Shown here piece after piece: positions 1 through 23,266 of a DNA stretch of 23,266 bases. Position numbers and translations under genes: made by a program. Numbering within the stretch: the first letter of the stretch is position 1; each line of letters begins with the position of its first letter. The notes beneath the pieces were generated by a model. The model was not told the origin of the DNA, did not search any database, and was given only the letters and a program-made list of their open reading frames with translations. This DNA is from a virus: the UHGV virus genome UHGV-0108413, one strand, 5' to 3'.

Positions 1-53
1 AGGGCAGCCCGGGAACGCATCACCTGCAAAACCTTCTCTTTTACATCCATCAT
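1..53 (-). CDS. Hypothetical protein, 5' end only (runs off window)
   Basis: ATG at 53..51 overlaps the TGA of the upstream gene. AGGAGG 4 nt upstream. Reading frame stays open to position 1. Confidence 0.3.
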   Translation of the reverse strand, partial: MMDVKEKVLQVMRSRAA

Positions 54-403
54 TTTGCCTCCTGCGGCGGTTCTGGTAGCGGCATCCAGTGGGTTACATT
101 GCGGCTCTGTGTTTCGAAAAATTCATCACCATTACGGACGACATCAAAAAACTCACCGTCTCGATATTGCGCATAAAGAACGAATGCGCCATCACATAAA
201 ATAATTACGTGCTGACCATCATCAGGCATTCGCTCACTACAGCTTATCCAACCATCCGGAGTTACCGGAGAGTTGCCAGTCTTACGCATGGCAATCTCCA
301 CGATTTCAACCATATCTCCTGGCGGAATTTTACAATGCTGGCCAAAGCGCCTCTGCTGCCTGGCATACTCGAGGATGTGCTCCAGTTTGGTTCGATTAAT
401 CAT
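50..403 (-). CDS. Phage protein, DUF551-like
   Basis: 117-aa ORF. ATG at 403..401 with AAGGGGG SD 7 nt upstream; start overlaps the stop of the 400..852 gene. C-terminal W/P-rich region resembles DUF551 from memory. Confidence 0.55.
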   Translation of the reverse strand: MINRTKLEHILEYARQQRRFGQHCKIPPGDMVEIVEIAMRKTGNSPVTPDGWISCSERMPDDGQHVIILCDGAFVLYAQYRDGEFFDVVRNGDEFFETQSRNVTHWMPLPEPPQEAK

Positions 404-852
404 GATTTATCCCCCTTAAGCATGGCTGCACGGCAGGCGTTCCATCCTCTCACCTCTGCAATAGCGGCAACAGCATCAACCGCGTACATGCTAAGAGGGT
501 TCGGCATTGGTTTTTCTTCCGGCACTACTGGCGCTGGAGGGGCGGCGTATACTTCAATTGTCCCATTATCAATAGGCCACTCCCCATCCTTGATGTAGTC
601 ACTTGTGCCATCGACCTGCTGTTCTGCAATGTGGAAAGCACCTATTGGTTTTGCTTCCAGTGATGCCAGTGCAATCCGTGCCAGCTCACGCACAACTTCC
701 GGCGGCGCGTAACGGTCATTCAGGTCATCCCACAGGCGTAGCATGTTATCGCTACCAGGGTGAACATCCTCGTTAGTTCCGGCAAGCGCACTAATAACCT
801 CATCGGCTGCCTCAATAATTTTCATAGCTTGTTCTCTGGTAATAGTGGTCAT
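400..852 (-). CDS. Hypothetical phage protein
   Basis: 150-aa ORF with GAGGA SD 7 nt upstream of the ATG at 852. Translationally coupled to the downstream gene. Confidence 0.6.
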   Translation of the reverse strand: MTTITREQAMKIIEAADEVISALAGTNEDVHPGSDNMLRLWDDLNDRYAPPEVVRELARIALASLEAKPIGAFHIAEQQVDGTSDYIKDGEWPIDNGTIEVYAAPPAPVVPEEKPMPNPLSMYAVDAVAAIAEVRGWNACRAAMLKGDKS

Positions 853-855
853 GTG

Positions 856-1143
856 TTAGTCCTCATCCACTTCAACGCCATCTTTCAGCGTGATGCCGTG
901 CCAATCATCAGCCCAACTGGTTAGCCCTGGCGCATCAATGCTAGGCATATAAACGCTTGCAGTGTGGTAGCCCTTATCGTTATCAATGCTGGCAACGTGC
1001 TCGCCGTTGTATGCGCTCAGCGTGTCTAGGACGCTATAAAACTTTCCTCCGGCTGCCCTGAAATCCTTTACAGCCTTCACAAGGCGATTCCACGCTTTTT
1101 CCTGTTCTGGCGTCAGGTCGATTAATTCCTGCAAAGTTGCCAT
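856..1143 (-). CDS. Hypothetical phage protein
   Basis: Start moved to the internal ATG at 1143 (AAGGAGAG SD), immediately after the stop of the upstream gene at 1145; the longer track ORF would overlap it. Confidence 0.5.
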   Translation of the reverse strand: MATLQELIDLTPEQEKAWNRLVKAVKDFRAAGGKFYSVLDTLSAYNGEHVASIDNDKGYHTASVYMPSIDAPGLTSWADDWHGITLKDGVEVDED

Positions 1144-1144
1144 A

Positions 1145-1852
1145 TCACTCTCCTTTGATGCGAATGCCAGTAGCGCGGATTGCATCGATGACTTCAGAAA
1201 CTTTGTATGCCATTACCGTTTGGTAATCATCGTGAAAATCTGTTCGATGAAGCATGCTGCTACGTTCCGGGAGCGTTATTTCCCGAGCATCCAGTTCCTT
1301 AACGCGTTCCTCCAGTTCGTAGACCCTGCATTGTTCTCTATCATCAATCAGATATAACCCAAGACATTCGCTTTCTACCCAACCGCCAAAATCATGATCG
1401 TAACGCTCACATGAAAACTCACCGTCACCGTCCTTTGTTGGAATGGTGTAACTGTCTAATGGGCCACCGTACGTCGGCACATTTCCTAATGTCGGATGCT
1501 CAATCCACATAAAAAATGCACGTCCGGTTATTGGGCAAATATCTGGCCGCCATTGGTTACGAACAGCGTTGGTTTCTGATAATTCTTCAGCGTGTTGTTT
1601 TACTTCCTCAAGCTCAACACGCAGCTTCCCTACCGTTAGCGCAATATCCTCGTTCTCCTGATCGCGGCTTTTGATGTATTGCAGGTTTCTTTCCCGTTCA
1701 TCCAACAATGCCAGCGCGATATCTGGCGAAAAGTGCTTCATAAAATCGTTAAGCGCATTAATTCGCTGATCGAAAGGCATTACAGGTGCTTCACCAGCAA
1801 TTTTTGTTTTTTCAGCGATTTCACGAAGCTTTTGATAATCAATCTTGCTCAC
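1145..1852 (-). CDS. Ead/Ea22-like coiled-coil protein (hypothetical)
   Basis: GTG at 1852 preceded by a perfect AAGGAGG at a 6-nt spacing. The track start at 1873 is also GTG and lies upstream of that SD. Coiled-coil N-terminus, Cys/His-containing C-terminus. Confidence 0.5.
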
Positions 1853-2016
1853 TGGTTGCCTCCTTTGCGCCACATCGCATTCAGATATTTGTTTTGATTC
1901 ACTGACGGAAAAGAATTTCTCTTAAGTAATTCCTCTCTCGATGGCATTGGCTTTACGCGTTGGCGAATAATCATTTCTGCCGGAAGAATGCCGGGATTGC
2001 ATGCAAGTCCTCTCAT
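1849..2016 (-). CDS. Small hypothetical protein (55 aa)
   Basis: ATG at 2016 with GAGGA SD 7 nt upstream; its stop overlaps the GTG start of the next gene (GTGA). An alternative ATG at 2034 exists. Confidence 0.35.
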
Positions 2017-2026
2017 GGTAAATTCC

Positions 2027-2320
2027 TCAGTCATTACTGATAGCGCCATAGCGTGAGCGGTAATTACGCAGGCGCGGGTCAATTTCAGGGAAGTGGGTAT
2101 ATGTGGCTTTGCGGAATGGTCGGATTGATGTCTGGTAAATTCGCTCGCGTTCTTCTTTCTCTGCAAGCCATATACAATGGCGAAATTCCTTTTCCTCTTT
2201 CGTTTCCTGCGGTAGCGACATTATCCGGTCGTAGTTTTTTCCGAATTTATCCAGCACCTCCAATACGGAATTGCCGGAACAGCGGCGCGGGTCATCCGCA
2301 CCATACAGAGGCGCTGGCAT
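2027..2320 (-). CDS. Hypothetical phage protein
   Basis: 97-aa ORF; ATG at 2320 with AGGAG SD 6 nt upstream. Confidence 0.55.
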
Positions 2321-2336
2321 GTTTTTCTCCTGTTGA

Positions 2337-2885
2337 TTATTTAGCTAACTTTTTCCAGATCGCTGAAACGTATTTGGCTTGGTGAATGGCATCATCAAGC
2401 GCGTTGTGGCGAGTTCCTTTGAATGGCATATCTCGCTTAGGGTCGAATCCTATTGCCTTCCCAAGTTCGACGATTGTTCTTACGTCGCGGTCATTCCACC
2501 ACTGCCACGGAACTGGCTGCCCTGTCAGCGAATAACTGTTGCGGAGAATAACGCAGTCAAATGATGCTCCATTCCCCCAAACCTGAACGAATTTGTGGTT
2601 AGCGTTCTTTATGATGAATTCAGATAACCATGAAAGAGCCGTTGAGAGCTCTTGAGTGTTGCTGGTTAGCGATTTTCTGGCTTCTTCACTCTGTTCCATC
2701 CACCATAAAATCGTTGAAGCGTCAGGACGCGCCCGATATCGCATTGATGACTCAAGCGAGATATTTACCGAGAACTCTTCTCCTGTTTCTCCGGTATTCG
2801 GGTCAAAGAATACCGCCCCAATAGAAATAACTGGCGCGTATGGCCCGTTGCCCATTGTTTCAAGGTCAACCATCAAGTGATTCAT
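2337..2885 (-). CDS. DEDD-family (DnaQ-like) 3'-5' exonuclease
   Basis: N-terminal VDLETMG (Exo I D-x-E) and C-terminal HNALDDA (Exo III) motifs. AAGGA SD upstream of the ATG at 2885. Confidence 0.7.
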   Translation of the reverse strand: MNHLMVDLETMGNGPYAPVISIGAVFFDPNTGETGEEFSVNISLESSMRYRARPDASTILWWMEQSEEARKSLTSNTQELSTALSWLSEFIIKNANHKFVQVWGNGASFDCVILRNSYSLTGQPVPWQWWNDRDVRTIVELGKAIGFDPKRDMPFKGTRHNALDDAIHQAKYVSAIWKKLAK

Positions 2886-2893
2886 GTAAGTCC

Positions 2894-3409
2894 TTAAATT
2901 GCGTGAATAGCGTGACGAGGGAAGGGGAGAGTTACTGGTGCAAAGGGGATGTCGTCGTCAAAATCCATAGGTGGTTCGCTGTGATTTCCCTGCTGCTGAG
3001 GTTGCTGTCTTTGTTGCTGACCATTATTTCGCTGAGGTGAAGACTGTTCATTGCCTCCTTGCTTGCCACCAAGCATTTGCATGGTTCCACCAACGCCCAC
3101 GATGACTTCGGTAGTGAACCGATCCTGTCCGCTTTGATCCTGCCATTTTCTTGTCCGCAATTTGCCTTCAAGATAAACCTCAGAGCCTTTTCGCAGATAT
3201 TCGCTGGCAATTTCTGCCAGTTTCCCGCTCATTACCACGCGGTGCCACTCCGTCTGCTCCTTTTGCTCTCCAGTTTGCTTATCACGCCATTGTTCTGACG
3301 TAGCAACGGTAAGGTTTGCAAATGCCGTTCCTGATGGTGAATATCTGATTTCTGGATCATGCCCAAGGCGACCAATAATGATCACCTTATTTACGCCTCT
3401 GCTTGCCAT
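2894..3409 (-). CDS. ssb: Single-stranded DNA-binding protein with a 15-aa extension after the DDDIPF tip
   Basis: N-terminus [16 protein letters not shown] and TEWHRVV OB-fold motifs, Gly/Gln-rich linker, [11 protein letters not shown]. The ORF then continues [15 protein letters not shown] before TAA. Confidence 0.9.
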
Positions 3410-4117
3410 TTATGCCGCCTGTTTTAGCTCGTTAACTCTGATGTTCATTACCTGAACGCATTTAGCCTGCGCCTCCTCGTTTCCAGCCATTAATTGCCAG
3501 TCACGCTGATAACGCTCGATGAGTTTTTTCTTGTCAGTTTCTGTTGACGCATAATCGCTGAAGTCTTTCAGGATTTGTTCGCAGTCAACCGATGGAGATT
3601 TCTGGTTGGTATTTTCTGGTGATGGTTTGTTATCTGATGCTGGGATTGCCCATCCCGGCAGTGATGGAGGGAGCCAGTAAAATCCTGTTCCATCCTTCAG
3701 TTTTGCCCTGTGCCACCCCTGCTTTTTATCGAGAGATGTTTGTGCGAAACCTTCCTCAAGGTTATACAGATACCGACCGATTCCCCACTGAACGGCAGCG
3801 CGCTTCATTGCACCGGAACGACCACCTTTGACGGCTTCTACCTGCGTGTTTTCAGCAGCATCCCATTTGGTTACCCATTCGGAATCAATCTTTATTGATA
3901 TGCCGCATTCAACGCCGCCGTTGTTGGGAATATCGCGGTATTCATTGCGCCATCCTGCTTTGCCGCAAACATCGTCCAGGCGTTTCATGATTGCCCGGTT
4001 CGTGACATAAGCCAGCACCATAGCCCACACTTTGCCATCGCGTGTTTTACCGCTTTGCTGTATTCGCCATTCGATATCTTCAGGGCTGAATGGCTCATCG
4101 AATTTATTCAAATCCAT
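3410..4117 (-). CDS. Rad52/Rad22-like single-strand annealing protein
   Basis: 235-aa ORF directly upstream of ssb. Motifs GWRNEYRD, GGVECGISI and AVQWGIGRYLY resemble Rad52-family annealases. GAGGTG SD upstream. Confidence 0.65.
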   Translation of the reverse strand: MDLNKFDEPFSPEDIEWRIQQSGKTRDGKVWAMVLAYVTNRAIMKRLDDVCGKAGWRNEYRDIPNNGGVECGISIKIDSEWVTKWDAAENTQVEAVKGGRSGAMKRAAVQWGIGRYLYNLEEGFAQTSLDKKQGWHRAKLKDGTGFYWLPPSLPGWAIPASDNKPSPENTNQKSPSVDCEQILKDFSDYASTETDKKKLIERYQRDWQLMAGNEEAQAKCVQVMNIRVNELKQAA

Positions 4118-4216
4118 AATTCACCTCAGAATGGACACGGCCCAAGGAAATAACGCTGATTTAATACTTCGACTCGGGACAAATTAAGGCATACCCGCAT
4201 TCCTTCGCGGTCACCA

Positions 4217-4375
4217 TTATGGCGATACCAGAGAGCTTTCTGCGTGTACATGCGTCTCTGTAACTTGCTCTCCTTCACCGTGGTTGCAAGTGACATGAAT
4301 ATCTCCTTCGTTACCGATTAAATCTTTCATCTGACGAATGAATTCTTCGTCTGACCAGTTATCTGTAAAACTCAT
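4217..4375 (-). CDS. Small hypothetical protein (52 aa)
   Basis: Found by manual translation (below the ORF-track size cutoff). ATG overlaps the stop of the Kil-like gene (ATGA). Confidence 0.4.
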   Translation of the reverse strand: MSFTDNWSDEEFIRQMKDLIGNEGDIHVTCNHGEGEQVTETHVHAESSLVSP

Positions 4376-4524
4376 TTCCTGCGATACCACGGAAGGTTGA
4401 TAGCTGATTTCATCGCTTTATTTGCTTCAAGCCACATTTTTGAATCACCAATAAAGCTGGCTATTACTGCTTTGTTTTGTGCTGCACGAAGCATCTGGTG
4501 ATTGATGGCTATTTCATTGCGCAT
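4372..4524 (-). CDS. Kil-like small protein (50 aa), putative host division inhibitor
   Basis: Manual translation gives MRNEIAINHQMLRAAQNKAVIASFIGDSKMWLEANKAMKSAINLPWYRRK. Sits between cIII and the recombination genes as lambda kil does. GAGGT SD upstream; overlaps the cIII 3' end. Confidence 0.45.
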   Translation of the reverse strand: MRNEIAINHQMLRAAQNKAVIASFIGDSKMWLEANKAMKSAINLPWYRRK

Positions 4525-4640
4525 AATAAGACCTCAACTCTTTTCCATCCGTCACGTAATTTACGGGTGATTCGTTCAAGTAAAGATTCATTTAGTTGGA
4601 AGGCACCCATGCGAGCGCCTCCCGCGATTGCGTAAATCAT
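4509..4640 (-). CDS. cIII: CIII-like protein (FtsH inhibitor that stabilises CII)
   Basis: Manual translation MIYAIAGGARMGAFQLNESLLERITRKLRDGWKRVEVLLCAMK contains the lambda CIII core ESLLERITRKLRDGWKR. AAGGAA SD 6 nt upstream. Confidence 0.7.
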   Translation of the reverse strand: MIYAIAGGARMGAFQLNESLLERITRKLRDGWKRVEVLLCAMK

Positions 4641-4663
4641 GGGTGGTTCCTTATGTTGGTTTA

Positions 4664-5632
4664 TTAGTAGGTTATTTTTGTTGCGAATACTTCGCCTTTT
4701 ACGATGGCTGTTATGATATTTTTAGCAACATCTTCTGATGCGCCAACCTTGATAATGTCAGCAAGTATTTTGTTATTTACTTCTTTCCGGTGAGCTTTAT
4801 CCTTTGCTCTACGCTCTTCTTCGTCCTTGATTCTTTTTTCTTCTGCTATTCTGGCTTGCTCTTTTGCTTCAGCCTCGCGCCGGATTCGTTCAGCCTCCTC
4901 CTGTGCTTTTCGGCGTTCTGCTTCAATTGCCGCCTGCTTTTCTCTTTCAGCTCGTTCTGCTGCCTCTTTTGCTTCGCGCTGTGCTCGTTGCTCGGCTTCA
5001 ATGCGTTCACGCTCTGCACGTTCCGCTGCGGCCTTAGCTTCTGCTTCTCGCCTTGCTGCTGCTTCAATTTCGGCTTTTGCCTTTGCTTCGGCTTCTGCTC
5101 TGGCTTTCTCTTCAGCTTCTCTTTTTAAGCGTTCTTCATGCTCTCGCTTTTCCTGCTCCGCTTTGAGTCTTGCCTCTTCTCTTTGGCGGTCAAATTCGCG
5201 ATCCATCAAAATCGCTATTTCATGGTCAGACTCAATTTGCTTTGCGAGAGCTTCAGCTGCTGCCTTAGCTTCTTCTTCGGCTTTAATCCGTGCCTGTTCC
5301 TCCTCATAATCAGTAAGAGGCTGGCGCGCCTTGGCTTTCAGTTCATCAAGGCGATCGCGCACTGTCTTGCGGTTAGCATCAATTAGCTTTGGAATTTCCT
5401 TCAGTTCAGCAACAAGGTCTTTGCCAAGACCATCGAGATATGTTTTCGTCTGCGCAACTTTATACGCCAGAGAAGCGATCTCCTTTCTGCCCTTTGCCGT
5501 TGTGATATCAGGCACAAAGGACATAACTTCACGTTCAACCTTTTGGAGAATTTCTTCAATCTGGTCGGCAGACTGAAATACAGTCATCGCATTTGCTTTT
5601 TCAATAACAACTAAATCTGTTACTTCACTCAT
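4664..5632 (-). CDS. Hypothetical protein with a long Glu/Arg/Lys/Ala-rich single-helix (ER/K) region
   Basis: Start set at the ATG at 5632 (GGAGG SD); the track ORF begins upstream without an SD. About 170 residues of EAEAKAKAE/RREAEAK-type repeats flanked by globular N- and C-terminal segments. Confidence 0.6.
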   Translation of the reverse strand: MSEVTDLVVIEKANAMTVFQSADQIEEILQKVEREVMSFVPDITTAKGRKEIASLAYKVAQTKTYLDGLGKDLVAELKEIPKLIDANRKTVRDRLDELKAKARQPLTDYEEEQARIKAEEEAKAAAEALAKQIESDHEIAILMDREFDRQREEARLKAEQEKREHEERLKREAEEKARAEAEAKAKAEIEAAARREAEAKAAAERAERERIEAEQRAQREAKEAAERAEREKQAAIEAERRKAQEEAERIRREAEAKEQARIAEEKRIKDEEERRAKDKAHRKEVNNKILADIIKVGASEDVAKNIITAIVKGEVFATKITY

Positions 5633-5644
5633 ATATCCTCCATC

Positions 5645-5671
5645 AAAAAAAATCGCCCTCACACTGGAGGG
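5645..5671 (-). terminator. Putative intrinsic terminator (leftward)
   Basis: On the minus strand, hairpin CCCTC/GAGGG with a 6-nt loop, followed by CGA and a T8 run. Confidence 0.4.
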
Positions 5672-5923
5672 AAAAGAAGATTTCCAATAATCAGAACAAG
5701 TCGGCTCCTGTTTAGTTACGAGCGACATTGCTCACATAGCAGACTCGTAAATCTGCTATAGGCGCTTATTCGCATCGCATGACAACATCAAATTTTTCGA
5801 GATTACTTTGTCGCAACAATCCTTTTTCTACGCGGTCAGCTTTTCTATAATTATCAAATTAGAAATGTTTAATTACTTCTTTCGTTTCTCGCTCTATAAC
5901 TTCAACAATGTATTTCTTATTCA

Positions 5924-6202
5924 TCATTCTTCCCCCAGAGCCTTGCTGATGGCTGCCTTGGCTCGTTTGTATTCGGTTAACTCTCTGCACCCTTCGTCAT
6001 GCTCGTAAATGAAGACAAGCTCTTGCAGTGCTTCAAGCAAATCAGGAGCTGCTGCTATCAGTAGCGCATCCTCCCTTTCATTTCTTGTTGCTGCTTCAAT
6101 GTATGTGTCACCAATCGTCACACCATGGAACGTAGTCATCATCTCGTTGACGTTTCTAACCGTGTACTTCCATTTACCAGGCGTACCCTTAAACTCTTTC
6201 AT
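5924..6202 (-). CDS. Hypothetical phage protein (92 aa)
   Basis: ATG at 6202 with GAGGTG SD 5 nt upstream; the track start at 6208 is GTG without a spaced SD. Confidence 0.5.
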   Translation of the reverse strand: MKEFKGTPGKWKYTVRNVNEMMTTFHGVTIGDTYIEAATRNEREDALLIAAAPDLLEALQELVFIYEHDEGCRELTEYKRAKAAISKALGEE

Positions 6203-6221
6203 ATCCACCTCTGTTGTTTAT

Positions 6222-6250
6222 GCCAAAAATAAAGGCCGACTATGCGGCCT
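6222..6250 (-). terminator. Putative intrinsic terminator after the membrane ORF (leftward)
   Basis: On the minus strand, 6-bp GC stem AGGCCG/CGGCCT with a 6-nt loop, followed by TTATTTTT. Confidence 0.45.
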
Positions 6251-6254
6251 GAAA

Positions 6255-6566
6255 TTACTTAACCAATGATGCCGCATATTCAATTAGGAATAACTTAGGT
6301 GCAAGCCAAATCTTCAACCATTCGAAATTGAAGGCAATAATTAAAACACCCATAATTGAGCCAAATATAGGAACAAATACAGTGCATATATCGTAATAAA
6401 CCGAAGATATAAAATGTTCATCATTTGGACGTCCATCGAAAGACGTCCATCTCTCGCCATTATTTCTTGCCGTTCTTGCAAAACTAGGAAGTTTAATTGC
6501 TGCAATTAAAAGCAACAATCCAGCCACTTGGAAAAGTGCGCTATGGACAAAACTCCATATTAGCAA
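6255..6566 (-). CDS. Putative small membrane protein; AT-rich; no ATG/GTG start (TTG at 6566, or an N-terminally decayed gene)
   Basis: Frame is open from 6680 to 6255 with no in-frame ATG or GTG until near the C-terminus. Two or three hydrophobic helices (LLLLIAAIKL, VFVPIFGSIMGVLIIAF). AT-rich codons. Own downstream terminator. Confidence 0.35.
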   Translation of the reverse strand: MLIWSFVHSALFQVAGLLLLIAAIKLPSFARTARNNGERWTSFDGRPNDEHFISSVYYDICTVFVPIFGSIMGVLIIAFNFEWLKIWLAPKLFLIEYAASLVK

Positions 6567-6685
6567 CTGATGAACAACATCAGGAATCTGTGCCTGGCTA
6601 AATGAAACAGCCGCGTCTATTCCATTGCTGGCTTTTTGCAGTAGTTCTACGAGAATCTTGTTTGCTTGTTCTTCTACATCTCACC

Positions 6686-7021
6686 TCAAATAAGTGGTTT
6701 GCTGCCTAATTTCATTTTTTGGCGACCAACACAAGTCACCCCCATTTCACTGCGTGGCTTGCGGTAGTAAATACGGTTCTGTTTACGCTCGACTTCTTCT
6801 GCCTTCTTGCAGCGAAGGCTTCCGAGTGATGCTGCTTTTTCAGAAAGGCTTAAACGCTTTCTTGGGGCTTCCTGAACAGGTTCCTCACTGTCTGTGCCGA
6901 AGATCGAATCGATGATGTTGCATATAGCATCACGCTCGATAGCCAGCTTTCTGCGCCGCTCATGACGGCGAGTTTTGGCATTTCCTGCAAATGTTGATTT
7001 CCCGTACACGATTACCGTCAT
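6686..7021 (-). CDS. N: Antitermination protein N (P22-type arginine-rich motif, lambda-type C-terminus)
   Basis: ATG at 7021 with GAGGA SD 7 nt upstream. N-terminus MTVIVYGKSTFAGNAKTRRHERRRKLAIERD; C-terminus YYRKPRSEMGVTCVGRQKMKLGSKPLI matches the lambda N tail. Confidence 0.8.
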   Translation of the reverse strand: MTVIVYGKSTFAGNAKTRRHERRRKLAIERDAICNIIDSIFGTDSEEPVQEAPRKRLSLSEKAASLGSLRCKKAEEVERKQNRIYYRKPRSEMGVTCVGRQKMKLGSKPLI

Positions 7022-7140
7022 GATGTTTTCCTCATGTGAAATGGCTTTGGTGGTGATGCGCCAGATGCTGATCTTCTGGTTGCTGTCGTTGCAGCTGCAA
7101 TTCACATCACCGCCAAACCCATCTCGTTTGGTATCTGTTT

Positions 7141-7175
7141 GCGCTTTGTCAGCGCCCCATCGAAGTTAAAGAGCC
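7141..7175 (-). promoter_or_regulatory. nutL: boxA-like GCTCTTTAA and boxB hairpin GCGCTGACAAAGCGC
   Basis: Read on the minus strand between pL and N. boxB is a 5-bp stem with a GACAA loop. Confidence 0.65.
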
Positions 7176-7213
7176 TGCCAATCTGTTCCGTTTGGCGTCC
7201 TGCTGATGGCTAA

Positions 7214-7242
7214 ATAGTACGATGTGTACTTTATTGAGTCAA
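7214..7242 (-). promoter_or_regulatory. pL-like promoter with overlapping operator palindromes
   Basis: Minus strand: -35 TTGACT (7242..7237), 17-bp spacer, -10 TACTAT (7219..7214). Overlapped by palindromes TATTGAGTCAATA (7232..7244) and AGTACGATGTGTACT (7216..7230). Confidence 0.5.
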
Positions 7243-7304
7243 TACAAAATGTTCTAAATGCGGTTAGTTTTTTATAACACTTTGTATTTTATTGATTTAT
7301 ATTT

Positions 7305-7337
7305 TGGAAAAAGAAAACCCGACGCTAAGGTCGGGTT
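7305..7337 (-). terminator. Intrinsic terminator downstream of cI
   Basis: On the minus strand, 8-bp stem AACCCGAC/GTCGGGTT with a 6-nt loop, followed by TTCTTTTT; about 30 nt past the cI stop. Confidence 0.5.
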
Positions 7338-7367
7338 ATTGTTGTGTGTTTTAGAGTGGTGAGGCTG

Positions 7368-8027
7368 TTAACTAAATGTCTCTTCAGGCCACTGGCTGGC
7401 GATAACTTTCCCTACTACGGAACAGCTATCATTGCATGGGATCATTGGATATTGCGGGTTTAGTGGTTGTAGGAACACCTGACCGCTATCCCTGATCAGT
7501 TTCTTGAAGGTAAACTCGTCACCACCAAGTCTGGCTATGCAGAAATCACCTGGCTCAACAGCCTGCTCAGGGTCAACGAGAATTAACATCCCGTCAGGAA
7601 AGCTTGGCTTGGATCCTGTTGGTGCGGTCATGGAATTACCTTCAACTTCAAGCCAAAACGCACAATCACTGGCTTTTTTGGTTGTGCTGACCCATCTCTC
7701 CGCATCGCCTTTGGTAAAGGTTCTAAGCTCAGGCGAGAACATCCCGGCCTGAACATGAGAAAAAACAGGGTACTCATATTGTTTTTTAACGGGGGCAGAT
7801 GAGTATTCGCCAACAGGTGAAAATGTACCGTCGTGGTTGAATGAGACGTTATCAATACCAAGGTATTTAAACACCACACCAATCTCGTCAAGAGATGGAT
7901 GACGAGATCCGCGCAACCAGTGACCAATTCCACCCTGCGTCATACCAAGCTCTTCAGCTAACTTCTCTTGAGTTATGCCGAGCTCTTTCATTCTGGATCT
8001 AGCCAGTTCATACCATTTCATTTTCAT
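7368..8027 (-). CDS. cI: CI-like repressor (XRE HTH plus S24/LexA-like autocleavage domain)
   Basis: [29 protein letters not shown]; putative Ala-Gly cleavage site in HVQAGMF; GNSM serine and KKL lysine of S24 peptidases. Start uncertain: ATG 8027, ATG 8021 (better SD spacing) or ATG 8102 (longest ORF, no SD). Confidence 0.85.
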
Positions 8028-8036
8028 ACCCTTATT

Positions 8037-8112
8037 ATTACGCTCTGTACTAAAACCATCCATGCACAAGATGTATTTTTTGTTTGCATTCCAAAAGTAC
8101 ATATCGTATTAT
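8037..8112. promoter_or_regulatory. OR/pR/pRM region with operator-like sites
   Basis: pR: -35 TTGCAT (8084..8089), 17-bp spacer, -10 TATTAT (8107..8112). Operator-like 15-mers AGTACATATCGTATT (8096..8110) and ATTACGCTCTGTACT (8037..8051). Confidence 0.5.
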
Positions 8113-8138
8113 TGTTTCATGGTTACTATGGAGGGCAT

Positions 8139-8354
8139 ATGAGCAACCTACGAAAATATCGAGAGTCACTGAATATCTCTCAAACAACACTTGCTAAGGC
8201 GGTTGGATGCACACAGGGAGCTATCGGACATTGGGAATCTGGTCGTCGCTTCCCAGACCTTAAAACATGCCGTGCTCTTGTTGCGTGCCTAAACAAGTTA
8301 GGCGCAAAAGTCAGTCTTGATGACGTGTTCCCACCGGAACACAAAGCCGCTTAA
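8139..8354 (+). CDS. cro: Cro-like HTH regulator (71 aa)
   Basis: ATG at 8139 with GGAGGG SD. HTH ISQTTLAKAVGCTQGAIGHWE. Divergent from cI across the operator region. Confidence 0.8.
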   Translation: MSNLRKYRESLNISQTTLAKAVGCTQGAIGHWESGRRFPDLKTCRALVACLNKLGAKVSLDDVFPPEHKAA

Positions 8355-8364
8355 TAAGCGGATC

Positions 8365-8399
8365 CGCTCTTTATCAATCTGCACCGCCGACAACGCGGT
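8365..8399 (+). promoter_or_regulatory. nutR: boxA-like CGCTCTTTA and boxB-like hairpin with GACAA loop
   Basis: boxA at 8365..8373 just after the cro stop. ACCGC-CGACAAC-GCGGT hairpin at 8383..8399. Confidence 0.6.
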
Positions 8400-8463
8400 A
8401 ACTAATTAATCACTCATCGAAAGATGAGTATTAGTGATTATTTACCTATGGAAATAGTAAGAA

Positions 8464-8760
8464 ATGGAACAAACAAGTTACAGCAAACTATCACAGCGCG
8501 ACGTTGATCGCGCTGAAACAGATTTACTCATCAACCTGTCAACGCTTACACAGCGCGGTCTGGCAAAGATGATTGGCTGTCATGAATCGAAGATAAGCAG
8601 AACGGACTGGAGATTTATTGCTTCGGTCTTGTGTGCTTTCGGAATGGCATCAGACATCAGTCCGATTAGCAGGGCTTTTAAGTATGCGCTTGATGGAATC
8701 ACAAAGAAAAAATCCCCGGTGGCCGCCGGGGACTCTAAGCAAATTGATATGCAATTCTGA
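8464..8760 (+). CDS. cII: CII-like transcriptional activator
   Basis: 98 aa; position after cro/nutR. C-terminus KKKSPVAAGDSKQIDMQF resembles the lambda CII C-terminus. Confidence 0.8.
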   Translation: MEQTSYSKLSQRDVDRAETDLLINLSTLTQRGLAKMIGCHESKISRTDWRFIASVLCAFGMASDISPISRAFKYALDGITKKKSPVAAGDSKQIDMQF

Positions 8761-8792
8761 GGGAATTACTGGATCAATCCACAGGAGTCATT

Positions 8793-9638
8793 ATGACAAA
8801 TACAGCAAAAATACTCAACTTCGGCAGAGGTAACTTTGCCGAACAGGAGCTAAGAGTGGCTGATATCGATGATGGTTACACCAGATTCGCTAACGAGCTG
8901 CTGGAAGCTATCGCAAGTGCCGATTTAACCGCTCGCCAGTTGAAAGTTATGCTGGCCTACGTCCGGAAAACATATGGATTCAATAAGAAAACAGATCGAA
9001 TAGCCGATGAGCAAATTGCTCAGTTAACAGGACTGTCAAGGCAGAATGTTAACAAGGCTAAAAAAGAACTGATTTCAATGAATTGCCTGTTTATGGATGG
9101 AAATAAAATCGGTGTAAACAGGGAGGTATCTGCGTGGCAATTCAGCAAGTGTCTCCAAGTTAGCAACTTTGTCTCGAAGTTAGAGACAAAAAATGTCTCC
9201 AAATTAGAGACACTCAATGTCTCGAAGTTAGAGACACACAAAAGACATTCTTTAAAGACAAAAGAAAATATTAATAAACCCCCTATATCCCCCAAAAAAA
9301 TTTCTCAGAAGTTCGACCCGCTAGAAACAGAGTTGCCTGATTGGTTATCGGCAGAAACATGGTTGTCGTGGGTTACCTATCGCAAGGAGATAGGTAAGTC
9401 GATCAAGTCTAAGCAAAGCGTCACTCAGGCTATCAACGTTCTAAGCAGAAGTCTGGAGAAGGGATATACACCTGAAGAAATTATAAACCAGAGCATCGCC
9501 AGTGGTTGGCAGGGGATTTTTGAACCCAAGACTCCAAAGGGGAAATCTCAACCGAGGCCGCAGCAGCGAGCTATGCAGGAAAACTTTGCCGCCAAAGATT
9601 ACGGGCAAACTGAAATGCCTTCATGGGCGCAGGAGTGA
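8793..9638 (+). CDS. O: Replication initiator O-like protein
   Basis: AGGAG SD upstream. The gene contains the ori iterons, which encode repeated NVSKLET segments, and an adjacent AT-rich tract, as in lambda O. Confidence 0.85.
   Translation: MTNTAKILNFGRGNFAEQELRVADIDDGYTRFANELLEAIASADLTARQLKVMLAYVRKTYGFNKKTDRIADEQIAQLTGLSRQNVNKAKKELISMNCLFMDGNKIGVNREVSAWQFSKCLQVSNFVSKLETKNVSKLETLNVSKLETHKRHSLKTKENINKPPISPKKISQKFDPLETELPDWLSAETWLSWVTYRKEIGKSIKSKQSVTQAINVLSRSLEKGYTPEEIINQSIASGWQGIFEPKTPKGKSQPRPQQRAMQENFAAKDYGQTEMPSWAQE
9151..9237. repeat. ori iterons: four ~19-bp repeats (GTCTCnAAnTTAGAGACAC) inside O, followed by an AT-rich tract to about 9300
   Basis: Iterons at 9151..9167, 9171..9188, 9195..9213 and 9219..9237. 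Each has inverted GTCTC/GAGAC ends. Confidence 0.7.
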
Positions 9639-9640
9639 AC

Positions 9641-10486
9641 ATGACGCTGGATGAAAAGATCTCCCAACTGGAGAAAAAACTTGCAGAATTGAGTTCTCCG
9701 CCAATTGCTATCGAGCATACAGCTGTAGAAATTGGCACTGGCATCTGTGAAAAACATGGTGAGTTTGAGCAGCGTAACCGTTACTCGACTGGGCCAATTA
9801 AGTTTGCCTCAAGACCTAGCGAATGCCCGGAATGCATGAGAGATGAGCTTATTCGGCTACAGGCAGAGAAGATTAAAATCGACGAAGAATCACGTAAGCG
9901 CAATGTCGAGTTTCTGTTGAATAATCTTGATATTCCTGAACGATTCAAGGGTTGCACACTACAGAACTACGAGCCAGTCAACGACGATGCAAAGAGAGTG
10001 CTCAGGGTGTGTCAGGCATACGCCAGCAAATGGCCTGAGAGGTTACAGAAAGGCGGTGGGCTGGTTATGTGCGGAAAGCCTGGTACTGGAAAGAATCATC
10101 TTGCACTGGCTATCGCCCGGCACGCAATTACGGAACATCAAAGCTCAGCTATTTTCACAACGGCGCTGAAAATTGCCAGAGAATATAAATCAACATGGTC
10201 TAAAAACTCCACCCGCACAGAGGATGAAGTGATCCGACAGTTCACTAAACCTGACCTGCTAATTATCGATGAGGTTGGTGTGCAGTTTGGAAGCGAGGCG
10301 GAAAAGATGATCATGTTCGAAATCATCAACACCCGCTACGAGTGCATGAAGCCAACAATCCTGATTAGCAACCAGAGCAAAGATGAACTGTCTGCATTCA
10401 TTGGTGAGCGTGTTATTGACAGGATGAATGATGGCGGCGGGTGCACTCTTGCGTTTACATGGGATAGTTACAGGAGCAGATCGTGA
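9641..10486 (+). CDS. DnaC/IstB-like AAA+ helicase loader (in the position of lambda P)
   Basis: Walker A GKPGTGKNHLA and Walker B LLIIDEVG. ATG at 9641 with AGGAG SD, 3 nt after the O stop. Confidence 0.8.
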   Translation: MTLDEKISQLEKKLAELSSPPIAIEHTAVEIGTGICEKHGEFEQRNRYSTGPIKFASRPSECPECMRDELIRLQAEKIKIDEESRKRNVEFLLNNLDIPERFKGCTLQNYEPVNDDAKRVLRVCQAYASKWPERLQKGGGLVMCGKPGTGKNHLALAIARHAITEHQSSAIFTTALKIAREYKSTWSKNSTRTEDEVIRQFTKPDLLIIDEVGVQFGSEAEKMIMFEIINTRYECMKPTILISNQSKDELSAFIGERVIDRMNDGGGCTLAFTWDSYRSRS

Positions 10487-10773
10487 CTGGAAAAGAAATC
10501 ATCCTGGAATATCTGAAAACTCATGAACAATTCTCCCCACATGAATTAGCACTGATCACCGGAATACCAAATAACAGAATCGCTCAAGCAGCAAGGCATA
10601 TGGTGAAACAAGGGAATTTGAGTGTTGTTGAGCGTAAGTGGAAGACGGTTATTTATGCAAAACGCAAAGTGAAGAAGGAGCCAATTAAAAGAAATCCAGA
10701 TGGTACGGGGTGGGGATGTGCAAATCCAATGACGGCGTTTATTAATAGGGCGCTTATGGAGGTAAGGCAATGA
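10483..10773 (+). CDS. Hypothetical protein (96 aa), possibly winged-helix
   Basis: GTG start overlapping the stop of the loader gene; AGGAG SD 5 nt upstream. Confidence 0.5.
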   Translation: MTGKEIILEYLKTHEQFSPHELALITGIPNNRIAQAARHMVKQGNLSVVERKWKTVIYAKRKVKKEPIKRNPDGTGWGCANPMTAFINRALMEVRQ

Positions 10774-10798
10774 CCATCTACATCACTGAGCTAATAAC

Positions 10799-10827
10799 AG
10801 GCCTGCTGGTAATCGCAGGCCTTTTTA
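10799..10827 (+). terminator. tR2-like intrinsic terminator before the nin region
   Basis: 8-bp stem AGGCCTGC/GCAGGCCT with an 8-nt loop, followed by TTTTT. Confidence 0.6.
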
Positions 10828-10846
10828 TTTGGGGGAGAGGGAAGTC

Positions 10847-11287
10847 ATGAAAAAACTAACCTTTGAAATTCGATCTCCAGCACATCAGCAAAACGCTATT
10901 CACGCGGTACAGCAAATTCTTCCAGACCCAACCAAACCAATCGTAGTAACCATTCAGGAACGCAACCGCAGCTTAGACCAAAATCGGAAGCTTTGGGCTT
11001 GCCTTGGTGACGTCTCTCGTCAGGTTGAATGGCATGGTCGCTGGCTGGATGCAGAAAGCTGGAAGTGTGTGTTTACCGCAGCATTAAAGCAGCAGGACGT
11101 TGTTCCTAACCTTGCCGGGAATGGCTTTGTGGTAATAGGCCAGTCAACCAGCAGGATGCGTGTAAGCGAATTTGCGGAGCTATTAGAGCTTATACAGGCA
11201 TTCGGTACAGAGCGTGGCGTTAAGTGGTCAGACGAAGCGCGACTGGCTCTCGAATGGAAAGCGCGATGGGGAGATCGGGCTGCATGA
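10847..11287 (+). CDS. ninB: NinB (Orf-family recombination mediator)
   Basis: 146 aa, MKKLTFEIRSPAHQQNAIHAVQQILPDPTKPIVVTIQERNRSLDQNRKLWA, recognisably lambda NinB. ATG at 10847 with GAGGGAAG SD. Confidence 0.85.
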   Translation: MKKLTFEIRSPAHQQNAIHAVQQILPDPTKPIVVTIQERNRSLDQNRKLWACLGDVSRQVEWHGRWLDAESWKCVFTAALKQQDVVPNLAGNGFVVIGQSTSRMRVSEFAELLELIQAFGTERGVKWSDEARLALEWKARWGDRAA

Positions 11288-11811
11288 CTATCAAATCAAA
11301 TACGCCAGCACACGACAAGGACTGCTGGCAAACGCCGCTTTGGCTTTTTGATGCACTGGATATTGAGTTTGGATTCTGGCTGGATTCGGCAGCGAGCGAC
11401 AAAAATGCTCTGTGTGCTCACTGGCTAACTGAGGCCGACGACGCGCTCAATTCTGAGTGGGTAAGCCACGGTGCAATCTGGAATAACCCACCGTACAGCA
11501 ATATCAGGCCGTGGGTGGAAAAAGCTGCTGAGCAGTGCATACAACAGCGACAGACGGTAGTTATGCTTGTGCCAGAGGATATGTCAGTCGGATGGTTCAG
11601 CAAGGCTCTGGAGAGTGTCGACGAAGTTCGCATTATCACTGATGGACGGATTAATTTTATCGAACCATCGACAGGGCTGGAGAAGAAGGGAAACAGCAAA
11701 GGCTCCATGCTGCTGATTTGGCGACCGTTCATCAGTCCTCGACGGATGTTTACTACCGTATCCAAAGCGGCATTGATGGCGATCGGGCAGGGTGTCAGGA
11801 GGGCGGCATGA
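11284..11811 (+). CDS. Phage Dam-like DNA N6-adenine methyltransferase
   Basis: NPPY catalytic motif ([10 protein letters not shown]). Start ATG overlaps the ninB stop and its stop overlaps the ninE start (ATGA coupling). Confidence 0.75.
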
Positions 11812-11984
11812 GGCGACAGCGACGAAGTATCACCGACATCATCTGCGAAAACTGCAAATACCTTCCAACGAAACGCTCCAGAAATAAACGCAAGCCAATC
11901 CCAAAAGAATCTGACGTAAAAACCTTCAACTACACGGCTCACCTGTGGGATATCCGGTGGCTAAGACATCGTGCGAGGAAATGA
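11808..11984 (+). CDS. ninE: NinE-like protein
   Basis: 58 aa, [58 protein letters not shown]. Confidence 0.7.
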
Positions 11985-11986
11985 CA

Positions 11987-12385
11987 ATGGATTATTCACA
12001 GTTAAGTGATTTTGAAATTAACGTGGCGGTATTCGAATCCATTCATAACGGATCACCGGATTACAAAGAAGGTGAGAATGGCGATATGGTGTTTGTCTCA
12101 TTTGAGGGAGACATTGTAAACGGAGACGCAGTTGAAGTAGAAGTTGAGCGCGGATCCTTTAACCCATGCGTAAACCCAGCAGACGCATGGCCGATTATCA
12201 CTGAAAACAAAATTAGCACCATGTGGATGACAGCGGAAAAAGAATGGTGCGCATGGTCAGGAGGTGATTTAGAGGAAGGTTGTTGGGAATGGGAAAATAT
12301 TCCTGACTACTGCTTCTGCGGTGAATCGCCTCTCCGCGCAGCCATGATTGTATTTCTCATGATGCAGGACGCCAATAATGCTTAG
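11987..12385 (+). CDS. Hypothetical acidic protein
   Basis: ATG at 11987 with GAGGA SD 7 nt upstream; an ATG at 11981 overlapping the ninE stop is an alternative. Confidence 0.5.
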   Translation: MDYSQLSDFEINVAVFESIHNGSPDYKEGENGDMVFVSFEGDIVNGDAVEVEVERGSFNPCVNPADAWPIITENKISTMWMTAEKEWCAWSGGDLEEGCWEWENIPDYCFCGESPLRAAMIVFLMMQDANNA

Positions 12386-12554
12386 CCCATCCCAATCCCT
12401 TCAATACCAGAAAGAAAGCGTCGAGCGAGCTTTAACGTGCGCTAACTGCGGTCAGAAGCTGCATGTGCTGGAAGTTCACATGTGTGAGCACTGCTGCGCA
12501 GAACTGATGAGCGATCCGAATAGCTCAATGTACGAGGAAGAAGACGATGAATGA
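12378..12554 (+). CDS. ninF: NinF-like small Cys-rich protein
   Basis: Manual translation MLSPSQSLQYQKESVERALTCANCGQKLHVLEVHMCEHCCAELMSDPNSSMYEEEDDE, with CxxC and CxxCC motifs. Confidence 0.6.
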   Translation: MLSPSQSLQYQKESVERALTCANCGQKLHVLEVHMCEHCCAELMSDPNSSMYEEEDDE

Positions 12555-13269
12555 GTTAATAAATGGCAATGCCATCAAAATGACAAGCATTGAAATCGCT
12601 GAGTTGGTGGGTAAGCGTCATGACAATGTGAAACGTACCATCGAAACGCTGGCTAAAAATGGTGTTATCCGGCTTCCTCAAATTGAGGTTTCCGAAAGAA
12701 TCAATAACTTAGGGTTCAATGTTCAGTACGAGCATTACGTCTTCGAGGGCGAACAAGGTAAGCGAGACAGTATTGTCGTTGTAGCCCAGTTGTCGCCGGA
12801 ATTCACGGCTCGCCTTGTTGACCGTTGGCGAGAGCTTGAAGAAGCTGCGGTTAATATCCCAAAAACGCTACCAGAAGCGTTGCGCCTTGCTGCTGACCTT
12901 GCTGAGCAGAAAATGCAACTGGAAAACCAGCTCGCAATTGCCGCACCTAAAGTTGAGTTTGCCGATCGCGTTGGCGAGGCCAGCGGAATTTTGATTGGAA
13001 ACTTTGCAAAGGTTGTTGGAATTGGTCCAAACAAACTGTTTGCGTGGATGCGCGATCACAAAATCCTTATTGCTTCAGGTTCCCGGCGCAATGTGCCAAT
13101 GCAGGAATATATGGATCGCGGCTATTTCACAGTGAAAGAAACAGCGTTCAACACAAATCACGGAATACAGATATCGTTCACCACAAAAATCACCGGGCGT
13201 GGTCAACAGTGGCTGACCAGAAGGCTGCTCTATAGCGGAATGCTGAAAGTAACAGGGGAGGCTGCTTAA
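12547..13269 (+). CDS. Rha-family regulatory protein / antirepressor (Rha N-terminal domain, KilAC/Ant-like C-terminal domain)
   Basis: N-terminus MTSIEIAELVGKRHDNVKRTIETL is typical of the Rha domain; C-terminal region FAKVVGIGPNKLFAWMRDHKIL is typical of antirepressor C-terminal domains. Confidence 0.7.
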   Translation: MNELINGNAIKMTSIEIAELVGKRHDNVKRTIETLAKNGVIRLPQIEVSERINNLGFNVQYEHYVFEGEQGKRDSIVVVAQLSPEFTARLVDRWRELEEAAVNIPKTLPEALRLAADLAEQKMQLENQLAIAAPKVEFADRVGEASGILIGNFAKVVGIGPNKLFAWMRDHKILIASGSRRNVPMQEYMDRGYFTVKETAFNTNHGIQISFTTKITGRGQQWLTRRLLYSGMLKVTGEAA

Positions 13270-13559
13270 TGGCTAAACTACGCAAAGAAGCGCGCGGCAG
13301 AGAATGCCAGGTACGTATTTACGGCGTATGCAATGGCAACCCTGAAACTACAGTTCTGGCACATTACCGGATGGCTGGAATTTGCGGAACGGGAATGAAG
13401 CCTGACGACCTGATCGGAGCATGGGCTTGTAGCGCGTGTCACGATGAAATCGACCGACGCACCCATAAACTCGACAACAAAGACGCCAGACTTTACCACC
13501 TGGAAGGCGTGATCAGGACGCAGGCGATACTGCTGAAGGAGGGGAAGATTAAGCCATGA
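13269..13559 (+). CDS. YbcO-like protein (DUF1364, putative nuclease)
   Basis: MAKLRKEARGRECQVRIYGVCNGNPETTVLAH and a Cys/His cluster. Lies between the nin genes and rusA, as ybcO does in DLP12. Confidence 0.6.
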   Translation: MAKLRKEARGRECQVRIYGVCNGNPETTVLAHYRMAGICGTGMKPDDLIGAWACSACHDEIDRRTHKLDNKDARLYHLEGVIRTQAILLKEGKIKP

Positions 13560-13918
13560 ACGAATATCAGTTTGTGCTTCCATACCCGCCGTCGGTGAAC
13601 ACCTACTGGCGAAGACGGGGAAGCCAATACTACATCAGCGATAAAGGCCAGAAATACCGAAAAGACGTTCAGCAAATCATCCGCCAACTTAAGTTAGACA
13701 TTTTCACCAAATCACGACTCCGCATCAAAGTCATCGCAGACGTTCCAGACTCCCGCCGCCGCGACCTCGACAACATCCTGAAAGGTTTACTCGACTCCCT
13801 TATCCACGCCGGATTTGCGGAAGACGACGAGCAATTCGATGACATTCGCGTAATTCGTGGTGTGAAAGTACCAGGCGGACGGCTTGGAATAAAAATCACC
13901 GAACTGGAGAACGCATGA
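13556..13918 (+). CDS. rusA: RusA Holliday-junction resolvase
   Basis: 120 aa with the acidic catalytic region DSRRRDLDNILKGLLDSL. ATGA-coupled to the upstream gene. Confidence 0.85.
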   Translation: MNEYQFVLPYPPSVNTYWRRRGSQYYISDKGQKYRKDVQQIIRQLKLDIFTKSRLRIKVIADVPDSRRRDLDNILKGLLDSLIHAGFAEDDEQFDDIRVIRGVKVPGGRLGIKITELENA

Positions 13919-14103
13919 ACGCCACAATTCAAACGATACCAGAGCTTCTTATCCAGACACGAGGCAATCAGACCGAAGTGGCGAGGATGCTTTCCTGTGC
14001 AAGAGGAACAGTGCTCAAGTACAACCGAGACAGCAAAGGCGAGCGTCACGTAATAGTTAACGGCGTCCTGATGGTCAAACAAGGCAAGAGGGGAAGACGA
14101 TGA
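13915..14103 (+). CDS. ninH: NinH-like protein
   Basis: 62 aa. TIPELLIQTRGNQTEVARMLSCARGTVLKY resembles lambda NinH. ATGA-coupled to rusA and Q. Confidence 0.65.
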   Translation: MNATIQTIPELLIQTRGNQTEVARMLSCARGTVLKYNRDSKGERHVIVNGVLMVKQGKRGRR

Positions 14104-14723
14104 GACTCGAAAGCGTAGCTAAATTTCATTCGCCAAAAAGCCCGATGATGAGCGACTCACCACGGGCTACGGCTTCTGACTCTCTTTCCGGTACTGATGT
14201 GATGGCTGCTATGGGGATGGCGCAATCACAAGCCGGATTCGGAATGGCTGCATTCTGTGGTAAGCACGAACTCAGCCAGAACGACAAACAAAAGGCTATC
14301 AACTATCTGATGCAATTTGCACACAAGGTATCGGGGAAATACCGTGGCGTGGCAAAGCTTGAAGGAAATACTAAGGCAAAGGTACTGCAAGTGCTCGCAA
14401 CATTCGCTTATGCGGATTATTGCCGTAGTGCCGCGACGCCGGGCGCAAGATGCAGAGATTGCCACGGTACAGGCCGTGCGGTTGATATAGCCAAAACGGA
14501 GCAGTGGGGGAGAGTTGTTGAGAAAGAGTGCGGAAGATGCAAAGGTGTCGGCTATTCAAGAATGCCAGCAAGCGCCGCATATCGCGCTGTAACGATGCTA
14601 ATCCCAAACCTTACTCAACCCACCTGGTCACGCACTGTTAAGCCGCTGTATGACGCTCTGGTGGTGCAATGCCACAAAGAAGAGTCAATTGCAGACAACA
14701 TTTTGAATGCGGTCACACGTTAG
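14100..14723 (+). CDS. Q: Late antiterminator Q (lambda type)
   Basis: 207 aa. Zn-binding CRDCHGTGR...CGRCKG region. Position immediately upstream of PR'. Confidence 0.9.
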   Translation: MRLESVAKFHSPKSPMMSDSPRATASDSLSGTDVMAAMGMAQSQAGFGMAAFCGKHELSQNDKQKAINYLMQFAHKVSGKYRGVAKLEGNTKAKVLQVLATFAYADYCRSAATPGARCRDCHGTGRAVDIAKTEQWGRVVEKECGRCKGVGYSRMPASAAYRAVTMLIPNLTQPTWSRTVKPLYDALVVQCHKEESIADNILNAVTR

Positions 14724-14765
14724 CGGCATGATTGCCACGGATGGCAACATATTAACGACATGATA

Positions 14766-14801
14766 TTGACTTTTTGAATAAAGTTGGGTAAATTTGACTC
14801 A
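14766..14801 (+). promoter_or_regulatory. Late promoter PR' with qut
   Basis: -35 TTGACT (14766..14771), 17-bp spacer, -10 TAAATT (14789..14794), then TGACTCAACGATGG as in lambda PR'/qut. Confidence 0.7.
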
Positions 14802-14829
14802 ACGATGGATAAATGCACTCGTTAAATAA

Positions 14830-14858
14830 AGCCCTGAGTTAATAGCTCGGGGCTTTTT
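14830..14858 (+). terminator. tR'-like intrinsic terminator about 58 nt after the PR' start
   Basis: 9-bp stem AGCCCTGAG/CTCGGGGCT (one G-U pair) with a 7-nt loop, followed by TTTT. Confidence 0.6.
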
Positions 14859-14864
14859 GCGTTT

Positions 14865-14880
14865 GCACAACAGGTAAGAG
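14865..14880 (+). repeat. 16-bp direct repeat GCACAACAGGTAAGAG, copy 1
   Basis: Exact copy of 15423..15438, 558 bp away; the two copies bracket an ORF-free block. Confidence 0.5.
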
Positions 14881-15422
14881 CATTCTCCCTTATGGGGCTT
14901 GGCTTAAATGCACCGAGTGCTCTTATCGTTGTGGCAGCACAACGATAGTTTTCGTCAGAGTTGGCGACTTTGCGGGTTTTTAGAAACTGACCACAAAGAT
15001 AAATGCAAACGATGATTTGATGTTGATGGCGGCCTAAGAAACCAAAGTCACGGGGTCTTCCGATTCCCCGCTACCAAATTCGGCGCAGTGGCCCGCTGTG
15101 ATTAATAATGGGCACCCAATAATGAGAGCGTTGGACAGTGGCGATGAGATTTCGCAACCCAGGAGCCAATAGATCGGGGATAGTGCGCATAATACCGATT
15201 GAGGTGAGTGCTGGAATAAGCATCGGGAGTCATGACCCAACATGATGCGGGAAAGCCAGCCACCGAGAGACCCGGCAGGGTAAACCGGCCTTCCGCTTGG
15301 TTATCAAGCAATAATAGCGCTCTCATTCGTGGGTAACAACGGGCATGTCGCCTTAGTAAATCCCTCAAGGGTGCGACGCATAGACCGGTACTAGCGTCGC
15401 CGTTAGCTCCACGAAACGGAGC

Positions 15423-15438
15423 GCACAACAGGTAAGAG
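15423..15438 (+). repeat. 16-bp direct repeat GCACAACAGGTAAGAG, copy 2
   Basis: Exact copy of 14865..14880. Confidence 0.5.
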
Positions 15439-15812
15439 TATTTGTAGAGTTCGACTCTCTACCGTGGGATTTTTTCCGCGATGCGAGCCATAAATGCTCT
15501 TTCCGTTGTGCTGAATTAAGCGAATGCCGGAAGCAGAACCGGATCACCAAATGCGTACAGGCGTCATCGCCGCCCAGCAACAGCACAACCCAAACTTAGC
15601 CGTAGCCACTGGCTATCCTGAACTCATCAGTGATAGTTATGCTGCGGCCTTCTACGCATGACCTTCGTGAAAGCGGGTGGCAAGAGGCTGCGCTAACAAC
15701 CTCCTGCCGTTTTGCCCGTGCATATCGGTCACGAACAAATCTGATTACTAAACACAGTAGCCTGGATTTGTTCTATCAGTAATCGACCTTATTCCTAATT
15801 AAATAGAGCAAA

Positions 15813-15828
15813 TCCCCTTATTGGGGGT
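15813..15828 (+). promoter_or_regulatory. sdi-like stem-loop upstream of the S dual start
   Basis: CCCC-TTATT-GGGG hairpin 5 nt before ATGAAGATG. Confidence 0.4.
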
Positions 15829-15833
15829 AAGAC

Positions 15834-16157
15834 ATGAAGATGCCAGAAAAACATGACCTGTTAGCCGCCATTCTCGCGGCAAAGGAACAAGGCATCGGGG
15901 CAATCCTTGCGTTTGCAATGGCGTACCTTCGCGGCAGATATAATGGCGGTGCGTTTACAAAAACAGTAATCGACGCAACGATGTGCGCCATTATCGCCTG
16001 GTTCATTCGTGACCTTCTCGACTTAGCCGGACTAAGTAGCAATCTCGCTTATATAACGAGCGTGTTCATCGGCTACATCGGTACTGACTCGATTGGTTCG
16101 CTTATCAAACGCTTCGCTGCTAAAAAAGCCGGAGTAGAAGATGGTGGAAATCAATAA
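15834..16157 (+). CDS. S: Holin S (class I, dual-start Met1-Lys2-Met3)
   Basis: 107 aa [34 protein letters not shown] with three transmembrane segments; near-identical to lambda S. Confidence 0.9.
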
Positions 16158-16617
16158 TCAACGTAAGGCGTTCCTCGATATGCTGGCGTGGTCAGAGGGA
16201 ACTGATAACGGACGACAGAAAACCAGAAATCATGGTTATGACGTCATTGTAGGTGGAGAGCTATTCACTGATTACTCCGATCACCCTCGTAAACTTGTCA
16301 CGCTAAACCCAAAACTCAAATCAACAGCAGCCGGTCGCTATCAGCTTCTTTCCCGTTGGTGGGATTCCTATCGTAAGCAGCTTGGCCTGAAAGACTTCTC
16401 TCCGAAAAGCCAAGACGCTGTGGCATTGCAGCAGATTAAAGAGCGTGGCGCTTTACCGATGATTGATCGCGGTGATATCCGTCAGGCTATCGATCGTTGC
16501 AGCAATATCTGGGCTTCACTGCCGGGCGCTGGTTATGGTCAGTTCGAGCATAAGGCTGACAACCTGATTGCAAAATTCAAAGAAGCTGGCGGAACGGTCA
16601 GAGAGATTGAGGTATGA
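16141..16617 (+). CDS. R: Endolysin R (lytic transglycosylase)
   Basis: 158 aa [24 protein letters not shown]; near-identical to lambda R. Start overlaps the S 3' end. Confidence 0.9.
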
Positions 16618-17051
16618 GCAGAGTCACCGCGATTATTTCCGCTCTGGTTATCTGCATCATCGTCTGTCTGTCATGGGCTGTTAATCATTACCGTGATAAC
16701 GCCATCGCCTACAAAGACCAGCGCGATAAAGCCACGTACATCATCGCTGACATGCAGAAGCGTCAACGTGATGTGGCTGAACTCGATGCCAGATATACAA
16801 AGGAACTTGCTGATGCTAACGCGACTATCGAAAGTCTCCGTGCTGATGTTTCTGCTGGGCGTAAGCGCCTGCAAGTCGCCGCCACCTGTGCAAAGTCAAC
16901 GACCGGAGCCAGCAGCATGGGCGATGGAGAAAGCCCAAGACTTACAGCAGATGCTGAACTCAATTATTACCGTCTCCGAAGTGGGATCGACAGGATAACC
17001 GCGCAGGTTAACTACCTGCAGGAGTACATCAGGACGCAATGCCTTCGATGA
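16614..17051 (+). CDS. Rz: Spanin inner-membrane subunit Rz (i-spanin)
   Basis: N-terminal transmembrane segment [26 protein letters not shown] followed by coiled-coil; ATGA-coupled to R. Confidence 0.85.
16813..16998 (+). CDS. Rz1: Spanin outer-membrane lipoprotein Rz1 (o-spanin), embedded in the +1 frame of Rz
   Basis: [20 protein letters not shown] lipobox, then a Pro-rich mature region ([16 protein letters not shown]), entirely within Rz. Confidence 0.7.
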
Positions 17052-17226
17052 TAGCGATAATTTTACTCATCATCCTTCACATCTGGCTCTGTAGACAGGG
17101 TGGTGATCACTTCTGGAGTGAATCCAGATTAAACATCTCATTGCTGATGCTTGATATTGAGCATCTGGCGCGCGGTAAGGGGCTGCGTTGAGATAAGAGC
17201 CAGTTCATTACAAATACCAGGATTTA

Positions 17227-17249
17227 GCCTCGCATTCGCGGGGCTTTTT
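17227..17249 (+). terminator. Putative intrinsic terminator downstream of Rz
   Basis: 7-bp stem GCCTCGC/GCGGGGC (one G-U pair) with a 4-nt loop, followed by TTTTT. Confidence 0.5.
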
Positions 17250-17393
17250 ATATCTGAATTTCACAGCGCATCTCACGCGCATATTAACGAGAGCCTTTCA
17301 GTAAGCGAGCCTGAGAAATGCCGTTATAGGTGGCGACCTCTCTCGGGCGGCTTTTCTGTGAGACAGGCTCACTTTCTAAAAGGTAAAGACGCT

Positions 17394-17891
17394 ATGAAAG
17401 CAATCACGCTTTTTAATACACCGATCCGTGTTGATGAATCAGGAATGATCTGCCTCACTGATATGTGGAAAGCCAGTGGTAAAAGTGAATCTGAATCGCC
17501 TTACCACTACCTGCGAAACAAGCAGACCAAAGAGTTCTTAGCCGAGCTGGAGAAAAACCACGAATCTGTGGTTTTTACTGAGCGCGGTGTACACGGTGGA
17601 ACATATGGCGGGAAGTTTGTTGCTTACGATTATGCGGCTTGGTTAAACCCCGGGTTCAAGTACGCGGCCTATAAAGTCCTCGATGACTACTTCACCGGAG
17701 AACTTCAGCATCGCAACAGCTTAAGTGCGCAGCTCAACATGAAATGTCATGAGTTTGACCAGAAGAAAGACATGGCGAGCTTCTGCGGACAAGGGCTGGC
17801 AGCATGGCGCTATACGAAGCCAGTGTTGGTCGCTGAGATTAACTCCCTGGCTAACCAGCTGCAGATTACGATCCCCGGGCTTCCGGGATGA
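17394..17891 (+). CDS. KilA-N domain protein
   Basis: Start at the internal ATG 17394 (AAAGG SD). N-terminus MKAITLFNTPIRVDESGMICLTDMWKASGK is typical of the KilA-N/APSES-like DNA-binding domain. Confidence 0.65.
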   Translation: MKAITLFNTPIRVDESGMICLTDMWKASGKSESESPYHYLRNKQTKEFLAELEKNHESVVFTERGVHGGTYGGKFVAYDYAAWLNPGFKYAAYKVLDDYFTGELQHRNSLSAQLNMKCHEFDQKKDMASFCGQGLAAWRYTKPVLVAEINSLANQLQITIPGLPG

Positions 17892-18151
17892 GTGATCGTG
17901 TTATTGAATGCGCCTCCAGAGCGGGGCGCGACTTCTCAGAGTTCATGAAAGGCGAGAAGGGCATGATGGAAGCATTGGCCTCGGTGGATGAGTTTGGCGA
18001 GCAGCTGCGCCTCAACGGCTGTGTCAATCATCACTTTGTTAGCTACATGATGCGGAACTCGATCATGCAGGCATTCATGGACATGGCAAAAGCCGAGAGG
18101 AAAGAAGAGCGCCGGCGTAAGCTAGCGGAAGCAAAAGCAAAAGTGAAGTAG
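17888..18151 (+). CDS. Hypothetical protein (87 aa) with a basic coiled C-terminus
   Basis: ATGA-coupled to the KilA-N gene. Confidence 0.5.
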   Translation: MSDRVIECASRAGRDFSEFMKGEKGMMEALASVDEFGEQLRLNGCVNHHFVSYMMRNSIMQAFMDMAKAERKEERRRKLAEAKAKVK

Positions 18152-18446
18152 CCATTACAAAGCCCATTTACGGGTGGGCTTGATAATGAAACCGGAATTT
18201 ATTCTGGGCCACCAGTTAACGGCAGTACAGCGAAACAACCCAAGCCAGTAAGTGGGGAAATAACACTGGCAGCCACTGAAAGATGAACCTCCTGCCTTAT
18301 GGCAAAAAAGATTCTTTGTGGTGGCGGACTGATGGAAAGACATCGGTTATTGCAGAGGCCATTCAATGAGTGGTCTCGACAATGGCTTATACCCTGCACG
18401 GGATAACTTAACTGATATCCCTTTTAACGGATAAACGGAGCCAACA

Positions 18447-18944
18447 ATGGCAAAGCTCACAGACAAACAAGAGCTGTTTTCCCATCCGGATGATGTGTAT
18501 GTCGGAGAGTGTGTGATTTATACCGGCTACATAAATAAGCGAGGGTATGGGCAGAAGCACATTTCACGAAAGCCGCACTACGCACATCGAATCGCATACT
18601 GCGAAGCTAACGGAATTTCGCTAGATAGCATCAAGGACCTGGTTGTTAGGCATAAATGCGATAATCCATCATGCGTGAATCCTGACCATCTGATTATAGG
18701 TACTGTCGCTGACAATAATCGTGACAGGTCAAGGCGAGGCAGAAACTCATACCCTGACCGTTCAGGTGAAAAGAACGGAATGGCGAAATTAAAAGAGTGC
18801 GATGTCATCTGCATTCGCCGCGAGTATGTGCGCGGGAGTGTAGGTAATGGGCTTAGGTCTTTAGCAAAGAGATATGGCGTATCCACTACCATGATTGCTG
18901 ACATCGTTAATCATAGAAATTGGAGCAATGTTTCGGAGGTGTGA
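18447..18944 (+). CDS. HNH endonuclease
   Basis: HNH core HRIAYCEANG...HKCDNPSCVNPDHL...NNRDR. GGAG SD upstream. Stop lies 1 nt before the TerS start. Confidence 0.8.
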   Translation: MAKLTDKQELFSHPDDVYVGECVIYTGYINKRGYGQKHISRKPHYAHRIAYCEANGISLDSIKDLVVRHKCDNPSCVNPDHLIIGTVADNNRDRSRRGRNSYPDRSGEKNGMAKLKECDVICIRREYVRGSVGNGLRSLAKRYGVSTTMIADIVNHRNWSNVSEV

Positions 18945-18945
18945 T

Positions 18946-19500
18946 TTGAAACAGCTCACACCTAAGCAGGAACTGTTCTGCAGGGAATATTTAAAAGATT
19001 TAAACGCCACTCAGGCAGCTATCAGGGCGGGTTACAGCGAGAAAACTGCTCGCGCCACTGGTAGCGAGAACCTGTCAAAACCTGACATAGCAGATCGCAT
19101 TGCTGAGCTAAAGGCTGAACGCAATGAAGAGGTAGGTATAGACGCTGCCTATGTATTGCGACGGCTGACTGAAATCGATCAGATGGACGTGCTGGATATC
19201 CTGCTTGCCAATGGCGAACTGAAGCCGATTAAAGACTGGCCTAAGGTGTGGCGTACAACGCTATCAGGAATGGATGTCGTCGAGATGGCATCAGCAGATA
19301 GTGCTGCTCTCCTGAAGAAAATCAAATGGCCTGATAAGGTTAAAAACCTTGAGTTGCTCGGGCGTCATGTTTCTGTTCAGGCGTTTAAAGACAATGTCAA
19401 AAATGAAGTGACTGGTGCTGACGGAGGACCAGTCAGAACAGAAATTACCAACTTAACGCCGGAGCAGGCTGCAGAAGCGTATAAAAAAATGATGGGCTAA
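18946..19500 (+). CDS. Terminase small subunit
   Basis: TTG at 18946 with GGAGG 6 nt upstream; the in-frame ATG at 18928 is an alternative. [28 protein letters not shown] is typical of small-terminase N-terminal HTH domains. Confidence 0.7.
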
Positions 19501-19502
19501 GT

Positions 19503-21125
19503 ATGCCGTTACCATTTCCCTTCGATTTTAAACATCCTGATTACCAGATGGTTTTTGAATGGCGGATGGAACGCTTACAGCGCATTCGCCAGAACCCTGA
19601 AATATTGCCAGCACTAAAACAGTTTTACCGAACCAACCCGGCTCAGTTCATCATCGACTGGGGCATGACAACGGACCCGCGTAATATTGATTATGGCCTG
19701 CCGGTGACCATTCCGTTTTTACTCTTCCCTAAGCAGGAGGAGTGGATCCACTGGATTATGGAACGCTGGGGCAATCGGGAGAATGGTATTACCGAAAAAT
19801 CCCGTGAAATGGGGCTCAGTTGGACCGCGATCGGACTGGCCTGCTCGCTTTGTCTCTTCAACAAAGAAATGGTTATCGGTTTCGGCTCCCGTAAAGAGGA
19901 ATACGTCGACAGCACTGGTGACCCGAAAGCATTGTTCTGGAAGGCACGCAAGTTCGTGGAAACGCTACCTGTAGAGTTTCGCGGTTCGTGGAGTGAGAAG
20001 AAGCACGCGCCATATATGCGTGTTGAGTTTCCTGAAACTGGTGCCGTTATCAAAGGCGAGGCTGGCGATAATATTGGTCGTGGTGACCGTACCACGCTTT
20101 ATCTGGTTGATGAGGCTGCATTCCTTCAGCGTCCTCTGCTGATTGATGCGGCGTTGTCACAAACGACGCGTTGCCGTATCGACCTGAGTTCAGTTAACGG
20201 CATGGCTAACCCGTTCGCTCAGAAGCGTCATGGCGGGAAGATACCGGTATTCACATTCCACTGGCGGGATGATCCTCGCAAGGATGAAGAGTGGTATCGC
20301 AGGGAATGCGAGAAAATCGATAATCCGGTGGTGGTGGCACAGGAACTTGATCTGAACTACAGCGCATCAGCGGAAGGCGTCCTGATTCCATCCGAATGGG
20401 TACAGGCTGCTGTCGACGCGCATATCAAGCTGGGCATCCAGCCAACAGGCAAGCGACTGGGCGCGATGGACGTCGCCGACGAAGGCCGGGACAAAAACGC
20501 CTTTTCGACCCGTCACGGCTTCCTCCTGGAGAACGTGCGGGAATGGTCCGGTGTGGGCAGCGACATTTATCAGTCCGTCGAGAAGGTTTTCGGCTTTTGC
20601 GAACAGGACAACCTCGAAGAGTTTCGCTTTGACGAGGACGGGCTGGGCGCTGGCGTTCGCGGCGATGCACGCGCTATCAACGAACTGCGTAACGCTGCGC
20701 GCCGACCGTCAATACTCGCCACACCGTTTCGAGGTAGTGGCGCGGTATTTGATCCGGATGATGAAGCTGTTCGCGGGGACAACGGGCAAGCCGCACGTCT
20801 GAACAAGGACTTCTTCGCTAACGCCAAAGCCCAGAGCTGGTGGCGGTTACGTAAACTTTTTCAGAATACCTGGCGCGCCGTGGTTGAAGGTATGGATTAC
20901 AACCCGGACGAAATCATCTCAATCAGCAGTAGCATGGCACTCAAAGATAAACTCATCATCGAGCTTTCGCAGCCGACCTATTCCATTAATGGTGTGGGAA
21001 AAATCGTTATTGATAAACAGCCTGATGGAACCCGGTCGCCAAACCTTGCCGACTCGGTGATGATCAGCTACGCGCCAATGAATTCAGCCCTGAACATCTG
21101 GGAGCTGCTAGGGAGACAGGCCTGA
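19503..21125 (+). CDS. Terminase large subunit
   Basis: 540 aa between TerS and portal. ATPase-like region [14 protein letters not shown] and acidic nuclease-like motifs ([11 protein letters not shown]). Confidence 0.85.
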
Positions 21126-22591
21126 TGGCACGAAACAAACAAGCCCTGCGGAGAACTGCGCAGGCCACCGCTGATGGCTATGAGAACTTTGTCGCCCGCG
21201 TGGGGATGCAGACGCCTAACCAGCACTCAGCATCGACCTACCGGGCGAACTTCACCAGCCGCAACCGCATGCTGGTGGAATGGTCATATCGCGGATCGTG
21301 GGTTATCGGCGAAGCGGTCGACGCTATCCCGGATGATATGACCCGCAAAGGCATTCGCATCACTTCGGAAATTGATGCAAAAGATCGCGGCATTCTCGAA
21401 TCACAACTGGATGAGTTGCAAATCTGGGATGCGCTGAACGACGTGCTGAAATGGTCGCGTCTCTACGGCGGCGCGGTGGGTTTCATCATGATTGAGGGGC
21501 AGGCACCAATGACCCCGCTGCGGCTCGAAACCATTGGAGAAGGCAAGTTTAAGGGCATTCTCCCGCTCGACCGCTGGATGATCAACCCGGTCCTGACCCG
21601 CCGCATTAAAGAGATGGGGCCAGATCTCGGCAAACCTGAGTTTTACGACGTGGTGACCACTGCAACGGGCATCCCGGCCTGGCGCATCCATCACAGCCGC
21701 CTGATTCGCTTCGATGGCGTCACGCTGCCATTCCAGCAGAAGATGACCGAGAACGAATGGGGAATGTCGGTTGTAGAGCGAATCTGGGATCGGCTTACTG
21801 CGTTCGACAGCGCCACTGTCGGCGCGGCGCAGCTGGTCTACAAAGCGCATTTGCGTACCTACAGCGTGGAGAAGCTACGCGAGCTTATCGCACTTGGTGG
21901 TCCTGCGTATGAAGCGTTGCTGAAGAATATCGACCTGATTCGACAGTTCCAAAGTAATGAAGGCATGACGCTCATGGACTCGCGGGATAAGTTTGAAACC
22001 CATCAGTACAGCTTCAGTGGTCTGGATGACATCCTTTCGCAGTTTGCAGAACAGATTAGTGGCGCTGTTGGTATCCCACTGGTGAGGTTGTTCGGACAGT
22101 CCCCGAAAGGATTTTCTACCGGTGATGCAGACCTTGCCAACTATTACGACCGGGTGAGCTCATTGCAGGAGCGCCGCTTACGGCTGCCGATGCGCCGGAT
22201 ACTGGACATTATGCACCGCTCGGAACTCGGTAAGCCGCTGCCGGACGATTTCACGTTTGAGTTTAACCCGCTATGGCAAATGTCTGACGTTGACCGCTCA
22301 ACGGTGGCCGTAAACACCACCAACGCGATCAGCACCGCGCTGGGCGACGGATTGATGACGCGTAAGGCGGCGATGACCGACCTGCGAGAAAACTCTGACG
22401 TCACCGGCATCGGGGCATCCATTACCGACGAGGACATAGAGAATGCCGAAGACGAAGCGCCGCCAGGCATCGGCGAACTTGGCGACAAACCGCCAGAGTC
22501 GCCAGGCGGAGATCCGATATCGAACGAGCCTACGGCAGATAGCGCGGGCGGTCGGGGATATCGTAAATGGGCGCTACGATGGTTCAAATGA
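21125..22591 (+). CDS. Portal protein
   Basis: 488 aa; TGATG-coupled to TerL and followed by the head morphogenesis gene. Confidence 0.8.
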   Translation: MARNKQALRRTAQATADGYENFVARVGMQTPNQHSASTYRANFTSRNRMLVEWSYRGSWVIGEAVDAIPDDMTRKGIRITSEIDAKDRGILESQLDELQIWDALNDVLKWSRLYGGAVGFIMIEGQAPMTPLRLETIGEGKFKGILPLDRWMINPVLTRRIKEMGPDLGKPEFYDVVTTATGIPAWRIHHSRLIRFDGVTLPFQQKMTENEWGMSVVERIWDRLTAFDSATVGAAQLVYKAHLRTYSVEKLRELIALGGPAYEALLKNIDLIRQFQSNEGMTLMDSRDKFETHQYSFSGLDDILSQFAEQISGAVGIPLVRLFGQSPKGFSTGDADLANYYDRVSSLQERRLRLPMRRILDIMHRSELGKPLPDDFTFEFNPLWQMSDVDRSTVAVNTTNAISTALGDGLMTRKAAMTDLRENSDVTGIGASITDEDIENAEDEAPPGIGELGDKPPESPGGDPISNEPTADSAGGRGYRKWALRWFK

Positions 22592-23216
22592 TAGCGTTAC
22601 CGAAATAATGGATGCGCTGGAGCGCTACAGCGAAATCATCACCCCCTGGGCGACGAAGGTAGCTGAGAACTTCACCGCAGACATAGCGCGCCAGAATGAA
22701 AAGCAGTGGCGTCAACACAGCCGGAACATCAGTGCAGAGCTGCGCAACATGGTTGACCGCGCCCCGGTAGGCCAGGTGATGAAATCCATCGTCGCCGAGC
22801 AAATTAAGTACATCAAGTCACTGCCTCTTGAGGCCGCCGATCGGGTGTATGACATTCAGAACAAGGCCATCGAGGCCGTTGTGTCTGGTGGCCGCGCTGA
22901 ACCATTCGCGAAAGAGATAGCAGCGTCCGGTGACGTGTCACTCTCACGAGCGAACCTTATCGCCCGTACCGAGCTTGGACGTGCAACCGGCGCGCTGGAT
23001 CAGGCGCGTGCGCTGTCAATCGGCTCGAATGGTTATATCTGGCGTACAGCCGAAGATGGCGACGTCCGGCATTCTCATCGGGAGATGGAAGGTAAGTTTG
23101 TCGAATGGGGCAAACCTCCAACGCTTGATGGCATGACCGGTCACGCTGGCGAGCTCCCGAATTGTCGCTGTTATAAAGAAATCGTTTTTCCCAACCCTCA
23201 TTCTTATCTCGCCTGA
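22443..23216 (+). CDS. Head morphogenesis protein (Mu F / SPP1 gp7-like)
   Basis: C-terminal region LIARTELGRATGALDQARALSIGSNGYIWRTAEDGDVRHSHREMEGKFVEW is typical of the Mu F-like domain. The ATG at 22443 has a GAGGA SD but overlaps the portal gene by 149 nt; ATG 22608 is an alternative. Confidence 0.65.
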   Translation: MPKTKRRQASANLATNRQSRQAEIRYRTSLRQIARAVGDIVNGRYDGSNDSVTEIMDALERYSEIITPWATKVAENFTADIARQNEKQWRQHSRNISAELRNMVDRAPVGQVMKSIVAEQIKYIKSLPLEAADRVYDIQNKAIEAVVSGGRAEPFAKEIAASGDVSLSRANLIARTELGRATGALDQARALSIGSNGYIWRTAEDGDVRHSHREMEGKFVEWGKPPTLDGMTGHAGELPNCRCYKEIVFPNPHSYLA

Positions 23217-23230
23217 ATCGCAGGTAAACC

Positions 23231-23266
23231 ATGAAATATTTTTTCAATACCCGGCTGGGGGAAACC
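23231..23266 (+). CDS. Start of the next gene (5' fragment, MKYFFNTRLGET...)
   Basis: ATG at 23231 with an open frame to the window end; only 12 codons visible. Confidence 0.3.
   Translation, partial: MKYFFNTRLGET

Follow-up and report, generated by a model that had tools for sequence, protein, structure and literature searches.

Introduction

The closest described relatives of the locus treated here are gene 34 of Shigella phage Sf6 (NP_958210), a 423-nt coding sequence (CDS) of 140 codons, and ECRS218_0047 of CUS-3, which is also annotated as a 423-nt CDS. The copy analysed in this paper lies on the minus strand of the virus genome UHGV-0108413, and the whole stretch of DNA that was analysed, 23,266 nucleotides in length, is called the window hereafter. 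The DNA of Sf6 gene 34 is about 98% identical to the window copy (97.7%, query 115-591) and that of the CUS-3 gene is about 95% identical to the window frame. The three copies are alike in their N- and C-terminal motifs, in two transmembrane (TM) helices, in their place in the pL operon and in the terminator sequence downstream. However, the Sf6 and CUS-3 copies begin with ATG and are placed after ral and the ral terminator, whereas the window copy has GTA at this position, follows the antiterminator gene N at a distance of 8 nt and has no ral. Searches of the literature on the protein family concerned, phrog_3054, and on Sf6 gp34 gave nothing relevant, and a paper on the experimental evolution of Sf6 was rejected as a source on gene 34, since it concerns nin-region deletions.

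Another system to be compared is SieB of lambda and P22 (Pfam PF14163), also a small membrane protein whose gene is situated near N and ral in the early-left region. P22 sieB yields an in-frame truncated product, Esc, as well. Unlike the genes described above, however, SieB has no sequence or profile similarity to the gene 34 family, and lambda sieB is on the strand opposite to N.

Furthermore, systems of translation initiation bear on this locus. According to Meydan et al. (bioRxiv 10.1101/520783), ribosomes can bind to start-stops, that is, start codons followed at once by a stop codon, and nearby translation can be slightly attenuated by them. AUGUG sites at a Shine-Dalgarno spacing of 12/14 are ambiguous, and initiation there favours AUG over the 3' GUG by a factor of 3.5 in vitro to about 10 in vivo (Kohl et al. 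2022, PMC9841429). Termination-reinitiation at overlapping start-stops is documented for AUGUGA and GUGUGA, the acceptor codon being GUG or AUG. In reporter data on all 64 codons, AUG, GUG and UUG initiate at 10-100% of AUG, AUA, AUC, AUU and CUG at up to about 3%, and the remaining 57 codons, among which GUA must fall though it goes unnamed in the text, at 0.01-1% (bioRxiv 10.1101/063800). The window has in common with the start-stops of Meydan et al. and the AUGUG sites of Kohl et al. a Shine-Dalgarno sequence and an AUG, together with the immediate stop of the former and the 12/14 spacing, at which AUG wins, of the latter. It differs from them in that its start-stop is the by-product of one mutation, occurs in a single lineage and is unconserved, and in that the 3' codon, GUA, is a non-start codon. 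In the reading preferred here, the window copy is most likely a very recent, translationally silenced start-loss allele, namely an incipient pseudogene, and not a case of exotic initiation.

The Reading Frame and Its Surroundings

A first-pass annotation of the window had described a minus-strand frame without ATG or GTG start which was supposed to encode a membrane protein. The frame is open as described there, from TGA 6683..6681 to TAA 6257..6255, and from the position at which the family starts it comprises 140 codons plus TAA (6677..6255). Its AT-richness relative to the neighbours is also borne out, the GC content being 38.1% as against 47.9% in N, 47.0% in the next open reading frame (ORF) and 48.5% in the window.

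Upstream of the frame, N is encoded on the minus strand at 7021..6686 (PF25694 N_peptide, E 1.1e-25), and its TGA stop (6688..6686), 8 nt upstream of GTA 6677..6675, overlaps the Shine-Dalgarno sequence GAGGTGA. Further upstream are a pL-like promoter (7242..7214) and the repressor gene cI (8102..7368); between the end of cI (7368) and this promoter, a bidirectional terminator-like hairpin (AACCCGAC...GTCGGGTT) with a T-run on the minus strand is found at 7316..7337. Downstream, the frame is followed by its terminator and, directly 3' of this, by a minus-strand ORF of 92 aa belonging to phrog_1273 (6202..5924) with a Shine-Dalgarno sequence of its own; other genes are found at the same place (5924..6202) in relatives. 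Then come a coiled-coil ORF of phrog_1376, which extends to 4664, cIII (4640..4509, PF02061) and kil (4524..4372, PF06301). The location between N and cIII given by the first-pass annotation is thus right. Rfam and tRNA scans of the window gave no matches, and a crude consensus scan gave no sigma-70-like promoter upstream of the gene on the coding strand, either in the window or in Sf6. Of the marks of a moron, an accessory gene which a prophage expresses independently, namely an upstream promoter of its own, a downstream terminator and a deviant base composition, the terminator and the low GC content are seen here, as against the negative result of this crude promoter scan.

The terminator assigned to the frame is an intrinsic-terminator-like hairpin plus T-run on the minus strand at 6250..6223 (AGGCCG-CATAGT-CGGCCT at 6250..6233, then TTATTTTT; -9.7 kcal/mol), and it is conserved with the gene: the same sequence follows the 140-, 149- and 121-aa variants, and a distant homologue has another terminator at this position. 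In the window, the hairpin is the terminator that comes first downstream of N, a position that corresponds to tL1 of lambda, so that without N antitermination the pL transcript would comprise N and the gene 34 homologue. The segment which comprises the stop codon, the terminator and the sequence up to '...GGCATAAACAACAGA' (6257 to 6205 on the minus strand; window 6205..6257) is shared almost without change by phages with different downstream genes and, judging from these comparisons, behaves as a mosaic boundary. A 'bsq4 boundary sequence' is annotated in the Sf6 record adjoining this stop-terminator segment.

A Catalogued but Unstudied Gene Family

The protein and profile searches which the first-pass annotation had proposed as a check gave a clear result. 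The translation from 6677 matches the PHROG profile phrog_3054 with an E value of 8.5e-52, residues 1-140 being aligned with positions 1-137 of 137, and a protein search gave 480 homologous clusters at E<=1e-3, nearly all of 120-150 aa, from enterobacterial prophages of Escherichia, Citrobacter, Klebsiella, Enterobacter, Salmonella and Cronobacter. The matches include Stx-converting phages, and all 480 clusters are named 'hypothetical' and are without a Pfam domain. Identity to the 140-aa proteins of E. coli and E. albertii (P0001-P0021) is 93-99%. Compared with distant homologues, dN/dS is 0.07-0.19 with saturated dS, the N- and C-terminal blocks being the most constrained. The frame is, to judge by these matches, a genuine member of an accessory gene family found in lambdoid and P22-like phages, which is conserved and already catalogued, though unstudied. 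The window copy belongs to phrog_3054 by descent, but it is probably not an expressed member.

As to position, the gene directly follows N in 15 relatives and ral in 25, and the window copy is likewise situated in the early-left operon, directly after N and with a terminator downstream. Damaged copies, with lesions that arose independently, are found elsewhere in the family, amounting to about 8% of those sampled. L130/L131 have a nonsense change, GAA>TAA, at codon 12; in L015/L097 the frame is cut short by a stop at codon 100, ahead of the C-terminal motif; L038 (= L134), L078, L088 and L141 are frameshifted; and in L021 the start has changed, ATG>ACG. This pattern of lesions fits a dispensable accessory gene that would often be lost in prophages.

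Architecture and Possible Function of the Protein

Hydrophobic helices are found at about residues 41-63 and 96-118 (Kyte-Doolittle windows), and amphipathic helices are predicted at both termini. The earlier description of a membrane protein with an amphipathic N-terminus is thereby confirmed, with two hydrophobic helices and with an amphipathic C-terminal helix in addition. The AF2 model is a helical hairpin (pLDDT 74), and positive charges flank the loop as well as the termini.

In alignment A1 (relatives L115-L194), the N-terminal about 45 and the C-terminal about 22 residues are nearly invariant. The conserved N-terminal block is xEQANKILVELLQKASNGIDAAVSFSQAQIPDVVHQLL and the C-terminal block is WLKIWLAPKLxLIEYAASLVK, and in the window copy every invariant column of A1 is retained except M1. 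The core consisting of TM1, loop and TM2 is hypervariable in sequence and in length (intact members are of 120-150 aa), and its dN/dS among close variants reaches 0.6-2.6, on few substitutions. The 149-, 140- and 121-aa forms have an identical 30-mer after the start, and the ends are conserved at the DNA level in E. coli phages; this conservation across the three forms suggests that the core is swapped like a cassette by recombination between conserved flanks. In L072 and L109, an ORF of 81 aa joins the N-terminal coding 30-mer to a C-terminus which is unrelated and highly acidic; it looks like a recombinant that used the conserved 5' end.

No significant family emerged from scans of Pfam, NCBIfam and PADLOC, and the sole Pfam match, DUF1031 at E 0.03, is below the cut-off. 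PADLOC-DB gave 0 families at E<=0.1, a PDB sequence search gave 0 matches, and with the AF2 model as query Foldseek gave nothing at E<=0.001 in either BFVD or PDB. A relationship with SieB was rejected, since there is no match to Pfam SieB at E<=1 and the hhalign probability between A1 and lambda SieB is 0.25%. The N-cIII location stands, but the link with superinfection exclusion that the first-pass annotation had drawn from it is not supported by these comparisons. The intact protein might have an early-expressed accessory function in the inner membrane, for example preventing other phages from entering or modulating a protein of the host membrane, but confidence in this is low, and the guess is drawn solely from the location, the membrane nature and the hypervariable core.

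Loss of the Start Codon

The alignment of homologues which had been suggested in order to see whether an ATG was lost shows just this. Among 111 copies that carry the 30-mer following the start, the start codon is ATG in 107, GTG in 1, ACG in 1 and GTA in 2, and among 73 copies gathered by protein similarity it is ATG in 72, GTG in 0, ACG in 0 and GTA in 1. A canonical start (ATG, rarely GTG) is therefore what relatives have at the aligned first codon, and it is absent in the window copy, in which the mutated start codon GTA stands at 6677..6675 on the minus strand. The two GTA carriers of the 111-copy set are the window and the IMG/VR contig 3300029828_000288 (L075). This contig is 99.993% identical to window 4182..18151 with one mismatch; at window position 16775, in the lysis-gene region, the window has G and the contig has A, the only difference over 13,970 bases. 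None of 5,426 complete E. coli genomes has the exact GTA junction, the best match among them, with one mismatch, being E. coli 3CM, and the junction is also absent from JGI metagenome contigs.

The gene starts as ...AAGGTGATAT ATG GAA GAA CAA... in Sf6 and CUS-3, as TTTGAGGTGAGAT GTG GAA GAA in E. coli 3CM and as TTTGAGGTGAGAT GTA GAA GAA in the window. The 3CM prophage gene (ACXYXH_RS16815, WP_167814875), for which PGAP calls the GTG start, has a junction from N to the Shine-Dalgarno sequence identical to that of the window; it differs in having a canonical GTG within an AUGUG motif and in 15 positions of the CDS. The path of mutation would be ATG > GTG > GTA, an order taken from alleles that are extant in mosaic genomes. 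With 15 differing sites in its CDS, 3CM itself is not the direct ancestor.

Among intact copies that share the N junction, the nearest (L120) matches the window at 503 of 509 positions between the end of N and a point past the terminator, and the six differences consist of the -3 base (T>G), two bases of the start codon and three CDS bases. Another intact copy (L118) differs from the window at two CDS positions. With merely two or three base differences other than those at the start, the loss of the start must be very recent, and consequently the lack of further lesions needs no special explanation. For the same reason there is no power for detecting relaxed selection: the frame has no second lesion, and a still-functional gene would look alike. 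Of the alternatives "decaying pseudogene or unusual initiation" in the first-pass annotation, the pseudogene is essentially upheld, with the qualification that the decay is minimal and recent, and initiation at the TTG, which is discussed below, finds no support.

The Ribosome-Binding Site and the ATG-TAG Start-Stop

Two features had been missed in the first-pass annotation, GTA 6677..6675 at the start position of the homologues and ATG-TAG at 6679..6674 behind a strong Shine-Dalgarno sequence at 6687..6681. The latter, GAGGTGA on the minus strand, is intact (anti-SD duplex -6.9 kcal/mol) and is conserved as A/GGGTGA in relatives, and the RNA around the initiation region is unstructured (z +1.6). 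GAGGTGA is followed after 1 nt by ATG TAG (6687..6674), which is the sequence of a start-stop; it is out of frame with the gene and in the reading frame of N. When GAGG is aligned with the canonical UAAGGAGG, the ATG has an aligned spacing of 12, and GTA or GTG has one of 14. The G>A change from GTG to GTA at the same time converts the overlapping ATG TGG, as present in 3CM, into ATG TAG. The start-stop is found only in the window and its twin contig, and it is absent from the other copies compared.

The E. coli 3CM prophage (L003, 1615..1630) has the AUGUG motif at a Shine-Dalgarno spacing of 12/14, for which initiation in both of the overlapping frames has been reported. The GTG annotated as the start in 3CM probably competes with the out-of-frame ATG, which opens an ORF of 10 codons, and by analogy with such sites expression of the protein is probably already reduced in the 3CM allele.

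In the window copy, the sole canonical start served by the intact Shine-Dalgarno sequence is the out-of-frame ATG, which is followed by TAG at once. Ribosomes would load there, form a start-stop complex and be released, and the membrane protein would be made in trace amounts at most. The frame would then remain open only because the time has been too short for further lesions. A fusion of N with the gene 34 product by readthrough or frameshift was considered and rejected: as the ATG-TAG is in the N frame, a ribosome reading through the N stop would meet this TAG three codons further on, TGA 6683..6681 closes the gene 34 frame, and no slippery sequence is evident.

Other Explanations

The best surviving alternative, although an unlikely one, is that the gene is leaky but functional, that is, a low level of protein is made by initiation at GUA or by reinitiation after AUG-UAG, and the series ATG > GTG > GTA represents adaptive down-tuning of a potentially toxic membrane protein. 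The fully kept Shine-Dalgarno sequence and unstructured initiation region, the absence of any other lesion in the frame and the existence of the intermediate GTG/AUGUG allele agree with this, and many non-canonical codons do initiate detectably, at 0.01-3% of AUG; termination-reinitiation is also known at AUGUGA and GUGUGA overlaps. However, GUA is neither canonical nor near-cognate, and the documented reinitiation needs GUG or AUG as the acceptor. In addition, the GTA allele occurs in one phage lineage among about 180 copies and is missing from the 5,426 E. coli genomes, and the nonsense and frameshift decay of other copies shows that loss of the gene is tolerated. That AUGUAG itself is a tuning device, with the Shine-Dalgarno sequence parking ribosomes and with rare GUA reinitiation or non-canonical initiation giving a trace of a dose-sensitive protein, is decidedly improbable; if true, it would provide a naturally occurring case in which initiation on a non-start codon is coupled to a start-stop.

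It is very improbable that an N-terminally truncated protein, comparable to Esc of P22, is made from TTG 6566 (103 aa) or from GTG 6527. The TTG at codon 38 (6566..6564, minus strand) is indeed, as had been stated, the first canonical start-type codon in frame, and a protein starting there would retain both TM helices. The accompanying statement that no ATG or GTG occurs until about 35 codons from the end was mistaken, since an in-frame GTG is present at codon 51 (6527..6525, minus strand); ATG first occurs in frame at codon 109 (6353). Neither the TTG (+0.3 kcal/mol) nor the GTG (+1.3 kcal/mol), which moreover lies inside TM1, has a Shine-Dalgarno sequence. Codon 38 is TTG in 24 of 32 distinct relatives and TTA, CTA, CTT or CTG, other codons for the same Leu38, in the remaining 8, so that a conserved internal start, by which the first-pass annotation would have recognised a normal gene, was rejected. 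Furthermore, the truncated protein would lack 37 nearly invariant N-terminal residues that are under purifying selection, no record of the 103-aa product is found in public assemblies, and the family is unrelated to SieB. TTG 6566 is probably not used as a start.

Just as little probability is given to a sequencing or assembly artefact, in which the true codon at 6677..6675 would be GTG or ATG. GTA is one base away from the GTG allele, and it is seen in two assemblies only, possibly from the same or related samples. These are, however, separate assemblies that differ from each other at 16775, the site is no homopolymer, and the window ORFs examined (N, cI, cIII, kil, Rad52-like and SSB) are intact. 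Finally, a chance origin of the open frame in AT-rich DNA, which the first-pass annotation had also envisaged, has the low GC content and nothing else in its favour and practically no probability, as it is refuted by the saturated dS with low dN indicative of purifying selection, the full-length family match and the hundreds of homologues of the same length.

Significance

For the locus itself, the significance of the start-loss allele is little: the puzzling ORF without a start is a catalogued gene just after the loss of its start codon. Gene callers would miss such a frame or mis-call it as the 103-aa TTG product. The allelic series ATG, AUGUG and AUGUAG at one ribosome-binding site constitutes a natural set of constructs for start-codon competition and start-stop behaviour. 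In addition, the family is very common in prophages of E. coli, Shigella, Salmonella, Citrobacter and Klebsiella, and an intact member such as Sf6 gp34, with its invariant termini around a hypervariable TM core, may deserve experiments.

Follow-up and report, generated by a model that had tools for sequence, protein, structure and literature searches.

What occupies the junction between the lysis genes and the packaging genes of a lambdoid phage genome, and does any part of it serve packaging? The virus genome UHGV-0108413 (23,266 nucleotides, the whole stretch being called the window here) raises this question at positions 17052-18446. An earlier note, made from the sequence alone, had described this interval as a cargo block between the lysis cassette and the HNH and terminase genes, and had suggested that a palindrome at its right end might belong to a cos site. 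The interval proved to hold an optional cassette of two accessory genes that phage HK620 was already known to carry, in the slot between lysis and packaging genes. Taking all parts together, we consider it probable that the cassette is a swappable HK620-type accessory pair encoding a late-expressed regulator, that a conserved hairpin (H) behind it acts on the late mRNA, and that the palindrome is neither cos nor pac.

The slot between lysis and packaging genes has interchangeable content

The region has long been known as a mosaic part of lambdoid genomes, and lambdoid phages have facultative, interchangeable content in the slot that separates their last lysis gene from the first gene for packaging. 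Two genes fill it in the window:

17394-17891, + strand: gene of a 165-aa KilA-N-ORF11CD3 protein (ATG at 17394, TGA ending at 17891), homologue of HK620 hkbK by Pfam and 98% DNA identity.
17888-18151, + strand: gene of the 87-aa partner, homologue of HK620 hkbL (phrog_875), in ATGA overlap with the KilA-N gene.

The pair shares 98% DNA identity with hkbK-hkbL of HK620, where it was reportedly sequenced in 2001, and about 92% with Stx phages such as 2851 and 1717. In HK620 and these Stx phages the genes, their order, their overlap, their position between Rz and the packaging genes and the non-coding tail behind them are all the same as in the window. What follows downstream is different: DUF2560 and a P22-type terminase in HK620, a PF01844 HNH gene and a P27-type terS in the Stx phages, and an HNH_3 insertion with a Terminase_2 terS in the window. 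The Stx phages also differ from the window in keeping a single H hairpin and in missing 18189-18348.

Close relatives (loci with L numbers below) carry other content, or none, between the same flanks. A Rha-ORF11CD3 gene fills the slot in L004 and P22, gp73 (a KilA-N-P63C protein followed by hkbL) in HK97, a Tad2-like anti-Thoeris-domain gene in phage Huey; another filling is a Gp49/Sf6 gene 66 family gene, and the slot is empty in L005, L006 and vB_EcoM-606R2. In the last, an isolated phage whose TerL is 99.4% identical, the gap between Rz and terS measures only 61 bp and holds a single H hairpin. Among 5426 complete E. coli genomes, the hkbK/hkbL block was present in 525, the downstream non-coding segment in 2572 and the Rz region in 4852. 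The comparison across relatives that the note had proposed thus revealed presence/absence polymorphism, and its view of the junction as a site for accessory cargo holds. Its description of lambda as having only bor and cos between Rz and Nu1 is roughly right, the lambda record listing two further predicted ORFs.

As first described, the block was ordinary, another instance of the HK620 gene pair. The slot is now delimited precisely, and since it holds Tad2-like and other conflict-type genes in relatives, about half of E. coli genomes have a known site that can be mined for accessory and anti-defence genes.

A KilA-N-ORF11CD3 protein and its small partner

The claim of a KilA-N domain gene was confirmed with Pfam (PF04383, 58.5 bits against a cut-off of 23.8, residues 7-101). 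The HMM search, which the note had suggested for both proteins, further gave a second domain in the KilA-N protein that the note had not mentioned, ORF11CD3 (PF10549, 50.5 bits against a cut-off of 25), and placed the 87-aa protein in phrog_875. The AF2 model of the hkbK homologue (pLDDT 84.7) contains one long helix at residues 86-156. Its best Foldseek matches were the DNA-binding domains of Mbp1, PCG2 and Bqt4; they were weak (E = 0.04-0.5, those to Mbp1 0.04-0.4) and had low TM-scores because of the long C-terminal helix. The model and these matches would fit an APSES-like DNA-binding domain at the N-terminus and a long ORF11CD3 helix at the C-terminus. No PDB sequence match was found for this protein or for its partner.

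The ATG of hkbL at 17888 overlaps the TGA of the KilA-N gene (17889-17891) as ATGA, exactly as the note had it, and hkbL is translationally coupled to hkbK. Its product is mildly basic (pI 9.06, 17 Lys and Arg against 14 Asp and Glu), again as described, and is modelled as three helices (AF2 pLDDT 91.2) in which C8, C45 and H48 are invariant and H49 is nearly so. Foldseek returned generic helical bundles only (E > 1), and neither NCBIfam nor Pfam gave a family match. In complete loci, hkbL occurs only behind KilA-N proteins, whose C-terminus is either ORF11CD3 or P63C.

In databases the two proteins are named only 'hypothetical', 'KilA-N domain-containing' or 'DNA-binding protein', and our literature search found no functional study of hkbK or of KilA-N combined with ORF11CD3. 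The likeliest role of the pair is that of a dimeric, DNA-binding accessory regulator within the Bro/Rha/antirepressor network. In such a scheme hkbL would modulate the KilA-N domain, and the pair would have its use in conflicts with the host or co-resident mobile elements rather than in virion assembly. Consistent with membership of the Bro network, ORF11CD3 is joined to an exchangeable N-terminal module, with Rha-ORF11CD3 at the same slot in L004 and P22. The modular design is that of Bro-network proteins and antirepressors, in which the N-terminal DNA-binding module is exchanged and the C-terminal module is common (PMC10111431; Iyer et al. 2002, as cited in a later paper). The closest parallel is Rha of P22 and phi80 (Phage_pRha-ORF11CD3), which has the same slot, the same leader and the same C-terminal ORF11CD3 domain; unlike Rha, the window protein has KilA-N as its N-terminal domain, and no hkbL lies behind Rha. 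Rha is reported to inhibit phage growth in IHF-deficient hosts (Henthorn and Friedman 1995, as cited in PMC8951638). Characterised members of the Bro network and antirepressors are mostly encoded in early or immunity regions, whereas the gene of the window belongs to the late operon and is accompanied by a small partner of its own. Since anti-defence (Tad2-like) proteins share the slot, the regulator role is only one of several accessory roles that it allows.

The lysis-side flank and late transcription

Three features precede the cassette:

17039-17191, + strand: 50-aa ORF from the ORF list, with a hydrophobic N-terminus, its ATG overlapping the end of Rz.
17226-17250, + strand: intrinsic terminator T1 (stem 17226-17245 with 8 pairs, 6 of them G-C, and a 4-nt loop, followed by TTTTT).
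17252-17393, + strand: conserved structured leader of the cargo genes, with inverted repeat I1.

The 50-aa ORF is part of the lysis module and lies outside the cargo. It matches phrog_11822 over its full length (E = 3.9e-38), is annotated in relatives as WP_001139680.1 (L004, L006) and as Sf6 gene 65, and is the ORF preceding an H hairpin in 34 instances. This conserved ORF, which overlaps the Rz stop, had escaped the first reading.

The terminator-like hairpin that the note had seen in front of the KilA-N gene is present, folds strongly (-14.1 kcal/mol, z = -5.1; none of 200 shuffles did as well) and is conserved in relatives. It has the G+C-rich stem-loop and U-run of an intrinsic terminator, and for transcripts without antitermination it marks the end of the lysis module. 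A mosaic joint lies beside it at 17251 in L006, L009 and L010.

Behind T1, the arms 17294-17313 and 17364-17383 of the leader pair with each other and cover the AAGG Shine-Dalgarno sequence at 17380-17383; between them lies a nested hairpin at 17320-17351, followed by UUUUCUGU. The leader as a whole folds with -38.9 kcal/mol (z = -2.7), and a compensatory change from AGGT/ACCT to TGGT/ACCA was found in the inner hairpin among relatives. Rha genes of relatives have the same leader in front of them, up to and including the ATG, and homology with L004 reaches 17398. As a candidate terminator, the nested hairpin with its U-run (17320-17360) was rejected; alone it folded no better than shuffles (z = -0.13).

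No sigma-70-like promoter was found on the + strand of 17052-17393 with a simple consensus scan, which weak or activator-dependent promoters would escape. TTCACA-16-TATTAA at 17260-17287, seen by eye, is a poor candidate. With no promoter in evidence and with terminators upstream, the cassette probably depends on the Q-antiterminated late operon for its transcription; hkbK and hkbL would then be made only late in lytic growth, from Q-modified transcripts. The P22-like prophage BTP1 has its lytic genes in one polycistronic operon (PMC7067206).

A covarying hairpin closes each cassette

Behind hkbL the window continues with the following elements:

18151-18189, + strand: H hairpin copy 1, directly after the hkbL stop (covariance model R1).
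18190-18345, + strand: conserved non-coding spacer with further hairpins and no open frame, found behind Rha genes in relatives.
18346-18385, + strand: H hairpin copy 2, with the architecture of copy 1 and a different apical stem.

The stretch 18152-18446 (295 bp) is non-coding, as claimed: in each of the six frames, stops interrupt the reading or leave only short ORFs that are not conserved. A coding reading was rejected on the same grounds, the small ORFs of Dewey and the N-terminus of ST64T orf-118 not being conserved as ORFs. The note had missed that the stretch is 94-98% conserved in HK620, HK97, HK022 and Sf6. It is also strongly structured (z = -5.2 against shuffles). Mosaic joints fall within the spacer region at 18188, 18201/18205, 18210 and 18344/18346; at the last of these other cargo genes enter, among them the Gp49-family gene of Sf6 and Huey. 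A tRNA scan found none, and Rfam 15 gave no match in the window at gathering thresholds and only chance-level matches in 16900-18600 at E up to 5, none of them on H or on the palindrome (P). The prophage sRNAs AgvB, AsxR and Pas were rejected as candidates; they sit downstream of pR' before the lysis genes, and their Rfam models found no match here.

The H hairpin has the form CAUUA-CA-[variable 9-10 bp stem-loop]-GA-UAAUG, that is, a lower stem of 5-6 bp, a CA/GA internal loop and an upper stem (9 bp in copy 1). The asymmetry of its arms, CA opposite GA, was kept in 112 of 113 copies, whereas the apical stems fall into 12 classes. Paired cells amounted to 98.7% and 96.0% in two alignments, against 31-51% with slid partners, and pairs that changed on both sides numbered 5 and 12 (12 of 16 pairs), with a covariation score of 0.43-0.49 against at most 0.15. 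Pairing in the large alignment, A4, is inflated because this alignment was fitted to the model; the MAFFT alignment A1 and a regex-plus-fold test are free of this bias, sequence relatedness being common to both. In the regex-plus-fold test, 44 of 45 unconstrained inserts between the fixed arms folded into the same hairpin.

Model R1 scored copy 1 at 55.4 bits on the + strand and 15.7 on the - strand, and copy 2 at 62.4 and 14.4 bits; the + strand of copy 2 also folds about twice as well as its - strand. U.G pairs are many, and together with this contrast of 55-62 against 14-16 bits they point to the sense strand. The covariation proves that H is a structure under selection on the + strand, a proof that applies to RNA and to single-stranded DNA alike. 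In the 0.5-0.9 Mb of phage DNA searched, H was confined to the lysis-packaging junction, with 1-2 copies per locus, and in 87 of 264 copies the hairpin starts 2-4 nt past a stop codon that ends an ORF of 50 aa or more. Mosaic joints coincide with H. In lambda both H and P are missing. We conclude that H is a covarying two-tier sense-strand hairpin that closes each cassette of the slot. As an intrinsic terminator H was rejected for want of a U-run, which is missing from hairpins H1 and H6. The 3' arm of H, like P, was also viewed by eye as a source of -35/-10 hexamers and gave no acceptable promoter on either strand.

The palindrome and an HNH gene inserted into terS

The right end of the interval and its continuation hold four features:

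18400-18425, + strand: palindrome P, GGGATA-N10-TATCCC plus TTTT, nearly invariant in about 140 loci.
18426-18455, + strand: translation-initiation region of the next gene (GGAG 18439-18442, ATG 18447 and the first three codons).
18447-18944, + strand: gene of a 165-aa HNH_3/His-Me finger endonuclease (Pfam HNH_3 PF13392, zf-His_Me_endon PF05551).
18928-19500, + strand: terS (Terminase_2, Pfam 140.7 bits; a RefSeq-annotated equivalent exists in L003).

The palindrome lies where the note had placed it, just upstream of the HNH gene that starts at 18447, with GGGATA at 18400-18405, ten nucleotides, TATCCC at 18416-18421 and TTTT at 18422-18425. No comparable match occurred in 100 shuffles, and the fold (-8.3 kcal/mol, z = -4.2) is predicted to have an alternative in which the right arm pairs with GGATA at 18431-18435. 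The near invariance of P extends to its loop. The picture of a block flanked by a terminator and a palindrome stands on its upstream side, where the terminator is real; downstream, P forms a weak hairpin around a loop of 10 nt, and some relatives have lost its T-run. P is absent from lambda and 606R2. Among genome contigs (one genome per species) it was carried only by E. coli, E. albertii, Shimwellia and mis-binned MAG contigs, and with so few carrier species its taxonomic breadth is narrow. Judged by eye, P is unlikely to contain an IHF or DnaA box. The initiation region behind it is common to relatives whatever follows, be it DUF2560, terS or HNH, and homology with HK620, HK97, L004 and L005 ends at 18455.

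The HNH gene interrupts the 5' end of terS, which the note had not recognised. The insertion spans 18484-18952; the first 11 HNH codons are terS codons, and in the HNH-less locus L007 the same ATG opens a terS that reads MAKLTDKQELF. Two copies of a 30-bp terS segment, at 18454-18483 and 18953-18982, flank the insertion, and terS restarts at an ATG that lies within the 3' end of the HNH gene. With this terS family, HNH was present at 3 loci and absent from 9 (10 sites, plus phage 606R2); those of the same terS/TerL family without it include L007, L019, L020, L064, L108, L127, L128 and 606R2. The protein matched the PADLOC 'homing endonuclease' model (E = 6.5e-5), and it shows the marks of a free-standing homing endonuclease, an HNH_3/His-Me finger domain and presence or absence at a precise site in terS. 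By these signs the HNH gene is a putative independent homing-type insertion into the first codons of terS.

It resembles HK97 gp74 in being an HNH-superfamily gene directly upstream of terS and behind the same conserved non-coding segment. Unlike gp74, a PF01844 protein of 119 aa, it combines PF13392 with zf-His_Me_endon in 165 aa, is facultative and lies inside terS. The gp74 type, to which the HNH protein of phage 2851 (PF01844) also corresponds, is marked by PF01844, a length of about 100-120 aa and constant linkage to the terminase and an HK97-like head, none of which the window protein shows. For annotators, an HNH gene beside terS would accordingly no longer be evidence of HK97-style cos cleavage, the present one appearing to be a mobile insertion.

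Competing explanations for the cassette and its tail

The note had raised the possibility that P, with the non-coding stretch, is part of a cos or pac recognition site and that the HNH protein is the terminase cleavage cofactor, as in HK97. Position is in its favour, P lying immediately upstream of the HNH gene and terS, as is HK97 itself, where the same conserved non-coding segment is followed by gp74, which assists cos cleavage, and then by the right end of the linear record, which we take to be the cos end. Yet P in HK97 is about 790 bp away from that end, and across relatives it precedes at least four unrelated packaging modules: DUF2560 with P22-type terminases (HK620 and Sf6, P22-like phages that package by headful from a pac site), HK97 gp74, Terminase_2/TerL, and lambda-like DUF1441 modules. 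Neither P nor H is co-inherited with one terminase type. Phage 606R2, so close in TerL, lacks both P and HNH; the same terS occurs without HNH in L007 and other loci; and the window HNH is of the PF13392 kind rather than PF01844. Among the head genes are those of a DUF1073 portal and a Mu-F-like protein, a combination typical of headful packagers. Comparison of TerL with named phages spoke for neither pac nor cos, its characterised relatives being only distant. The distribution of P therefore indicates that it is neither a cos nor a pac site, and the recognition-site reading is barely credible. As for the genes, the KilA-N protein and its partner could form a prophage-expressed abortive-infection defence or exclusion system, like the KilA-N-containing BstA. 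BstA is a prophage defence protein whose N-terminal domain is KilA-N (PMC8585504). PADLOC gave a partial match of the KilA-N region (33 bits, residues 60-90) to the candidate system PDC-S22, and the slot does host conflict genes such as the Tad2-like one. Against this, PADLOC found no match to BstA itself, the 165-aa protein has a C-terminus unlike that of BstA, and its gene lies inside the late operon, behind a strong terminator and without a detectable promoter, so that expression in the lysogen, which defence needs, is not supported. BstA genes reportedly adjoin the repressor. A defence system is thus unlikely here, and a late-expressed accessory regulator remains our preferred reading of the pair.

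For the tail, we think that the H hairpins most likely act on the late mRNA, in processing or in protection of 3' ends, and that they may thereby insulate neighbouring cassettes. The stretch might instead consist of recent, hitch-hiking remnants of decayed genes and terminators without a function of its own. Most copies are 92-98% identical, leaving little time for divergence, the stretch is pieced together with many joints, in ST64T part of it is read as coding, at the N-terminus of an annotated ORF, and lambda manages without it. Decay is nevertheless improbable in view of the fold of the 295 nt, far better than that of shuffles, and of H, which keeps its architecture and position through extensive compensatory change and 12 stem classes and persists even in the 61-bp minimal junction of 606R2. 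It is more improbable still that H is a single-stranded-DNA recombination site, comparable to attC, the hairpin ends of IS200/IS605 or REP, at which a structure-specific enzyme captures cassettes. Such a site would suit a conserved structure with a variable apical stem, a conserved base and a constant arm asymmetry, one copy standing behind each cassette and unrelated genes ending 2-4 nt before it. It would also suit the relic of an H hairpin (5' half, CATTACAAA) at the joint 17206-17214 just before T1 (repeats D6 and I5), and the repeated insertion of HNH_3 endonuclease genes at the junction, in Dewey and in this window. However, the gene families tabulated beside H include no integrase, Y1 transposase or RAYT-like protein; every H copy points in the direction of transcription and adjoins a stop codon, which an mRNA element fits equally; and no dedicated enzyme is needed for the joints, which ordinary homologous recombination between the conserved H bases can explain. 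In our main reading, H is probably also the place where recombination swaps cassettes, because it is the sole sequence common to otherwise unrelated cassettes.

More broadly, H may be a previously undescribed structured boundary signal of a late-operon cassette array, working in mRNA processing or stability or as a structure-specific recombination site; we hold this as a tentative idea, rather doubtful than probable. It would limit H to the lysis-packaging junction of enterobacterial lambdoid phages, with one copy closing each cassette. If true, it would explain the precise swapping of unrelated cargo, anti-defence genes included, at this spot, and H would offer a testable handle on what sets the boundaries of lambdoid modules and why exchanges fall there. 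The malE-malF REP and the T7 RNase III sites are intercistronic mRNA hairpins. Like hairpins of these types, H is a stable stem-loop of the sense strand that contains an internal loop, lies between cistrons directly behind a stop codon and lacks a U-run. It differs from them in having no sequence similarity to them and in its confinement to one junction of one phage group.

The cassette itself compares best with morons. Morons of lambdoid phages, such as the 'ant moron' of P22, show high turnover at a fixed place of the late operon (PMC2629481), and the cassette likewise consists of extra genes that are found in some relatives only, at a fixed place inside the late operon. Of the traits of a moron (Juhala et al. 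2000), it has presence or absence at one site among close relatives. It is unlike morons in that the sigma-70 scan detected no promoter of its own and that the downstream element is no canonical terminator, P being a 6-bp stem with a 10-nt loop and U4 that the terminator scan did not call; its boundaries are formed by the covarying hairpin.

Contents of the slot between the lysis and packaging genes

The window is the late region of a lambdoid prophage, and the features around the slot (17052-18446) are listed below.

Features of the late region
14100-14723, Q antiterminator gene (Pfam Antiterm)
14766-14794, pR'-like site 3' of the Q gene
14828-14856 and 14923-14948, two terminator-like hairpins after the pR'-like site
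15834-17051, lambda-type S, R and Rz genes
17039-17191, orf50, encoding 50 aa with a hydrophobic N-terminus, its ATG overlapping the Rz stop (phrog_11822)
17252-17393, 142-bp leader upstream of the KilA-N gene
18151-18189 and 18346-18385, + strand, two copies of a two-tier hairpin (H) inside a 295-nt stretch
Downstream of the slot, in order, HNH gene, terS (Terminase_2), gene for a 540-aa TerL, and DUF1073/Phage_portal_3 portal gene

The pR'-like site and both terminator-like hairpins lie in the ~1.1 kb gap between Q and holin (14724-15833), in which we found no tRNA gene, Rfam match or long + strand ORF; in relatives (FJ_Ec_21) tRNA genes occupy this position. Counterparts of orf50 include Sf6 gene 65 and WP_001139680.1, present in many prophages, and it is co-inherited with Rz, not with the cargo. 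The earlier note did not include orf50, the conservation and structure of the non-coding stretch, or the origin of the HNH gene as an insertion in terS.

The comparison of this junction took in annotated phages and prophages together with ~220 contigs retrieved by a pattern search. Results showed that the flanks of the slot were constant and its contents variable.

Slot contents in the compared loci
Empty: L005, L006, Ayreon
Rha-ORF11CD3: L004, P22
KilA-N-P63C (gp73) and an hkbL homologue: HK97
Tad2-like gene: phage Huey
Gp49/Sf6 gene 66 family gene: Sf6, Huey
Combinations of these: several viral contigs

In Huey the gene with the Tad2-like domain (Thoeris anti-defence 2, PF11195; 86.6 bits) lay at 1996-2496, between orf50 and H, and the Gp49/Sf6 gene 66 family gene was inserted at the equivalent of window 18344/18346. 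Among 5426 complete E. coli genomes, the Rz region was found in 4852, the downstream non-coding segment in 2572 and the KilA-N and hkbL block in 525. The isolated phage vB_EcoM-606R2 (606R2) lacked the block, with only 61 bp from Rz to terS; because its TerL is 99.4% identical to that of the window, the whole block is dispensable for a phage that forms plaques and shares the packaging enzymes. The block is thus present or absent across relatives rather than uniformly conserved with the terminase genes. This supports the proposal that it is accessory cargo, a reading in substance already known.

The palindrome and the HNH gene in relation to packaging

The palindrome GGGATA-N10-TATCCC-TTTT (P, 18400-18425) was present as described and is not expected by chance. 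It had also been proposed as part of cos, with the HNH protein as cleavage cofactor, and this is not supported. P and its surroundings preceded unrelated packaging modules: DUF2560 and P22-type terminases in HK620 and Sf6, gp74 and cos in HK97, the Terminase_2 module of the window, and lambda-like DUF1441 modules. P was absent from the 606R2 junction. The linear HK97 record continues for ~790 bp past this segment to its right end, taken here as the cos end. Furthermore, the window HNH protein (165 aa, His-Me finger loop) belongs to PF13392 HNH_3, whereas gp74 of HK97 and the phage 2851 protein belong to PF01844.

The HNH_3 gene was found to be an in-frame insertion at the 5' end of terS, with its start codon and first 11 codons taken from terS (18447-18982). 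In FJ_Ec_21, which has no HNH gene, terS begins MAKLTDKQELF at the very ATG used by the window HNH gene. A 30-bp terS segment occurs twice in the window (18454-18483 and 18953-18982) around a 469-bp insert, and a restart at 18928 gives terS a new N-terminus. The copy of the terS 5' end after the insert has diverged. Among loci with this terS family the HNH gene was present in 3 and absent in 9 (10 sites, plus phage 606R2), and the overall pattern is that of a free-standing homing endonuclease gene. Such genes entered the junction more than once, because phage Dewey carries a second, different HNH_3-AP2 endonuclease gene (3469-4020) between Rz and its KilA-N gene.

The stem and loop of P were nearly invariant among relatives, so covariation was uninformative, and the hairpin is weak (-8.3 kcal/mol). 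Its right arm (TATCC, from 18416) can alternatively pair with GGATA at 18431-18435, and some relatives lacked the left arm and kept the right arm with this second partner. P and the alternative hairpin, immediately 5' of the ribosome-binding site, may exclude one another. The ribosome-binding region and gene start (18426-18455) were common to relatives whichever gene came next.

A covarying hairpin at the cassette boundaries

The stretch at 18152-18446 had been described as 295 bp of non-coding DNA. Its length was correct and it held no credible ORF, and it proved to be conserved and structured (fold versus shuffles, z = -5.2). From base to tip, H has a lower stem of 5-6 bp (CAUUA/UAAUG), an internal 2x2 loop in which CA faces GA, an upper stem of 9-10 bp and a loop of 3-6 nt. 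When 19 distinct copies were aligned with MAFFT, pairing held in 98.7% of cells versus 31-50% with slid partners, and 5 pairs had changed on both sides. A pattern in which just the lower stem and the initial upper pairs were fixed, leaving 16-26 inner bases free, retrieved 45 distinct sequences from viral contigs, of which 44 fold as the same hairpin. Aligning 113 copies (76 of them distinct) to a covariance model, which favours pairing since the alignment is fitted to the model, gave 96% pairing, changes on both sides in 12 of the 16 pairs, and a covariation score of 0.49 versus at most 0.15 for slid partners. The apical stems fell into 12 classes, and 112 of the 113 copies retained the CA/GA loop. 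Numerous U.G pairs, model scores of 55-62 bits on the + strand versus 14-16 on the - strand, and a fold about twice as good on the + strand pointed to the sense strand. H is a selected sense-strand structure.

Across the 0.5-0.9 Mb of phage DNA searched, H was confined to this junction, with 1-2 copies per locus always co-oriented with the late genes. The upstream ORF was hkbL, Rha, orf50, Gp49, Tad2-like or Rz, and the downstream gene DUF2560, terS or an HNH gene. Of 264 H copies, 87 began 2-4 nt past the stop codon that ends an ORF of 50 aa or more, and 606R2 retained one H within its 61-bp junction. H was absent from lambda, and no family matched it in an Rfam search. H closes each cassette, and this covarying element at the cassette bounds is the unexpected feature of the region.

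H is ruled out as an intrinsic terminator because it has no U-run. H most likely acts in mRNA, where it would either direct processing between cistrons or protect 3' ends there. Mosaic joints lay at or next to H (17251, 18188, 18344/18346 and 18368), and recombination between its conserved bases would then account for the exchange of cassettes precisely at H. H could conceivably be a structure-specific recombination site in same-strand single-stranded DNA.

Expression of the cassette

The terminator proposed ahead of the KilA-N gene (T1, 17226-17250) was borne out, with a stem at 17226-17245 followed by T5 (-14.1 kcal/mol, z = -5.1), and unmodified polymerase would halt there. No sigma-70-like site was found on the + strand from Rz to the KilA-N start. 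In the P22-like prophage BTP1 a single polycistronic operon holds the lytic genes (PMC7067206). We infer that the cassette is transcribed within the late operon by Q-modified polymerase. Among the relatives compared, the leader was kept through the ATG (17252-17398) ahead of KilA-N and Rha genes alike. A predicted long-range stem pairs 17294-17313 with 17364-17383 and masks the Shine-Dalgarno, and the inner stem showed one compensatory pair change among relatives (AGGT/ACCT to TGGT/ACCA). Directly upstream of T1, CATTACAAA at 17206-17214 matches the 5' half of H, and some relatives have a full H after orf50 at the equivalent position. This half-H relic looks like a recombination scar within an H element.

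The KilA-N and hkbL proteins

Both cargo genes were as first described. The KilA-N gene (17394-17891, 165 aa) matched Pfam KilA-N (58.5 bits) and also encodes a C-terminal ORF11CD3 domain (50.5 bits); the coupled 87-aa basic protein (pI 9.06) starts at an ATG at 17888 that overlaps the KilA-N stop as ATGA. Window 17017-18452 was 98% identical to phage HK620, where the matching genes, between Rz and hkbM, are hkbK ('KilA-N domain-containing protein' in RefSeq) and hkbL ('hypothetical protein'). Stx phages such as 2851 and 1717 carry the same pair after Rz at ~92% identity.

As modelled by AF2 (pLDDT 84.7), the KilA-N protein comprised a small alpha/beta domain and a single long helix (residues 86-156). 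Mbp1, PCG2 and Bqt4 gave the best PDB matches to this model through their APSES-type DNA-binding domains, with weak E-values. HkbL was modelled as a confident three-helix protein (pLDDT 91.2), for which neither a sequence nor a fold relative was found in the PDB. In 20 homologues, down to 59% identity, C8, C45 and H48 were invariant, with H49 in at least 90%; the invariant Cys8/Cys45/His48 suggest a candidate metal-binding site. The family is confined to Enterobacterales and all members are unnamed. At the loci compared, hkbL always followed a KilA-N protein, whatever its C-terminal domain, and never Rha, which argues for a functional partnership with the KilA-N domain.

Literature and database names yielded nothing experimental on the function of the pair. 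Rha, which shares the slot, is reported to inhibit the growth of phage in hosts deficient in IHF (Henthorn and Friedman 1995, as cited in PMC8951638). Tentatively, the pair may be expressed late and act as an accessory regulator that binds DNA, probably as a dimer, with hkbL modulating the KilA-N domain; it would serve conflicts with the host or with other mobile elements. The position of the gene, the failure to find a promoter and the lack of a BstA match in PADLOC make defence of the BstA kind less likely.

In HK97 an hkbL homologue follows gp73 (~2261-2520) and is unannotated in the original GenBank record. Towards the C-terminus its reading frame departs from that of the family, and the RefSeq protein HK97p61 (77 aa) diverges past '...VSYM'.
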